This document shows, piece after piece, positions 1-61,182 of a stretch of DNA of 61,182 nt. The notes beneath the pieces are model-generated. The model did no database searches and was not told the DNA's origin. It saw nothing but the letters and a program-made list of their open reading frames with translations. The DNA comes from an uncultured bacterium (GTDB lineage Bacteria; Patescibacteriota; Dojkabacteria; SC72). The stretch is taken from NCBI GenBank assembly GCA_903840015.1, contig CAIMEL010000008.1, positions 1 through 61,182 on the forward strand, given 5' to 3'. Made by a program: the position numbers and the translations under genes. Each line of letters begins with the position of its first letter. Within the stretch, counting starts at the first letter, position 1.

Positions 1-1
1 A

Positions 2-673
2 GCTTACCTATCTAAAAAGGAGCTGGATATATTAAAAGATGAGATTTTCAACAAAGAGATCTACAAAATCCAGTTAAACTCGAATCCTGTTATCTACGAT
101 TTAGGCTCACACATAGGTCTATCCATCCTTTACTTTAAGAACAAATATCCTAATTCAACAATCTACGCTTTCGAACCTAATCCAAACATATTTCCACTAC
201 TTCAAGAAAATATACAAAGGAATGGAATAATTGATGTACATCTATTTGAAGTTGCACTGAGTAAGAGGAAAACACACTCCACACTACATATTGATTCATC
301 TGGAGAAGATGCATTCTCAACAGCAAGTTTTAAGAAAGACGCTTGGAATGGAAAGCAGAAAACTTTACCAATTGAAATTGAATCAGATTTACTTAGTGAT
401 TATCTCAACAGTGAAGTAGATTTGCTTAAGATGGATATAGAGGGGGAGGAATTGAATGTGTTGTCTGATCTTCAAAGGACAGGTAAGTTATCCTTGGTAA
501 AAAATATAATTATTGAATATCATCCAGGAACCCAAAGTAAATTAAGAAAAGTTATCTCAATTCTAAAACAAAATTCATTTACCTTAAAATACAAGGAGGA
601 AGGAGAAGAAATACCTGAGCCGAAAAACAAATTAATCCTTATAGTGGGCCAGAAGATTTCCAACCATTCGTAA
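2..673 (+). CDS. FkbM-family SAM-dependent methyltransferase (5'-truncated by window edge)
   Basis: Frame open from position 2 reads IYDLGSHIG...YAFEPNP...LLKMDIEGEE, the FkbM motifs; the 422..673 ORF is only its tail. Confidence 0.85.
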   Translation, partial: AYLSKKELDILKDEIFNKEIYKIQLNSNPVIYDLGSHIGLSILYFKNKYPNSTIYAFEPNPNIFPLLQENIQRNGIIDVHLFEVALSKRKTHSTLHIDSSGEDAFSTASFKKDAWNGKQKTLPIEIESDLLSDYLNSEVDLLKMDIEGEELNVLSDLQRTGKLSLVKNIIIEYHPGTQSKLRKVISILKQNSFTLKYKEEGEEIPEPKNKLILIVGQKISNHS

Positions 674-1663
674 GACAGAGTTTTTGTTGCTGTAAAATAT
701 CTTGTACAAAGTCTTTGCCAATTTCTCAGTATCATGTCTGACCAAACTCCTATCTAAGCTATCACCTTTGTCTTTTCGGATAACGTCGGTTGCAACAAGA
801 TCTGTTCTAATTACAGTTCTACCAAAACCATCACACAGATCATCCTCCATCACATTCTCACCATCTTCTAAATATCTTTTGTAAGCTTTGGTTGGAATAT
901 TTCCCTTATTTACAACCACAATATCAATATCCCTGCCCATATATTTCTCGAGAAGCTCCACAATCTCCCTATGCGTCCTACCCCTAGTCTGCCCTATTTT
1001 ACTCATCAAATTTGCTACATATACAATCTTCGCCTTGGATTGTTGAATTCTTTCCTTGACTCCAGAGACCAAGATATTAGGTAATATTGTTGTAAAAAGA
1101 TCACCTGGACCCAATACCAGATAATCAGAGCTATCTATCGCCTGAAGTGTCTCATCAAAAGCTTTTGCCTCTGAGTCTAAATAGAAATTAACAATATTTT
1201 TATGTTTCTTTGGCTCATCAATATAGTGCTCGCCAATAACCTTGCTTCCATCATCATACTCGGCAACAAGTCTTACATCGTCAAATGTAACTGGTAGAAC
1301 CTCTCCTCTAACACTAAAAAGATTTTTAAACATCTCAATCGCTTCTAACTCAGATCCCAAAATATCTGTCATAGCAACCATAAGGAGATTTCCCAAAGTA
1401 TGACCCTTAATACCATTTCCCTCACTAAATCTGTATACAAATAGCTTTCTCCAAACCTCATTATTACTAGTATCTGCCAATGCCAGAATTGACTTTCTCA
1501 CATCACTTAGAGGCAGGAGTCCAAATTCATCCCTTACCGCAGCATTACTACCTCCATCATCCATCATTCCAACAATAACTCTCAAATTCAAATCTTGATA
1601 TTTCTTTAAGCCCTGGAGTACAACTGTAGAACCTGTTCCACCTCCGATAACAGTAATATTCAT
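632..1663 (-). CDS. yvcK: YvcK/CofD-family (UPF0052) UDP-GlcNAc-binding protein
   Basis: GGGTG, MMDDGGS, PLSDVR, HTLGNL, GPGDLFTTILPN and VRHD motifs. Confidence 0.9.
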   Translation of the reverse strand: MNITVIGGGTGSTVVLQGLKKYQDLNLRVIVGMMDDGGSNAAVRDEFGLLPLSDVRKSILALADTSNNEVWRKLFVYRFSEGNGIKGHTLGNLLMVAMTDILGSELEAIEMFKNLFSVRGEVLPVTFDDVRLVAEYDDGSKVIGEHYIDEPKKHKNIVNFYLDSEAKAFDETLQAIDSSDYLVLGPGDLFTTILPNILVSGVKERIQQSKAKIVYVANLMSKIGQTRGRTHREIVELLEKYMGRDIDIVVVNKGNIPTKAYKRYLEDGENVMEDDLCDGFGRTVIRTDLVATDVIRKDKGDSLDRSLVRHDTEKLAKTLYKIFYSNKNSVLRMVGNLLAHYKD

Positions 1664-1723
1664 AATAATTAGTATACCATTTTGTGGTATAATTAGGCAT
1701 TAATATCAACATTTTCAACAATT

Positions 1724-2248
1724 ATGAATCTCAAAGTCGGATCTAAGGTCTTCTATCCATCACACGGTGCAGGTTGGGTCAGAGCAGAGAAAGAGATAGA
1801 GTTTAATGGTGAAATAAAAAAGTACTTTGAGTTCGAACTAGTAACTAACCCATTGAGAATATCCGCTCCAATAGAGAATGTTGAAAATTTGGGAATTAGA
1901 GCTGTACTTCCAGTAGAACAGATTAAAGAAGCTATAAAAGAACTTAAGAAAAATCCAAGTGTTAAACCAAAGGTTAAGGATTTCAACATAATGTTGAATC
2001 TCTTTAAAGACTTGGAAGAAAGCTCTGATTTAAAAGCATCAATACAGATAATACAGTACTGCAATAGTGTAAAGAAAAGTAGAGAGAAAGAGGGCCGATT
2101 AATACCTGTAAGTATTGAAAAGCAGATAGAGAATGCCATAAGAAATATCGTAGGCGAATTAGCAGTATCTAGTGGTACCACACTAAAAACAGCTTCCCTA
2201 AATTTCTCTAAGATAACAGGTATCGAAGTAAATATTGAGAGAGATTAA
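1724..2248 (+). CDS. CarD-like/TRCF-domain RNA polymerase-binding protein
   Basis: N-terminal KVGSKVFYPSHGAG...ISAPIENVENLGIR is the CarD RNAP-interaction domain. Confidence 0.8.
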   Translation: MNLKVGSKVFYPSHGAGWVRAEKEIEFNGEIKKYFEFELVTNPLRISAPIENVENLGIRAVLPVEQIKEAIKELKKNPSVKPKVKDFNIMLNLFKDLEESSDLKASIQIIQYCNSVKKSREKEGRLIPVSIEKQIENAIRNIVGELAVSSGTTLKTASLNFSKITGIEVNIERD

Positions 2249-5145
2249 TCTATCTTAATAAATATCTTCTTCCCGTTTAAAACAATCTCATTGGTATACT
2301 CTACCCCATCTTCTGAGACTAAGATGTCTTTGACAGACATTTCTGTATGATTCTTTTCTAAGTATTTCTGTAAAGAAACCTGCTGGTCTGAATCTTCAAA
2401 TTTAAGATGTAATGTCACAACATCATCGATCTTAAATCCACCCTTTTTCCTCATATCCCTATACTTCCTCAAGAACTCATTCCTTAGACCCTCCTCTTTC
2501 AAATCGTCAGACATTCTCACATCTATGGAAACATACATTGTGCCCTCTCCTGCAGAAATGAATCCTTCTTCTTGGATCCTCTCCTTTGAGAATTTCACTT
2601 CCTTAACATTCAACTCTTCCTTTACAATTTCATTCATAACAACATCATCTATGCCCATAAATGCTACAGATAGTGGTTGTCTCAAATTAAGTTTAGCATC
2701 CTCCCTGGCCTTCAAGCCATTTGAACAAACCGTTCTAACTGTATCCATTTTTGAAAGTATCTCCTCATCAATATCCTTTCCCATAAATTTAGGATACTCT
2801 TCTAAATGTACAGATAATTTTGCATCCTTAAGATCCAAACCAACTACTAAATTCTGATACATCTCCTCATCTACAAAGGGGATCATTGGAGCTGAGATTT
2901 GACTGAAGAGCACTAAACAGTAGTGTAGAGTTCCAAGTGCATCAGAATCTCCAACCTTAAATCTGTTTCTTGACCTTCTGATATACCACTGCGAAAGATC
3001 TTTAACGAAATCTTCCATATTTCTACTTGCATTTGCCATATCATATCTGTCCATTAACTTTTCAACATCCATTGCCAATTTCCTCACCTTAGAAACAATC
3101 CATCTATCCATTACATTGGTTAATGCTGTAGCATCATACTTTGAATTATCCCAGTTATGTAATTTTGCGTAGGTAACAAAATAGTTGTACGAATTCCAAA
3201 GAGGAAGATAGAATCTCCTACGAACATCCTCCAACCCATTCCAGCTAAATCGAATATTAGCACCTACCGAAGATGTAACATAGTTCCATCTCAGGATATC
3301 GGAACCAACCTTTTCAGCAGCTTCATCAAATTTAATGTAGGTAGGTTTGGATTTACTCATTCTCTCATTGTTCTCATCTCTAACCTCAGCAAATCCAAGT
3401 ACCTCACGATATGGAATCTGCTTCTCCAATACAACTCCGAAAACAAGCATTGAGTAGAACCAAAGTCTCACCTGTTCAATCATCTCTGTTATGAAGTCGG
3501 CAGGGAACCATTTTTCCCAATATCCCCTATCCTCCAAGTATTTCAATGTCGAGAATGGAACAACACCTGCGTCCAACCAACAATCACCAACATCAGCAAC
3601 CCTCTCTACCTCTTCTCCACATTTTGGGCATTTAATTTTAATATCATCAATCCACGGTCTATGTACGCTTGGTAAATCATCAACTAGCTTCGGTTCAAGA
3701 GCCAATTTCTTTAATTCCTCCTTACTCCCAACTACATGCAAGTTTCCACACTTCTTACATTCATAGAAAGGCAAAGCTAATCCGTAGAATCGTTTTCTAC
3801 TAATCATCCAATCTCCCATTCCATCCAACCAGCCTAACATTCTTTTACCTACATACTCTGGATTCCACTTTACAGTTTCTGATGCTTTTTTTAGATCTTC
3901 TTTAATCGATCGAACATCTAAGAACCAGTTATCTTCTAACCTAAACAAACATTTAGTACCACATCTCCAACAGTGAGGATAGCTATGCTCATACTCCTCT
4001 GTTTTGAAAAGTAAGTTCTTAGATTCAAGATATTTTAATACTTCAGGAGCAACATCATGAGCATATTTACCAGTTAAATCACCATACCCTTCCAAGAATC
4101 TTCCTGTAGAATCAAGAGGAGCAAGTGTATCAGCCTTAAGTTCTAGACCCAATTCAAAATCTTCCTGTCCACAACCTGGAGCTATATGCACAACCCCAGA
4201 ACCAGTTGAAGAATCAACTAAATTCCAAGACACTATGGAGTGAGAGATATTCTTTTGAGCATCAATCTCAAACAAAGAATCATATTCCAATCCAAGAATC
4301 TCCTTAACATCAACACTCTCCACATCCTTCATATTCATCCTCTTCGCGGCATCTGCACCAAGATATACTGTCTTCCCATCATAATTGGTTTTAACATACT
4401 CCAATTCTGGATTTACAGCCAACAAAACATTTGCAGCAAGAGTCCATGGTGTTGTCGTCCATGCAAGGACATACTCATTCTTCCTACCGGTTATTTTAAA
4501 CAAAACATACACGGCAGTATCCTTGATCATCTTGTAACCATCAGCCTGCTCATGTTGAGAAAGTCCAGTCTCACATCTTGGACACCATGTTGTAGCAGAT
4601 TTATCTTTGTACAACAGACCTTTCTCCTGACACTTTTTAAGAAAATGCCAAATATACAGGTTGTTTGTTTCAGACATTGTATAGTAGCTATTATCCCAAT
4701 CCATGAACATTCCCAATCTTTCAGATTGCTCTGTCTGAATCTTAGAAAATTTGTTTACCCTTGCAACACAAGCATTCGTAAAATTATCCATTCCGTAATC
4801 CAAAATATCCTTCTTACTGTTAAATCCTAAATCTCTCTCAACTCCTACCTCTACCCACAGTCCTTGGCAATCAAAACCATTCTGAAATCTCTGCTCAAAA
4901 CCTTGCATATTCTTGTATCTCTGAACAACATCTTTGTATGTCCTAGCCCAAGCATGATGTACTCCCATTGGATTATTCGCCGTTATTGGTCCATCAATGA
5001 AAGAGAAGTTTTTCTTAGATTTGTTATTCTTTTCTAAATACTTCTTCACAATTGATTTCTCATTCCACAGATTCATAATATCTTTCTCCATTTGTACAAA
5101 ATCAACATTAGCTTTAACCTCTCTTAATTTGCTAGCTTTAGCCAT
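2245..5145 (-). CDS. ileS: Isoleucine--tRNA ligase, type 2, with GVHH signature
   Basis: DGPITANN..GVHH, WTTTPWTL and GSGVVHIAP editing domain, DWMISRKR, RMSKS; no IleRS1 C-terminal Zn domain; T-box with AUC specifier upstream. Confidence 0.97.
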   Translation of the reverse strand: MAKASKLREVKANVDFVQMEKDIMNLWNEKSIVKKYLEKNNKSKKNFSFIDGPITANNPMGVHHAWARTYKDVVQRYKNMQGFEQRFQNGFDCQGLWVEVGVERDLGFNSKKDILDYGMDNFTNACVARVNKFSKIQTEQSERLGMFMDWDNSYYTMSETNNLYIWHFLKKCQEKGLLYKDKSATTWCPRCETGLSQHEQADGYKMIKDTAVYVLFKITGRKNEYVLAWTTTPWTLAANVLLAVNPELEYVKTNYDGKTVYLGADAAKRMNMKDVESVDVKEILGLEYDSLFEIDAQKNISHSIVSWNLVDSSTGSGVVHIAPGCGQEDFELGLELKADTLAPLDSTGRFLEGYGDLTGKYAHDVAPEVLKYLESKNLLFKTEEYEHSYPHCWRCGTKCLFRLEDNWFLDVRSIKEDLKKASETVKWNPEYVGKRMLGWLDGMGDWMISRKRFYGLALPFYECKKCGNLHVVGSKEELKKLALEPKLVDDLPSVHRPWIDDIKIKCPKCGEEVERVADVGDCWLDAGVVPFSTLKYLEDRGYWEKWFPADFITEMIEQVRLWFYSMLVFGVVLEKQIPYREVLGFAEVRDENNERMSKSKPTYIKFDEAAEKVGSDILRWNYVTSSVGANIRFSWNGLEDVRRRFYLPLWNSYNYFVTYAKLHNWDNSKYDATALTNVMDRWIVSKVRKLAMDVEKLMDRYDMANASRNMEDFVKDLSQWYIRRSRNRFKVGDSDALGTLHYCLVLFSQISAPMIPFVDEEMYQNLVVGLDLKDAKLSVHLEEYPKFMGKDIDEEILSKMDTVRTVCSNGLKAREDAKLNLRQPLSVAFMGIDDVVMNEIVKEELNVKEVKFSKERIQEEGFISAGEGTMYVSIDVRMSDDLKEEGLRNEFLRKYRDMRKKGGFKIDDVVTLHLKFEDSDQQVSLQKYLEKNHTEMSVKDILVSEDGVEYTNEIVLNGKKIFIKID

Positions 5146-5163
5146 ATCTTTAAATATTTAATT

Positions 5164-5222
5164 TAAACAAAAAGCCCCCTTGTAGAAACTAGTATATTGT
5201 ATACTAATCTTTACAAAGGGGC
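5164..5222 (-). terminator. Intrinsic terminator of the ileS T-box leader
   Basis: Imperfect 23-bp hairpin GCCCCUUUGUAAAGAUUAGUAUA / UAUACUAGUUUCUACAAGGGGGC followed by UUUUUGUUU; its 5' arm is the antiterminator 3' strand. Confidence 0.88.
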
Positions 5223-5391
5223 GAACATATTACATATTTCGCGGTACCACCCTATTCAAAGCAACATTACTGTTACTTCCTCTGAACCACACAGTGTATG
5301 GTTCGGATCTTTGATAACGGAGATCTACCGATGGAGTCTACTTGCATTCGCTTTCTTTCCACCACTTACCAGTGATAGCTGGGTCAAAGTG
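5164..5391 (-). promoter_or_regulatory. T-box riboswitch (tRNA-Ile sensing), ultrashort Stem I, transcriptional expression platform
   Basis: Minus strand: Stem I CAC-UUU-GA-C-CCAG[CU AUC A]CUGG-U-AA-GUG (5391-5363); Stem II GUGGA..AAGAA..AGUA..UCCAU; IIA/B pseudoknot CGG/CCG plus GAUCU/AGAUC; Stem III 5304-5284; AGGG-UGGUACC-GCG antiterminator pairing with CGC-CCCU. Confidence 0.93.
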
Positions 5392-5398
5392 TTTCCCC

Positions 5399-5407
5399 AT
5401 TATATCA
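5399..5407 (-). promoter_or_regulatory. Extended -10 promoter (TGnTATAAT) for the T-box/ileS transcript
   Basis: TGATATAAT ends 7 nt before the first base of Stem I. Confidence 0.75.
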
Positions 5408-5444
5408 CACTCATATGGTATCTTAGAAATGGCTTGGAGTGTAG

Positions 5445-5450
5445 TATAAT
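5445..5450 (+). promoter_or_regulatory. -10 box of pepF-like gene (probably leaderless)
   Basis: TATAAT 5 nt before ATG 5456. Confidence 0.6.
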
Positions 5451-5455
5451 GGGGA

Positions 5456-7231
5456 ATGAAAACAACTTGGAATTTAGAACAGCTATACAAGAATCAGAAT
5501 GATCCACAGATTGAATTAGATACAGATGTCGCAATATCAAAAAACAAAACTTTTGTAAAAAAATGGAAAGCAAACAGAGAATATCTCAGCAATCCAAAAA
5601 TTCTAAGAGCAGCTATTGAAGAATATGAGGAGCTAGAAGAAAAATACGGCCAAGCTATGAAGCCGTTTTACTACTTCATCCTCTTAAATTCCCTAAATCA
5701 AACAGACAGCAATATCAAAGCTAAACTTAACAAACTTTCAGATTTGTATACACGTTTAAGTAATGATATTCAATTTTTTGAATTAAATATCTCAAAAATT
5801 TCCGAAGAAAAGCAGAAACTATTTCTCACATCTCCCGACCTAGTAAAATACAAACATTTTCTCGAGGGATTATTTCTAAGTGGTAAATATATTCTTACGG
5901 ATATGGAGGAAAGGGTTTTCAATTCAATGAGCAAAACATCTTACTTCAACTGGGTAGATATGCTCTCTGAGCTATTGGACAAACAGGAATTGAGTATAAA
6001 GGGGGAGGATGGAAAAACAAAACAGATCCATTACAATGAAATTAGTAAATATTTTGAATCAAGAGACAAGAAGGTTCGACATTTTGCAGCAAAGGAGTTC
6101 AACAAGGTAAATAGTAAGTATGCTGAAATTGCTGAATTTGAGATAAATTCAGTGCTTGAAAGCAAGTACATATCAGACACATACAGAAAAGTAAAAAGAG
6201 CAGATCTTCTAAGACATATAGAAGATGATATAGAGACAGAGATTGTAGATACTCTTGTAAAAACAGTTACTGAGAATTTTGATATATCTCGAAACTACTA
6301 CAAATACAAGGCTAAGTCTTTAGGTGTAAAACAATTAGGATACCATGATCGTCATGTTCCATTGGGAAATGCTACAAAGGAGTATCAATATAGCGAAGCT
6401 ATGGATATTGTAAAGAAAACTTTCTACTCTTTAGATAAAGAATTTGGAGATATTGTTGAAAGATTTCAATTAAACGGACAGTATGATGTATACCCTCAGA
6501 AAGGCAAATCGGGAGGAGCTTTTTGTATAAATGTTAGTAAATCACTACCTACATACATTCTGTTAAACCACAATATGAAAGTGCATGATGTTTTAACAAT
6601 AGCCCATGAAAGTGGACATGGTATACATTCAGAACTATCCACATCTCAATCAGCTGTTAACAGTGATTACCCTACCTCGTTGGCTGAGACAGCAAGTACA
6701 TTTTTTGAAGATTTTACTCTACAAAACATTCTTGAAACCGCTAACGAAGAGGAAAGATATACAATCTTAGGTCAGAAAATGCACAATGATGTGTCAACAA
6801 TATTCGCACAGGTTGCTTTATATAACTTTGAAACAGAATTGCACAGAGAATTTAGGCGGAAAGGATATGTAGATAGAGATACAATATCAGAGCTTTTCTG
6901 TAAGCACATGCATGCATACTTGGGAGATTCTGTAAAAATAGATGAGGGTATGAAAAATGGATGGATATACTGGAGCCATATTCGTAGATATTTCTATGTT
7001 TATTCATATGCAAGTGGCCTCCTTATATCCAAATCACTACAAGCAATGGTTCGAGAGAACCCGAAAAAGATTTCTTTAGTAAAAACTTTTCTATCTTCTG
7101 GGAGTATCAAATCGCCACGGGAAATATTTTTAGATATGGGTATTGATATATCTAGAAAGGATATTTGGTTGAAGGGTATTAATGAGGTAAAATATATGTT
7201 AGATAACTTAATTAGAAATAATTATGGGTGA
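5456..7231 (+). CDS. pepF: M3B oligoendopeptidase F family
   Basis: N-terminal WNLEQLY, GKSGGAFC, HESGH (HExxH), LAETAS, WSHIRRYFYVYSYA. Confidence 0.88.
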   Translation: MKTTWNLEQLYKNQNDPQIELDTDVAISKNKTFVKKWKANREYLSNPKILRAAIEEYEELEEKYGQAMKPFYYFILLNSLNQTDSNIKAKLNKLSDLYTRLSNDIQFFELNISKISEEKQKLFLTSPDLVKYKHFLEGLFLSGKYILTDMEERVFNSMSKTSYFNWVDMLSELLDKQELSIKGEDGKTKQIHYNEISKYFESRDKKVRHFAAKEFNKVNSKYAEIAEFEINSVLESKYISDTYRKVKRADLLRHIEDDIETEIVDTLVKTVTENFDISRNYYKYKAKSLGVKQLGYHDRHVPLGNATKEYQYSEAMDIVKKTFYSLDKEFGDIVERFQLNGQYDVYPQKGKSGGAFCINVSKSLPTYILLNHNMKVHDVLTIAHESGHGIHSELSTSQSAVNSDYPTSLAETASTFFEDFTLQNILETANEEERYTILGQKMHNDVSTIFAQVALYNFETELHREFRRKGYVDRDTISELFCKHMHAYLGDSVKIDEGMKNGWIYWSHIRRYFYVYSYASGLLISKSLQAMVRENPKKISLVKTFLSSGSIKSPREIFLDMGIDISRKDIWLKGINEVKYMLDNLIRNNYG

Positions 7232-7628
7232 TCCAAAAGGTCCAACAGGTGGATATCTTAATCAGTGGGAAGCAGCTCGAGAGAGAGAGATGGATGCTCG
7301 AAAAGAGGAAGCTATAGCAATACATAGAGAGAAAGTTGTTGATTATCTCGATCAACAAGGAATTGTCGGTTATTCACTAGGCAAAGGAGCGTATTACTAT
7401 CTGAAGCCTATACATGTATGTGTACTGGATCCAGAGGTAGACGAACCCGAGCAAATAGAGATATTTATTGGTGCAGAGATAGTACAGAAGGATGCAATTA
7501 CAAGGACTGTCGAGCAAAACCCCAAGGGTACTCTAAATTACAAATTTGAGATCATGAAGTCAGAAGATAATTCCATAGGAATGACAATAACTTGCGATCC
7601 ACTCGGGAATATCGAAAGCGTTGAATAG
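7224..7628 (+). CDS. Hypothetical protein
   Basis: 134-aa ORF overlapping the pepF stop and converging on tRNA-Gln; no recognisable motif. Confidence 0.6.
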   Translation: MGDPKGPTGGYLNQWEAAREREMDARKEEAIAIHREKVVDYLDQQGIVGYSLGKGAYYYLKPIHVCVLDPEVDEPEQIEIFIGAEIVQKDAITRTVEQNPKGTLNYKFEIMKSEDNSIGMTITCDPLGNIESVE

Positions 7629-7631
7629 AAA

Positions 7632-7702
7632 TTGCCGGACCTAGATTCGAACTAGGATTAACGGTTCCAGAGACCGTCGTCCTACCATTAGACGATCCGG
7701 CA
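7632..7702 (-). tRNA. tRNA-Gln(CUG), CCA not encoded
   Basis: Acceptor TGCCGGA/TCCGGCA, anticodon arm ACGGT-ctCTGga-ACCGT, T loop GTTCGAAT. Confidence 0.95.
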
Positions 7703-7718
7703 ATATCACACGATTATA

Positions 7719-8399
7719 TCACTTAGAAGACTCTTCTTGATATATTTCATCTACATTAACATATAGACGAGACCTGTTTTTAAATTTCTCAATTACTTCA
7801 TCCATAACTCGAATCATGATCCTTGTTCCTAGGATATAATCACCTGTTCCTTTCAAAAAGTGCGACTTAATAGCCTGTATCGGATTAATAATATTCATCC
7901 AATTCGCTTCATCAATATGACTTGTTATATACCAACAACCATCATCATTATGATATATCCTACAGTGGAATCGTTTTTTGCCTGGGGAAAGCTTAGTTAG
8001 AAACAAATGTTTCAAGTTTTCTTTTCTCCCATAAAGTAATTTTGCCAACTTCTCCCAACCAGGAATCAAATATCCTCCGACATTATAGACGATAATGATA
8101 TCTCCATTATGATATTCAGAAAATGACACATCTGTATTAAAACCAACATCATCAAAGATATCTCTAATCTGATTCACTGTGATTAATTCATTCCCTTTGT
8201 TAAAAAGCTTGATAATATGTACAACCTTATCTACTGAAAATTCTCTGGAAAAGAGCCTCTTACGCATCTCATTGTTCTGCTCAGCAATAAATTTACTTGC
8301 CTCTAAAACCTCAAATCCAAGGTCTAGATTAGCATAACTCTTACTACCAAATCTTTTATTATCATCACTCGAACGCAGAATGGATGAACGTACTGACAT
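7719..8399 (-). CDS. Hypothetical protein
   Basis: 226-aa ORF, 1 nt from the upstream gene; RFHCRIY...SHID...H...GDY pattern but no confident family. Confidence 0.65.
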   Translation of the reverse strand: MSVRSSILRSSDDNKRFGSKSYANLDLGFEVLEASKFIAEQNNEMRKRLFSREFSVDKVVHIIKLFNKGNELITVNQIRDIFDDVGFNTDVSFSEYHNGDIIIVYNVGGYLIPGWEKLAKLLYGRKENLKHLFLTKLSPGKKRFHCRIYHNDDGCWYITSHIDEANWMNIINPIQAIKSHFLKGTGDYILGTRIMIRVMDEVIEKFKNRSRLYVNVDEIYQEESSK

Positions 8400-8400
8400 C

Positions 8401-8901
8401 TCACTTTCCTCTTAATTTATTTATTGGCCACAACCAGTTATTAATATGCCCTAACTGTTTTACATCATCAAGAATATCAAAAGTCATATGGACTAGAAAA
8501 GCACCAGAGATAACAGTCAGGATATCTATTTGCAACAGAATACTGATAACAAAAGCTATCCACACTAAGACGTAAAAGATGACATTATGCAAAACAAGGT
8601 TGTTCATAACTTTATGATTAATTGTAGCTATCTCTGCAACTTTTTTCAGATTCTTACTTTTCAAAGATGCCATTACTTCCTCATACAGATCCAAGTACTT
8701 TGATCTACTAAAAAGAAAGCAAATTAAATTATCCAAATCTATAACGAAAGAGAAGACCAAGAATATGAATAACATAGGTACAGAGAGGGAGCCCAAGAAA
8801 AGCGAAACAAGGAAAAAACCTAATAGAGCCAATAACAAATGCTGAGTATAATGTCTAAGAGATTTATCTTTTGCGAAATAATTATTATAAAGATTTTGCA
8901 T
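8401..8901 (-). CDS. Putative membrane metal-dependent hydrolase (YdjM/DUF457-like)
   Basis: Multiple hydrophobic helices with N-terminal H, IDLD, LHN and VHMTFD motifs. Confidence 0.6.
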   Translation of the reverse strand: MQNLYNNYFAKDKSLRHYTQHLLLALLGFFLVSLFLGSLSVPMLFIFLVFSFVIDLDNLICFLFSRSKYLDLYEEVMASLKSKNLKKVAEIATINHKVMNNLVLHNVIFYVLVWIAFVISILLQIDILTVISGAFLVHMTFDILDDVKQLGHINNWLWPINKLRGK

Positions 8902-10504
8902 AAGCCTCCAACCTCTCTTCTACTATATTGTTTCCCATAACTTGTACTATCTGATATAGATCTGGTGTCTTTGTTCTATGTGTTAAGGCAACTCTTAAAA
9001 CCATTGCAACATCACCAGGCTTACACTCTAACTTCTCTGCCAAATTCTTAATCTTACCAAACCACATATCAAGATTATCTGCGATATCAAATATCTTTGT
9101 ATATTCCTCAACTATTTTCTCTTGAAGATTCTTATCTACTCTATCAGAGATATCCTCCACTTCACTCTCAGCGAATGTACTATTAAAGAATATACTTAAT
9201 AGATCCTTGGCATCCTGATATTTAACCATATCCTTCCTAACCTTTGATCCTTCCCTTTCAATATTGAATATCTTAATACAGTAATCCTTATTCTCTTCTA
9301 ATACTTTTGCCGTATCCGTATCAAAGGATAATGCCCATTCTAAAACTCTTTCATACACCTCTTCTGCACTTAATGTTGCAATATACTCCTTACAAATATC
9401 ATTCAATTTAGTAATATCAAAAAGTGCTCCTGCATTATTAAATTTCTCTATCCTCAACCTAAATTCATCCAAACTCCTCTCTTTATTCTGCACCCTCCAA
9501 TCGTAGAAATTGGAGTTAGCAATATTCAAAAGATACTCCAAAACACCCTCTTTCGGATAGCCTCTTTCTACATAGTAAGAAACTGCAGCCTCCGGATCTT
9601 TCCTTTTACTCAATTTCCTTTTCTTACCCTCTTCAGACTTCATCAATGGAGACACATGACCATACGGTAATTGTTTAAAATCTAACTTCTCAAAAAGTTC
9701 ATAATGCAAAGGTACAGAGGAGAACCATTCATCACCTCTAATAACATGAGTAATACCCATCAAAGTATCATCTATCGGATGTGCAAAATGGTAGGTTGGG
9801 AAACCATCTGATTTAATCAATACTGCATCCATATCATTCTCCCTCAAAGTAACACCACCCTTGACTAAATCTTTCATAGCAAAACTATTTTCAATATTCC
9901 CAGTTGAGTACAATCTAATGACAAATTTTTCTTTTTTCTCTAACCTCTCTTTTATCTCACTCAAGCTAGCATCTCTCCACTTGGCCCATTTACCATAACA
10001 ACCTGTCCTCAGAGATGATTTCTCTTGTTCTTCTCTGATATTCTCCAATTCATCTAGTGTAAGAAAACATGGATATGCCAAGCCTTTCGAAACCATCTGT
10101 TTAGCAAAAACCTTGTAGATCTCTAACCTTTGGCTTTGTATATATGGACCATATGCACCAACTCCTACCTCTTCATCTACCATCCCTTCATCAAACACAA
10201 CTCCAAATCCTCTCAAACCATTAACTATCATAGAGACTCCTTTCTCTACCTCCCTTTCCTTATCGGTATCTTCTATACGAAGAATCGATATTCCATTACT
10301 CTGCTTTGCAAGTCTTGTACAAATCAAACCTGTATATACATTACCTATGTGCATAAACCCTGTGGGACTTGGAGCAAAACGTAAAACCATAGCTTCATCT
10401 GGAATATTCCTTTTGGGATATTTTGAGAAGATATCATCTACTGTGTCTGTAACATCTGGGAAAAGTAAATTTGCTAATTCAACATTCTCTTCGTTTGTTC
10501 TCAT
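8885..10504 (-). CDS. gltX: Glutamate--tRNA ligase (start moved to ATG 10504)
   Basis: RFAPSPTGFMHIGN, RIEDTD, GPYIQSQR, DGFPTYHFA, HVIRGDEW, KLSKR. Confidence 0.96.
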   Translation of the reverse strand: MRTNEENVELANLLFPDVTDTVDDIFSKYPKRNIPDEAMVLRFAPSPTGFMHIGNVYTGLICTRLAKQSNGISILRIEDTDKEREVEKGVSMIVNGLRGFGVVFDEGMVDEEVGVGAYGPYIQSQRLEIYKVFAKQMVSKGLAYPCFLTLDELENIREEQEKSSLRTGCYGKWAKWRDASLSEIKERLEKKEKFVIRLYSTGNIENSFAMKDLVKGGVTLRENDMDAVLIKSDGFPTYHFAHPIDDTLMGITHVIRGDEWFSSVPLHYELFEKLDFKQLPYGHVSPLMKSEEGKKRKLSKRKDPEAAVSYYVERGYPKEGVLEYLLNIANSNFYDWRVQNKERSLDEFRLRIEKFNNAGALFDITKLNDICKEYIATLSAEEVYERVLEWALSFDTDTAKVLEENKDYCIKIFNIEREGSKVRKDMVKYQDAKDLLSIFFNSTFAESEVEDISDRVDKNLQEKIVEEYTKIFDIADNLDMWFGKIKNLAEKLECKPGDVAMVLRVALTHRTKTPDLYQIVQVMGNNIVEERLEAYAKSL

Positions 10505-10545
10505 ATACAATTGATTATACAAGTAAGTATTGCTAAGATTATAGC

Positions 10546-11871
10546 ATGACATTAACAGAAGCAGCATTCTGGACAAAACGATTTGGAGTTATTGCACTAG
10601 GAGCAAGTATTGTTTTTGTAATTGTAATACTTGTTGTAACCCTCCAACCCAAAAAATATATGCCTCCTGAATATTTAACTGCAAACTTTGCATGTACGGA
10701 GAAAAGGGAGGAATTTTTGCAACATAAATTGGATATACCAGCCTTACAGCTGGCAGATGGCTCTGAGATGGTATTTGAGATTCTTACTGATACTGGAAAG
10801 ATAGATTCTTTACCCCAGATTATTAATGTATACAAATTTAATAATCCTACCCAGTCATTAAGTGCTCAGGCAAATGCAAAAATTCTTGCAAAGAAACTTA
10901 ACTTCAATCCTGATGACATCATTAGAAAAGACGCAGTAACGTATATCTGGATTGACAAACTTGGTAAAAGGAATCTTGAGATTCAGGCAAAGAATATGAA
11001 CTTTACATTTAAAACAGATCCTTCCGTTATAAAGAGTATTGCAGAGACAGGTCTTCTTCCTACTGAACAGGAAGCTAAAGCAAAAGCTGCAGAGATACTC
11101 CGAACCCTCAGTGTCTATTCTGATGACTACTCCAAAGGTACACACAGAACCACATATATCAATATTAATCCAGACGGTAGTTACAGCAAGGCATCTTCTG
11201 CTTCTGAAGCAGAATTGATAAGGGTGGATTTTGTAAGAAAAAAATCTATGATTACGATAGCATCAAATATTGTAGGTGCTGATCTCATGATACAGTCTCT
11301 AACAAAAAGAACAGGTATCGAACCTACACAGTCGAATATAATCGTTAATGACAAGAAAGTTGATGTATATACGTATGATACTGTGGTGACATTTCCTGAG
11401 ACGCAAAGATACAATGTATCTGTCTATGTAGGAGTTGAGGATAAGGAGAAAAGATCTGGAGGAAGCTCACTAAACAGTATCTATCAGATAGATTTTACAT
11501 ATTGGCCAATACAGGTTGAAGCGTGTGGTACATATGAATTAGTCTCTCCACAAAAAGCAATCGAAGAGGTACAAGCAGGTAAGGGTAAATTGGTCTACCT
11601 ATTCGATAAGAATGGAGATGATGTCGTCCCATACACCCCTAAACGGGTAAAGAAATTCATTGTGACTAAAGATATTTTCATTACATACTATGAATCACCA
11701 GACGAATTGGAGTACCTACAACCTGTATATGTGATATCTGGAGATGTTATTTTTGATAATGATATAAAAGGGACATTCGATTTTTACTACCCAGCAATTA
11801 ACTATGACATAGTCCAAGACAAAATAGAGCTCCCACCACCTGTTGTTGAGGAGAAAAGCTCTTGGCTTTAA
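10546..11871 (+). CDS. Single-pass membrane-anchored hypothetical protein
   Basis: N-terminal TM helix then a large soluble domain; C-terminal YYESP...YLQPVY. Confidence 0.75.
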   Translation: MTLTEAAFWTKRFGVIALGASIVFVIVILVVTLQPKKYMPPEYLTANFACTEKREEFLQHKLDIPALQLADGSEMVFEILTDTGKIDSLPQIINVYKFNNPTQSLSAQANAKILAKKLNFNPDDIIRKDAVTYIWIDKLGKRNLEIQAKNMNFTFKTDPSVIKSIAETGLLPTEQEAKAKAAEILRTLSVYSDDYSKGTHRTTYININPDGSYSKASSASEAELIRVDFVRKKSMITIASNIVGADLMIQSLTKRTGIEPTQSNIIVNDKKVDVYTYDTVVTFPETQRYNVSVYVGVEDKEKRSGGSSLNSIYQIDFTYWPIQVEACGTYELVSPQKAIEEVQAGKGKLVYLFDKNGDDVVPYTPKRVKKFIVTKDIFITYYESPDELEYLQPVYVISGDVIFDNDIKGTFDFYYPAINYDIVQDKIELPPPVVEEKSSWL

Positions 11872-11875
11872 TACA

Positions 11876-13588
11876 CTACTTAGAAAATCTCCACTCTTTT
11901 ACATTAAACTGAATACTCTCATTTCCATTCCAAACATTGATATCTGGATACCCAACAACATCAATAGAATCGTCTATGTTTAATTTCTCGACATCATCCT
12001 GACATCCAAACAGAAGTAGAGGTAGAAGATCTATACCATTTCCCTTTACTAACAACTTGAGATGATTAGATTCCTTCCCTATTACATTCTTCTTAACTAT
12101 AATTAAATTCTGTAAACATATTGTTGGTTTTGGGTTTCCAAATCCAAATGGCTCTAACAGTTTTAGTCTATGTATAAAATCATACGATATATCTTCTGTC
12201 TCCAATGCCAAATCAATATTCAATTTAGGTTTTAGCTGTTCATCAGATATCTTCTTCTCTGCATATTCCGTTATTTCATTAACAAACCTCTCACTCTCCT
12301 CTATTTTTAATGTAAAACCGGCTGCAAGCTCGTGACCACCGTACCGATATAAATACTTACTAAATTTCTCTAAAGCCTTAGTTATATTAAAACCAGAGAT
12401 ACTTCGTGCAGAACCCTTTATAACACCCTCATTTTCCGTAGCCACTAATACAGGTCTGTAATACTCCTCTTGTAATTTACCAGCTACCAGACCAATGACA
12501 CCTTCGTGCCAATCTTTACCAATTATAGAAATCAATTTGCTATCTGGATTAACACTCTCCTTTGCTTTTTCCAAGATCTCCTGGGTAATCTTCTGCCTAT
12601 CAAAATTCAGATTCTCCAATTCATTTGATATCTCCTTACATTTACTCTCATCCTCACTCACCAACAATCTTACAGCCTCCATAGGAGAACCGATTCTTCC
12701 TGCTGCATTAATTCTTGGTCCAATGATATATCCTAAGTGATATGCCTCTATATCCTTTGGCTCAATACCAGCTCTAAGAATCAAACTCCTCAAGCCAATT
12801 CGTTTGTATTCTCGTATCTGTTTCAATCCATATGATACAAATACTCTGTTTATATCCACTAATGGCATAATATCCGTTACTGTTGCAAGAGCAACTAAAT
12901 CCAATCCTTTTGTACTCTCTGATATCTTACTCTCCATACCAGCTAGTTCCTTAATAGCTTGAATTAACAGAAATACCACAGCAGTACCACATATCTCTCG
13001 TTGAGGATATTCTTTTCCAGGATACATCTGATGAACCAATGGATAATCTAAGTTCTCCAATACTCCTTCTGGAGGTTGATGATGATCTGTTATGACAAAT
13101 TTCAATGATCTCTCAGATCTAAACTTCTTAATCAATTCCTTATCTCTCACACCACAGTCAACAGATATTACAAGCTGCGCTCCTAGATCCAATACATCTT
13201 TTAAAGAATCTTCAGTCAATCCATATCCCTGTTCTATCCTATTCGGTATATACGGTAATACAGATATTTCTTTTTTAAGATGTTTTGCTAAATCCCTGTA
13301 CAAGAAATCCCACAACAAACTACAAGCACATATACCATCTGCATCGTAGTCAGCATGAATCACTATCTTCTCACCATTTTCAACACTTTCAAGAAGACTC
13401 TTAGCAGCTTTTCTACTGTCATGAAGTTTTTTCCAAGGATATATCTGTGATATTGAAGGGTTAAGAAAGTCATCTTTTTTAAAAATCTTTCTGGACTCTA
13501 GCAGATAGTCAACAAAATCTTTCTTCGTTTTTTTAGGTAAAATCCATTCCCGTTTACTCTCTAGACTCATCCTCAATATATTGCTCAA
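11876..13588 (-). CDS. recJ: Single-stranded-DNA exonuclease RecJ
   Basis: DYDADG, PNRIEQGYG, ITDHH (DHH), GPRINAAGR, KGSARS, GGHELAAG, LEPFGFGNP. Confidence 0.96.
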   Translation of the reverse strand: MSNILRMSLESKREWILPKKTKKDFVDYLLESRKIFKKDDFLNPSISQIYPWKKLHDSRKAAKSLLESVENGEKIVIHADYDADGICACSLLWDFLYRDLAKHLKKEISVLPYIPNRIEQGYGLTEDSLKDVLDLGAQLVISVDCGVRDKELIKKFRSERSLKFVITDHHQPPEGVLENLDYPLVHQMYPGKEYPQREICGTAVVFLLIQAIKELAGMESKISESTKGLDLVALATVTDIMPLVDINRVFVSYGLKQIREYKRIGLRSLILRAGIEPKDIEAYHLGYIIGPRINAAGRIGSPMEAVRLLVSEDESKCKEISNELENLNFDRQKITQEILEKAKESVNPDSKLISIIGKDWHEGVIGLVAGKLQEEYYRPVLVATENEGVIKGSARSISGFNITKALEKFSKYLYRYGGHELAAGFTLKIEESERFVNEITEYAEKKISDEQLKPKLNIDLALETEDISYDFIHRLKLLEPFGFGNPKPTICLQNLIIVKKNVIGKESNHLKLLVKGNGIDLLPLLLFGCQDDVEKLNIDDSIDVVGYPDINVWNGNESIQFNVKEWRFSK

Positions 13589-14207
13589 TTAAATCCCAAC
13601 TAAATCCTTTTCGAAGAAGAAACTCTATCTTCTTCCTATCTTCTTTAGTTATTTTAGACTCTTTAAACTTCTTTGCATATGTTTTCTTTAACAAAGATAT
13701 TTCATCTTCAACTAATTCATTAACCTTCTCCTCTGCCAATTCCCTAGCAACACCTTTAGACAAAAGTTCCCCTACTAATACTGATTTCCCTCTAGGCCTA
13801 TTCTTTATCCTGGACTGTATGAAAGCAATTGCATACTTCTCATCATCAATATACCCATACTTATTCAATTTCTGGATTACATACTCCGTTATCTTAGATA
13901 TCTCTTCTTTTGAAATATCATTGAACCATGCACCCCTTTTCTTCAAAGATAGTTCTCGAATATATCGCTTGACTTGATACTCGGTTCTTAAAGATCGAGC
14001 AATATATTCCACAGTACGAGTAAGAAATCTACTTCGTATTTCATTGTACGCTATACTTTTCAATTTCTCTTCCTCAATCTCACATCCTTCATACAGAGAA
14101 TACTTAGCTACAGTATCTAACGATATACCACAATGGAAATCTCCATCTATATACATATTAACTCTCGAGGGAGTTCTTTTTTGCGATACTAATTTTGTTA
14201 CCCTCAT
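13554..14207 (-). CDS. recX: RecX regulatory protein
   Basis: Directly downstream of recA; GYIDDEKYA, RGKSVLVGELLSKGV, FLLRKGFS. Confidence 0.88.
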   Translation of the reverse strand: MRVTKLVSQKRTPSRVNMYIDGDFHCGISLDTVAKYSLYEGCEIEEEKLKSIAYNEIRSRFLTRTVEYIARSLRTEYQVKRYIRELSLKKRGAWFNDISKEEISKITEYVIQKLNKYGYIDDEKYAIAFIQSRIKNRPRGKSVLVGELLSKGVARELAEEKVNELVEDEISLLKKTYAKKFKESKITKEDRKKIEFLLRKGFSWDLIEQYIEDESRE

Positions 14208-15230
14208 CTATTTAACTTTTGCTTTAACTTCTTTCTCTATCTTCTCTCTCAATTTCTTGTCTTCCCTCAAAACATCTGCAGTTGCCTCTCTTCCCTGTCC
14301 AAGCTGTGCTTCACCATATCTAAACCATGTACCGGCTTTCTGTACGACTCCCATTTCTAATGCAGCATCTAATACACTACTCTCCTTGTCTATGCCCATT
14401 GGATATATCATATTGAAGGTAGCCTCTTTGAATGGAGGAGCAACCTTGTTCTTAACAACCTTAACTTTCCTAGAATGACCAATAACTATACCATCCTTCA
14501 GAATCTTGTCCTTCTGCCTAATATCCATCCTTATGGAAGCATAGAACTTCAAGGCATTTCCACCAGTAGTAGTCTCAGGATTACCAAACATCACCCCTAT
14601 CTTCATTCTCAATTGGTTTAAGAAAATTATCGTTGTACCTGTCTTGCTGCTAATTGCAGTAATTTTTCTCAAAGCTTGGGACATCAAACGAGCCTGTAAT
14701 CCCATATGGCTATCACCCATATCTCCTTCAATCTCTGCACGAGGAGTAAGAGCAGCAACAGAATCAACCACAATCACTCCGAAAGCTGCTGAACGAACCA
14801 AAGTCTCAAGTATTTCAAGAGCTTGCTCACCAAAATCTGGTTGAGAAATGTATAGCTCATCGGTATTCAATCCAATGTTTCTTGCATAGACAGAATCAAA
14901 AGCATGCTCAGCATCTATGAAGGCAACTGCCTCTCCCATTCTCTGTGCTTCTGTTAAGATATGTATAGCAAGAGTTGTTTTACCAGAAGATTCTGGTCCA
15001 TATATTTCAATGATTCTTCCCTTTGGTATTCCACCGACACCCAAAGCAATATCTAAAGAGAGAGCTCCTGTTGGTATAACTTCAGTATCAACTTTTTTCT
15101 GATCACCTAACCTCATAATGGAGCCTTTACCAAACTGCTTTTCAATTTGAGAAACTGCCATCTCTATAGCTTTCTTTTTAGGGGATTCGACAACTTCAAC
15201 CTTCTCTGTATTCTTAACTGTTTCTTTCAT
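14208..15230 (-). CDS. recA: Recombinase RecA
   Basis: [53 protein letters not shown]. Confidence 0.99.
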
Positions 15231-15329
15231 TTTAGAAAATATTTAAATTAGATTCTGTATTTAGGATAACAGAGGGTACATGGGTAGTCAAAGAGTATGT
15301 AGTAATACTTAATTAAAGGATAATGTCCT

Positions 15330-15920
15330 TTATACAAAATCTTTAGATATCACAGAACAGAGATTTTCTACAAAACTATTTCTCAAGGTTTCATCTTCCC
15401 TGATATATCTAGCCACCTCTATCTGGATTGCTGGTATGCGTAATTTTGAGGCTACGAATTCTCCTAATGTTTTCTGCCCATTATCTGGGAAACGGAATAC
15501 TGAAACTGTAACACCCTTTAATTCTCCCTTACCTAACTCTTTTGCTATCTTCATAGCAATATTTCTAGAACGAGAGAATTTGGATGGATAATATATTCCA
15601 AAATCGTACATACTGTCATTATCCAAACCATGGATATCTACAAAAAGTTTTGGTTTAAATTCTGTAACCATTGTACGAATCTCTTGTTTGTAAGGATTAC
15701 TTTTTTCTGTGTGGAAATTTGCATCGTAATCTGTATCTTCGGTTATATAGATACCGAGACATTTCAATTTTTGACAAACATCTTTCACAATACTGTCTGT
15801 AAATCTCTCTCCAACCTTATACCCCATATTTAACTTAGGTCTTCTATGGGCATATACATGGGGAGCAGAAAGCAGGATAGGTTTTTTGCCTGTGATAGTT
15901 GTGATATTTGAGCAGTTCAT
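15330..15920 (-). CDS. N-formylglutamate amidohydrolase-like Zn hydrolase
   Basis: LSAPH, D.NF, VDIHG and IQIEV pattern shared with 38520..39389. Confidence 0.55.
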   Translation of the reverse strand: MNCSNITTITGKKPILLSAPHVYAHRRPKLNMGYKVGERFTDSIVKDVCQKLKCLGIYITEDTDYDANFHTEKSNPYKQEIRTMVTEFKPKLFVDIHGLDNDSMYDFGIYYPSKFSRSRNIAMKIAKELGKGELKGVTVSVFRFPDNGQKTLGEFVASKLRIPAIQIEVARYIREDETLRNSFVENLCSVISKDFV

Positions 15921-15998
15921 TACAAATAACTTACCATATATTGATGAGTGTTTTCAAATATGTAAGAATGTAGAAGATATAATTTAATATTTTTAAAT

Positions 15999-16619
15999 AT
16001 GAAAAAACTACTTAACATTATCCTGTTGCTAACTCTACTACTCACTCCAGTTGCTGTCTTCGCACAGGAAGAGGAAGATGTGATGCTTTACGGAGCACCT
16101 CAGGAAGAGGATGATTTAATGTTCTACAGTGCACCACAGGAAGAGGATGCTGTTGATGCCGTACCTTACACATCTGATGGTGAGTATGACTATGATTTCA
16201 ATTTTGAAAATTCAACCTTGCCCGCAGGGCTTGCAGAGGCATTGGGTGCAACAGGCATAATATTTGGAGGGATGATGATTCTGTTCTCTCTAGTTGTCTG
16301 CCTTGCCTTCTATGCTTATTTTGCCTTAGCATTGATGAAGATTGGAAAACATCTTAATTATGAAAACTCATGGTTTGCATGGATCCCCATACTTAACCTA
16401 GTAATGTTATTCCAACTTGGAGATCAAAATCCTTGGTATCTACTCCTCACATTAATTCCTGGTATTGGAGCTATCATTGTCGCAATACTTACAATTATTG
16501 CTTTGATGAATATCTGTGAGAAGAGAGGGTATGACAAATTGCTTGGATTACTCTACCTAGTACCAGTTGGAAATCTAGTACTTCTTGGTATATTGGCATG
16601 GGGTAAACAAGAGAAGTAA
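15999..16619 (+). CDS. Signal-peptide membrane protein (DUF5684-like) with acidic N-terminal repeats
   Basis: Signal peptide ending VFA; AWIPILNL...GDQNPW...LIPGIG...LVPVG pattern. Confidence 0.7.
   Translation: MKKLLNIILLLTLLLTPVAVFAQEEEDVMLYGAPQEEDDLMFYSAPQEEDAVDAVPYTSDGEYDYDFNFENSTLPAGLAEALGATGIIFGGMMILFSLVVCLAFYAYFALALMKIGKHLNYENSWFAWIPILNLVMLFQLGDQNPWYLLLTLIPGIGAIIVAILTIIALMNICEKRGYDKLLGLLYLVPVGNLVLLGILAWGKQEK
16065..16148 (+). repeat. 36-bp in-frame tandem repeat (2.3 copies)
   Basis: CAGGAAGAGGA recurs at 16065, 16101 and 16137; encodes QEEEDVMLYGAP/QEEDDLMFYSAP/QEED. Confidence 0.85.
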
Positions 16620-16639
16620 AGGCTTGCAGCTGAATTAAG

Positions 16640-16665
16640 AGGGAGTACTCTGTACTCCCTTTTTT
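16640..16665 (+). terminator. Intrinsic terminator between converging genes
   Basis: AGGGAGTAC-tct-GTACTCCCT followed by a T run. Confidence 0.8.
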
Positions 16666-17794
16666 AATCTTCAGTACTTGGTAAATCAAGAAGAGATGAT
16701 GGAACTGTATCACCACCCTCCAACCCCTCCTGCTTCACTCTATCTATTCTTCTTACTAACTGATTAAATCTAGTTGTACTAACAGTATCATACTGTTTTT
16801 GCAGAGAATCTATTCTCTCCCCTATTTTAGAAAAAGACAGTGCAAAATTATCAAACTCTTTTTCAAAAGATTTAACATGCCCAATGATGCTGTATATGTT
16901 CTTTTGAACTCTAAAATTCTCATATGCCTGCTTAATCATTCGTAAAATAGCGGTAAAACTAAAAGGACCTGCAAGTACAACTCTACTAGCCATAGCTTCT
17001 TGAGATAGCTCTGGCATCTTGTCATAGATATATGAGAAGATCATCTCATTTGGGATGAAAAGTATTACAAAATCAACAGTCTTGTCCTCAGGATTAATAT
17101 AGTCTCTGGAGGTAACCTGCTTTATCTTCTCCTTAACATCCTTCTCAAAGAGCCTCATATATTTCTCCTTACTCTCCTTGTCTTCCATCTCAGACATCCT
17201 TTGTAGGTTTGCATAAGGGAATTTAGAATCAACATTAATTCTAGTTCTATCTGGTAAGAATATTGCAAAATCAGGACGAGTCTCAGAACCTGCCTGTTCT
17301 TTGTTAAATTCATAGTCCTCACCCTTAACAAATCCCGCCATCTTTAGTAAATCATCAGCAACCTGCTCACCAAACTGTCCTCTTAACTGATTATTCGAAA
17401 GAACCTTCTTCAAACTCTCCGTACTAACAGAGAGCTGTTCGGTAATTTTTCTACTCTCCTCTACTGAGGTCTTCAATGTAGCAAAAGAATCAATCCTCTC
17501 CTTCTCAGCCGTCTTCATATACTCCTCTAACCCCTTAACCATTCTAGATATCTCCTCCCTCTTATTCTCAAAATCTATACGATTCTGTTTACTCTCAGAA
17601 GAAAGTTTTTCATTTGCCATACGAACCAAATCCTCATTTGCTTGATTAAGAACAACCGGTAACAATTCAGTCAATTTATCCTCAATCGTTTCTGTAATCT
17701 CTTTTGAATTACTACCCTGCCCTCGTTTTAGAAAATAGAAGAGACCAATACCTAAAAGAATTCCTCCTACCAACGCTACTACTACCTCTGTCAT
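16664..17794 (-). CDS. rmuC: DNA recombination protein RmuC
   Basis: N-terminal TM, coiled coil, RGQFGE, RPDF...LP....VDSKFP, FVILFIPNE. Confidence 0.92.
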   Translation of the reverse strand: MTEVVVALVGGILLGIGLFYFLKRGQGSNSKEITETIEDKLTELLPVVLNQANEDLVRMANEKLSSESKQNRIDFENKREEISRMVKGLEEYMKTAEKERIDSFATLKTSVEESRKITEQLSVSTESLKKVLSNNQLRGQFGEQVADDLLKMAGFVKGEDYEFNKEQAGSETRPDFAIFLPDRTRINVDSKFPYANLQRMSEMEDKESKEKYMRLFEKDVKEKIKQVTSRDYINPEDKTVDFVILFIPNEMIFSYIYDKMPELSQEAMASRVVLAGPFSFTAILRMIKQAYENFRVQKNIYSIIGHVKSFEKEFDNFALSFSKIGERIDSLQKQYDTVSTTRFNQLVRRIDRVKQEGLEGGDTVPSSLLDLPSTED

Positions 17795-17858
17795 AATGGT
17801 AAAATACTTTAAGTTAATGTATAGCTATTATATATAACTTTAAGATAGAAGGCCAAAC

Positions 17859-19076
17859 ATGATCAAGCAGCTATCCAGCAAACAGATTGTCTTCATTCGC
17901 AATCTTTTACTCACTACGGTACTCGGTGGAATAATTGGCTTACTAAACTACCTCTTCAATATCTTCGTCGCAAGATACACAACACAGGAGATATTCGGAA
18001 TATTCAGTGCAGCTATGGGAATCATATATTTGATACAGATTTCTGCTGTCTCGATCCAATCATTAGTAACAAAACAGATTGCACAGAACAAAGGTAAAGA
18101 TCTAAATCATTACAAATGGTATTCACTTGGAATATTTACAGTAATTGGGATAGTATTTTCTTTAGTTCTTTTCTTAAACAAAGATTTTGTTGCCGAAGTA
18201 GCAAATATTCCAAATACATTGATAGTATTTCTTGCATTAACTATGCTCTTCGCATTCATTAGCCCCATATCCAAAGCACTGCTTCTCGGAGAAGAAAAAA
18301 TCGTATTAGTTAACTTTGTTCTACTGTTTGAAACAATCCTTAAATTTGCCATTGGAGCTTTAGCAATACAGAATGGTGGACTTGTCTGGGCTTTAATCTT
18401 AGCAAATTCCTTGCCTGCAATGATTACCACACTATTCATTTTTCCTTTCGTGAAGTTTGAGAACAGAACGAAAGAAAGAGTTCAATTGAATTTGAAAGAA
18501 TTTCTTCTAATTACAATCTCCTTCCTTCTTCTAACAGTACCTTTCTCTGTAGATTTGATTTTAGTAAATGAGACATTCAGAGCAGAATACTCTGCAATCT
18601 CGTTACTAGGAAAGTTAGTTTACTTCGCATCCATTACAACCTCTGCAGTTATGTTTGCACGATTAACGAATGAGAAAGTTGCAAAAGATCAGAAGAAAAG
18701 TTTACTCATCTCACTAGCGCTTTCTGTTGGAATTGGTTTAATTCTCTCCATTGGATATTTCATCTTTAACAACCTAATCATCACTCTTACAGTTGGTGAA
18801 CAATATATATCAATTGCTAGATATATTGGTGTGTTTGGCCTTTGTATGACAGGGTTTGCTTTTGTATATATGGCTGCCAACTATTTCATTTCAAAAGGAT
18901 ATTACAAGTATCTGTATATACTTTTTGTTGTTTGTGTTATCCAAATTCTTCTTTTCATATTTAGAAACTCTACAATTGAAGATGTACTACAGAATCAGAT
19001 TTTTACATATACTGCACTAGCTATTTCAACAGCTATCTTTTTGGTATTTAAATTAAAAGATCAAAAAAATGGGTAA
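17859..19076 (+). CDS. Oligosaccharide flippase (MATE/Wzx-like)
   Basis: About 12 TM helices; LLNYLFNIFVAR...FGIFSA and VDLILV...AEYSAISLLGK patterns. Confidence 0.75.
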   Translation: MIKQLSSKQIVFIRNLLLTTVLGGIIGLLNYLFNIFVARYTTQEIFGIFSAAMGIIYLIQISAVSIQSLVTKQIAQNKGKDLNHYKWYSLGIFTVIGIVFSLVLFLNKDFVAEVANIPNTLIVFLALTMLFAFISPISKALLLGEEKIVLVNFVLLFETILKFAIGALAIQNGGLVWALILANSLPAMITTLFIFPFVKFENRTKERVQLNLKEFLLITISFLLLTVPFSVDLILVNETFRAEYSAISLLGKLVYFASITTSAVMFARLTNEKVAKDQKKSLLISLALSVGIGLILSIGYFIFNNLIITLTVGEQYISIARYIGVFGLCMTGFAFVYMAANYFISKGYYKYLYILFVVCVIQILLFIFRNSTIEDVLQNQIFTYTALAISTAIFLVFKLKDQKNG

Positions 19077-19521
19077 ACTTAAAGAGGTTTTTGAGAATTT
19101 CAAGCAGTTTGCTTTTAAAGAAGCAACTATTGGAGTAGCAGTAGGTATAATGCTTGGGGCTGCATTGAAGAGTGTTATAGATTCTTTGGTATCAGATATA
19201 CTTACACCACCGATAGCAAAGATTACTTCAGGGATAGATTTTTCAGATTTGTATATTGTCCTAGGTACAGAGAAGTATGATTCATTAGTAGCAGCAAAAG
19301 AAGCAGGAGCAGTAGTAATTACATATGGTAATTTCATCGACGCTTTTATATCTTTCTTAATAACTGCCTTTATACTTTTCCTCATTATTAATCAAGGTGG
19401 GAAATTACTAAAGAAAGAAGAGAAGAAAGTACAAAGTAATACTAAGACATGTAGATATTGTAAATCAGAGATACATAAAGAAGCTGTTAAATGTGCTTTC
19501 TGTGGAAGTGTATTGAAGTAA
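19069..19521 (+). CDS. mscL: Large-conductance mechanosensitive channel with C-terminal Zn ribbon
   Basis: FKQFAFK, AVGIMLGAA, SLVSDILTP, YGNFIDAFISF; tail CRYC-x10-CAFC. Confidence 0.93.
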   Translation: MGKLKEVFENFKQFAFKEATIGVAVGIMLGAALKSVIDSLVSDILTPPIAKITSGIDFSDLYIVLGTEKYDSLVAAKEAGAVVITYGNFIDAFISFLITAFILFLIINQGGKLLKKEEKKVQSNTKTCRYCKSEIHKEAVKCAFCGSVLK

Positions 19522-19526
19522 AAGAA

Positions 19527-19600
19527 TGGACGATGATGGATTCGAACCAACGACCCCTACAATGTGAATGTAGTGCTCTAACCAGCTGAGCTAATCGTCC
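19527..19600 (-). tRNA. tRNA-Val(CAC), CCA not encoded
   Basis: Acceptor GGACGAT/ATCGTCC; anticodon arm CTACA-ttCACat-TGTAG. Confidence 0.95.
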
Positions 19601-19612
19601 CTTTGTGATGTA

Positions 19613-19855
19613 TTATACCCCTTGTGAAGGAGTATCTGAAGTGTTTTCTGTTTGTTCAACAACAGGTTTCTCTTCTACCTCCGGTTGAATATTTCCAGCA
19701 GCTAAATCTCTCTTAAAAGCATCCCAGATTAGATAGAAGGCGATGAGGAGGAAAGGAAAAGCAAAACCAACAAAGATATTACGAGTTACAAATCCTGCAA
19801 TTAAACCTAACAAGATACCACCACCACCCCAAATTACAATCTTACCTATACTCAT
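19613..19855 (-). CDS. Small membrane protein
   Basis: Two hydrophobic segments and an acidic tail. Confidence 0.65.
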   Translation of the reverse strand: MSIGKIVIWGGGGILLGLIAGFVTRNIFVGFAFPFLLIAFYLIWDAFKRDLAAGNIQPEVEEKPVVEQTENTSDTPSQGV

Positions 19856-19924
19856 ACAAATATATTATATATTTGAGTGGATGTTGTAAAGGGAAAAAAT
19901 ACCCAAACAATATTTAGAATGGTA

Positions 19925-20323
19925 TTAAAACAGATAACCACAGAACTCTGCTTTTATCTGATATTCTCTATCGGGAGTCGCTATCATTTCTTCTGGAACT
20001 ATACAGTCTCCAAGATTATAATCATCTCCTATTTCTTCCGCAGCAATATCAAAACCTTGCTCATTACAATATCTTGCTAATCTTTCTTTATAATCTTTGT
20101 TTACAGCTTCTGCACATTCATGCTCTGATATAACTTTCCTTGGCTCAATATTAAATCCTAATTTATAATCTGAACTCATATTCATTTTGAACCCAGGGAA
20201 CTGAGAATATAAATACAGAGTAGATATTAGGAGAAGTACAATTACTATAAGCATAAAAGCAAATAATGGTTTTCGCATATTGTCTATTTTATTAAATTTA
20301 AAATTGAATGCCCTTTTATTCAT
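19925..20323 (-). CDS. Hypothetical single-pass protein
   Basis: Basic N-terminus, TM helix, Cys-containing exported domain. Confidence 0.6.
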   Translation of the reverse strand: MNKRAFNFKFNKIDNMRKPLFAFMLIVIVLLLISTLYLYSQFPGFKMNMSSDYKLGFNIEPRKVISEHECAEAVNKDYKERLARYCNEQGFDIAAEEIGDDYNLGDCIVPEEMIATPDREYQIKAEFCGYLF

Positions 20324-20410
20324 AGGATTCTTTTCACTTATATTACTATATATTCAGCATTGACGGAATTATTTATATTATCAACATCGTTACAGGGGGA
20401 AAAGGATGGA

Positions 20411-20487
20411 TGGTGGGCGACATAGGATTCGAACCTATGACCCTCTCGGTGTAAACGAGATGCTCTGACCAGCTGAGCTAGTCGCCC
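20411..20487 (-). tRNA. tRNA-Val(UAC), CCA encoded
   Basis: Acceptor GGGCGAC/GTCGCCC plus ACCA; anticodon arm TCTCG-ttTACac-CGAGA. Confidence 0.96.
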
Positions 20488-20499
20488 ATAACAGACATA

Positions 20500-20586
20500 T
20501 GCCGGGGACAGGAGTTGAACCTGCACGGGAGTATAAATCCCACTACCACCTCAAGGTAGCGTGTCTGCCAATTCCACCACCTCGGC
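20500..20586 (-). tRNA. tRNA-Leu(GAG), CCA not encoded
   Basis: Long variable arm; anticodon arm CTACC-ttGAGgt-GGTAG; acceptor GCCGAGG/CCCCGGC. Confidence 0.95.
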
Positions 20587-20694
20587 ACATACTACAGCAA
20601 TTCTATCAAACAACCCTTCTAAACTCAATGAAAAAGTTTTTGCAAAAATATCCATTTTGATGCAAAATAGAAAGATAATATAACCATCAAAACA

Positions 20695-21966
20695 ATGAAA
20701 ATCAAATCCATCCAAGCACAAGAAGTACTAGATTCAAATGGTAATCCAACAATATCTACAAAAATAGAGCTACTAAGTGGTGATATTGGTATAGCCCAAG
20801 TACCATCAGGAGCATCAACAGGAACAACTGAAGTATTGGAAATGAGAGACCAAGATCCAAAAAGATATGATGGCAAAGGTGTTCTTAATGCTGTAGAAAT
20901 AGTAAATACAACCATAGAGGATATTGTGCTAGATCATGAATTTACAAGTCAAAAAGAATTTGATGATCTTCTAATAAAAATAGATGGTACTGAACTAAAA
21001 AACAAATTTGGTGGTAACACAATACTCTCCTGTTCCATGGCTTTTGCCAAAGCAGTAGCCAACAGTATTGGGTTAGAACTGTATGAATACATAGGGATGA
21101 TATATTGGGATAACGAATACAAGGTTGAGAAATTAAAACTTCCAATTCCTCAGATGTTAGTGCTAGAGGGTGGGAAGCATGGTAATTGGGCCACAGATAT
21201 ACAAGAATATATGATAGTACCTAACTCTTCAAAATATTCTACATTTGCAGAACAATTAAGAGTAAGTACACAGGTATATCAAAAAATTGGAAAGATCTTA
21301 CAACAGAAAGAATACTCTACAGGAGTAGGATTCGAAGGTGCCTTTGCTCCGAGAGAAATGAGAGAAAACAAAGAAGCCTTCTCCATAATTATGGATGGTC
21401 TTACAGAAAGTGGTTTCAAAGCAGAAGAGGATTTTACAATAGCTATAGATGTAGCATCTTCTGAATTCTTCAATCAAGAAAATCAAAGATATGAACTAAA
21501 GAGAGAGAATCTCTCACTAGACAGTATAGAATGGGCTAACCTACAGAAGGAATGGTACATCAACTATCCAATATCATCCATTGAAGATCCATTTGATCAG
21601 GAGGATTGGAATGGGTGGGCAAGATTCATGGTAGAAGCTGGTAGTAGATACCAGATAGTTGGAGATGACCTCTTAACTACAAACACATCACGTATTAAAA
21701 AAGGTATTGAAAGGAAAGCTATGAATGCTGTACTCATCAAGCCAAATCAGATAGGGACAGTGTCTGAGACCTTAGACGCTATTAGGATGACAGTAGACAA
21801 TCATATGGAAGCAATAATCTCACACAGAAGTGGAGAAACAACAGATACCTTCATAGCTGACCTAGTTGTAGGAACAGCAGCAAAGTTTAGTAAATTTGGA
21901 GCTCCCAATAGAGGAGAAAGAATAGCTAAATACAACAGGTTGTTGGATATAGAAAAAAGGAGCTAG
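20695..21966 (+). CDS. eno: Enolase
   Basis: LDSNGNPT, VPSGASTG, IQEYM, IEDPF, VGDDL, IKPNQIG, SHRSGET, ERIAKYN. Confidence 0.96.
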   Translation: MKIKSIQAQEVLDSNGNPTISTKIELLSGDIGIAQVPSGASTGTTEVLEMRDQDPKRYDGKGVLNAVEIVNTTIEDIVLDHEFTSQKEFDDLLIKIDGTELKNKFGGNTILSCSMAFAKAVANSIGLELYEYIGMIYWDNEYKVEKLKLPIPQMLVLEGGKHGNWATDIQEYMIVPNSSKYSTFAEQLRVSTQVYQKIGKILQQKEYSTGVGFEGAFAPREMRENKEAFSIIMDGLTESGFKAEEDFTIAIDVASSEFFNQENQRYELKRENLSLDSIEWANLQKEWYINYPISSIEDPFDQEDWNGWARFMVEAGSRYQIVGDDLLTTNTSRIKKGIERKAMNAVLIKPNQIGTVSETLDAIRMTVDNHMEAIISHRSGETTDTFIADLVVGTAAKFSKFGAPNRGERIAKYNRLLDIEKRS

Positions 21967-22034
21967 GGGGGGATGTGGGAACTTGTGTTGTTACAGTGTA
22001 ACCGATAATCGGCATACGTCATCCACCCCTAGCT
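21961..22034. repeat. 15-bp inverted repeat enclosing two short palindromes
   Basis: AGCTAGGGGGGGATG (21961-75) vs CATCCACCCCTAGCT (22020-34), 14/15 complementary; inner GTTAC-agt-GTAAC and CCGA-taa-TCGG. Confidence 0.75.
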
Positions 22035-22037
22035 AGG

Positions 22038-22111
22038 AGTCCTCGATGGGATTTGAACCCATAACCTTACCCTTACAAAGAGTATGCTCTACCGGGTTGA
22101 GCTACAAGGAC
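22038..22111 (-). tRNA. tRNA-Thr(UGU), followed by CCT rather than CCA
   Basis: Acceptor GTCCTTG/CGAGGAC; anticodon arm TACTC-ttTGTaa-GGGTA. Confidence 0.93.
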
Positions 22112-22156
22112 TCGCATGAGTACACATATTATATCAGAAAAACGCTTGGATACAAG

Positions 22157-23224
22157 CTAAAGAGACAATCTAGGTTCCCTATCTATATTCTCAATACCAT
22201 CAGCCATATACTCCCCCCTCTCAATTTTGTAGTTAGCAACAACACCAATCATAGCAGCATTGTCACCCCTCTCATCCATATTTGGATATATATATTCCAG
22301 TCCATTACTTTTCGCAATATTACCAATATATCTCAATATCTCCTCACTATTAAAAACTCCTCCTCCAACAAACAAACTTTTAACATTAGGGACTTCCTGT
22401 AAAGCAAGCTCAAGTTTAATTCTAAGAGATTCTTTCACTGTATCTAGAAATCCTCTGCAGAAATCATACACCCACTCCTTCTCTGGGATACCAGATTCTC
22501 TTAACTCTTTTGTTTTGTAAAGAGCTGCTGTCTTCAAACCAGAGTAACTAAAATTCATATCTCCTGAATTTTTCATTGGTACAGTAAATACAATATTTCC
22601 AGATTTACCTTTCTTAGCAAAATCACATATAACGGGACCACCTGGGTACCCAAAGTTCAACATCCTACTTACTTTGTCAAAAGCCTCTCCCACAGCATCA
22701 TCCAAAGTCTCTCCTAATTTCTTGTATTCCCCTATTCCGTTACACTGTATTAATTCTGTATGCTTTCCGGAAATTAACAATCCTAGAGCAGGAAAAAGGT
22801 TGTTAACATCACCCTCTACCAATCCTTTACCCTTAGAATTCAATAGTAATCCAGAGAGGAGATGTCCCTCCATATGGTTGATGGGTATAAATGGTTTAGA
22901 ATATTTGATAGCTAAATGCTTTGAATATTCCAAACCAACCTCTAAATCAATAGCTAATCCAGGACCATATGTACAAGCAATATATTCAATCTCTTCGATT
23001 GTAACTTTTGCTTTCTTTAAAGCTTCTGAATATACCAGAGGGATATTCTTCTCATGCTCCCTCCTTGCGATATCTGGGACAACACCACCCCACTGTGCAT
23101 GAATCTCTACCTGAGATGAAACAACACTTGAAAGAAGATTTCTTCCGCGAAGTACAGCTACAGAGGTATCATCACAGCTAGTATCGAAAGCAAGTATTAA
23201 TGGATCTTTACTCATATATCTCAA
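22157..23224 (-). CDS. tsaD: tRNA N6-threonylcarbamoyladenosine transferase TsaD
   Basis: FDTSCDDT, PDIARREH, TYGPGL, INHMEGH, ISGKHT, DDAVGEAFDK, YPGGP, FSYSGLKT, DNAAMI. Confidence 0.96.
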   Translation of the reverse strand: MRYMSKDPLILAFDTSCDDTSVAVLRGRNLLSSVVSSQVEIHAQWGGVVPDIARREHEKNIPLVYSEALKKAKVTIEEIEYIACTYGPGLAIDLEVGLEYSKHLAIKYSKPFIPINHMEGHLLSGLLLNSKGKGLVEGDVNNLFPALGLLISGKHTELIQCNGIGEYKKLGETLDDAVGEAFDKVSRMLNFGYPGGPVICDFAKKGKSGNIVFTVPMKNSGDMNFSYSGLKTAALYKTKELRESGIPEKEWVYDFCRGFLDTVKESLRIKLELALQEVPNVKSLFVGGGVFNSEEILRYIGNIAKSNGLEYIYPNMDERGDNAAMIGVVANYKIERGEYMADGIENIDREPRLSL

Positions 23225-24296
23225 TACTCCTTTCTTCCAAAGAGATATATTTGATTACAACTTTGTACATAGGGATATTCATATTGTCACACAGAGCAGA
23301 TATTTCTTGGTAGAATTTGTCTGCCCATTCAATTAGGAGTATGTTTCCTTTTTCTAAATGCTGTATTAATCCTGATGTTTGAAGTTCTTCTCCCTCTAAT
23401 CTCCATGTGTCCATATGTGCAAGTATTGTTTTTCTACCGTTATACATATATGGATATTCATTGATTATGGTATATGTAGGAGAATTAACTATATCTTTTA
23501 CTCCAATTTGTTTTGCTACACCTTTTGCAAATTGTGTTTTTCCTGCTCCTAATTCACCACTTAATGCTACTACACAGGGAGAGTTGTTGTTTAGATATTT
23601 TTTTGCAAACATACTTCCAAAAGCAATTGTTTCTTCTGCACTTTTACTTTCCACCTCCTCTATCTTTTTGTTTTTGATTAATGCATTTTCAAATTCAACT
23701 TTGCCCTGTCTAAGTACAGCAAGTTCATTCATAGTGGTATCTAGAACTGTAGAGGGTTGATTTTTTGGTAACTCCCCTGCATCTAGATATATCCCTATGA
23801 GTTCTTTACTCTTTTTAGGTAAATCCTTTATCAATCCCTTAATACTGTATGGAGGAGATTTGTACGATACATTTGCGGATGTCGCGGTTATGGGTTTACC
23901 ATACTCTTTGATTAGATCTAATGTGAATTTGTAATCAGGATATCTAACACCTACAGCTCCCTGTATTGAAACTACAGGTGGTTGTAAGGTACCTTTACTG
24001 AAAGATATTACGGTTATTGGACCTGGGAGATAGTTGTTGTAGATGTTGTTTGCTGTTTCATTTAGTTCCACATACTCTTTGGCCATTGTTTTGTTTGCAA
24101 CTGCTATTGATATGGGTTTTGATCCTCTTAGTTTCTTGTACTTCATTATTTTTTCCAATGCTTTTGGATTTGTAGCATCTCCACCGAGACCGTAGCAGGT
24201 TTCAGTAGGGTATACTATTAACCCACCTTCTGAGAGTATTTTTTTAGCTTTTTGTATAGCTAATGTTCTTTCTTTTTTAATATCGATTATGTTCAT
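23208..24296 (-). CDS. tsaC-tsaE: Fusion of TsaC (YrdC) and TsaE (P-loop ATPase); start moved to ATG 24296
   Basis: N-half YPTETCYGLG, K.RGSKP, PGPIT, TATSANVS, PSTVLD; C-half SGELGAGKT, VNSPTYT, HMDTWRL, IEWAD, with no stop between. Confidence 0.9.
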   Translation of the reverse strand: MNIIDIKKERTLAIQKAKKILSEGGLIVYPTETCYGLGGDATNPKALEKIMKYKKLRGSKPISIAVANKTMAKEYVELNETANNIYNNYLPGPITVISFSKGTLQPPVVSIQGAVGVRYPDYKFTLDLIKEYGKPITATSANVSYKSPPYSIKGLIKDLPKKSKELIGIYLDAGELPKNQPSTVLDTTMNELAVLRQGKVEFENALIKNKKIEEVESKSAEETIAFGSMFAKKYLNNNSPCVVALSGELGAGKTQFAKGVAKQIGVKDIVNSPTYTIINEYPYMYNGRKTILAHMDTWRLEGEELQTSGLIQHLEKGNILLIEWADKFYQEISALCDNMNIPMYKVVIKYISLEERSIEIYE

Positions 24297-24373
24297 GGTA
24301 TAATACATATTATACAAGGAATATATCTGAATGCCCATATTCCAATACTTTTAAATTGTTAACCATATATATT

Positions 24374-24694
24374 ATGTCACTAATACATTTAACAGACGAG
24401 AGCTTCAAAACAGAGATTTCTGAATACGAGGGAGTTGCTTTGGTAGATTTCTGGGCACCTTGGTGTGGACCATGTCAGATGGTTGGTCCAGTTATTGAGG
24501 AGTTAGCTACAGAGTTCGAGGGTAAAGCAAAGGTTGGAAAGGTTAATGTGGATGAGCAACAGAATTTAGCAGAGCATTTTCAAATTATGAGTATACCTGC
24601 TGTTTTTGTTTTTAAGAATGGAGAGGTTGTAGATACTCTGATTGGTGCAATGGCGAAGGAGGATTACAAAGAAGCTATTCAGAAGCATCTTTAA
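24374..24694 (+). CDS. trxA: Thioredoxin
   Basis: DFWAPWCGPC, KVNVDE, IMSIPA. Confidence 0.96.
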   Translation: MSLIHLTDESFKTEISEYEGVALVDFWAPWCGPCQMVGPVIEELATEFEGKAKVGKVNVDEQQNLAEHFQIMSIPAVFVFKNGEVVDTLIGAMAKEDYKEAIQKHL

Positions 24695-25604
24695 TTTCTG
24701 TTTGTCTAAGTATTACAGTAGGTTTAGCGAAACCACCTGATTTTACCTTTGCTTGCCTTTTTGCTTCGTACATCAGTTTGTCTGCAAGCTGTACTTTTTC
24801 ATTAAGTACAATACGGATACTATCCGAGATATGACTCCCAAAGAGGTGATTGTCTCTTGCTTCTTCGTAGAGTAATTGTGTCGGTATTGTATATATACCG
24901 GCAGAAAAGCGTAGTGTAGGATCGCTAATTGTTTTTAAACGTTTTTGAACCTTTTCTGACGGATCTTCATCTGATTCCATTAGTATTGCAAATTCGTCTC
25001 CTCCCCATCTAGCTAGTTCATCGGTTGGTCTGAAAGTAGACTGAAGTAGTCTAGACACACCAACTATATACCCGTCACCTGTTGCATGCCCCTCTGTGTC
25101 ATTTATCTCTTTTAGACCATTTAGATCAAGCATTATGATTGTTATGAAGGGTTTGGCATCTCCTCTGTATATTCCTTCTCCGAGTTTTTTAATAGCTCTA
25201 TCCTATCCTCCTCTGTTGTCTAATTTTGTCAAGGGATCCACTGTAGCCTGTTCACTTAGTTCTTGTATTCTAACAACTTCATCTATATCTTTACTGAAAA
25301 GAAGGAAACTAGGATCTCCTTTTTGATCAAAGATTATCTGTGTTCCTTTGAAACCAGCATATTCATATGGTATGTGCATTTGAGTTGCTTTACCTGTGTT
25401 CTCCTCTTTAGCTCTTACAGAGTGATCTTCAATAACAGAGAGCTTTTCTTCAGGTATATATTCTTTTTTGTATTCTGCAAAGTACAGGGTAGCACCAGAG
25501 GGTGTTTGTTCTAATTCGGTTAGAGGTATATTTATTTCTGGTGTTTGTGGTACTCCTTCTGTATCCATACAGATTATATTACAGTATCTATATTCTGTTG
25601 TCAT
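24675..25604 (-). pseudogene. Diguanylate cyclase (GGDEF) gene interrupted by an in-frame TAG at 25203-25205
   Basis: ORFs 25203..25604 and 24675..25133 share a frame: DPLTKLDNRGG*DRAIKK...MLDLNGLKEINDTEGHATGD...RPTDELARWGGDEF. Confidence 0.85.
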
Positions 25605-25642
25605 TCTTTTTACTGTTTGATATACTTTGTAGCGATATATAT

Positions 25643-25719
25643 GGAGTGGTAGCTCAATTGGTTAGAGCATCTCACTGTCACTGAGAAGGTTGCGGGTTCG
25701 AGTCCCGTCCATTCCGCCA
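25643..25719 (+). tRNA. tRNA-Asp(GUC), CCA encoded
   Basis: Acceptor GGAGTGG/CCATTCC, G73, CCA; anticodon arm TCTCA-ctGTCac-TGAGA. Confidence 0.96.
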
Positions 25720-26376
25720 TACTTCACATGTTCCCACAAGACTCGTTTGCTATGCTTTAAAACCTTTATGGGGATTGAGTTATTTTGTTTCAAAAAGTAA
25801 AGTTTTCAAAATTAAGGCCTGGTGGATGAAATTTGCCTTTTCTGGAGTAGTTTTATGCACCTCTCGGTTCGATGTAGAAAGCCTTTTAAAACTTGATTAT
25901 TTGAATATTCAAAAATCTTACAACCGGTTCCGTTCTCGTTTCTGCCACTTAATTATTGTGGGTAAGTTCGAAAGGGGTCTTACTTTGAGGTTTTAAGAAA
26001 TTAATATGAAGATATTGCTATCATTCTAATTTCAAGTAACGAATCTTACGATTCTCCCTCCGGATGATTACTCACCCTACTTTTTTGACCGTGAGGTCAC
26101 TTCTTCTTGGTGGACACATATGACCCATTCTTCTTCTTTTTTTCGTTCCCTTGTTTTTGAGAAGTCGGTGGGTTTTTCTTTGACTTTTCAGCCATGGCAT
26201 CCTCCTTTCGTAAGAATGGCAGGATTATACCCCATAATATTTACTGTGGGAAGAGTGACTCGTTTCTCTAGTGAACGGTGCTCGAACAAATCGCCTATTT
26301 TTGCTGAATTTTGAAAATAAAATTCCTTTGTTGCTTGCTTTTATTTTCGCTAGTTCGATCCCCGTCCATTCCGCCA
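25720..26376. mobile_element. 657-bp integrase-less mini-island bounded by a duplicated tRNA-Asp 3' end
   Basis: tRNA 3' 24-mer (25696-25719) recurs at 26353-26376 (22/24 identical); the sequence after each copy is also homologous. Confidence 0.65.
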
Positions 26377-26510
26377 CGTTTGTGTTGTTCCGACAAGACC
26401 CGTACACTATCTCTAGGAATCCCTTGGTTGCTTCGTTATTTTCCCCTTAAAAAGTTAATTCTCAATTTCACATCCTGGTGGATGAAATTTGCCATTTCTG
26501 GAGTAGTTTT
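25818..26510 (+). repeat. Direct-repeat core of two degenerate ~230-bp blocks
   Basis: CCTGGTGGATGAAATTTGCC[T/A]TTTCTGGAGTAGTTTT at 25818-25854 and 26474-26510 (36/37 identical). Confidence 0.9.
26097..26195 (-). CDS. 32-aa Lys-rich small protein, absent from the ORF track
   Basis: TATAAT (26229-24), AAAGGAGG (26208-01), 5-nt spacer, ATG: MAEKSKKNPPTSQKQGNEKKKKNGSYVSTKKK-TGA. Confidence 0.6.
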   Translation of the reverse strand: MAEKSKKNPPTSQKQGNEKKKKNGSYVSTKKK

Positions 26511-26625
26511 TACTCGCCCACGGTTCGAAGGGAAGATCCTTTTATGGCTTGATTTGTGGACATACCGAATATTCATTACTCGGTGAGAGTCTCGTTCTGT
26601 ACATATACTTTTGTGGATAAAACTC

Positions 26626-27483
26626 TTATTTCATTAACATACCATAGGTTATTTCTTCTTCTGGCTTAATAGGCTCTTGCTCCTTTTTGACTTCTGACCT
26701 GAAAATAATATCATTTACAATACCCGGTCTTTCCATGTTTACAAAATGGCCAATACCATCTGCTAACTCAAGATTACTATTTGGAATCTTAGTTGCCAGT
26801 TCTCGAGTCTGCTCTAAGCTATCATAGGAATCATCAAGTCCGACAATTACATTCGTTTTGCATTTAATCTCTCCTAATCTCCCTATTATTGGTGGATTCG
26901 GAGTCTCCCTTTTACATCCTCTAAAAAACATTGAGCCATTAAATTCTTGAACAATTTTTGAAATTTGAGCATGAAGCTCTGGTTTCGCTGTTTTCATCTT
27001 TCCAAGTTCTCCATAGTCGAGAATTTGAGCAATTACCCCTTTAAGATTTCCATCTAAAACCATCTTTGTCCATTCTTGAAAAGGGGCATGCTCCTTTGGA
27101 GAATACCCATTTATTCCTGATCCTATTAAAGTTAACTCTTTAACATACTGTGGGTTACTAACAGTAAAAGATGTTGCAATCTCTCCTCCAAAGGACATTC
27201 CTACAAGATGACATTCGTTAATACTGAGACCATCTATTAGTTGCTTTAGATCTTCCTCATGAGAGTACAAGCCTTTAGGATCAGATGATTTACCAAAACC
27301 TCGCATATCATATGTAATGACTCTTCTTCCCGCTTTATTAAGTGCATCCACTTGAGATTCCCAAATTTTCTGATTAAGTGGAAAACCATGAATCAATATT
27401 ATTGGAGTCCCCTCTCCTCCATTGTCTGTGTAGGACAACTTACCACTTCCATCTTTCAACTCTAACGTTTTTTCTTCTGGCAT
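26626..27483 (-). CDS. Alpha/beta hydrolase (start moved to ATG 27483)
   Basis: LIHGFP, YDMRGFG, GMSFGG nucleophile elbow, GLDD, GHFVNME. Confidence 0.9.
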   Translation of the reverse strand: MPEEKTLELKDGSGKLSYTDNGGEGTPIILIHGFPLNQKIWESQVDALNKAGRRVITYDMRGFGKSSDPKGLYSHEEDLKQLIDGLSINECHLVGMSFGGEIATSFTVSNPQYVKELTLIGSGINGYSPKEHAPFQEWTKMVLDGNLKGVIAQILDYGELGKMKTAKPELHAQISKIVQEFNGSMFFRGCKRETPNPPIIGRLGEIKCKTNVIVGLDDSYDSLEQTRELATKIPNSNLELADGIGHFVNMERPGIVNDIIFRSEVKKEQEPIKPEEEITYGMLMK

Positions 27484-27494
27484 AATTAAATATA

Positions 27495-28562
27495 TCATCT
27501 TGGTAAGATAATACCAACCTCTGCAAAGTTCCCCCCTATAACCATCTTCCCTATACTTGGATCAATATTATCATGTATTAATGATAGGCCATCTCCAGAG
27601 AATTCTGGGTTATCATTACCTCCCATATCTGATGAAAACCAATCCCCCTGTACAGTACCATATACATTCTGATGTGGACTTCCACATATTGGTTCTATCG
27701 TTCTAGGTAAAAAGTATTTCTCTTTCCGTTCCTCTAACTTCTTGTCCTCATACTTCTTAAAAGCATATGTTCCAAATTTTGAATACAAAATATCTTTCAA
27801 ATCCCCTGAGTAAAGATCAAACATACAGAAAGCATAGGGGTAGTCATTATAATCATATCTTTCCCAATCAACATTCTTGTCTGGTTCTACATTGTAATTG
27901 AACGCCCAAACCTCTGGAATCTGGTCTATACCGGTCCACGCTATCTGTTCTCCAGCTTTTGACCAATACTCTAACTCATATCCACACTGAGTTATTGTTG
28001 CTTGTCCATCATGTTTACCTTTAGAGGATTTACAATCTGGTTTTACACTGTCAACTTCACTTTGAAGCTTTGGCATTAGTTCTGATACCCCTGCAGCTAC
28101 TACTTTTACTCCTTTACAAAGATTAAAATCAATTGCATAGGTTGTTTGAATAATATCTCCATCCACATCATATGACTTTTCTTGCATGACCTCTGAAATG
28201 ATACTATCCCCCGGAGTATAGAATGGCATACGAGGCCAATCACCCATCTGACCATATCCTTCAAAATATACATGATCTACCGGGAATGTATGACCTGGAG
28301 GATTAGAATTCCCCAGAGGGGTCAATGAAGCTAGATATTCAATATCAATCATTGATACAGTAAGAAGACCTGAGAGGTCGGGAGGACAATCTGGTAGTTT
28401 GTTGCTGTACGAAGAATCCCCATAATGATCTATTTCTTTCTTAATTTGTTCGCCTTTTTCAGGAATTAGAAGAATATAGATTGTGACAGAAAGAATAACG
28501 AAGAGAATGATTAATATCACCCACCAAAACCTTTTAAGAAAGGATTTTAAGATTATCATCAA
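27495..28562 (-). CDS. Membrane-anchored hypothetical protein, possibly C-terminally truncated
   Basis: N-terminal TM, PLGN..PPGHTFPVDHVYF motif, several Cys. Confidence 0.7.
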   Translation of the reverse strand: MMIILKSFLKRFWWVILIILFVILSVTIYILLIPEKGEQIKKEIDHYGDSSYSNKLPDCPPDLSGLLTVSMIDIEYLASLTPLGNSNPPGHTFPVDHVYFEGYGQMGDWPRMPFYTPGDSIISEVMQEKSYDVDGDIIQTTYAIDFNLCKGVKVVAAGVSELMPKLQSEVDSVKPDCKSSKGKHDGQATITQCGYELEYWSKAGEQIAWTGIDQIPEVWAFNYNVEPDKNVDWERYDYNDYPYAFCMFDLYSGDLKDILYSKFGTYAFKKYEDKKLEERKEKYFLPRTIEPICGSPHQNVYGTVQGDWFSSDMGGNDNPEFSGDGLSLIHDNIDPSIGKMVIGGNFAEVGIILPR

Positions 28563-28657
28563 TACAATATATCATTTTGATTAGAGAATTACAGATGCAC
28601 ATGTTTGAGCATCAAACGCAATAGAAGATATTTCATTCTTCTAGTATACTAACATAT

Positions 28658-29191
28658 ATGGATATCCATTCACTCTTCATTATCTCTTTTCTGTTTTTAG
28701 CAATATTTGGCTCTCTCTTACACTTCACTCATGCTTGGTTCAAGAAAGGAATTCTACTTCACATATTCTCAGCACTAAACGAGAGTACATGGGAACACAT
28801 GAAGTTATTAATAGCTCCAACAATATTCATAGGTATCTTTCAATATCTTGTTCTAAGAGAAAATTTCACTAACATATTTAACTCACTATTAATTCTCCTA
28901 ATTATTGAGCTATTAACAATTCCCCTACTATATGAACCACTCAGGATATTAATTAAAAAAGTGCCATTCCCAATTACAATACTAATCTTCATATTATCAA
29001 TACTCTTTGGTTTAACTGCAGAGTATTTAATGTTAAACAAGGGTATTCTCTTCTTACCGGAACCTGTATCCTTAGTCTTAATATTTATAATAGTGATTAA
29101 ATTTGGGATATTCTCCTACTATCCTCCCAAAATATTCATATTCAAAGATCCCACAACAGGAAGATATGGAGATGTAAAACATCAACAATAG
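28658..29191 (+). CDS. DUF6512-like membrane protein
   Basis: GSLLHFTH...NESTWEHMKL pattern, about 5 TM helices. Confidence 0.65.
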   Translation: MDIHSLFIISFLFLAIFGSLLHFTHAWFKKGILLHIFSALNESTWEHMKLLIAPTIFIGIFQYLVLRENFTNIFNSLLILLIIELLTIPLLYEPLRILIKKVPFPITILIFILSILFGLTAEYLMLNKGILFLPEPVSLVLIFIIVIKFGIFSYYPPKIFIFKDPTTGRYGDVKHQQ

Positions 29192-29251
29192 TTCCTTGCC
29201 CCACCCTCCCTTTTCATATACAATTTACTATTAACATCATACATATTAAAT

Positions 29252-30010
29252 ATGGATAAAACATTTAGGAAATTAAGGATGTACAACATAATCGTTGGAT
29301 TAGTTCTACTACTCCAAGGTATTGTCATGTGGGCAATATCAAATGGTACGAAGGTAATGATTACTACAAATTACTTAAAGTGGAACAGTGACATTGGTTT
29401 CCCTGCCCCTGTACTAAACAACCTCTTCGAATTACAACTAGGTCCTGTTGTAGCACTATTCCTCCTTCTCTCTGGTATATTCCTTCTAGGTTCAGCATTC
29501 ATTTGGAGGAAGAAATATCAAGAACAGATTAGTAAAGGTATGAATCTCTTCAGATGGGCAGAGTATTCCATAACTTCATCCTTAATGCTTGTAGTAATTG
29601 CAACACTCTGTGGTGTATTTGATTTCTCTTCACTAATTCTCATCTTTGCACTAAATGCCTGTATGATATTCTTCGGTTGGGTTATGGAGACACATAATCA
29701 AAATACTAAGGAAGTTAACTGGACATCATATATCTTTGGTTGTTTTGCAGGATTAGTACCTTGGATTGTATTAGGTCTTTACTTCTTCAACGCTATCAAT
29801 TCTAATGCCGAATCAGTACCATCCTTTGTCTATGCAATATTCTGGAGTCTTCTCTTCTTCTTCAATATCTTTGCAGTTAATATGGTTCTACAATACAAAA
29901 AGGTTGGTAAATGGAAAAACTATATCTATGGTGAATATGCATATATCACACTATCATTAATAGCAAAGGCTCTACTTGCGTGGCAGGTATGGGGAGGTAC
30001 GTTGAGATAG
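29252..30010 (+). CDS. Heliorhodopsin
   Basis: 7 TM; NLFRWAEYSITSS (R101, E104), FGWVME, AGLVPW, YGEYAYITLSLIAK (Schiff-base K239); colinear with recalled HeR-48C12. Confidence 0.95.
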   Translation: MDKTFRKLRMYNIIVGLVLLLQGIVMWAISNGTKVMITTNYLKWNSDIGFPAPVLNNLFELQLGPVVALFLLLSGIFLLGSAFIWRKKYQEQISKGMNLFRWAEYSITSSLMLVVIATLCGVFDFSSLILIFALNACMIFFGWVMETHNQNTKEVNWTSYIFGCFAGLVPWIVLGLYFFNAINSNAESVPSFVYAIFWSLLFFFNIFAVNMVLQYKKVGKWKNYIYGEYAYITLSLIAKALLAWQVWGGTLR

Positions 30011-30020
30011 TGGAATCAAT

Positions 30021-31019
30021 CTAGAATAGCTTGAAGTAAAGGTATACCAGATAACAGATAAGGATAAAGAAACCTACAGGTTTTGTTAATATCTTGTTCT
30101 TTCCTAAGATCTTTCCCTCAGTCAAAATACTAAAGATAACAACAATATTTAGTAAATTAAACAGATACAAATCATCAGTTGCACCTTTAGTAAACATAAG
30201 GGGAGCTATCAATGCAGGAATACCCAAACCCAACCCTATATTAGCTATCGTACTACCAAATATATTACCCAAAATAATATCCGTATACCCCTTAAATGCT
30301 GACCTCACAGAAGTAACAATCATAGGCAAAGATGTACCTATACCAATTATCGTCAAACCAAGAACATACTCACTAATACCAAAATCCCTAGAGAATCTCT
30401 CTGTCATAAATGCCAACAAAACACTAAAACCGACAAGAAATATCATTCCAACAAATACTCTGGCATATACTGTCCACAAACTAATCTCCTCTGTAGCCGT
30501 CGAAGAGATTGTACTAGTATTAAGCTCAACCTGGTTCATATCATCATCCCCTAACTTTTCTCTCTTAGCATACTGGTAAAGGATATACAGCGTGATGATG
30601 TAAACAAGAAGAAGGAATAGACCCTCGATTCTACCCAGTGTACCATCAAACACAAAGCCAGTAAGAACTGCTGACAAAGCCAAAAAGATTGTAAGTTCTT
30701 TCTCAAAAACTTGATATTTCGTATTTATGGCAACTATCAATGCAGAAATACCCAATCCAAGCCCAACATTAACAAAATTAGTTCCAAGAGCATTACCAAC
30801 CACAACATCTGCACCATTTGAACTAAAACACATCATCGCAATATTAACAGCTATTGTTGGTAAACCAGTACCAAACGCTATCAACGTTGATGCTATAACC
30901 AAGTCGCTAATCTTCTTCTTTCGAGCAAAAATAACAGCTCCTTGCAATAACCATTCTGCTCCTAGGATAAGTAAAGAAAGAGAAACAACAATTATTAATA
31001 CATCAACTAAAATATTCAT
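30021..31019 (-). CDS. Ca2+/Na+ antiporter (YrbG/CaCA family)
   Basis: Two alpha repeats GTGLP...GNALGTN and GTSLP...GNIFGS. Confidence 0.9.
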   Translation of the reverse strand: MNILVDVLIIVVSLSLLILGAEWLLQGAVIFARKKKISDLVIASTLIAFGTGLPTIAVNIAMMCFSSNGADVVVGNALGTNFVNVGLGLGISALIVAINTKYQVFEKELTIFLALSAVLTGFVFDGTLGRIEGLFLLLVYIITLYILYQYAKREKLGDDDMNQVELNTSTISSTATEEISLWTVYARVFVGMIFLVGFSVLLAFMTERFSRDFGISEYVLGLTIIGIGTSLPMIVTSVRSAFKGYTDIILGNIFGSTIANIGLGLGIPALIAPLMFTKGATDDLYLFNLLNIVVIFSILTEGKILGKNKILTKPVGFFILICYLVYLYFKLF

Positions 31020-31160
31020 AACGCTAGCATATATAAAATAGAACGAAGAGAGTATATACCTAAGTATAGGAAAATCAAAGGGAGATAGATAGAATCAAAT
31101 TAACAAGTCTTCACAACACTTTTTTTTTAGTCATATATGTAATATAATCACAAGAACCTT

Positions 31161-33368
31161 ATGGAAACAGACATGCCAGAGAAAAACGAAATAGGTCCTA
31201 GCTGTAGCGAATCTTTCACTACAACAGCAGAACAAAGACAACAACTCTCCTCAGAACTATTTGAACACGCATATAATATCTCCCACAGTGAAGACGATAT
31301 CTTTCTATGTGGAGAGACTGTTTCATCACTAATCACAGGAGCAGAAGACGATCAATCACGCTTTACCTTTTTAGGCGATTTCTATATAGAAGAAATCGCA
31401 AAAAGATATGGCTGTGAAATTACAGAAGAAGGCAGGGTAACTGTTGAAGAAGAAGGAAAGATGTTTGAGTTCATTGCAAGAGAAACATTCGAGAGAGAAT
31501 TCCAATCCTCACATCCATCTGAACGAATTCTCATGAGTAGAGATGGCGGGATAATAGACTATTTTAGAGATATTACCAATTTAAGTAAGGAAGAAATAGA
31601 AGAAATCTTTTCAGACAAACCTGTAAAGATTTTAGCTTTAGAAGCAATTGAAAGAGTTGGTCAACAGGTAAGAACAAATGGTTGGGTAGCAAAAGTTAGA
31701 AATCACGGTTCTCTTGTATTCATAGATCTCAGAGATTTCTCTGGAACAATACAATTAGTGCTAGACAAAGGAAGAGTACCTTTTGCAGACAAAATTGGTT
31801 TAGAGTATGTACTAGAAGCAAGAGGTTTAGTTAAAAAGCGAGAGGAAGGATACGAAAACCCTAAGATTCCAACAGGAGAAATTGAAATTGATGTTCAAGA
31901 TATTAGAGTTCTTAACGAATCCAAGACACCACCATTTCCTTTAGACAAAAGTGGAGAGAAGACCGATGAGAATTTGAGATTAGAGTACAGGTATATTGAT
32001 ATAAGGAGAGAGGCAGTAAGAGAGTTGATAGAAGCAAGACATAGACTTTTGATGCAGACAAGACTATGGTTTGATCAAAACGGTTTTACTGAAGTACAAA
32101 CTCCCCTACTTACAGTAAGTTCTCCAGAGGGAGCAAGAGACTATCTTGTACCAAGTAGACTTTACAATGGAGAATTCTATGCACTTCCACAAGCTCCACA
32201 ACAGTACAAACAGTTACTAATGGTCGGTGGAATGCATCGATATTTCCAAATTGCACCATGTTTCAGAGATGAAGATCCTAGAGCAGACAGACATTCAGGA
32301 GAATTCTATCAAATCGATGCAGAATTCTCATTCATAACTAGAAATGAAATTTTTAGAACTATTGAACCTTACTTTTTAGAAATAGCAAAGAACAGCAAAG
32401 ACAGAAGGTTACTACAGTACAGATTCCCTCGTATTCCATATTCTCAAGTCATTGAAGATTACGGCTTAGACAAACCTGACTTAAGATTTGAGATGTTACT
32501 AGTGGATCTTACAGAAGAATTTAGATCTTCTGAGATGCAGATATTCCAAGCTTCACCTTCAGTAAGAGCTATTGCTGTAGATAGGGAATTTACCAAAAAA
32601 GAGATTGAGGAAATTACAGAGAGAATGAGATTAGAAGGTGCAAAAGGATTAGCTTGGTTTTCATTGGATGAGGGACAGTTTGGTGGTAATATGGCCAAAT
32701 TCTTTAATACTGAATTACAAGAGTCAATCCTCAAGAAACTAAAAGCGAAAGGATACAGTATTAAAGGCAAACAAACTATTTTTGCATTCTCAGATGAATA
32801 TCCAAAAGCATCAAAATATGCAGGATTACTAAGATCGCAGATGGGTGATTTACTCAAATTAAAAGATCCAACTGTATTAGCATTTGCATGGGTTGTAGAT
32901 TTCCCAATGTTCGAATGGGATGAGAAGGGTCAGAAATGGGACTTTGGACACAATCCTTTCTCAATGCCAAAAGGTGGATTAAAAGCCTTAAGAACAGAGA
33001 AACCAGGAGAAATATCAGCAGAGCAATTTGACTTGGTATGTAATGGTTATGAACTTGCAAGTGGTTCCATTAGAAATCATGACCCTAAGACATTCATAGA
33101 GGCATTTAAAATTGTAGGATATTCAGAAGAAGAAACAAGATCTAGATTTGGTCATATGATTTCTGCATTTGAATACGGAGCTCCACCACACGGAGGATTT
33201 GCTATTGGATTTGATAGATTTATGATGTTGCTCTACGGTATTACAAATATCAAAGATGTATATGCATTCCCAAAAACAAATGCAAAGGAACTCATGACAG
33301 GAGCACCAAGACGTGTACCACAGGAAGATCTAGATGTTTTGGGAATTACAATCAAGGGGAAAAAATAG
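31161..33368 (+). CDS. aspS: Aspartate--tRNA ligase (likely non-discriminating) with ~155-aa N-terminal extra domain
   Basis: GWVAKVRNHG..FIDLRD, PEGARDY, LPQAPQQYKQ, FRDEDPRADR, GYELASGSIR, GAPPHGG; His in RNHG and Gly in EEGYEN match ND-AspRS. Confidence 0.93.
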   Translation: METDMPEKNEIGPSCSESFTTTAEQRQQLSSELFEHAYNISHSEDDIFLCGETVSSLITGAEDDQSRFTFLGDFYIEEIAKRYGCEITEEGRVTVEEEGKMFEFIARETFEREFQSSHPSERILMSRDGGIIDYFRDITNLSKEEIEEIFSDKPVKILALEAIERVGQQVRTNGWVAKVRNHGSLVFIDLRDFSGTIQLVLDKGRVPFADKIGLEYVLEARGLVKKREEGYENPKIPTGEIEIDVQDIRVLNESKTPPFPLDKSGEKTDENLRLEYRYIDIRREAVRELIEARHRLLMQTRLWFDQNGFTEVQTPLLTVSSPEGARDYLVPSRLYNGEFYALPQAPQQYKQLLMVGGMHRYFQIAPCFRDEDPRADRHSGEFYQIDAEFSFITRNEIFRTIEPYFLEIAKNSKDRRLLQYRFPRIPYSQVIEDYGLDKPDLRFEMLLVDLTEEFRSSEMQIFQASPSVRAIAVDREFTKKEIEEITERMRLEGAKGLAWFSLDEGQFGGNMAKFFNTELQESILKKLKAKGYSIKGKQTIFAFSDEYPKASKYAGLLRSQMGDLLKLKDPTVLAFAWVVDFPMFEWDEKGQKWDFGHNPFSMPKGGLKALRTEKPGEISAEQFDLVCNGYELASGSIRNHDPKTFIEAFKIVGYSEEETRSRFGHMISAFEYGAPPHGGFAIGFDRFMMLLYGITNIKDVYAFPKTNAKELMTGAPRRVPQEDLDVLGITIKGKK

Positions 33369-33369
33369 C

Positions 33370-34653
33370 CTACTTTAATCCTTTCAATGCAGCTTCGACA
33401 TCCATTGGCCTAGCTTTGGGATAATTGCATATATACTTTCGAATATCTCTAGATGCTACCGGATTTTTTGCGATATATAGGTATATATTTCTCCAAGCGA
33501 AATCGGTATAGAGCTCTTGAGCTTTACTGTCATCAGAGTAACATATCAATCTCCAAAGGGTCTTTGCCTTAACACTCGTATTATTAGCAATTCCATACAA
33601 AACATACCAATCATATGGATTATGCAATGCCAAAGAATCAAGTAATTTCGAATCATTTGTCGCATATGCCGCAACCACTCGACATATCTCTCCCCTATTT
33701 AGAACACTATCTTTCAAACAAACTTTTTTACTACTCTCCAAGAAAACATCGTAAAGGTAATTCACATCCTGAGGATCTAACTCCTCACATGCCATATCCA
33801 AGGCTATTTTCTTAAGGGAATCATACAGCAACAACGCGAACTTTTTGTTATCCCTCAAGGAGAGAAAGAGTTCTTCCTTTGTAATCATAAGATCTTTAAC
33901 AACTCCCCCTATCAGTTCCTCCTCTAAAACATAAACTTCCTTCTTTGCAACCCTCTGAAGAGAATTCCTTATACCCAACAAAACATCAAAACTTTCAATA
34001 GCCTTTTTCACTATCTTCTCATCTAAAAATCGATTAACACTAAGATATTCAAATGCATCAACAGTACTATATATATCAAAATCCGACTTTATATAGTTGG
34101 CAAGAAGATGTACAAAACCATAGTACTTTATTCTACCCTCTCCAAATTTGATATTTCTATCATTAAACATATTTGGATATGCGAATTCTAAATTAGCACA
34201 AATATGAAAAATCTCGCGAAGATTATTTCTCGAATCCTTCCGAATCTTTTCTGCCATCTTCGTATTATGATACCCATACTCTTTACGCAAGAAGAGCAAC
34301 GCTTGTCTATCCGTACCATCGATCTGAGCCAATCTCTGTAATTCTCTAATTGTATAAACTTCCAATATATCTAATCGATGAGATGGTAAGAGATACTGAA
34401 CTTCCTTTTTAAAGAGTTCAATCTTTCTCTTTGAGGGTCTTTTACTTAAAATTATCAAATCCAAATCAGAAAAAGGGCCCATCTCTCGACGAGCTACCCC
34501 ACCCCAAGAGAAGAGTGAGTAATCTTTTCCTTCAAAATACTTTTTAAAAATATTTAAACATACAGACAACACATGTTCTGTAATATTCTTTGATTCCTGT
34601 ATTCCTGAGATTCTACTATCAGTTTTATACAATTGATTGTCCACCATCAACAA
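33370..34653 (-). CDS. GlnD-like nucleotidyltransferase lacking HD/ACT domains
   Basis: WGGVARREMGPFSDLDL (GG.x.R...SDxD), NIKFGEG, SFDVLLGIRNSLQ; helical-repeat tail (IANN.., IAKNP). Confidence 0.75.
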   Translation of the reverse strand: MLMVDNQLYKTDSRISGIQESKNITEHVLSVCLNIFKKYFEGKDYSLFSWGGVARREMGPFSDLDLIILSKRPSKRKIELFKKEVQYLLPSHRLDILEVYTIRELQRLAQIDGTDRQALLFLRKEYGYHNTKMAEKIRKDSRNNLREIFHICANLEFAYPNMFNDRNIKFGEGRIKYYGFVHLLANYIKSDFDIYSTVDAFEYLSVNRFLDEKIVKKAIESFDVLLGIRNSLQRVAKKEVYVLEEELIGGVVKDLMITKEELFLSLRDNKKFALLLYDSLKKIALDMACEELDPQDVNYLYDVFLESSKKVCLKDSVLNRGEICRVVAAYATNDSKLLDSLALHNPYDWYVLYGIANNTSVKAKTLWRLICYSDDSKAQELYTDFAWRNIYLYIAKNPVASRDIRKYICNYPKARPMDVEAALKGLK

Positions 34654-35368
34654 CTATATCAGCCCCATGAATATATGAGGCTTTAGGGGAAATTAAAAAC
34701 TCTACAATACCTGCTATATCTTTTGGCAAACCTAAACGACAAAGAGGGATACGACTCTTTAAGAAATCCGTATCCTCATACTTTTTCAACATCTTTTCCC
34801 TATTCCTATCAACAAGAATACAACCAGGAGAAATACTATTTACCCTTATATTGTATTCCCCAAGTTCAGTGGCTAATACCCTTGTCAGAGAAGCTATTGC
34901 ACCTTTGGTTGAAGCATATGCCGTCTGACCTTTAATCCCCAAACGAGCACTTATGGATGCAATATTAACAATATTACCCTTACCCAATTTTTTCATTTCT
35001 GGCACTACTGCCCTTGAGAAAAGGAAATATCCTCCCACATTTGATTTAAAGGTATTTGTGAAAATATCATACTCGGTTTCTTCTACATTGAAATATGGAA
35101 CAACACCAGCACAATTCACCAAAGTATCAATCTTTTTGTATTTCTTGACTACCTCTTTAACAAAAGATATTACATCCTCTTCAACTCCACAGTCTAATTT
35201 CCTGACAAAAAGCGTCGCTTTCTTGAAAACGGATTTAATCTTGAGAATTCTTTCATTATTGTCACAAAGACACAATACATTTCCACTCTTATCAAGACCC
35301 TTGGCTATTCCAGATCCTATACCTCCAGCAGCACCTGTTATTATGATGACATTATTTGAAGTTTTCAT
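34625..35368 (-). CDS. Classical SDR oxidoreductase
   Basis: TGAAGGIG, LVNCAG, IASIS, YASTK, RVNSISPG, VDGG. Confidence 0.93.
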   Translation of the reverse strand: MKTSNNVIIITGAAGGIGSGIAKGLDKSGNVLCLCDNNERILKIKSVFKKATLFVRKLDCGVEEDVISFVKEVVKKYKKIDTLVNCAGVVPYFNVEETEYDIFTNTFKSNVGGYFLFSRAVVPEMKKLGKGNIVNIASISARLGIKGQTAYASTKGAIASLTRVLATELGEYNIRVNSISPGCILVDRNREKMLKKYEDTDFLKSRIPLCRLGLPKDIAGIVEFLISPKASYIHGADIVVDGGQSIV

Positions 35369-35798
35369 TTTCTATCTCGAGAATCTTTTCTATTTTAACT
35401 TTTGAACCTTCATTTATCGCATATTCCTTAACCCAGGTTTCAACAATACTTTTCGCATCCTCTATTCCTGTTGTTAATGCACCCAAGGTCAATATGTTTG
35501 CGTCATTGCTTGAGCGAGATTTTAATGCTGCATAGACACTATGACAAAGTGTTGCACGAATACCCTTAATCTTATTCGCTGAAAGACACATACCCATACC
35601 TGTTCCACAAATTAGAATTCCCCTGCTATCTTTTGTGACAAGCACTTTTTGACACACCTCTTTTGCAACATCTGGATAGTCTGGAAGATTCTCAAAATCA
35701 TCTATCTTCTCCACTTCGTGATTGAGAGATCTTAGATATTCGTATATCGTATCTCTGTAAGTAACACCTGACTGATCAGAGCCTAAGAATATTTTCAT
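35352..35798 (-). CDS. RpiB/LacAB-family isomerase with degenerate phosphate site
   Basis: GSD, DYPD, GILICGTG.G...ANK..GIRA, NDAN..L.LG. Confidence 0.85.
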   Translation of the reverse strand: MKIFLGSDQSGVTYRDTIYEYLRSLNHEVEKIDDFENLPDYPDVAKEVCQKVLVTKDSRGILICGTGMGMCLSANKIKGIRATLCHSVYAALKSRSSNDANILTLGALTTGIEDAKSIVETWVKEYAINEGSKVKIEKILEIENENFK

Positions 35799-37042
35799 AG
35801 TAGGTTTTGTAAATAATTTGAAGTTTTTAAAATATCATAACCTCCCTCAACCGGTTTTAAAATCGCTTCAGGTTCTACATTTGTATGTTCCCTTCTACCT
35901 CTACCTGTAACTACCATATATATTACATCTTCTTTGTTAATCTTGCCTGCCTTTGCTAACTTAACCAACCCAGCAAAAGAGATATATGGACTTTTTTCAT
36001 CTTCGTAAGAAAGCTCCATACCTTCTTTTCTTAGAGCATTCTCGAAAATATCCCTTATACTTTCTACCTCTTCAATACTACTTGATTCTATACTACCGAA
36101 GGTACCATCAACCGCTTGTTTTACAGCAGAAAATGTCTTAAGAGGATTAGTACTCTGTAAAGTCTTTTCGTAAGGAAGTTGAGGAAGCTTTAGATCTTTC
36201 TCCGAAATACTATCTAATCCATTCTGATATGCAGTTGTAATTGTACAGTTGTCATCAACTTGCAGAGCATAAATACGAGGGATTAAATACTTTCTGTCAG
36301 TAATTCCATTCATCTTCATTCTCTTATGCCCTAACAAGAAGCCTAATATACCATATCCACCAGCGATAGTTTGTGCAAAGATAGTTGCATTTGGAACTTC
36401 TTCGTACTGTTCATATGCAATGGTTGCTTTTCCTTCCAATTTCTCATGCATTGGGGCTACTACCTGGATATTATTCTTTGCGGCAAATAGTTTTGCTATG
36501 CTACTCACTTGATTGAAATGCCCATCTACAGCAATAATGTGGATCATATCTCCCAACATTGTACTGTCACACTTTTCCATACAACTTAGAGGCAAAAAGA
36601 AGAAAGTTTCAATACCTGCGCTTTTAGCATATCTACAGTATGCTCTTCCCGTATTACCAGTTGAATGACAAACCATTTTCTTCATCCCCAATTCTTTTGC
36701 TTTACTGATAATATAGGAAGCCTCCCTGTCCTTGAATGTTCCAGTAGGATTCTCTCCTTCGTATTTACAATACAGTTGGGCAAAGTTTAAATATTTCTCT
36801 AGCTCAGGAATCCTTTTTACAAAGGTTCTACCCTCACCTAAAGAAACAATGTTTGAATAGTTGTTTACTGGAAGAAGGTTGAAATAGCGCCACATATCGC
36901 CTCTTTGTAAGTATTCCTCGTTACCCTGCTCGACAGATGATTGTAATTTGTATTCAAGATTTTCTTTTGAGATGAAGGCCGACAAATCTTCCTGATTTCC
37001 ATCAGGATCTAAAAGCAGAAATTTGCTCGCAAAGCCTTCCAT
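35795..37042 (-). CDS. Threonine-synthase-like fold-II PLP enzyme
   Basis: MWRY..LLP, SLGEGRT, KYEGENPTGTFKDR (PLP Lys), STGN, EGKAT, VTGRG. Confidence 0.88.
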   Translation of the reverse strand: MEGFASKFLLLDPDGNQEDLSAFISKENLEYKLQSSVEQGNEEYLQRGDMWRYFNLLPVNNYSNIVSLGEGRTFVKRIPELEKYLNFAQLYCKYEGENPTGTFKDREASYIISKAKELGMKKMVCHSTGNTGRAYCRYAKSAGIETFFFLPLSCMEKCDSTMLGDMIHIIAVDGHFNQVSSIAKLFAAKNNIQVVAPMHEKLEGKATIAYEQYEEVPNATIFAQTIAGGYGILGFLLGHKRMKMNGITDRKYLIPRIYALQVDDNCTITTAYQNGLDSISEKDLKLPQLPYEKTLQSTNPLKTFSAVKQAVDGTFGSIESSSIEEVESIRDIFENALRKEGMELSYEDEKSPYISFAGLVKLAKAGKINKEDVIYMVVTGRGRREHTNVEPEAILKPVEGGYDILKTSNYLQNLL

Positions 37043-37126
37043 AAGGCGAATTATACTATTAGAACAAGGTTTTGTAAACTATATACCATCCCAACAGGTG
37101 AAGACCATCGAAGGGAGATTCTTCGT

Positions 37127-37636
37127 TTAGTTCTGTACTATATATTCTCGTTCTGCTGAAATACTTTCCAAATTATCATCTACTGCATTGTAAACTGTCA
37201 TAGTTAATACTACTCTCAATTTCCCTACCTTATCCATCAAGGTTGAAGTAAAACCACAAATCTCCTTTGATTCTCCACTTAATACACCGGAGGTATCTTG
37301 CTCCTTATACAAAGCTTCTTTGTTGTTTTCATTTAGATAGAATTTCCAATTACATCTAACCAAATTGGCATATTTACCATTACCCTCCACGAGAGCATTG
37401 TACATTCTGGCCTGTCTTGGCATGATAATGTCTTCTTCGGGACCAATAATTGTCAACTTAAGATTATGTTCAATTGGCTTTTCTTCAGGAAACAACCCTT
37501 CTTCATATGTGCTCTCTGATTCCTTTTGTTGATCCTCCACAGGGGAATTGTTCTGTTTGATGACCCAAAATATCACCCCAGACAAAATCACAAGAATAAA
37601 AACCACGATAACCAAGATTTTAGATTTTTTTTGCAT
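37127..37636 (-). CDS. Single-pass hypothetical protein
   Basis: N-terminal TM then a beta-rich domain. Confidence 0.7.
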   Translation of the reverse strand: MQKKSKILVIVVFILVILSGVIFWVIKQNNSPVEDQQKESESTYEEGLFPEEKPIEHNLKLTIIGPEEDIIMPRQARMYNALVEGNGKYANLVRCNWKFYLNENNKEALYKEQDTSGVLSGESKEICGFTSTLMDKVGKLRVVLTMTVYNAVDDNLESISAEREYIVQN

Positions 37637-37698
37637 AACTATTCATCAACAATTTATACCCTATTATACACTACCCACTTCATATATAATTAAGATGC

Positions 37699-38523
37699 AT
37701 GCTTCTTTACAACAAAGTAACAGAATTAGTATATGATCAATTTCTCCTTCTATTCCTGCTCGAAATCGTAGTTCTACTCTTCGCAATAATACTTTTCAAG
37801 AAGAAGCTAAGCTTCAAAACAATCCTCTTCTCTTCCATTATCGCAATCGTCATATCTCTACTCAGTATGATTATCGTCAATGGCTTCTACGGTGGTATGG
37901 CATACCATGAAAGATTTGGTTGGCCATTCCCATTCCAATGGACATCCGGGAGTATTGATGAAATTGCCACACCTTGGGGATTACGATTCGAACCATGGAA
38001 ATTCCTTGCAAATACAATCTACTGGGGTCTGTTACCCCTCACAATACTTCTAGAAATATACTCAAAACAGAAAAGTAAAAAGTATCAACTATTCATTGTT
38101 GCTTCTCTAACAATATATATCATACTAACTATACTCTTCTCTTGGTCTAACAATCGGAATAACTTTGAGGTAGAACCACATCAGATATCAGAAACAACTA
38201 CAGAGGAAAATACAATCATAGATATTGATTTAGCGAAAAGAAAACAGGAGACTTTAGAGAAAGAATTCCCTGAATTTAAAGGGTTTGAAAAAGCCTCCAG
38301 TTTTGCAGGAGTATCAGTTAAAATCCAAGAAGAAGGGAGTGATCATTACTATGCATATATTCTTCATGGGAGTGGTATTCCAATACTTAAAGCCACATGT
38401 TTTAGAGTAGACAGAATGTTCAGAGTTTTTAAGATTGGAGAATTTCCAGATATGTTAGATTCATACATTGGGTATATGGATATAGATGCGAGAACTTGTG
38501 GTGGTATAAAAGGCGATGACTAA
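37699..38523 (+). CDS. Multi-pass membrane protein with C-terminal exported disulfide-type domain
   Basis: About 4 TM helices, GWPFPF motif, then ...KATCFRVD...IDARTC. Confidence 0.65.
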   Translation: MLLYNKVTELVYDQFLLLFLLEIVVLLFAIILFKKKLSFKTILFSSIIAIVISLLSMIIVNGFYGGMAYHERFGWPFPFQWTSGSIDEIATPWGLRFEPWKFLANTIYWGLLPLTILLEIYSKQKSKKYQLFIVASLTIYIILTILFSWSNNRNNFEVEPHQISETTTEENTIIDIDLAKRKQETLEKEFPEFKGFEKASSFAGVSVKIQEEGSDHYYAYILHGSGIPILKATCFRVDRMFRVFKIGEFPDMLDSYIGYMDIDARTCGGIKGDD

Positions 38524-39389
38524 ACTGCGTATCCATTTACAAAATCCGAAAGATCTTTTACTAATTTAGGACCAAGAATCTTAGCTTCCTCTCCTTCTCG
38601 AAATCTATTGGCCACTTCAATCTGTATAGCATTGACCTCTGATGTCCTAGAGTGATGCCTAGTAGTAAAATCTCCTGCGAAACAGTCATCCATTTTTCCA
38701 TCCACTGGGTTGATACCAGGAATAAAAACGGAATACCCTCGTTCTCTCAAATACTCACCCATTACAATATCAACATCACCGTAAAGAATACTCCCCCTAT
38801 TTCCCGTTCCGAGTATCAAATCATATCCATTAGGTACAGGTGCATACTCAGGTTGTTCAGAGAAACCATGCAGATCTAAAAGTAGAACTTTTTCATTACC
38901 AAATGCATCTATACCAATCTTCAATAAATGCTCAATCATTTCGTGGTAGGCAAGATATGCTGTAGAGAGTCTTTCATCATCCAATGCGGATGTAGAACCG
39001 AGTTGTGTATGTTGGTAGTAGTTTACTGGGTCAGGCCAAGACCGATTGTAATCTAAATATTTACGTGGCATAAGGCCTCTAATTGCACTGGCATCTTCTG
39101 TAGAGCTCAGTATTCCTGTTGCAATCGGCCAAACCTTTCTGTCACGCACAGTTCTCGCAGATTCTCTTTGAGAGAGCATACTTCCAAACAAACCGGAAAA
39201 CCCAACCCCATCATGAGGGACAGAAATTACAACCTTGTTAGGTTTTTTAGATTTAAGCACTAAACAGAAAGATTCTTGAAAAGCTTCATGATTATCCAAC
39301 TCAAACACTCTAGCACCACTTTCACACCTATTTTCTATATCTTGATATTTGAAATCGAGTTTAACAAAACATCTTAAATATATTGCCAA
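38520..39389 (-). CDS. N-formylglutamate amidohydrolase-family protein (start uncertain)
   Basis: ISVPHDG, DYNR, YHEMI, LDLHGF, DLILGT, FAGDFTT, IQIEV. Confidence 0.75.
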   Translation of the reverse strand: MAIYLRCFVKLDFKYQDIENRCESGARVFELDNHEAFQESFCLVLKSKKPNKVVISVPHDGVGFSGLFGSMLSQRESARTVRDRKVWPIATGILSSTEDASAIRGLMPRKYLDYNRSWPDPVNYYQHTQLGSTSALDDERLSTAYLAYHEMIEHLLKIGIDAFGNEKVLLLDLHGFSEQPEYAPVPNGYDLILGTGNRGSILYGDVDIVMGEYLRERGYSVFIPGINPVDGKMDDCFAGDFTTRHHSRTSEVNAIQIEVANRFREGEEAKILGPKLVKDLSDFVNGYAV

Positions 39390-39500
39390 TTATATCAAAA
39401 AAGCCTGTAACTACAAGATTCTTCTCGAATTGCTTCGTCAATGCAAAACTCCCTGGTATTGTGATATATTATCCATACAAAATTATATATACACACAAAT

Positions 39501-40289
39501 ATGGATCAGGAAAAAGTATCAGTTATTGTTCCCGCTTACAACGAAGAGAAGACCATTGAGAAGGTAGTAACCTTCCTACTCTCTTCCTCCCTTGTAGATG
39601 AAATCATATGTATCAATGATGGTTCAAAGGATAGTACAGAGAAGATTTTGAAACAGTTTGGGAACAAGATCATTTTCATTAATCTTAAACAGAACAAAGG
39701 TAAAGGAAATGCTTTAGCACAAGGAATCGAAATTGCAAAAGGCGATATCGTAATATTCCTAGATGCTGACCTAGTTACTCTCTCAGATGAACATATACAT
39801 TTACTACTTGAGCCTTTACAAAAGAAAACCCACAGGGCAGTCATAGGGCATCTGGTTGGTAAGATGGGTTTCAATATATTTTCGGAGATAAGTGGGCAGA
39901 GAGCATACTACAAAGCTGAGCTAATGCCTCATACAGATGAGATGATCGATACAAGGTTTGGAATTGAGATGTTTCTCAATGGACTGTTTTCAGAAAAGGA
40001 AACAAAGAAAATACCTCTTCCAAAATTAAGAGGATTATTCAAATATGAAAAACAAGATGGAGAGACAGCAATAAAAGAGTACATACAGGAAGGTATTGAG
40101 ATAGCGAAGGTAATCGCGAATAAGGAGATATTACCAAAAGGTGATTCTATACTTCTCAAGGAAATATCTGCAATAACGGATATGAATGGCCTCAAAGAAA
40201 GTATTGCAAAGATAAAGAATAAAAGGATAAAGAATATCTTAGAAAAATATATACTTAAATATCTCCTCCTATCTGAGAAGCAGAAATAA
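39501..40289 (+). CDS. Glycosyltransferase family 2
   Basis: VIVPAYNEE, INDGSKD, GKGNA, FLDAD, SGQRAY. Confidence 0.9.
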   Translation: MDQEKVSVIVPAYNEEKTIEKVVTFLLSSSLVDEIICINDGSKDSTEKILKQFGNKIIFINLKQNKGKGNALAQGIEIAKGDIVIFLDADLVTLSDEHIHLLLEPLQKKTHRAVIGHLVGKMGFNIFSEISGQRAYYKAELMPHTDEMIDTRFGIEMFLNGLFSEKETKKIPLPKLRGLFKYEKQDGETAIKEYIQEGIEIAKVIANKEILPKGDSILLKEISAITDMNGLKESIAKIKNKRIKNILEKYILKYLLLSEKQK

Positions 40290-40290
40290 A

Positions 40291-40318
40291 AAAAGGGAGA
40301 GATGCTATCTCCCCCTCT
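40291..40318. terminator. Probable terminator between converging genes
   Basis: AAAA-GGGAGAGAT-gct-ATCTCCCCC-TCTT hairpin with one mismatch. Confidence 0.55.
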
Positions 40319-40338
40319 TCTAAGAACCAAATCAAAAG

Positions 40339-40764
40339 TTATTCAGTTCTATCACAGACTCCATCGTTATTTACATCTACAAAGTTCCCACCTCTGTTTT
40401 GACCATGATTCCCACCATTTCCTCTCCTCTCACCATTTCCAAGACCTAATTCTTCTCTGATTGCATTTGCTTCCTCTGTTTTACCCTCGTGACCTAATTC
40501 ATACGCTTGGGCAAATTTGTCGAAATCCTCTTGAGAATCAACTTTTCTCAACACTCCTGGATTCCTTCCATCTTCGGTCATTAATTCCTTCCAACCCTCA
40601 TAATCTCTCTCTTCCATAACTTTGTTCATGGATGTTTCTCTTTCCTCAGTGTGGTTTGGACCCTGTTTACTGTAATCACCTCGGTATGCAGAGACATTTG
40701 TTAAGCCCCAGATCACTAACAGAGTAACTGCTAAAACAGGTACTAGTAATAATTTACGATTCAT
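40339..40764 (-). CDS. Secreted hypothetical protein, third gene of ECF operon
   Basis: Signal peptide, helical core, Gly/Asn/Arg linker, terminal FVDVNNDGVCD. Confidence 0.75.
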   Translation of the reverse strand: MNRKLLLVPVLAVTLLVIWGLTNVSAYRGDYSKQGPNHTEERETSMNKVMEERDYEGWKELMTEDGRNPGVLRKVDSQEDFDKFAQAYELGHEGKTEEANAIREELGLGNGERRGNGGNHGQNRGGNFVDVNNDGVCDRTE

Positions 40765-40828
40765 ATTAATTAGAATAATAATTTAAAAGGAAATCTAGAC
40801 TTCTATACAATATATTACGCAAACCTCA

Positions 40829-41548
40829 CTATCTTTCTTGCATTCCTCTTCCATTTCCTTGCCAAGGACGTATCTCGGAAGCAGCAAAACGACCTTTTGA
40901 AGAGCTTTTCCCTATTAATTTAATAACCTCTCCCTTTTGCAAAACCACTCTACCTTTTACAAAAGCATCCCTATATACTACGGACCATTCATCTCCTGAA
41001 AGATCAAGGAGCCTGATTGAAAACTCTTTCTCATTTAATTCTAAAATCTCACCCGCTAAAAATCCTGCCTCTGGACGCATCCATATTTTAAATCTTGTAT
41101 CTAATGTATGGGTGTAAAAGGGGATATTCTTTGCAAACAAATCGTTCAGTTTCTCAGAGAGCCCCCCAGTATACAACACTAAACCTAGAAGAATTGTTAT
41201 ACCGATATTTATTAACAGCTTTCTTCCAACAGAAAATCTATATGCATCCTCTGTTTTTGTAAAATTATAATAGGCAACAAAAAAGAAAAACAAAGTTAAA
41301 ATAATCCAAAGTATTGGTATAACCAAAACTATCCACTGCCACAAATTCCCCACCAAGGAAACATCTAGTAAAGCTTCATTATTGACTAAGAGGTATATTA
41401 TGATTGCAAAGCCTACAGAGCCGAAGAGTATGTTTACTATGAAGAGATTCCATACAAAAGATTTCTTTAACATAAAATGCCATTTCGGAATTGGTTTAAT
41501 ATTCTCTTTCTTAATTTTTTCTAAGACATCCCTACTTACTTTTCCCAT
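40829..41548 (-). CDS. Putative anti-sigma membrane protein
   Basis: Overlaps the sigma gene end; 3 TM helices then an OB-like exported domain (W.RPEAG.LAGEI). Confidence 0.65.
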   Translation of the reverse strand: MGKVSRDVLEKIKKENIKPIPKWHFMLKKSFVWNLFIVNILFGSVGFAIIIYLLVNNEALLDVSLVGNLWQWIVLVIPILWIILTLFFFFVAYYNFTKTEDAYRFSVGRKLLINIGITILLGLVLYTGGLSEKLNDLFAKNIPFYTHTLDTRFKIWMRPEAGFLAGEILELNEKEFSIRLLDLSGDEWSVVYRDAFVKGRVVLQKGEVIKLIGKSSSKGRFAASEIRPWQGNGRGMQER

Positions 41549-42098
41549 TCTCTTCTATCAATGATTTTAATTTAACTTTTGCCCTACTAATCAAGGAACC
41601 GACAGTCCCTGAAGATATCTCTAGTATCTCCGATATCTCATTATAATCTTTTTCTTCTAGGAATTTTAATATTAAAACATCTCGATACTTACTATCCAAA
41701 GATTGAATTATTTTCTCAAACCTTTTCCTCTCCTCTTCCTCAAGATACTCTCTTTCCAAATCCAAACCAGATGAAATACCATCAAAAAGATCCTTATTTA
41801 AATCATTCACTATCTCAACATTTCTTTTAGAATTCTTCCTTAAAAAAGATATAGCCTCATTATGTGCAATCCTGTATATCCAACTTGAGAATTTCTTGTT
41901 TGTATTAAACCCATTTAAATTACGATATGCTTTCAGAAAAACCTCTTGTAAGATATCTTCCGCATCTTCAGTATTCACATATATTATCCTTTTAACATAG
42001 GCCAATAATCTCCTCTCATACTTCTCCACGAGATATTTGTAATGATTGGGATCCTCTATGCTTAATTTTACAATCTCTTCATCTTTTCTCTCCCGCAT
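41532..42098 (-). CDS. ECF RNA polymerase sigma factor
   Basis: DAEDILQEVFLKAY, FSSWIYRIAHN, YNEISEIL.ISSGTVGSLISRAK. Confidence 0.93.
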   Translation of the reverse strand: MRERKDEEIVKLSIEDPNHYKYLVEKYERRLLAYVKRIIYVNTEDAEDILQEVFLKAYRNLNGFNTNKKFSSWIYRIAHNEAISFLRKNSKRNVEIVNDLNKDLFDGISSGLDLEREYLEEEERKRFEKIIQSLDSKYRDVLILKFLEEKDYNEISEILEISSGTVGSLISRAKVKLKSLIEENGKSK

Positions 42099-42191
42099 AT
42101 ATCAATTCTACCATTTTAGAGAATACAACAATGATATTTACATCAATATCGTTTCAATATACTATTTAGTAATAAGTTTTAATTTCTCAAA

Positions 42192-42905
42192 ATGAAAAAA
42201 TTTCTTCTAATTCTCCTGATCTTAATCATAGGTTTAGGAGTTGTTGGATATCTAACCATAAAAGGTAAAATACCTGTACTTTACAATGCAGTATTTCAAC
42301 AAGTAGATCTTGGTATCGATGAATCACCTGATATCATATATGCATTTTACGAAAAAATTGGATATGAAGATAATCTTAAAGGTGATTCTCCTAAGAGTGG
42401 AGAATTGGTATTCGAAGGAGGCATAGATCTTGACCATACATTCACTCAGAGCGAGATAAATTCATGGCTTTCAGCTTGGGAAAACTCTTGGACTGGCATT
42501 CCCTTTAAAAATCTTCAGATAAGAATTAATTCCGATGGAACGGTAGAAGCCTCCTCCTTAATTTCACTCAAAGAAGCAGAGTCAATTGGCAGAACACTTG
42601 GCTATTCACAAGAGGAAATAGATAAAGCTAAGGATTTTCTTAAATATATACCAGATCCTCTTCCTCTGTATGCAAAAGGTACTGCAAGTATAAAAGATAA
42701 TCAGGTGAATTTAGATATTCAGAATTTCAAAGTAGTTGGTTACTCTCTTCCAGAAGGTATGAATAGTACTGTAGAGGGCGTAATTGAGGACGTCATATCC
42801 AGAGCAAAAAATCTCTCTACAGAAACAGACATTAAATCTGCAGAAGTAACTTCTGAAGGAGTGAAGTTCTTAGGTACTGTTCCTGCAAGCGTAAGTATTA
42901 AATAG
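42192..42905 (+). CDS. Membrane-anchored hypothetical protein
   Basis: N-terminal TM, beta-rich domain. Confidence 0.7.
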   Translation: MKKFLLILLILIIGLGVVGYLTIKGKIPVLYNAVFQQVDLGIDESPDIIYAFYEKIGYEDNLKGDSPKSGELVFEGGIDLDHTFTQSEINSWLSAWENSWTGIPFKNLQIRINSDGTVEASSLISLKEAESIGRTLGYSQEEIDKAKDFLKYIPDPLPLYAKGTASIKDNQVNLDIQNFKVVGYSLPEGMNSTVEGVIEDVISRAKNLSTETDIKSAEVTSEGVKFLGTVPASVSIK

Positions 42906-42990
42906 CTGTAGAACAGGTATTTCTCAGCCCTAAACAGGCCCTTGTGCTTTGCAATGGTTCTGGTAGAATACATCTTCCGAAAGGGAGTAC

Positions 42991-43512
42991 ATGAAAAAAT
43001 ATATAAAATATTTAAGATATTTAGTAAAACATAAGTGGTTTGTAATGCGAGAGTGTTTTAAACACGGAATAGTACTTCAAGGTATACTTCATGATATTAG
43101 TAAATTAACCCCAGAGGAGTTTTTCCCCTATGCAAATTTCTTCTATGGAACACAGAGGGTTGAAACAAAAGATCAGAATGGATATTACAAACCAGTAGAT
43201 ACTGGAGATAGCAAGTTTGATTTCGCATGGTTACTACACTGTAAAAGAAACAAACATCACTGGCAGTGGTGGGTAGTACCAAATGAAAATGGAGGATCAA
43301 AGACATTACCAATTCCCGAGCCATACCTTACAGAGATGCTTTGTGACTGGATTGGTGCTGGGAAAGCACAAGGACATTTTTCTCCTACAGAAGATCCATA
43401 CTGGAATGTAAGAAATTGGTACAATGCTAACAAGGAGAGAATACAACTAGCAGACGAAACTAGAAAAGAAATTGAGAAGAGAATTAATGTTACCAACTCG
43501 ACAAATTTCTAA
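42991..43512 (+). CDS. DUF5662-family HD-like protein
   Basis: HKWFV, LHDISK, H..RNKHHWQWW, EMLCDW. Confidence 0.75.
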   Translation: MKKYIKYLRYLVKHKWFVMRECFKHGIVLQGILHDISKLTPEEFFPYANFFYGTQRVETKDQNGYYKPVDTGDSKFDFAWLLHCKRNKHHWQWWVVPNENGGSKTLPIPEPYLTEMLCDWIGAGKAQGHFSPTEDPYWNVRNWYNANKERIQLADETRKEIEKRINVTNSTNF

Positions 43513-43530
43513 TTGATGAGATAATACATT

Positions 43531-44238
43531 ATGCCCCAACTTTCATTAACAAAAATTCAGTATTCAAAATACGATCATCCTAAATTCCTAAGATTACTTT
43601 CTGTCCTCATATTGCGTATATATACATCCATACTCCTTGGTTTTAGAATAAAGACAATACAGAAACTACCAAACGGACCGAGAATTTTTGCAATAAATCA
43701 TCCTACAACAGCAGATCCTTTCATCATATACAGTATATTTCCAAATGCAAAAGTACTGATCACAGAGAAAGCCTTCAAAGTAAGAGCTATTGGATGGATA
43801 CTTAGGAAACTAGGACATATACAGGTTACAGAAGAGAAGAAATATGATGCGTTTGAAGAAGCTAAACAAACATTACTTCAAGGCAAAGATATCATCATAT
43901 TTCCCGAAGGGACATTAAGCAAAAAGGTACACAGTATCAATGAAATTAAAACTGGAATCACTCGATTAGCATTAGAAACAAATTCCACAATAGTTCCGAT
44001 TGGAATAAATCTTTTGGAAAAAGGAATAAAACAATACAAGGTAAAAACTGTTAAAGGAGAAACCTTAATCTCCAAATGGTACCTATTCAACAAATATATT
44101 GTCAATATCGGGAAAAGTATAAAGTTAGAAGGGAGTGTTAAAAACAGAGAATACGTAAAGAAGAAGAGTATATATTTACAGGAACAGATTCAGAAGTTAA
44201 GTAGAAAGTATTTTTACAAAAGAAATTGGAATTCCTAG
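43531..44238 (+). CDS. Lysophospholipid acyltransferase (PlsC-like)
   Basis: NHPTTAD (HxxxxD), FPEGT, IVPIG. Confidence 0.88.
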   Translation: MPQLSLTKIQYSKYDHPKFLRLLSVLILRIYTSILLGFRIKTIQKLPNGPRIFAINHPTTADPFIIYSIFPNAKVLITEKAFKVRAIGWILRKLGHIQVTEEKKYDAFEEAKQTLLQGKDIIIFPEGTLSKKVHSINEIKTGITRLALETNSTIVPIGINLLEKGIKQYKVKTVKGETLISKWYLFNKYIVNIGKSIKLEGSVKNREYVKKKSIYLQEQIQKLSRKYFYKRNWNS

Positions 44239-44310
44239 AACAAAGCATACCCTCCATACTCCTCCCCTTTTTTAATATCTATCTTTCCAATATAATTTTG
44301 AGAGAGCAAT

Positions 44311-46230
44311 ATGAAACTAGACAAAAAGAAAGCCCTAAAGATAACCCTCATAGGAATACCTGTTCTCCTAATCCTCCTTCTTCTCTCCTTCTGTATATAC
44401 ATCCTCTCTTTTAAACAGATTCTTCAATACGACAATATCATTCGGAGTTCTGAGAAATATTGCATTACAGGGAATTTCTTTCTACCCTCCCTCTACAAAA
44501 TCACATATGACACCCCCGTAGAGATAGACACAGAAGAGACAGTAACAATATTCAACAAGTTTGATATATTTGCAAAATCCATATGCATACAATCTCAAAC
44601 ACTCTTACCTGAAAATTCTCTAACAACTCTCTCGCTCACTTTCCTTGGTAATACTGGTCTACAGATATTTAAAGAAGAGATATCCATACCAACAGAGGAA
44701 TACCCAAAAGTAAGCGAAGCTCCTTCAGACAGAGATTTCAATATATCAGAAAGCATCTCCTACGAAATTACAAATCCCAATCCCCTACTTCAATACAAGT
44801 TACTCGAAGGGGAGAATGAGACTCTGTGTTCACTCGAAGACAGTACATTACACTGTAATCTAGAAGAATTGGAGCTACAGTATGGAGGGGAGTATGAACT
44901 CACTCTGATATCAACATATAACTCGGCAATTGTAGATGAACTAGACTCTTCCCAAATAGAGACATTAGAACCAGTAAAGATTGTATCAACAAATATAAAA
45001 CAGGGAGGAACAATATATGACTTAAATCCTAAGATCGTTTTTAGTACAAACAAACCAGTAGAATTCATAGGAGAAAACACACTCGAAAATAGCGAAGGAG
45101 TAAAAACACAATTAGTTATATCAACAAAAGGCAATACAATAACCATGGAACCAAAATCTCCTCTTTCTCAGAAGAGTACATACACTCTCACTCTTGGTAA
45201 TCTGAAAGCTGAAGATGGAAGTGAGTTAACAGATCCATTTACTTTAAAATTCAAAACCGGAGATGGCCCTAGACCCAGATACACAAATATATCTGGATAT
45301 GGCTTCCCCACAGGTAGCAATATATACATAACATTTGACCAAGACTTGAAGAGTAATCAGGATATTAGTAAGAAAATTCTTCTTTCAGATTCAACAACAT
45401 ATACATATTCGATATCAAATAATAGGATTAGTATAAATCCAAAAACATCATTAAAAGCATGCAAAACATACTCCCTTGTTCTTAAACAGAGCATCTTAAG
45501 TGACAATGAGTTATCCTCCTCTCAAGAATATACATATACGTTCAAAACAAAATGCGCTCGAATAGTTACTCTTGGTTCTTCAGTACAATCTCGACCAATA
45601 TACGCCTACTATTTCGGAACTGGTAGTAAGAAAATAGTCTTCTTCGGAGCTATGCATGGTTCCGAAGCCAAAACAAAGGATACTATGTTAAGTTGGATTG
45701 CTGAATTAGAAAAAAATAGTTCTAAAATACCCTCTGACAAAACAGTAATCGTAGTACCTACATTCAATCCAGATGGTATTGCAAATCAAAGCAGATTTAA
45801 TGCTAACAAAGTAGATATCAATCGTAATTTCGATACTTCTGATTGGAGTCCTGATTCATATTTTTTAAGCAAGAAGTATGTTAATGGTGGAGGTACAGAA
45901 CCATTTTCAGAACCAGAAACAAGATTAATCCGAAACTTAATTACAAACAACCATCCTTACCTTACACTTTCTTACCATTCAGCAGCATCATACACCATTC
46001 CGTGTGGTACATCAAAATCTTTTGAATATGGAACAATATATTCACAACTCTCGGGATATAGATATGTACCTCCAGAGTATGAAGATGCGTTCTCATACAC
46101 AGTCACAGGGTCACTGGGTACCTGGGCCAAAGAAAATGGTTACAATGAGTTAACCATAGAGGTATCTTCACCATATGTAGACGAATTTAGTAGAAATGTT
46201 AAGGCCATGTGGAAAATGGTTACGATGTAA
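44311..46230 (+). CDS. Membrane-anchored M14 Zn carboxypeptidase with Ig-like domains
   Basis: TM anchor, Ig-like repeats, then GSSVQSRPI, GAMHGSE (HxxE), NPDG, RFNANKVDINRNF, FSEPET, SYHS. Confidence 0.85.
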   Translation: MKLDKKKALKITLIGIPVLLILLLLSFCIYILSFKQILQYDNIIRSSEKYCITGNFFLPSLYKITYDTPVEIDTEETVTIFNKFDIFAKSICIQSQTLLPENSLTTLSLTFLGNTGLQIFKEEISIPTEEYPKVSEAPSDRDFNISESISYEITNPNPLLQYKLLEGENETLCSLEDSTLHCNLEELELQYGGEYELTLISTYNSAIVDELDSSQIETLEPVKIVSTNIKQGGTIYDLNPKIVFSTNKPVEFIGENTLENSEGVKTQLVISTKGNTITMEPKSPLSQKSTYTLTLGNLKAEDGSELTDPFTLKFKTGDGPRPRYTNISGYGFPTGSNIYITFDQDLKSNQDISKKILLSDSTTYTYSISNNRISINPKTSLKACKTYSLVLKQSILSDNELSSSQEYTYTFKTKCARIVTLGSSVQSRPIYAYYFGTGSKKIVFFGAMHGSEAKTKDTMLSWIAELEKNSSKIPSDKTVIVVPTFNPDGIANQSRFNANKVDINRNFDTSDWSPDSYFLSKKYVNGGGTEPFSEPETRLIRNLITNNHPYLTLSYHSAASYTIPCGTSKSFEYGTIYSQLSGYRYVPPEYEDAFSYTVTGSLGTWAKENGYNELTIEVSSPYVDEFSRNVKAMWKMVTM

Positions 46231-46271
46231 CATATTTGCTAAACTAAAATATTAAGATTTAAAGAACAGAC

Positions 46272-46703
46272 ATGAATATAAAAATTAAGAGATTCGACAA
46301 AGAGCTACCAATACCCGAATACAAAAGTGAAGGGGCTGTAGCATTAGATCTCTACTCTAGGACTGACATATCAATACAACCTGGTGAGGTAGTCTTAATT
46401 CCTCTAAACATTGCAGTAGAAATCCCAAAAGGATATTTCATACTCCTAGTCAACAGAAGCTCTACATACAAACTTGGAATTACCTGCGTAAATGGACTTG
46501 GCATTGGAGACTACGACTACTGTGGAGACAATGATGAATACAAATTCCCAGCATTAAACTACACCAATCAAGAAGTAACTATCGAGAAAGGGACTCGCTG
46601 CTGTCAGATGTTAATTCTACCCATAGAGAGAGCAGATATTACCGAAGTTGACAAACTTGCAAACTCAGACAGAGGAGGATTTGGATCAACTGGAAACAGA
46701 TAA
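46272..46703 (+). CDS. dut: Trimeric dUTPase
   Basis: ALDL, NRSS, GIGDYDY.G, Q.LILP, RGGFGSTG. Confidence 0.9.
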   Translation: MNIKIKRFDKELPIPEYKSEGAVALDLYSRTDISIQPGEVVLIPLNIAVEIPKGYFILLVNRSSTYKLGITCVNGLGIGDYDYCGDNDEYKFPALNYTNQEVTIEKGTRCCQMLILPIERADITEVDKLANSDRGGFGSTGNR

Positions 46704-46776
46704 AAAGACTTCCTTGCTATTTCTTCCTTAAAAGCATATAGTGTAGAGCTTTATTTATATTCTAAGCTTACAAATT

Positions 46777-47385
46777 ATGGGTAGATTTTTTAATGACAGA
46801 AATTCAGGACGAAGAAGTAGTGGTAGATCTGAAAGACCAACAATGCATCGTGCTGTGTGTGACAAATGTGGTAATGACTGTGAAGTGCCTTTCAAACCAT
46901 CTGGAGAGAAACCAATTTACTGTAGTAGATGTTTTGAAACAATGGGAAACACCTCTAGCAACAGAGACAGAGGAAGCTACAGGGATTTCGGCAGTAGAGA
47001 TAGAGGTAATTTCAGAGATTCAGGAAGAAAAGAGATGTTTTCAGCTGTTTGTGATAAATGTGGTGAAGAATGTGAGGTACCTTTCAAACCAAGTAGCGAC
47101 AAACCAATTTACTGTAGTAGATGTTTTGAAACAGTAGGAAACCGAAGAGAAGACAGAGGTTCACAAAACAGACCTTCTAGTAACAACACTGCAGAAATAT
47201 CGCAATTGAAAGAACAGCTAGGTAGTATTAGTGCAAAACTAGACAAATTACTTAAAATTCTTACACCTGTTGAAGTTGAGGTTAAAGAAGTAGAGAAAAA
47301 GACAACTAAGAAAGCTACTACTAAAGCCAAAGCAGAACCGAAGAAGAAGGTAGCTACAAAGAAAAAGGTGACAAAGAAAGAATAA
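46777..47385 (+). CDS. CxxC-x17-CxxC double zinc-ribbon protein with Lys-rich tail
   Basis: Two copies of CDKCG..CEVPFKPS..KPIYCSRCF with RG/RD-rich spacers. Confidence 0.88.
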   Translation: MGRFFNDRNSGRRSSGRSERPTMHRAVCDKCGNDCEVPFKPSGEKPIYCSRCFETMGNTSSNRDRGSYRDFGSRDRGNFRDSGRKEMFSAVCDKCGEECEVPFKPSSDKPIYCSRCFETVGNRREDRGSQNRPSSNNTAEISQLKEQLGSISAKLDKLLKILTPVEVEVKEVEKKTTKKATTKAKAEPKKKVATKKKVTKKE

Positions 47386-48126
47386 TTACCACCTAGGATA
47401 CTTAACTGTATCTGATCTTAAATCAGTAATGTAAAGATCTGGGTCTACCTCAATACCGAATCCTTCCTCTAAGAACATTTTTGCAATATATGCATTACCT
47501 AGAGCATTTGGATGCACTGGATCAATCTTAGATTCACCTAACAAATTATCTCTTTCACCAAATTCTAACGTGTAAAAATTTGAAAGCTCGAATTTACTAA
47601 AAAGATCATACCCATTAAAAACTTTAATACCTTCATGACTTGGGATATCCATTACAGCCTGAACAAACGGTAAATACTTCATATTCAAATCATAGCTACC
47701 AGAATATATATCTGGTGAAAAGATAATTCTCTTACCTTGTTCACCTTCCATCATACGAAAAATCTCAGCAATATTTGTTACATGTTCCTCCAATGGTATT
47801 CCCAACTCAACATCATTCGCAGTCCCCATTATGATATACAGATCTGCATCCACCTCTTTCATTGCTAATTTAACACTATCTAGGAATTCTCTTGAAGAAG
47901 CGCCATCTAAGGAATAGTTGTAGAACTTTAGATTCCATTCAGGTATCCACCAATCATCATCATCAAATTCTGTAAAAGAAAATTTCAAAATATATTCGAA
48001 AATATTCCTCCAATTAGGTTGAACCCATTCTCCAGATGTAATTGAATCTCCAATAAATACGATCTTGTATCTCTTACTTTCTTTCAAACTCTTCAGAATC
48101 TCTTGATAGATATCACTCTTTTCCAT
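47386..48126 (-). CDS. SGNH/GDSL hydrolase (start moved to ATG 48126)
   Basis: FIGDSIT, DGASS, GTAND, DPVHPN. Confidence 0.85.
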   Translation of the reverse strand: MEKSDIYQEILKSLKESKRYKIVFIGDSITSGEWVQPNWRNIFEYILKFSFTEFDDDDWWIPEWNLKFYNYSLDGASSREFLDSVKLAMKEVDADLYIIMGTANDVELGIPLEEHVTNIAEIFRMMEGEQGKRIIFSPDIYSGSYDLNMKYLPFVQAVMDIPSHEGIKVFNGYDLFSKFELSNFYTLEFGERDNLLGESKIDPVHPNALGNAYIAKMFLEEGFGIEVDPDLYITDLRSDTVKYPRW

Positions 48127-48127
48127 A

Positions 48128-48574
48128 CTAATACCCCTGCCTTTCCATAACATCTTTTTGATACCTCTCGTGCAAAGTTGTTCCCAAGATATCAATATAT
48201 CTCGATTGGTATGCAAGCTTAACAGGCACGCCACCTAAAACTACATCTCTCCTTAAACCAGAGAGATTATTCGGATCCTGCACACTCTTCTCAACAATAT
48301 CTACCCCCTCTCGGATAATGACTTCCAATACATCTTGATTTTCCAATGGTATTCCGTTAAGAATTGATCTTGCACTATTCTTCTCCGCATATGTCAACTG
48401 GAAAAGATGGACCACATTACTACCCTCGCCAGAGGAGAAGCCAACACACCTATCAACATGAGGCGTTGCAGACTCAAAGTAATAGACATAGGGCTGGCCA
48501 TCAACCTCAACATTACCTGAACTCAGGTAATCTCCGGATTCTACATCTTTTTTTTCTAAATCATCTCTATCCAT
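48128..48574 (-). CDS. Hypothetical protein
   Basis: 148-aa ORF tightly packed between co-oriented genes. Confidence 0.65.
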   Translation of the reverse strand: MDRDDLEKKDVESGDYLSSGNVEVDGQPYVYYFESATPHVDRCVGFSSGEGSNVVHLFQLTYAEKNSARSILNGIPLENQDVLEVIIREGVDIVEKSVQDPNNLSGLRRDVVLGGVPVKLAYQSRYIDILGTTLHERYQKDVMERQGY

Positions 48575-48585
48575 GTATATATTTG

Positions 48586-49512
48586 TTAAACTGTAGGGAA
48601 CTCCGGCGGAGTTGGTTCCTGAGCCGTCGGGACCTCATCAACAACTGGTTGTTGAACCTGTACCGGTACAGTCTCCGTCACAATCGGGGACTGACCCAGA
48701 TCTGTCCCACTCGGCGATGGAGTCTCAGTTTGAATAGCTGGCATCGTATCCGTTACGATCGGGGACTGACCCACATCTGGTCCACTAGGCAAAGGACTCT
48801 CGGTTCGAATAGCTGCTGGTTGTTCGGAAACTTTTTTACGTTTAACCATGAAGAAGTAGAGAATAGCACCAAGTGTATTAAGCAAGAGAAGAATAACAAT
48901 CCACATACTCTTCTTCTCAAAATCTCTCTTCAAACAATCAATGAACATCCATATCCAAAAAGCTGTGAACAGTAAACATATTGGGATGATGATCAAAGCC
49001 ATATTACCCAAAAGTCCAAGAACAAAATCACCTCCCAGTTTCTGGTAGAAATCAGTATCAGATATTAACCATGTACTCCCTGTCTTCTCTAAGACAAAAT
49101 ATGTAGACAAACCAGCAACATTCCAGCCATCACCCTCTGCAGAAAATTTCGCTTTAACTTTGACCTTCCCATCACCAACTATATCAACATTATCTACAAG
49201 ATTCCCATAATCTAAAACATACGATATTCCAGTACCAACTTTCTCCTCGATCATACCCATCCTACTTTCATCTTGAGACACCATCAATGACCCTATCTCT
49301 GCCATATTACCAACCTTAATAGCTGATACCAACCTGTCTAAAGTATTACTAATACCATTCTTCTCCTCCGTACTTAATACTCCCTGTCCCAGTACAGGCA
49401 TCGCAAACAGAAACAAAAAGAACAAAGACAATGCAACCAGGATTTTATTCCTCATCTGTAAAAAAGATAAGATTATTACAATCAGTTTAACAAAGCATTC
49501 AAAGGAAAACAA
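48586..49512 (-). CDS. Exported domain plus PLDc_N-type TM hairpin and Pro/Thr-rich tail
   Basis: Signal peptide; WIWMFIDC...W...LLLNTLGAILYFF. Confidence 0.75.
   Translation of the reverse strand: MFSFECFVKLIVIILSFLQMRNKILVALSLFFLFLFAMPVLGQGVLSTEEKNGISNTLDRLVSAIKVGNMAEIGSLMVSQDESRMGMIEEKVGTGISYVLDYGNLVDNVDIVGDGKVKVKAKFSAEGDGWNVAGLSTYFVLEKTGSTWLISDTDFYQKLGGDFVLGLLGNMALIIIPICLLFTAFWIWMFIDCLKRDFEKKSMWIVILLLLNTLGAILYFFMVKRKKVSEQPAAIRTESPLPSGPDVGQSPIVTDTMPAIQTETPSPSGTDLGQSPIVTETVPVQVQQPVVDEVPTAQEPTPPEFPTV
48670..48819 (-). repeat. 75-bp in-frame tandem duplication
   Basis: PAAIRTESPLPSGPDVGQSPIVTDT / MPAIQTETPSPSGTDLGQSPIVTET; ATCGGGGACTGACCCA occurs in both copies. Confidence 0.9.
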
Positions 49513-49575
49513 TTACTATTCTCTTTTCTATCAAAATCTTCTAATATATTAATAATAAATTCTTCTGAAATCTCT

Positions 49576-51351
49576 ATGTCCTCAAATATGAAAAATATGA
49601 TATTGGGTGGATTGATAATTTTAAGTTCAACCGCCCTACTAGCCCTCTTAGTCTCCTTCAGCATATACCTCTACTCCAAATCAAAACAAACAAATATGGC
49701 AGATGTCGTTCCTAACTCTGCATATATTTCGGAGGATATTGGGTTGTTAGACGACAATCCAAGTGCACCAGAAGAGATAACGAAAGAATCTGTTACACCC
49801 GAACCTAAGAAGGGAATCATACAAAAAGATGAAACTCGTAAGATTGTAAATGTTGGGAAAACATTAACAGAGAGTGAAATTCAAGAGATAGAAGAAAAAT
49901 ACGCCGTGGAGTTCTCATCTGATACTCCAAAGAAAGGCATCTATGTTGTTACCACATCTTCAGAGAGCAAAACAGAAACTCTTCAGGAAGATTTAAACGC
50001 AACTGTTGAAGTAGACATACCTGTTAGAATGTCTGCACAAACTCTCGATTGGGGAGTAACAAGGATAGGAGCAGACAAAGTTTGGAGTAAAAGCACAGGA
50101 ACGGGGGTAAAGGTGGCAGTAATAGATACAGGAGTAGAGAGAACACACTCGGACCTAAGCTCAAATATTGTAGCAGGGTATGATTATGTAAATAATGATA
50201 CAGATCCAACAGATGATAACGGACATGGTACCCACGTTGCAGGAATTATCGCTAGTGTTAACAATACAGTAGGGAATGTTGGTGTGGCTAACAAGACTCA
50301 AATTATGCCAGTTAAAGTACTAAATAATCAGGGATATGGCTACCTTTCAGATGTTGCAAAAGGAGTTTACTTTGCAACAGACAATGGAGCTCGAATCATA
50401 AATATGAGCCTTGGCTCAACCTCAGATTCTTTGACACTAAAGAATGCAATAACCTACGCAACACAAAAAGGTGTTCTAGTTATAGCAGCCGCAGGTAATA
50501 GCAGTGGACAACCATGCGAATACCCTGCAGCATATACCTCGGTTGTGTGTGTTGTAGCAACAGACACATCGAACAAGTTAGCTAGTTTCAGTAACATGGG
50601 AGGAGAGCTAGCAGCACCTGGGGTCTCCAACTATTCATCTTACATTGGTAATACATACAGATATATGAGTGGAACAAGTATGGCAACACCCCACGTCGCA
50701 GGTGCAGCAGCAGTAATCCTTTCTATGTGTAATAGCTGCTCAACAACCGATGTTCGCAACCTTCTAAGAAGTACAGCAGTTGACCTTGGAGTCGTTGGAA
50801 GAGATTCAGTTTTTGGGTATGGGCTTGTAGATCTCGTAAGTGCTTCAGCTACATTTGAACAAGCTCCAGCACCTGAAGAAACTGTAACTCCAACACCAGA
50901 GGAACCTACAACACCCGTAGTAACACCTCCAGCTACAGTCAAACCACAAAAGAGATATCCAAAGCAAAAAATCTCAATAGTAGAACCTAAAGAAACTTCG
51001 ATGAAGAGATACATTCCGACTGTCCAAGAGGATATCACAATCAAATTTACATTAGATCCATTAAGTGAAGAAAGCAATTTCAAGGAAAGTATTCTTACTG
51101 TAAACAATATAGAGCTGTATGCAACTGAATTACAGAATGATGAATATATTGTAAAGAAGGAGTTACTAGATAGTTCCCAGCATTGGGTAAAAGTAACTTC
51201 ATATTTCGAAGATGGTACAACTTCATCTGACAGTATGATTATAGATTTAACTTCTTTTAGAAGGAAATCTCTAAGACAGAGTGATAGAAGTGTATTAGGA
51301 ATAGCAACATCAGCTATATTTGATTTTACATATTTTCTTTTTGGGAGATAG
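49576..51351 (+). CDS. Membrane-anchored S8 subtilisin-like serine protease
   Basis: TM, propeptide-like region, VAVIDTG / HGTHVAG / GTSMATPHVAG triad, PT linker, C-terminal beta domain. Confidence 0.95.
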   Translation: MSSNMKNMILGGLIILSSTALLALLVSFSIYLYSKSKQTNMADVVPNSAYISEDIGLLDDNPSAPEEITKESVTPEPKKGIIQKDETRKIVNVGKTLTESEIQEIEEKYAVEFSSDTPKKGIYVVTTSSESKTETLQEDLNATVEVDIPVRMSAQTLDWGVTRIGADKVWSKSTGTGVKVAVIDTGVERTHSDLSSNIVAGYDYVNNDTDPTDDNGHGTHVAGIIASVNNTVGNVGVANKTQIMPVKVLNNQGYGYLSDVAKGVYFATDNGARIINMSLGSTSDSLTLKNAITYATQKGVLVIAAAGNSSGQPCEYPAAYTSVVCVVATDTSNKLASFSNMGGELAAPGVSNYSSYIGNTYRYMSGTSMATPHVAGAAAVILSMCNSCSTTDVRNLLRSTAVDLGVVGRDSVFGYGLVDLVSASATFEQAPAPEETVTPTPEEPTTPVVTPPATVKPQKRYPKQKISIVEPKETSMKRYIPTVQEDITIKFTLDPLSEESNFKESILTVNNIELYATELQNDEYIVKKELLDSSQHWVKVTSYFEDGTTSSDSMIIDLTSFRRKSLRQSDRSVLGIATSAIFDFTYFLFGR

Positions 51352-51357
51352 AATAAA

Positions 51358-53583
51358 ATGGTATCGAATTTTTCAAGAGCTATAACAACCAGATTGGGAA
51401 GGATTTTTCTCCGAATTTTAGTTACTATCACAACCTTCTTTGTCATTCTATTACCTAGCCACAATGAACCCGTTTATGCAGCTGCCAGGCAAAATTATTA
51501 TGCGGAGTCAACCACACAAAGTACTTGGAATACAGATACAACATATCAAGATAAAACAACTTTGACTTTCACACCAGATGCCAACTCAACCTATGTAATA
51601 ATAGCTTCTTGGTTGGTACTATGTAACAATGTGACCTATGCTGTCTACTCAAAACTTACTCGCACAACAGGAACTGCTAAGGACTTCAATGAATTAATAT
51701 ACTTTCCCAAAGATACAACAGACTATATAGCTGGAGGAGCAGTCGCTTTTGATTCATTTGGGAGCAGTCCAACTTCTCAAACCTACAAAATACAATATCG
51801 ACCATCCAATACAGCAGCAACAGCTTCAATTAAAGAAGCCAAGATTATTGCCATCAAACTAAATGAAGAGGATAAATATGCTGAAGTAGATGCAAGAACC
51901 ACAACACAACAAACAGCCTACCAAGATAAAGTCACTCTAAATTTCACCCCAACTTATCAGGGCGATTATATAATTCTCGCTTACGCAACCGGTGATGGAG
52001 CTATAAACTCATATGACTTCCGCATACAGATGAATATTGATGGGACTGCCTATTCTAATTACAATATTGAACCTGTGAATGCTGCTAACAGATATTTATT
52101 TGGTACTGTAAAAAAAGTGAATTTTGACGCTACATCTCATACGATAAAGATACAGTACAGTACAGAGAGTAATAACTCGGCTAGGGTCGCAGGCATTGCA
52201 AATGCCAGAATTCTTGCTTTGAGAGCAGACTATTTCAATAATTCGTATTTTGCAGAATCAGAAGCTTTAAGTACAACCACATCTACAACTTACTCATCCA
52301 AAACAACTTTGACAGAAACACCTTTAGCTGTAGATCATCTCATAATAGGAGCTTCTGGAATCGCTGGTAATAGTGCCTCCTATTCCACCTATACTCAATT
52401 ACTCAAAAATACAACTTCTTATGGAGAAATGCTTATAGAAACAAAGGATACATTAAATTATGGATATCCCTACTTTGTTATAAAAAAAGAAACACTAGCA
52501 AATACTTCAACTTCGTGGTATTTACAATACAAATCGGAAAATGCAGCTGCAACAGCTTGGATCCGAGATTCAAGAATTGCAGTAATTGAGTTAGAAGAAC
52601 CTTCCTTCGTAATCACAGCGAATACAGCTGGTACACAAATTACAAATTTACACCAAGGAGAATCCAACGCACATATTGGTGGGGCATTTACATTTACAAG
52701 AAATCTTACTTCGACTTCTGTAACAAGTATAACCATAAGTGAAACAGGGACTATTTCTGATTCAAACATTTCAGGCTTAATAATATATTACAAACAAGAA
52801 GCAACTTGCTCCACCACAATTCCAGGAGATGCAACTCAATTTAATAGTACCCCAGGATCTTTCTCTTCGGGAAGCTCCACAGTAACAGGCAGTATGACCG
52901 TTGGTACATCACAGATATGTGTATACATAGAAGTAGATATTGGATCAGGGGCTGGAGTTGGAGATACAGTGGAAATACAAATTACAAATCCCTCTACCCA
53001 AGTAACAGCATCCAGTGGTACTGTGTCTCCTGCAACTGCTGTAGCCATAAGTGGGACAACAACAATAATTTCGGCAGGAGCGCTTGCCGTAGATATAGTA
53101 GATGGTAGTGACCAAACAGTTAGTAGCCCATCGGTAAGTTTTAGTAACACTTTTTTTAGTTGGGTTGGAGCACAGACAACAGGCACACTTGGAACAAGTA
53201 CACAGAAAATAAAAGTAACAAACACAACCACAACACACACATGGACTCTTTCCATTGCAGCTACAAGTGGAGAATCCGCTCTCTGGCAAGATTCACCAAA
53301 TTCATATGACTACAATGGTACTCAATCCGCTGGCAGACTAAGAGTAAATCCATCTTCCGTAACTATAACCCCAGGAGGAGCATGTAGTAATACAGGTATC
53401 TCTGGTCAATCAGCACAGTATTTTGTTAGCGGTTCTGTATCTTCCATAAACCTAGTCATAGCATCTGCAAGTGCAGAGCACAATTGCTATTGGTACATAA
53501 CTGCCGTGGGACTGACCCAGGACATACCTGCAGAACAACCAACAGGAACATACAGCTTAGGAATGACTATTACTGTAATTTAA
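51358..53583 (+). CDS. Large secreted adhesin-like protein: three ~125-aa repeats, Ig-like domain, C-terminal WxL-like domain
   Basis: Signal peptide; three YAE-initiated repeats; C-terminal ~170 aa homologous to 55945..56592. Confidence 0.8.
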   Translation: MVSNFSRAITTRLGRIFLRILVTITTFFVILLPSHNEPVYAAARQNYYAESTTQSTWNTDTTYQDKTTLTFTPDANSTYVIIASWLVLCNNVTYAVYSKLTRTTGTAKDFNELIYFPKDTTDYIAGGAVAFDSFGSSPTSQTYKIQYRPSNTAATASIKEAKIIAIKLNEEDKYAEVDARTTTQQTAYQDKVTLNFTPTYQGDYIILAYATGDGAINSYDFRIQMNIDGTAYSNYNIEPVNAANRYLFGTVKKVNFDATSHTIKIQYSTESNNSARVAGIANARILALRADYFNNSYFAESEALSTTTSTTYSSKTTLTETPLAVDHLIIGASGIAGNSASYSTYTQLLKNTTSYGEMLIETKDTLNYGYPYFVIKKETLANTSTSWYLQYKSENAAATAWIRDSRIAVIELEEPSFVITANTAGTQITNLHQGESNAHIGGAFTFTRNLTSTSVTSITISETGTISDSNISGLIIYYKQEATCSTTIPGDATQFNSTPGSFSSGSSTVTGSMTVGTSQICVYIEVDIGSGAGVGDTVEIQITNPSTQVTASSGTVSPATAVAISGTTTIISAGALAVDIVDGSDQTVSSPSVSFSNTFFSWVGAQTTGTLGTSTQKIKVTNTTTTHTWTLSIAATSGESALWQDSPNSYDYNGTQSAGRLRVNPSSVTITPGGACSNTGISGQSAQYFVSGSVSSINLVIASASAEHNCYWYITAVGLTQDIPAEQPTGTYSLGMTITVI

Positions 53584-53589
53584 TCTATA

Positions 53590-54888
53590 ATGAAACCTAT
53601 GAAATTATTTAAGCCATTTGGAATACTTCTCACACTACTTTTCTTCTTTTTTTTAGCAACTCCCTCCCTTGCCATAGAGTATTTCTTCCTAGGTGGGAGA
53701 CCAGCAAATCCTGATTCCAAAATTCCCAATAGCTCTGCATGGTTCATCTATTCCCTGAACCCCGGAGAACAGAAAGAAGATGCCTTAGAAGCTATAAACA
53801 ATTACGAACAACCAACAGAACTACTAATTTATGCAGCTGATGGGATTAAAAGTTCAAGTGGAGGTTTTGCCTTAAAACAGTATGTAGAACCAAGGACAGA
53901 TGTAGGTTCATGGGTACGATTCTATCCATATGATGTTCCCAAACCATTTGAGAAACTATTTAAAGCAAATGGAAACAGTATACTTAGATTCTGTGAACAA
54001 GAATTAGACAATAGTTGGGATAGCGATGAAAAAAAAGCTTTTCAAGAATGGTGCGAAGGAGAAGAAACAGTCCAAATCAAAATTAGTGCTAAATCAAAAA
54101 GAAATGTAGATTTTGTATTCTCAGTACCAGATAATGCAAGTGTCGGTGAACATACTGGAGGAATACTCATACAGAAAGTAGAGAAAGATGAAAGCCCCGA
54201 CAAACAGGGTATTTCTCTTACCACAAGAGTTGGAATCAGAATATATCAAACTGTTCCTGGAGATATACAGAAAAAACTGGCTATTAGTAACTTCTCCCTT
54301 AAGAAACTTTACGAAGAATTAGATTTTTCCAAACTATTCAAAAAAGATACAAAGCCTGAAGAATTCCTCATAACTACAGAGCTTCGAAACGAAGGGAATG
54401 TAAGTATTGATTTTATGGAAACCATTATCATAAATGACGATCTATTTAACAAGTCAGAAGAGAGAGTATCAGATAGAAAGTTTCAGATTCTAAGAGATGA
54501 TAATTTTACCTCAAACTATTCATGGTACAGCCCAAGGTTTGGGAAATTCAGCATATCAAACAACATCTCATACACTGATGAAAATAACCAACCAAAATTA
54601 CTTAGCAGCAACAAAATTACTGTATGGATAATTCCTTGGAGAGAGATGATTGTCGCGGGAGGAATCCTTCTCTTAATACTAATACCTTCAATACTTCTTA
54701 GAGCTGCTCAGAAGAAAAAATATGGGGGAATTGGATGGAAAGAGTATACAATTCAAGTTGGTGACACATTAGATAGCATAACTTCCAAGTTTGATGTAAA
54801 TTGGAAACTCTTCGTAAAAACAAACAAGATAGAACCTCCATATACTCTTACACCTGGTAAAAAGGTTCTTGTTCCACCATTAAAGTAA
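53590..54888 (+). CDS. DUF916-type (WxL-interacting) protein with TM anchor and C-terminal LysM
   Basis: WFIYSLNPGE..ED...N, YAADG..SSSGGFAL, VGSWV, VP.NA..GEH.GGI, RVGIRIY; TM; YTIQVGDTL..I...F.V....N.I...L.PG..V.VP. Confidence 0.82.
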   Translation: MKPMKLFKPFGILLTLLFFFFLATPSLAIEYFFLGGRPANPDSKIPNSSAWFIYSLNPGEQKEDALEAINNYEQPTELLIYAADGIKSSSGGFALKQYVEPRTDVGSWVRFYPYDVPKPFEKLFKANGNSILRFCEQELDNSWDSDEKKAFQEWCEGEETVQIKISAKSKRNVDFVFSVPDNASVGEHTGGILIQKVEKDESPDKQGISLTTRVGIRIYQTVPGDIQKKLAISNFSLKKLYEELDFSKLFKKDTKPEEFLITTELRNEGNVSIDFMETIIINDDLFNKSEERVSDRKFQILRDDNFTSNYSWYSPRFGKFSISNNISYTDENNQPKLLSSNKITVWIIPWREMIVAGGILLLILIPSILLRAAQKKKYGGIGWKEYTIQVGDTLDSITSKFDVNWKLFVKTNKIEPPYTLTPGKKVLVPPLK

Positions 54889-54951
54889 GATTTTCACTAC
54901 AACCGAAATTTGATATCATCAAATATATCTTAATAACAAATATTAGGGGAT

Positions 54952-55866
54952 ATGAATCGTTTTGCTAAAATATTTTTCCTTGCCCTACTACTCTGTTGTA
55001 TCCCAACAAACCATGCATTTGCAAAAGAAAAAGAATATATACCATCGACCCATATAATTGAGGAGATTACACAGAAGAAAAGTACTAACAAAGTACCGTT
55101 TGAGATAAATCTCTGTCCACAGAAGAGAATAAAAACACAGACGATTGATTTAGAAACAATACTAGATACAAAACCATATATCACAAAAACAAACATATAT
55201 CATTTACTAAGAAACCAAGTTCAATCTTACTCGATAAAACAGGAAGTCCCCAATACAAGCAAATCTCTCACATACTACTTAAGCAAATCATCTGAAAAAT
55301 TAGAAATCAAATATAAGGGTATACTTCAATCCTTCAAGGAATCACATAGAGAAAAAATTTCCGTAACAAAATACTCCAGAGATATCGCTAACAAACTACA
55401 AGAGGAAACTTCAATACCGAAAAAAGAGTTTAGATGGGAGAAGATTGCATCAACAGTCCATATTCAAGCTTCTGCCCCTACGGTTCCAGAGATTAGAACT
55501 GAAACAAAAGTTTCAAAGGAAGGAAAATCCTCCAATAACCAAACTAATGTAGAATTTAAATTAACAATTCTCCCTGTTAGATTTGTGTATATTGAAGATG
55601 GAGAGATTGTAAAGATTTGGAATAACACGAAAAAAAATGATAGTAGATATGCCTTGAAATTCTTCGACTATCAAACAGAAGAAGAGATCAATCCTACCAA
55701 TACAATGTATGCAACATACAATCAATTGATCACTCAGCTTAATGTATTCTCCCAAGGAATCATATTTGAAAAAGGACAAACTGTCACAACGGATGAAAAG
55801 ATTACCTGGGATATACAGATGAGCTATACATCAAAAGGCTCGGAGGAGGTACATACATATATCTAA
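54952..55866 (+). CDS. Secreted hypothetical protein within the surface cluster
   Basis: Signal peptide ending AFA; C-terminal ILPVRFVYIEDG...WNNT domain. Confidence 0.7.
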   Translation: MNRFAKIFFLALLLCCIPTNHAFAKEKEYIPSTHIIEEITQKKSTNKVPFEINLCPQKRIKTQTIDLETILDTKPYITKTNIYHLLRNQVQSYSIKQEVPNTSKSLTYYLSKSSEKLEIKYKGILQSFKESHREKISVTKYSRDIANKLQEETSIPKKEFRWEKIASTVHIQASAPTVPEIRTETKVSKEGKSSNNQTNVEFKLTILPVRFVYIEDGEIVKIWNNTKKNDSRYALKFFDYQTEEEINPTNTMYATYNQLITQLNVFSQGIIFEKGQTVTTDEKITWDIQMSYTSKGSEEVHTYI

Positions 55867-55873
55867 AAAACTG

Positions 55874-55902
55874 TTGACACAGTAAAAAGAATAAGATACT
55901 AT
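55874..55902 (+). promoter_or_regulatory. Sigma70-type promoter for the small WxL-like subunit
   Basis: TTGACA (55874-79), 17-nt spacer, TACTAT (55897-902); ACTGT/ACAGT inverted repeat overlaps the -35. Confidence 0.65.
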
Positions 55903-55944
55903 TTTCTAAGATCAAGATTTGTTCGTAATTATAGAGAAAGAAGA

Positions 55945-56592
55945 ATGAAATATACTGCCATTAGTAGATTAAAAGGAATAGCAAAAAGTTTCCTGTTAGT
56001 ACCCCTTTTCATAGCATTGGTGTTTGCACAGATTGTACTTGCAGATACAACCGAGACAACCTTTAATCAAACCATCAATGCAGGGACACTAAGTGTTGAT
56101 ATTGTAGATGGCTCTGGGGATACTGTAGCTAGCCCTTCTGTATCATTTGCAGGCACAACCTTTTCGTTTGACCCTCAAACAGCAACAGGTACCTTGGAAA
56201 CCGCATCAGAGAAAATCAGACTAAGTAACCCTACAGCTACAGCGGCTTGGAATATCTCCATAGCAGCAACTGGAGGACAAAGTGCTGTTTGGGACACTGG
56301 GACATACACATATCCTTACAACAATGCAACAGCAGATAACGGTAGGCTAACCATAGATCCTAGTGTAGCCACTGTAACACCTGTGGGAAGTTGTACTAGT
56401 ACCGGAGTAACCAAAGGAAGTTCTTCATATTTTAATGGTGCAACTACAACAAGTATCGATTTACTGACCGCGAGTGGTAGTGCTGATTTGGGGTGTAGAT
56501 GGGATTTGACTGGAGTTTCTCTTTCTCAAAGGATTCCTGCCTCACAAGTCGCAGGTAGCTACTCCTTAGCAATGACAATTACTGCACTCTAA
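55945..56592 (+). CDS. Small secreted WxL-like beta protein (candidate major pilin)
   Basis: Signal peptide ending VLA; WNISIAAT, CRWDL, terminal SQRIPASQVAGSYSLAMTIT; Cys pair shared with the adhesin domain. Confidence 0.75.
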   Translation: MKYTAISRLKGIAKSFLLVPLFIALVFAQIVLADTTETTFNQTINAGTLSVDIVDGSGDTVASPSVSFAGTTFSFDPQTATGTLETASEKIRLSNPTATAAWNISIAATGGQSAVWDTGTYTYPYNNATADNGRLTIDPSVATVTPVGSCTSTGVTKGSSSYFNGATTTSIDLLTASGSADLGCRWDLTGVSLSQRIPASQVAGSYSLAMTITAL

Positions 56593-56618
56593 AGACTCTT
56601 TCCTGTATAATCTAATTA

Positions 56619-57233
56619 ATGAAAACAGATTTTAACTCCTTAAAAGAGTTGCATGAGTATTACGCTGTGCATAACAGCTGTCCCCTAAAGAAATCAGCAA
56701 CACAACCGGTATATGAGATAACTCCACCCTCTTCTGGTATTTTCTTCATTGGAGAAGCGCCAGGTCGAAATGAAGATTTGCAAGGCAGACCTTTTGTTGG
56801 AGCTGCAGGGAAATTCCTAAATGAACTTCTTGGGAATATTGGGTTAACTAGAGAAGATGTATATGTTTCGAATGTTGTTAAATATCGTCCACCAGAAAAC
56901 AGGGATCCAAGTGATGAAGAGAAAGATTCCTGTCGAGTATGGCTCAATTCCGAGTTACTATTTATCAAACCAAAAGTAATTGTTACTCTTGGAAGACATG
57001 CTCTAGGCAGATTCATACCTGATGTAAATATCTCCACTTCACACGGAGAGATTTTCTACCATAAAACTGGATTACCTGTATTTGCTATGTATCACCCAGC
57101 CGCAGCCCTTTACAATCCTGGATTAAGAGACGATCTTAAAAAGGATATTCTAAAACTCCAAGCATTTTTAGAAAGTAAACCAAAACAAAATGTTACTAAA
57201 ACAAATGAGATCGATAAGTTACTAGAACTCTAA
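56619..57233 (+). CDS. Uracil-DNA glycosylase family 4
   Basis: GEAPG..ED.QGRPFVG.AG, NVVKYRPP.NR.P, TLGR.A, YHPAA. Confidence 0.92.
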   Translation: MKTDFNSLKELHEYYAVHNSCPLKKSATQPVYEITPPSSGIFFIGEAPGRNEDLQGRPFVGAAGKFLNELLGNIGLTREDVYVSNVVKYRPPENRDPSDEEKDSCRVWLNSELLFIKPKVIVTLGRHALGRFIPDVNISTSHGEIFYHKTGLPVFAMYHPAAALYNPGLRDDLKKDILKLQAFLESKPKQNVTKTNEIDKLLEL

Positions 57234-57239
57234 TAAATT

Positions 57240-57926
57240 ATGACTATTCCAATTGGAACAATAATTAATATCGGCGCAGTAATATTAGGAGGGAGTATAG
57301 GGTTAGTTGTAAAACAAAATCTACCAGAAAGATACAAACTTATCATTTTTCAAGGAATAGGACTATTTACCATACTCCTTGGCATATCAATGGCTACACC
57401 CTTACCCAATCCACTACTCGTTGTCTTTGCCATACTCATTGGAGGTACTATCGGAGTAGCCCTAAAATTAGAGAGAAGGATGGAAACCCTTTCTACGGAT
57501 ATTGGAAAGAACTTAAAATTAAAGGACTCAAAATTTAACGAAGGATTAGTAACCGCCTTTCTTATCTACTGTATTGGTTCAATGACAATACTAGGATCAA
57601 TAAATGAAGGTATAAATGGTGACAATAGTCTGTTACTAACCAAATCTGTAATGGATGGATTCACATCAATTGCCCTTGCCTCGACATTCGGAGTTGGGGT
57701 ACTCTTCTCGACCATTCCAATGCTAATCTTCCAAGGAGGCTTAACAATTTTAGCTTCGTTCTTGGGAGCTTTCTTTACAGAAAGTTTAATTCAATACCTA
57801 TCTTGCATTGGTGGGATATTAATAATAGGGGTAGGAATAAATCTGCTAGAATTGAAAAAGATCTCAGTCTTAAACTTACTACCCTCCTTGATAATCATAA
57901 TCGTCCTCTACCTGTTATTCTCCTAG
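57240..57926 (+). CDS. DUF554-family membrane protein
   Basis: GTIINIGAVILG, YCIGSMTILG, KSVMDGF, VLNLLPSL. Confidence 0.88.
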   Translation: MTIPIGTIINIGAVILGGSIGLVVKQNLPERYKLIIFQGIGLFTILLGISMATPLPNPLLVVFAILIGGTIGVALKLERRMETLSTDIGKNLKLKDSKFNEGLVTAFLIYCIGSMTILGSINEGINGDNSLLLTKSVMDGFTSIALASTFGVGVLFSTIPMLIFQGGLTILASFLGAFFTESLIQYLSCIGGILIIGVGINLLELKKISVLNLLPSLIIIIVLYLLFS

Positions 57927-58529
57927 ATGATCCCAGCCTTCATCATAGAAAATTTTCTCCACTCCCGTTTCATAATTATTACATAGCTCTTTCTCCTTAA
58001 ACCATATCTTTAATTCTCTTTCAGCATTCTCAACCGAATCAGAGGCATGTAACATAGTCCTTGTAGACCTAGAAACATAGTCCGCAAGAGCATATGTATC
58101 CAAAGAGTAATCATCCCTAATGGTACCAACATCACCATCTGCTGGACTTGTACTTCCCAAAACTTTTCTCACCTGAGCTATAACCCCGAATCCTTCTAAG
58201 ACCATTGCAACTATTGGACCACAGGTTAAATAGTCAATATTCCTCTGCCTAATAATCTTACCTTTTTCCAAAGAATTCCAATTAGTAACATCCTCACCTC
58301 TTGCGATAGCGCCCTTCTTAGCTTTCTCCCCTGTTTCAATTAAGTAGGATTCTTCGTTAATATAGTGGTCTCCGACTTGTTCTTTTGTAGCATTCAACAT
58401 CTTCAAACCAATTATCTTGAAACCTTTTCTCTCAAATCTGGAAAGAATTTCACCAACTATTTGCCTTTGTAACACATCAGGCTTAATTAGAAGCAAACTT
58501 CTCTCTAAAGCGATCTTTGGTCTTTTCAT
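57915..58529 (-). CDS. ndk: Nucleoside diphosphate kinase
   Basis: ERSLLLIKPD, RFERKG, GPIVAMV, GTIR.D, HASDS. Confidence 0.92.
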   Translation of the reverse strand: MKRPKIALERSLLLIKPDVLQRQIVGEILSRFERKGFKIIGLKMLNATKEQVGDHYINEESYLIETGEKAKKGAIARGEDVTNWNSLEKGKIIRQRNIDYLTCGPIVAMVLEGFGVIAQVRKVLGSTSPADGDVGTIRDDYSLDTYALADYVSRSTRTMLHASDSVENAERELKIWFKEKELCNNYETGVEKIFYDEGWDHLGE

Positions 58530-58579
58530 GTAGCAAGTATTGTTAAAATGTTAGATAATACTAAGCATAACAAATATAT

Positions 58580-60226
58580 ATGAAAAACCAAAGTAACAAG
58601 AAAATATTAGATATCTTTTCATCCATCGCAAATGAAGAACGATGGGAGGAGAATTCACTGAACAAAATCTTAAGAAAATACAAAAAAGATGATGGCACAC
58701 TATTTCGTAATGATGAATTAGTAAGATACTTCAAAGAGTTATCTAAGAGCCAACTCATACCAGATGAGAAGAAGGTAAAAGAAAGAATACGTCTCAGACC
58801 AACAAGAAGCAACTCAGGTGTTAGCGTAGTTACAGTACTGACCAAACCGTTTCCTTGCCCCGGGAACTGTATATACTGTCCAAATGACCCATTGATGCCC
58901 AAAAGCTATATCTCCTCTGAGCCAGGAGCACAGAGAGCCCTAGCAAGTAAATTTGATCCATATGCGCAGGTATTTAACAGATTGGTAGCTTTGAATAATG
59001 TTGGCCATAATATTGAAAAGGTTGAGCTACTAATTCTTGGAGGAACATGGAGTGCATATCCTGAAAGCTATCAGATATGGTTTGTGAATGAGTGTTTCAG
59101 GGCTATGAATGATATGACCGAAGATATTACTGAATATGTTACACCACAAGAAAATAGCTATACTGAAACTGATTGGGATATTTTAGAACATAGCCATACG
59201 ATTAATGAGAAAGCATATTGTAGAAATGTAGGTTTAGTTTTGGAAACTAGACCCGACTATGTCTCTGACGAAGAGGTACTAAGAATGAGAAGATTAGGAG
59301 CCACAAAGATACAGTTAGGAATACAATCATTGGATGATGAAATTTTGAGATTGAATGGAATTGGTAGAACAGTTGAGGATACGCAGAAGGCATTTGCACT
59401 ATTAAGACGAGCTGGTTTCAAGATACATGGGCATTGGATGCCTAATCTCTACGGATCTGCTGTTGAAAAAGATATTAATGATTACAAATTGCTGTGGAGT
59501 GACAGATTCTCACCCGATGAATTAAAAATCTATCCGACTTCAGTAATACCAAATACTGCACTACATACTCTGTACAAAGAGAAGAAATATATACCATATA
59601 CCGAGGGAGAGTTGATCAATGTTCTATGTAAGACTATTCCTTCAACGCCTAGATACTGTAGACTTTCAAGAATAATTAGGGATATACCTTCAGAGGAGAT
59701 TGTGGCAGGTAACAAGAGAACAAATCTGAGACAGATTGTTGAAGACAGATTGAGAGAGAAAGGGATAAAGATTCAAGATATTCGAAGTAGAGAGATACGT
59801 GGACAGGAGATTATTTTGAGTGAGATTGAAGAGGAAGAAATTAAGTACAATACAACTGTTAGTACAGAGTATTTTCTTAGTTACAGAAGTAAGAAGGATG
59901 ACAGACTTTGTGGATTTTTAAGACTTTCTATTCCAAAGAAAGAGTATATAAATGATAACTTTGTAAGAGAGCTTAATGACAACTCAATTATTAGGGAGAT
60001 TCATGTATATGGTAAGGTTGTTGGTATTGATGAGAATACAGAAGGTGCTTCACAGCATTTAGGATTAGGAAGAAGATTGGTATCCAGGGCAGAGGAGATT
60101 ACAAAGAAGGAAGGAATACAAAAGATTTCAGTAATATCTGCCATAGGTACAAGGGAGTATTACAGAAAGCTTGGATACGAGATAAATGGAATGTATATGA
60201 CGAAACTGTTCATTTCTGAACATTAA
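58580..60226 (+). CDS. elp3: Elp3-family tRNA U34 acetyltransferase (radical SAM + KAT)
   Basis: CPGNCIYCP, PKSY...EP, KVELLILGGT, ETRPD, LGIQS, DELKIYP, IIREIHVYG, QHLGLG, GTREYYRKLGY. Confidence 0.92.
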   Translation: MKNQSNKKILDIFSSIANEERWEENSLNKILRKYKKDDGTLFRNDELVRYFKELSKSQLIPDEKKVKERIRLRPTRSNSGVSVVTVLTKPFPCPGNCIYCPNDPLMPKSYISSEPGAQRALASKFDPYAQVFNRLVALNNVGHNIEKVELLILGGTWSAYPESYQIWFVNECFRAMNDMTEDITEYVTPQENSYTETDWDILEHSHTINEKAYCRNVGLVLETRPDYVSDEEVLRMRRLGATKIQLGIQSLDDEILRLNGIGRTVEDTQKAFALLRRAGFKIHGHWMPNLYGSAVEKDINDYKLLWSDRFSPDELKIYPTSVIPNTALHTLYKEKKYIPYTEGELINVLCKTIPSTPRYCRLSRIIRDIPSEEIVAGNKRTNLRQIVEDRLREKGIKIQDIRSREIRGQEIILSEIEEEEIKYNTTVSTEYFLSYRSKKDDRLCGFLRLSIPKKEYINDNFVRELNDNSIIREIHVYGKVVGIDENTEGASQHLGLGRRLVSRAEEITKKEGIQKISVISAIGTREYYRKLGYEINGMYMTKLFISEH

Positions 60227-60677
60227 CCCTACCACCTACAAAATATGCAATATATACCTCCTTGTCATCCATACAGATCTTTTCTGTTTGCCTAAACTCC
60301 TCGATATCTCCTTCAATACTGTTTGTATATTTTAAATCTCCCTCTACATATGCACTTGGTCCCCTATGTACTAATACTCCATCTGGACCTTTTGACAGTG
60401 CTTTTCTTAAAAAATCATAAATATCTGAAAAGTTAACACCCTTAACTACCTTACCCCAATACACACATCTAAATATATCCTTACCATTTTTCCATATTGT
60501 TTCATTCCCAGAATATGGTTCTCCTCCATAGAATTCATCCTCATATGTAAAATTATCAATAGTGAGTTTTAATACCTTACCATTCTTACCATTATCTATA
60601 TATTTTGCAGTAGGATCAGCATATCCCTTTATGTTGAATTGTCTAAGGAGATCTTTTAGGGTGGTTTTGTCTAACAT
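60210..60677 (-). CDS. DUF5680-like protein
   Basis: YEDEFYGG..YSG.E.IW......Y.G, RGP..Y.EGD..Y.N...GD. Confidence 0.65.
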   Translation of the reverse strand: MLDKTTLKDLLRQFNIKGYADPTAKYIDNGKNGKVLKLTIDNFTYEDEFYGGEPYSGNETIWKNGKDIFRCVYWGKVVKGVNFSDIYDFLRKALSKGPDGVLVHRGPSAYVEGDLKYTNSIEGDIEEFRQTEKICMDDKEVYIAYFVGGRVNVQK

Positions 60678-60694
60678 AGAAATAACAGTGAAAT

Positions 60695-61108
60695 TTAAAA
60701 ATTCTTTACTAATTCATTCCTAATAGCTTCCAATAACTCCTCAGATGTTTCAAAACTATGATCTGTTTTGTAGTTGTGACCATACAGAGTATCTTCAAAG
60801 ATAACCCCCATGAATTCTCTTTTACTTTCATATCTCGGAATAAAATGACAATGCAAATGGCGTGTCTCATTACCCAAGAAAGAATAGTTAAACCAATCGA
60901 CATCAAAGGTTCTTTGGACTAATTCTCTTAAAACCTTCAATATTTGAAATAGCTCTTCTCTTTCTTCCAATGTTGCCTCTGTTAGATCTTCAGCACTCGA
61001 TCTTTTACACCAAATAACACATCTTCCCAAATAACCTTGATTCTCGTGTAGATATACGTCCCAATATGTATAACTTTTTAACAAATTTTTTGAAAAATCT
61101 TTTCCCAT
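60695..61108 (-). CDS. HIT-family nucleotide hydrolase
   Basis: FNYSFLGN..RHLHCHFIPR histidine triad. Confidence 0.9.
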   Translation of the reverse strand: MGKDFSKNLLKSYTYWDVYLHENQGYLGRCVIWCKRSSAEDLTEATLEEREELFQILKVLRELVQRTFDVDWFNYSFLGNETRHLHCHFIPRYESKREFMGVIFEDTLYGHNYKTDHSFETSEELLEAIRNELVKNF

Positions 61109-61182
61109 TTTTAGTACTCTAATACTACAATAATATTACCATGAATATGAAAACAAAGAGAGAGGAAAAGACTGGGTGTGCA

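Follow-up and report, generated by a model that had tools for sequence, protein, structure and literature searches.

A probable CPR counterpart of the WxL/WxLIP surface clusters of Bacilli

The window that we analysed is a complete 61,182-nt stretch, contig CAIMEL010000008.1 (GCA_903840015.1), from an uncultured Dojkabacteria bacterium of SC72. The cluster under study spans positions 49576–56592 and consists of five ORFs, all on the + strand, with intergenic gaps of 6, 6, 63, and 78 nt. An earlier note on this DNA had described five co-oriented genes for exported proteins separated by these gaps, and the ORFs lie exactly where it had placed them. In order, they encode a 591-aa membrane-anchored protease of the subtilisin family (S8; 49576..51351), a 741-aa protein that we call LARGE (51358..53583), a 432-aa WxLIP-like protein (53590..54888), a secreted 304-aa protein (54952..55866), and a 215-aa protein that we call SMALL (55945..56592). 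Inspection of the sequences revealed a hydrophobic signal or anchor segment at the N-terminus of each of the five proteins; that of the 304-aa protein falls under the hydropathy cutoff yet is visible by eye. LARGE, the 304-aa protein, and SMALL had no Pfam match at all, and LARGE had no NCBIfam match either. Motif scans confirmed the reported lack of LPxTG signals and sortase: LPxTG occurs in 0/5 cluster proteins and the sortase motif TLxTC in no ORF of the 61-kb window. Sortase-assembled pili were rejected on these grounds. No prepilin motif was found in the window.

SMALL comprises a signal peptide (residues 1–33) with an A-x-A-type cleavage site and no lipobox, a conserved N-terminal extension (residues 34–46, DTTETTFNQTINA; 56044..56082, + strand), and a WxL-like β-sandwich domain of predicted pilin fold (residues 47–215). 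A domain of the same type closes LARGE (residues 571–741; 53068..53580, + strand). BLASTP aligned SMALL residues 44–215 with LARGE residues 571–741 at 86/172 identities (50%, E 2e-46), and the LARGE domain matched the SMALL HMM at E 2.7e-62, so that the homology proposed in the earlier note is far above chance. The Cys pair C150/C184 of SMALL corresponds to C676/C710 of LARGE, and this disulphide pair is conserved in the shared-domain family. The domain is strictly placed: its end lies no more than 5 residues from the C-terminus in 109/111 large family members, and no more than 3 residues away in each of the 45 large proteins encoded at the loci that we collected. A profile search of 1.84 billion proteins (E ≤ 1e-3) gathered a SMALL family of 772 clusters at 50% identity. 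When best matches outside the own locus were scored, 68/69 small and 44/46 large domains fell within their own class. By this sequence measure, SMALL-type and LARGE-type domains form two ancient paralogue classes, both retained throughout CPR.

The extension of SMALL has the family consensus A|xNTxxFxQTIxAG. Each of its positions carries 1.7–3.5 bits in 163 small proteins, whereas the same 13 positions before the shared core carry 0.35–1.8 bits in 100 large proteins. The short N-terminal segment that had been noticed in SMALL is therefore real and specific to the small proteins, and its conservation there appears to favour some strand-pairing role. The extension is also compatible with other roles, for example docking on the WxLIP.

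An AlphaFold2 model of the SMALL monomer reached a pLDDT of 90.1 overall and of 87 for residues 41–50. Foldseek placed the pilins CfaB, Csu, AggA, and Fim and the archaeal cannula protein CanA as its nearest PDB folds, with weak matches throughout (E 1.6e-3 for CfaB to 0.3, TM 0.3–0.48, rmsd 8–14 Å). To this extent, the pilin-like character ascribed to the shared domain from the sequence holds: chaperone-usher pilins and CanA are its nearest neighbours, weak as the matches are. SMALL also has weak similarity to carbohydrate-binding modules (CBM6 at E 0.0085; CBM29 and cohesins among the Foldseek matches).

LARGE consists of a signal peptide, a variable head, a stalk, and the C-terminal WxL-like domain. 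Its head (51475..52587, + strand) is built of three tandem repeats of ~120 aa (residues 40–169, 170–294, and 295–410), which hhalign related to one another at 99.7–99.9% (E 9e-27 to 6.5e-35). We found no Pfam or PDB relative of this head; its homologues are mostly stand-alone proteins of ~390 aa. Between strains with 92% identity in their small proteins, the C-terminal 348 aa of LARGE are 84% identical and the heads are unrelated. Pfam domains were recognised in only about 10/33 large proteins; these domains include Laminin_G_3, BNR_2, H_lectin, and BclA_C in one protein each, and Ig_Rha78A_N in the head of one relative. As judged from these comparisons, heads appear swappable, and lectin-like in a minority of relatives.

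The WxLIP-like protein has a signal peptide, a DUF916 domain (residues 38–195), a second Ig-like domain (~196–340), a transmembrane helix (~347–372), and a LysM domain (386–429). Its Pfam matches were to WxLIP_PGBD/DUF916 (PF06030; E 3.4e-7, 30.8 bits, above the gathering cutoff of 27.3) and to LysM (E 9.2e-8). Among its 42 CPR homologues, 34 matched DUF916 and 36 matched LysM; PF11797 matched neither the protein nor any of the 42. [quoted passage not shown] The CPR profile also found EfmWxLIP1 in the PDB (9i25_C, 9i1y_A) at E 4e-8, in a match that covers the DUF916 domain. The segment after the helix carries a net charge of +4.9, the part before it +0.5. These alignments identify the protein, at the level of sequence, as a full-length WxLIP homologue that a single C-terminal helix would anchor in the membrane. 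They support both the link to WxL clusters drawn earlier from DUF916 and the proposal that this protein is a membrane-bound holder.

The two remaining genes are less widespread. The S8 protease matches Peptidase_S8 at E 4.9e-61 (residues 175–416), scores 229.8 bits against the NCBIfam mycosin-like model (under its cutoff of 278.75), has the catalytic motifs around D184, H217, and S368, and carries an N-terminal hydrophobic anchor. Apart from the window, a near-identical strain (L067) is the only place where it adjoins the cluster; it is missing from 60 other loci, save for a distant copy in one (L029). Thus, maturation of subunits by the subtilisin, as the earlier note had suggested, is not a general part of the mechanism. 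Conservation of the 304-aa protein is confined to its last ~110 aa (residues ~197–304, with the motif TILPVRFVY...IWNN). Homologues occur only in close relatives (L001, L004, L008, L034, and the strain L067), and the short ones consist of a signal peptide and the conserved C-terminal domain. The protein bears no relation to the LPXTG partners found in two Firmicutes clusters (hhalign 1.4%). Neither of the two genes belongs to the conserved core; both are accessories of particular lineages.

SMALL, the DUF916 protein, and LARGE occur together in 42/62 loci, usually in the order SMALL-WxLIP-LARGE, which a Listeria WxL locus shares. At least 11 CPR lineages have this triad: Dojka-, Kerfeld-, Peri/Peregrini-, Sacchari-, Levy-, Komeili-, Doudna-, Gracili-, and Falkowbacteria, Paceibacterota, and Microgenomates. 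Of the five genes that had been taken as one system, it is these three that hold together across CPR; synteny does not extend to the subtilisin and the 304-aa protein. SMALL and the WxLIP are duplicated as a unit in four loci (L006, L007, L008, L034), which suggests that the two pair one to one.

By published definition, a WxL cluster combines a DUF916 protein with a small and a large protein that have their C-terminal domain in common (PMC9772566, PMC10599100). The layout that had been read as typical of donor-strand pili equals this definition and is not pilus-specific. That the domain of the 215-aa protein is itself the WxL equivalent had been missed. We compared the triad with the Csc systems of Enterococcus (SwpA-LwpA-DufA and Elr), Listeria, and Lactiplantibacillus (CscA-D) (PMC9772566, PMC10599100, PMC1534035). 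In all of them, one membrane-anchored DUF916-DUF3324-TM protein lies in the cluster, all components are exported, the small protein is a signal peptide followed by one domain of predicted pilin-like fold, and the large protein ends in a related domain that is preceded by variable heads. The differences are several. The small and large CPR domains share one fold and are about 47–50% identical, whereas those of Firmicutes are reported to differ in topology, and the CPR domain lacks the N-terminal strand and Pro-rich linker of small WxL proteins. A LysM domain follows the transmembrane helix in 36/42 CPR WxLIPs; an LPXTG partner, frequent though not obligatory in Csc clusters, is missing; and the cluster occurs in the phylum Patescibacteria. 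A structure of a WxL-WxLIP complex exists (PDB 9i25, a 'WxL domain surface protein' with EfmWxLIP1; 9i1y is EfmWxLIP1). CPR SMALL profiles had no sequence match to chain A of 9i25, which a small-WxL profile reached at E 1.1e-3 only, and 9i25 was not among the Foldseek matches of SMALL or of a Listeria WxL model.

The cluster was also compared with known fibre systems. Like the chaperone-usher pili Fim, CFA/I, and Csu, it pairs a subunit-only protein with an adhesin that ends in a subunit-like domain; like donor-strand pili, it has a conserved N-terminal extension on the subunit alone and a partner with two Ig domains. Unlike chaperone-usher pili, it has neither usher nor PapD-family chaperone (no Pfam family for a PapD-family chaperone or an outer-membrane usher in cluster proteins or scanned neighbours, as the earlier proposal had presupposed), the organism has no outer membrane, and the subunit-like domain of LARGE is C-terminal with its own upstream segment not deleted. 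TasA/camelysin fibres were rejected: hhalign gave 0.2% against three TasA-family proteins, and TasA was absent from the best 50 Foldseek matches of SMALL. Peptidase_M73 matched 2/39 family members at a Pfam E of 0.039. Type V pili, which arise from lipoprotein precursors by strand exchange once a dedicated protease has cut off an N-terminal strand, were rejected because SMALL has no lipobox and the S8 protease is missing from nearly all loci.

How closely the shared domain is related to true WxL domains depends on the measure. Its second W-x-L motif is missing: at that position the family has MT[IL]T (MTIT in SMALL) and no Trp, and the conserved W186-D-L lines up with 'GTW' in WxL proteins instead. 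The Pfam WxL model PF13731 matched 0/106 family members (0/67 and 0/39) even at E ≤ 10, NCBIfam gave no match for the domain, HMM-to-sequence scores between the family and WxL stayed at noise level (best 11.6 bits), and the search of 1.84 billion proteins returned a sharply bounded family with no trace of the much larger Firmicutes WxL family. The hhalign probability was 74.8% with signal peptides; with signal peptides trimmed, it was 10–32% or 81.3%, according to the definition of match columns, and 10–14% under one reasonable parameter setting. Such values would be expected if the domain were unrelated to WxL, a CPR-specific wall-binding or CBM-like β-sandwich that came to be paired with DUF916 by convergence. 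We regard this as very improbable because other evidence runs against it. The hhalign alignment is collinear over 152–189 columns and keeps the first W-x-L strand in register, and its scores of 26–41 exceed those of all controls (at most 22.8 for 30 column shuffles, 12–19 for reversed alignments, 13 for TasA). The first W-x-[LIV] motif, W102-N-I in SMALL and W629-T-L in LARGE, is aligned, with W102 nearly invariant. Independent AlphaFold2 models of SMALL (pLDDT 90) and a Listeria WxL protein (pLDDT 89) have 11–12 strands in the same order, and their DSSP strings agree at 84% of aligned positions (38–65% with the register shifted). The two models share a PDB neighbourhood (8psv_A, 9fxa_K, 9iug_A, 9fx0_A, and 3jwn_G, among others). 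Finally, partner, gene order, and small/large architecture match those of WxL clusters.

In the donor-strand pilus proposed earlier, SMALL would polymerise head-to-tail via its extension, LARGE would form the tip, the WxLIP-like protein would serve as chaperone and anchor, and the S8 protease would mature subunits in the window lineage. The fold neighbours of SMALL are donor-strand polymers, the alternating F-x-Q-x-I-x-A extension of ~13 residues confined to small proteins is the pattern of a polymerising subunit as against a tip adhesin, and the shared domain has a conserved disulphide pair. Donor-strand fibres that do without chaperone and usher have precedent in TasA, archaeal threads, and cannulae. 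The Firmicutes WxLIP has two Ig-like domains, one strand of which was predicted by AlphaFold to insert into WxL (PMC10599100). Nevertheless, we think this pilus unlikely. The pilin matches are weak, and the same ones are given by the Listeria WxL protein, whose family is described as wall-bound and not filamentous; a pilin-like fold alone is therefore no argument for a shaft. SMALL is modelled confidently as a monomer without a partner, extension boundary included, it is duplicated along with the WxLIP and not alone, the protease is missing from nearly all loci, and there is no TasA homology. A broader version, in which WxL-type domains of CPR and by extension of Firmicutes are donor-strand pilin subunits, the WxLIP is a membrane-anchored PapD-like chaperone/anchor, and SMALL forms through its extension a short fibre, or at least a strand-swapped SMALL-LARGE-WxLIP complex, with LARGE at the tip, strikes us as somewhat less probable still; if true, it would describe a monoderm, usher-less, sortase-less relative of chaperone-usher pili spread across CPR. 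About equally doubtful is a role in glycan capture in place of host adhesion, in which the same WxL/WxLIP-like architecture would carry heads that bind, or help to harvest, environmental or host-derived polysaccharides. Carbohydrate use was the original hypothesis for Csc clusters, made for Lactobacillus plantarum (PMC1534035), L. brevis WxL proteins bind cellulose and xylan (PMC9026416), and the cluster of Southlakia, considered below, is non-essential for epibiotic growth (PMC10633639). The lectin-type and glycosidase-associated head domains of a few relatives (Laminin_G_3, BNR_2, H_lectin, Ig_Rha78A_N) and the CBM-type similarities of SMALL point the same way. However, the genes next to the cluster, in the window and in the inspected loci, include neither a glycoside hydrolase nor a sugar transporter, the head of the window strain belongs to no recognisable carbohydrate-binding family, and head swapping from strain to strain fits recognition of a host surface equally well.

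Taken together, these comparisons suggest, with a probability of roughly 65%, that the triad is the CPR counterpart of the WxL/WxLIP (Csc) clusters, a divergent display system for which a role in host attachment is plausible. A host-attachment device is thus a plausible reading of the cluster; a new pilus is not demonstrated. In such a display system, the shared domain would be the attachment module and would dock non-covalently on the WxLIP ectodomain, on wall glycan, or on both, probably through edge-strand pairing that uses the conserved extension of SMALL. LARGE would thereby be held with its head pointing outwards. Docking and outward orientation are modelled here on the systems of enterococci, listeriae, and lactobacilli. 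The head would be the ligand-binding part: three ~120-aa repeats here, and lectin, ConA-like, BNR, or H-lectin domains in a few relatives. Exchange of heads between near-identical strains is what might be expected of a module with which an episymbiont recognises hosts or glycans.

To our knowledge, type IV pili are the only organelle for attachment to hosts that has been studied so far in the ultrasmall cells of CPR/Patescibacteria, and the triad may be a second candidate attachment system beside them, two of whose three components are invisible to Pfam. Because the outward head differs even between near-identical strains, the triad could plausibly determine which hosts or glycans are recognised. 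The triad would also extend the WxL/WxLIP system well beyond Bacilli. The CPR domain and genuine WxL both neighbour chaperone-usher pilins in fold space, which offers a structural hypothesis for how WxL and WxLIP hold together. In cultivable Saccharibacteria, the triad should be easy to test genetically.

Part of this picture is already known, namely the basic architecture in Firmicutes and the DUF916 and WxL labels on a cluster of the Saccharibacteria (PMC10633639). In Southlakia epibionticum, SEML1_0625-0628 encode an Fn3-rich protein of 1284 aa, one of 188 aa, a DUF916 protein that has two Ig-like domains, and one further small protein (PMC10633639, Tables S1/S2); they are annotated in a table only and are absent from the discussion in the text. 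Tn-seq showed SEML1_0625-0628 to be non-essential in co-culture (PMC10633639), which counts against a demonstrated role in host attachment. The DUF916 protein, at 316 aa, is apparently too short for the LysM tail of the WxLIP-like protein in the window. By annotation rather than by sequence, the Southlakia cluster resembles the CPR triad in pairing DUF916 with a WxL-labelled protein: the best AFDB match of the 188-aa protein is a 'WxL domain-containing protein', and it was also assigned a pilin-type ECOD fold (PMC10633639).

The five co-oriented plus-strand genes that the earlier note had read as a candidate pilus cluster without usher or sortase encode, in order, a 591-aa S8 protease (49576-51351; Pfam Peptidase_S8, E 4.9e-61), a 741-aa protein (51358-53583; hereafter the large protein), a 432-aa middle protein (53590-54888), a 304-aa protein (54952-55866), and a 215-aa protein (55945-56592; the small protein). 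The middle protein matched WxLIP_PGBD/DUF916 in Pfam with a score that passes the curated cutoff (E 3.4e-7), and also LysM (E 9.2e-8); the large, 304-aa, and small proteins matched nothing in Pfam or NCBIfam. The genes are separated by 6, 6, 63, and 78 nt, and all five products carry a hydrophobic signal or anchor at the N-terminus. Their coordinates proved exact, and we confirmed the homology between the small protein and the C-terminus of the large one: residues 571–741 of the large protein are 50% identical to the small protein over 172 residues (E 2e-46), Cys pair included. The absence of LPxTG signals and sortase was also borne out: none of the five proteins has an LPxTG motif, and neither a sortase motif nor a prepilin motif was found within the window. 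In a promoter/terminator scan, promoter-like sites in the cluster were at chance level and there was no plus-strand terminator inside it, a result that is compatible with transcription as one operon but is no evidence for it.

We asked which of these genes are kept together elsewhere. The window has a G+C content of ∼36%, and the nearest named relatives of the small protein belong to Candidatus Dojkabacteria, with farther matches named Moranbacteria and Parcubacteria. Synteny with the window was seen in one Dojkabacteria contig (L001) and extends to the flanking UDG and radical-SAM genes. We conclude that the window belongs to a Patescibacteria (CPR) genome. A profile search of 1.84 billion representative proteins placed the small-protein family in 772 clusters at 50% identity (E ≤ 1e-3), and a genome scan with a query alignment of 14 sequences, limited to a single genome for each species, yielded 60 loci. 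The majority were CPR-named (Paceibacterota, Kerfeld-, Peri/Peregrini-, Sacchari-, Levy-, Komeili-, Doudna-, Gracili-, Falkow-, and Dojkabacteria, Microgenomates); about a dozen were labelled Gammaproteobacteria or similar, and we take these to be mislabelled metagenome bins. When ORFs were called in every locus and searched with profiles, a triad of small protein, DUF916 protein, and large protein with the small-protein domain as its last ∼180 residues was recovered in 42 of 62 loci; in the others, a contig end truncates the locus or the genetic code is an alternative one. The shared domain formed the extreme C-terminus of all 45 large proteins in the loci and lay no more than 5 residues from the C-terminus in 109 of 111 large database proteins. 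The commonest gene order was small, DUF916, large.

The two remaining genes behaved differently from this core. The S8 protease adjoins the cluster in just two cases, the window and a near-identical strain (L067), and the 304-aa protein is limited to close relatives, where only its last ∼110 residues are conserved. The view that the five genes form one system was therefore not borne out: synteny supports a core of three genes, to which two were added locally. We also considered the 304-aa protein as an equivalent of the LPXTG partner CscD and rejected this (hhalign 1.4%).

What is the middle protein? Among its CPR homologues, 34 of 42 have a DUF916 match in Pfam and 36 of 42 a LysM match. Profile-profile comparison of the family with three Firmicutes proteins annotated "DUF916 and DUF3324" in plasmid loci gave a probability of 97.3% (E 1.6e-11), and the 282 aligned columns cover the two Ig-like domains as well as the transmembrane helix. 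The family profile also matched the solved EfmWxLIP1 (PDB 9i25 chain C, 9i1y; E 4e-8). The middle protein is thus homologous to WxLIP over its full length and carries a LysM tail in addition. The LysM domain comes after the single transmembrane helix (helix and LysM together: window 54628-54876, residues ∼347–429; 36 of 42 homologues in L001–L063); Firmicutes WxLIPs have only a short tail there. Because the mean net charge of the WxLIP-like proteins is +4.9 in the 15 residues after the helix versus +0.5 before it, the LysM tail, a peptidoglycan-binding module, is predicted to be cytoplasmic.

By the published definition, a WxL cluster combines one WxLIP with two WxL proteins, a small one that is nothing but the domain and a large one in which host-binding domains precede a C-terminal copy of it (PMC9772566, PMC10599100). 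The CPR triad is laid out in precisely this way, and its gene order is that of one Listeria WxL locus. We wondered how close the shared domain is to a true WxL domain; in sequence the resemblance proved weak. None of 106 small-family members matched Pfam PF13731 (WxL), and Pfam and NCBIfam gave no consistent family for the small protein and its 105 relatives. HMM-to-sequence comparison with the WxL family was near noise (best 11.6 bits, with reversed controls up to 6 bits) and thus not usable. Profile-profile comparison with a genuine WxL set (plasmid loci L064–L066 and 120 PF13731 proteins) produced a full-length collinear alignment that keeps the first W-x-L strand in register. The probability was 74.8% with signal peptides kept; after trimming, it was 10–32% under one match-column definition and 81.3% under the other. 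Scores were 26–41, versus at most 22.8 for 30 column shuffles, 12–19 for reversed alignments, and 13 for TasA.

Further support came from independent AlphaFold models of the small protein and of a Listeria small WxL protein (pLDDT 90.1 and 89.1), which have 11–12 strands in matching order, with the same secondary structure at 84% of aligned positions versus 38–65% when the register was shifted. Both models have chaperone-usher pilins (FimA rods, CFA/I, Csu, FimG) as weak PDB neighbours, and the small-protein model additionally has archaeal CanA, also weak. PDB sequence searches with the single small-protein sequence and two profiles returned chance-level matches only (CBM6, E 0.0085; a thaumatin-like protein, 0.0012), and two E. 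faecium plasmid WxL proteins used as queries did not retrieve 9i25_A. Given the profile alignment, the agreement of the models, and the WxLIP partner, we rated the shared domain a divergent WxL-like domain, outside the Pfam family as now defined. Canonical WxL domains have a second, C-terminal WxL motif and an N-terminal strand plus Pro-rich linker, both absent from the CPR domain. Unlike the canonical case, the small and large CPR versions share one common fold, and an LPXTG partner is missing from the cluster. Domains of the small type and those of the large type form two ancient classes: when matches from the same locus were set aside, 68 of 69 small domains and 44 of 46 large ones had their best match within their own class.

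Large proteins of CPR loci range from 340 to 2179 aa, and Pfam recognises domains in only ∼10 of 33 of them, including DUF7483 (two proteins) and Laminin_G_3, BNR_2, H_lectin, BclA_C, and Gly_rich_2 (one each). The head in the window consists of three tandem ∼120-aa repeats (residues 40–410, window 51475-52587; hhalign 99.7–99.9%). Elsewhere, this module occurs mostly as stand-alone secreted proteins of ∼390 aa in metagenomes (87 database matches), and only two matches are organism-named, labelled Chloroflexi and Euryarchaeota MAGs. It has no relative in Pfam or PDB and so constitutes an uncharacterised family in its own right. Between the window and the near-identical strain L067, the small proteins share 92% identity and the C-terminal 348 residues of the large proteins 84%, but the heads are unrelated, that of L067 being the shorter one (3167-3700 in L067, versus 51358-52540 in the window; 518 versus 741 aa in total). 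This indicates that the head was replaced recently. The head has the behaviour of an exchangeable, putative ligand-binding module on a constant anchor.

Does the small protein polymerise? A donor-strand pilus with the small protein as putative subunit is a minority possibility. In its favour, the modelled fold has pilin-like neighbours; a genuine WxL protein yields the same pilin matches, and the monomer is predicted with confidence on its own, two points that are against a pilus or neutral. Also in favour of a pilus, the small protein carries, directly after the signal-peptide cleavage site, a 13-residue extension (consensus A|xNTxxFxQTIxAG) conserved at 1.7–3.5 bits per position in 163 small proteins versus 0.35–1.8 at the same position in 100 large ones, and donor-strand fibres that need no chaperone exist in other organisms. 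A published AlphaFold prediction has a WxLIP strand inserting beside the WxL N-terminus (PMC10599100), so docking on the WxLIP would offer a simpler use for the extension than polymerisation.

Gene content is likewise against a pilus or neutral. The S8 protease is not conserved, and the small gene is doubled jointly with the WxLIP-like gene, not alone, in four loci (L006, L007, L008, and L034, ordered SMALL1-WxLIP1-SMALL2-WxLIP2-…-LARGE), which suggests cognate one-to-one partners. The mature N-terminus of the small protein (…TFNQTINAGTLSVDIVD, window 56044-56100) resembles the N-terminal donor-strand region of TasA/CalY (…NNTFAAGTLDL). A TasA/camelysin kinship, raised by this "F..AGTL.[LV]D" likeness and two weak Pfam matches, was rejected: hhalign against real TasA-family genes from Bacillus plasmids gave 0.2%, and this lack of homology is again against the pilus or neutral. 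We found no report linking WxL with donor strands in the literature searched.

The preferred reading is that the triad is a genuine variant of the WxL/WxLIP surface display system, conserved across the CPR, whose heads are exchangeable; by analogy, a putative host- or glycan-binding function is likely. In the literature searched, no paper tied WxL or DUF916 to CPR in its body text. In the Southlakia epibionticum study, however, Table S2 labels SEML1_0626 a DUF916 protein and gives the adjacent 188-aa SEML1_0627 a "WxL domain-containing protein" as best structural match, with a pilin-type ECOD fold (PMC10633639). By Tn-seq, SEML1_0626–0628 are non-essential, and disruption of SEML1_0625 confers a growth advantage (PMC10633639). 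SEML1_0625–0628 would be a candidate counterpart of the CPR triad.

Elsewhere in the window, a 308-aa membrane protein with a PLDc_N/DUF5652-type segment and a repetitive Pro/Thr/Ser-rich tail is encoded divergently from the protease gene (48586-49512, minus strand), a position kept in L067. About 3 kb upstream, the gene at 44311-46230 encodes a further exported enzyme, 639 aa long and membrane-anchored, which combines Big_5 Ig-like domains with an M14 zinc carboxypeptidase domain. Two zinc-finger repeats of the treble-clef type (Pfam zf_Tbcl_2, E 3.7e-32) occur in a 202-aa protein that has a Lys-rich tail (46777-47385). A DUF554 membrane-protein gene between the UDG and NDK genes (57240-57926) is missing there in L067, a strain-level insertion or deletion. 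Four of the six tRNA genes in the window are clustered on the minus strand (19527-22111).
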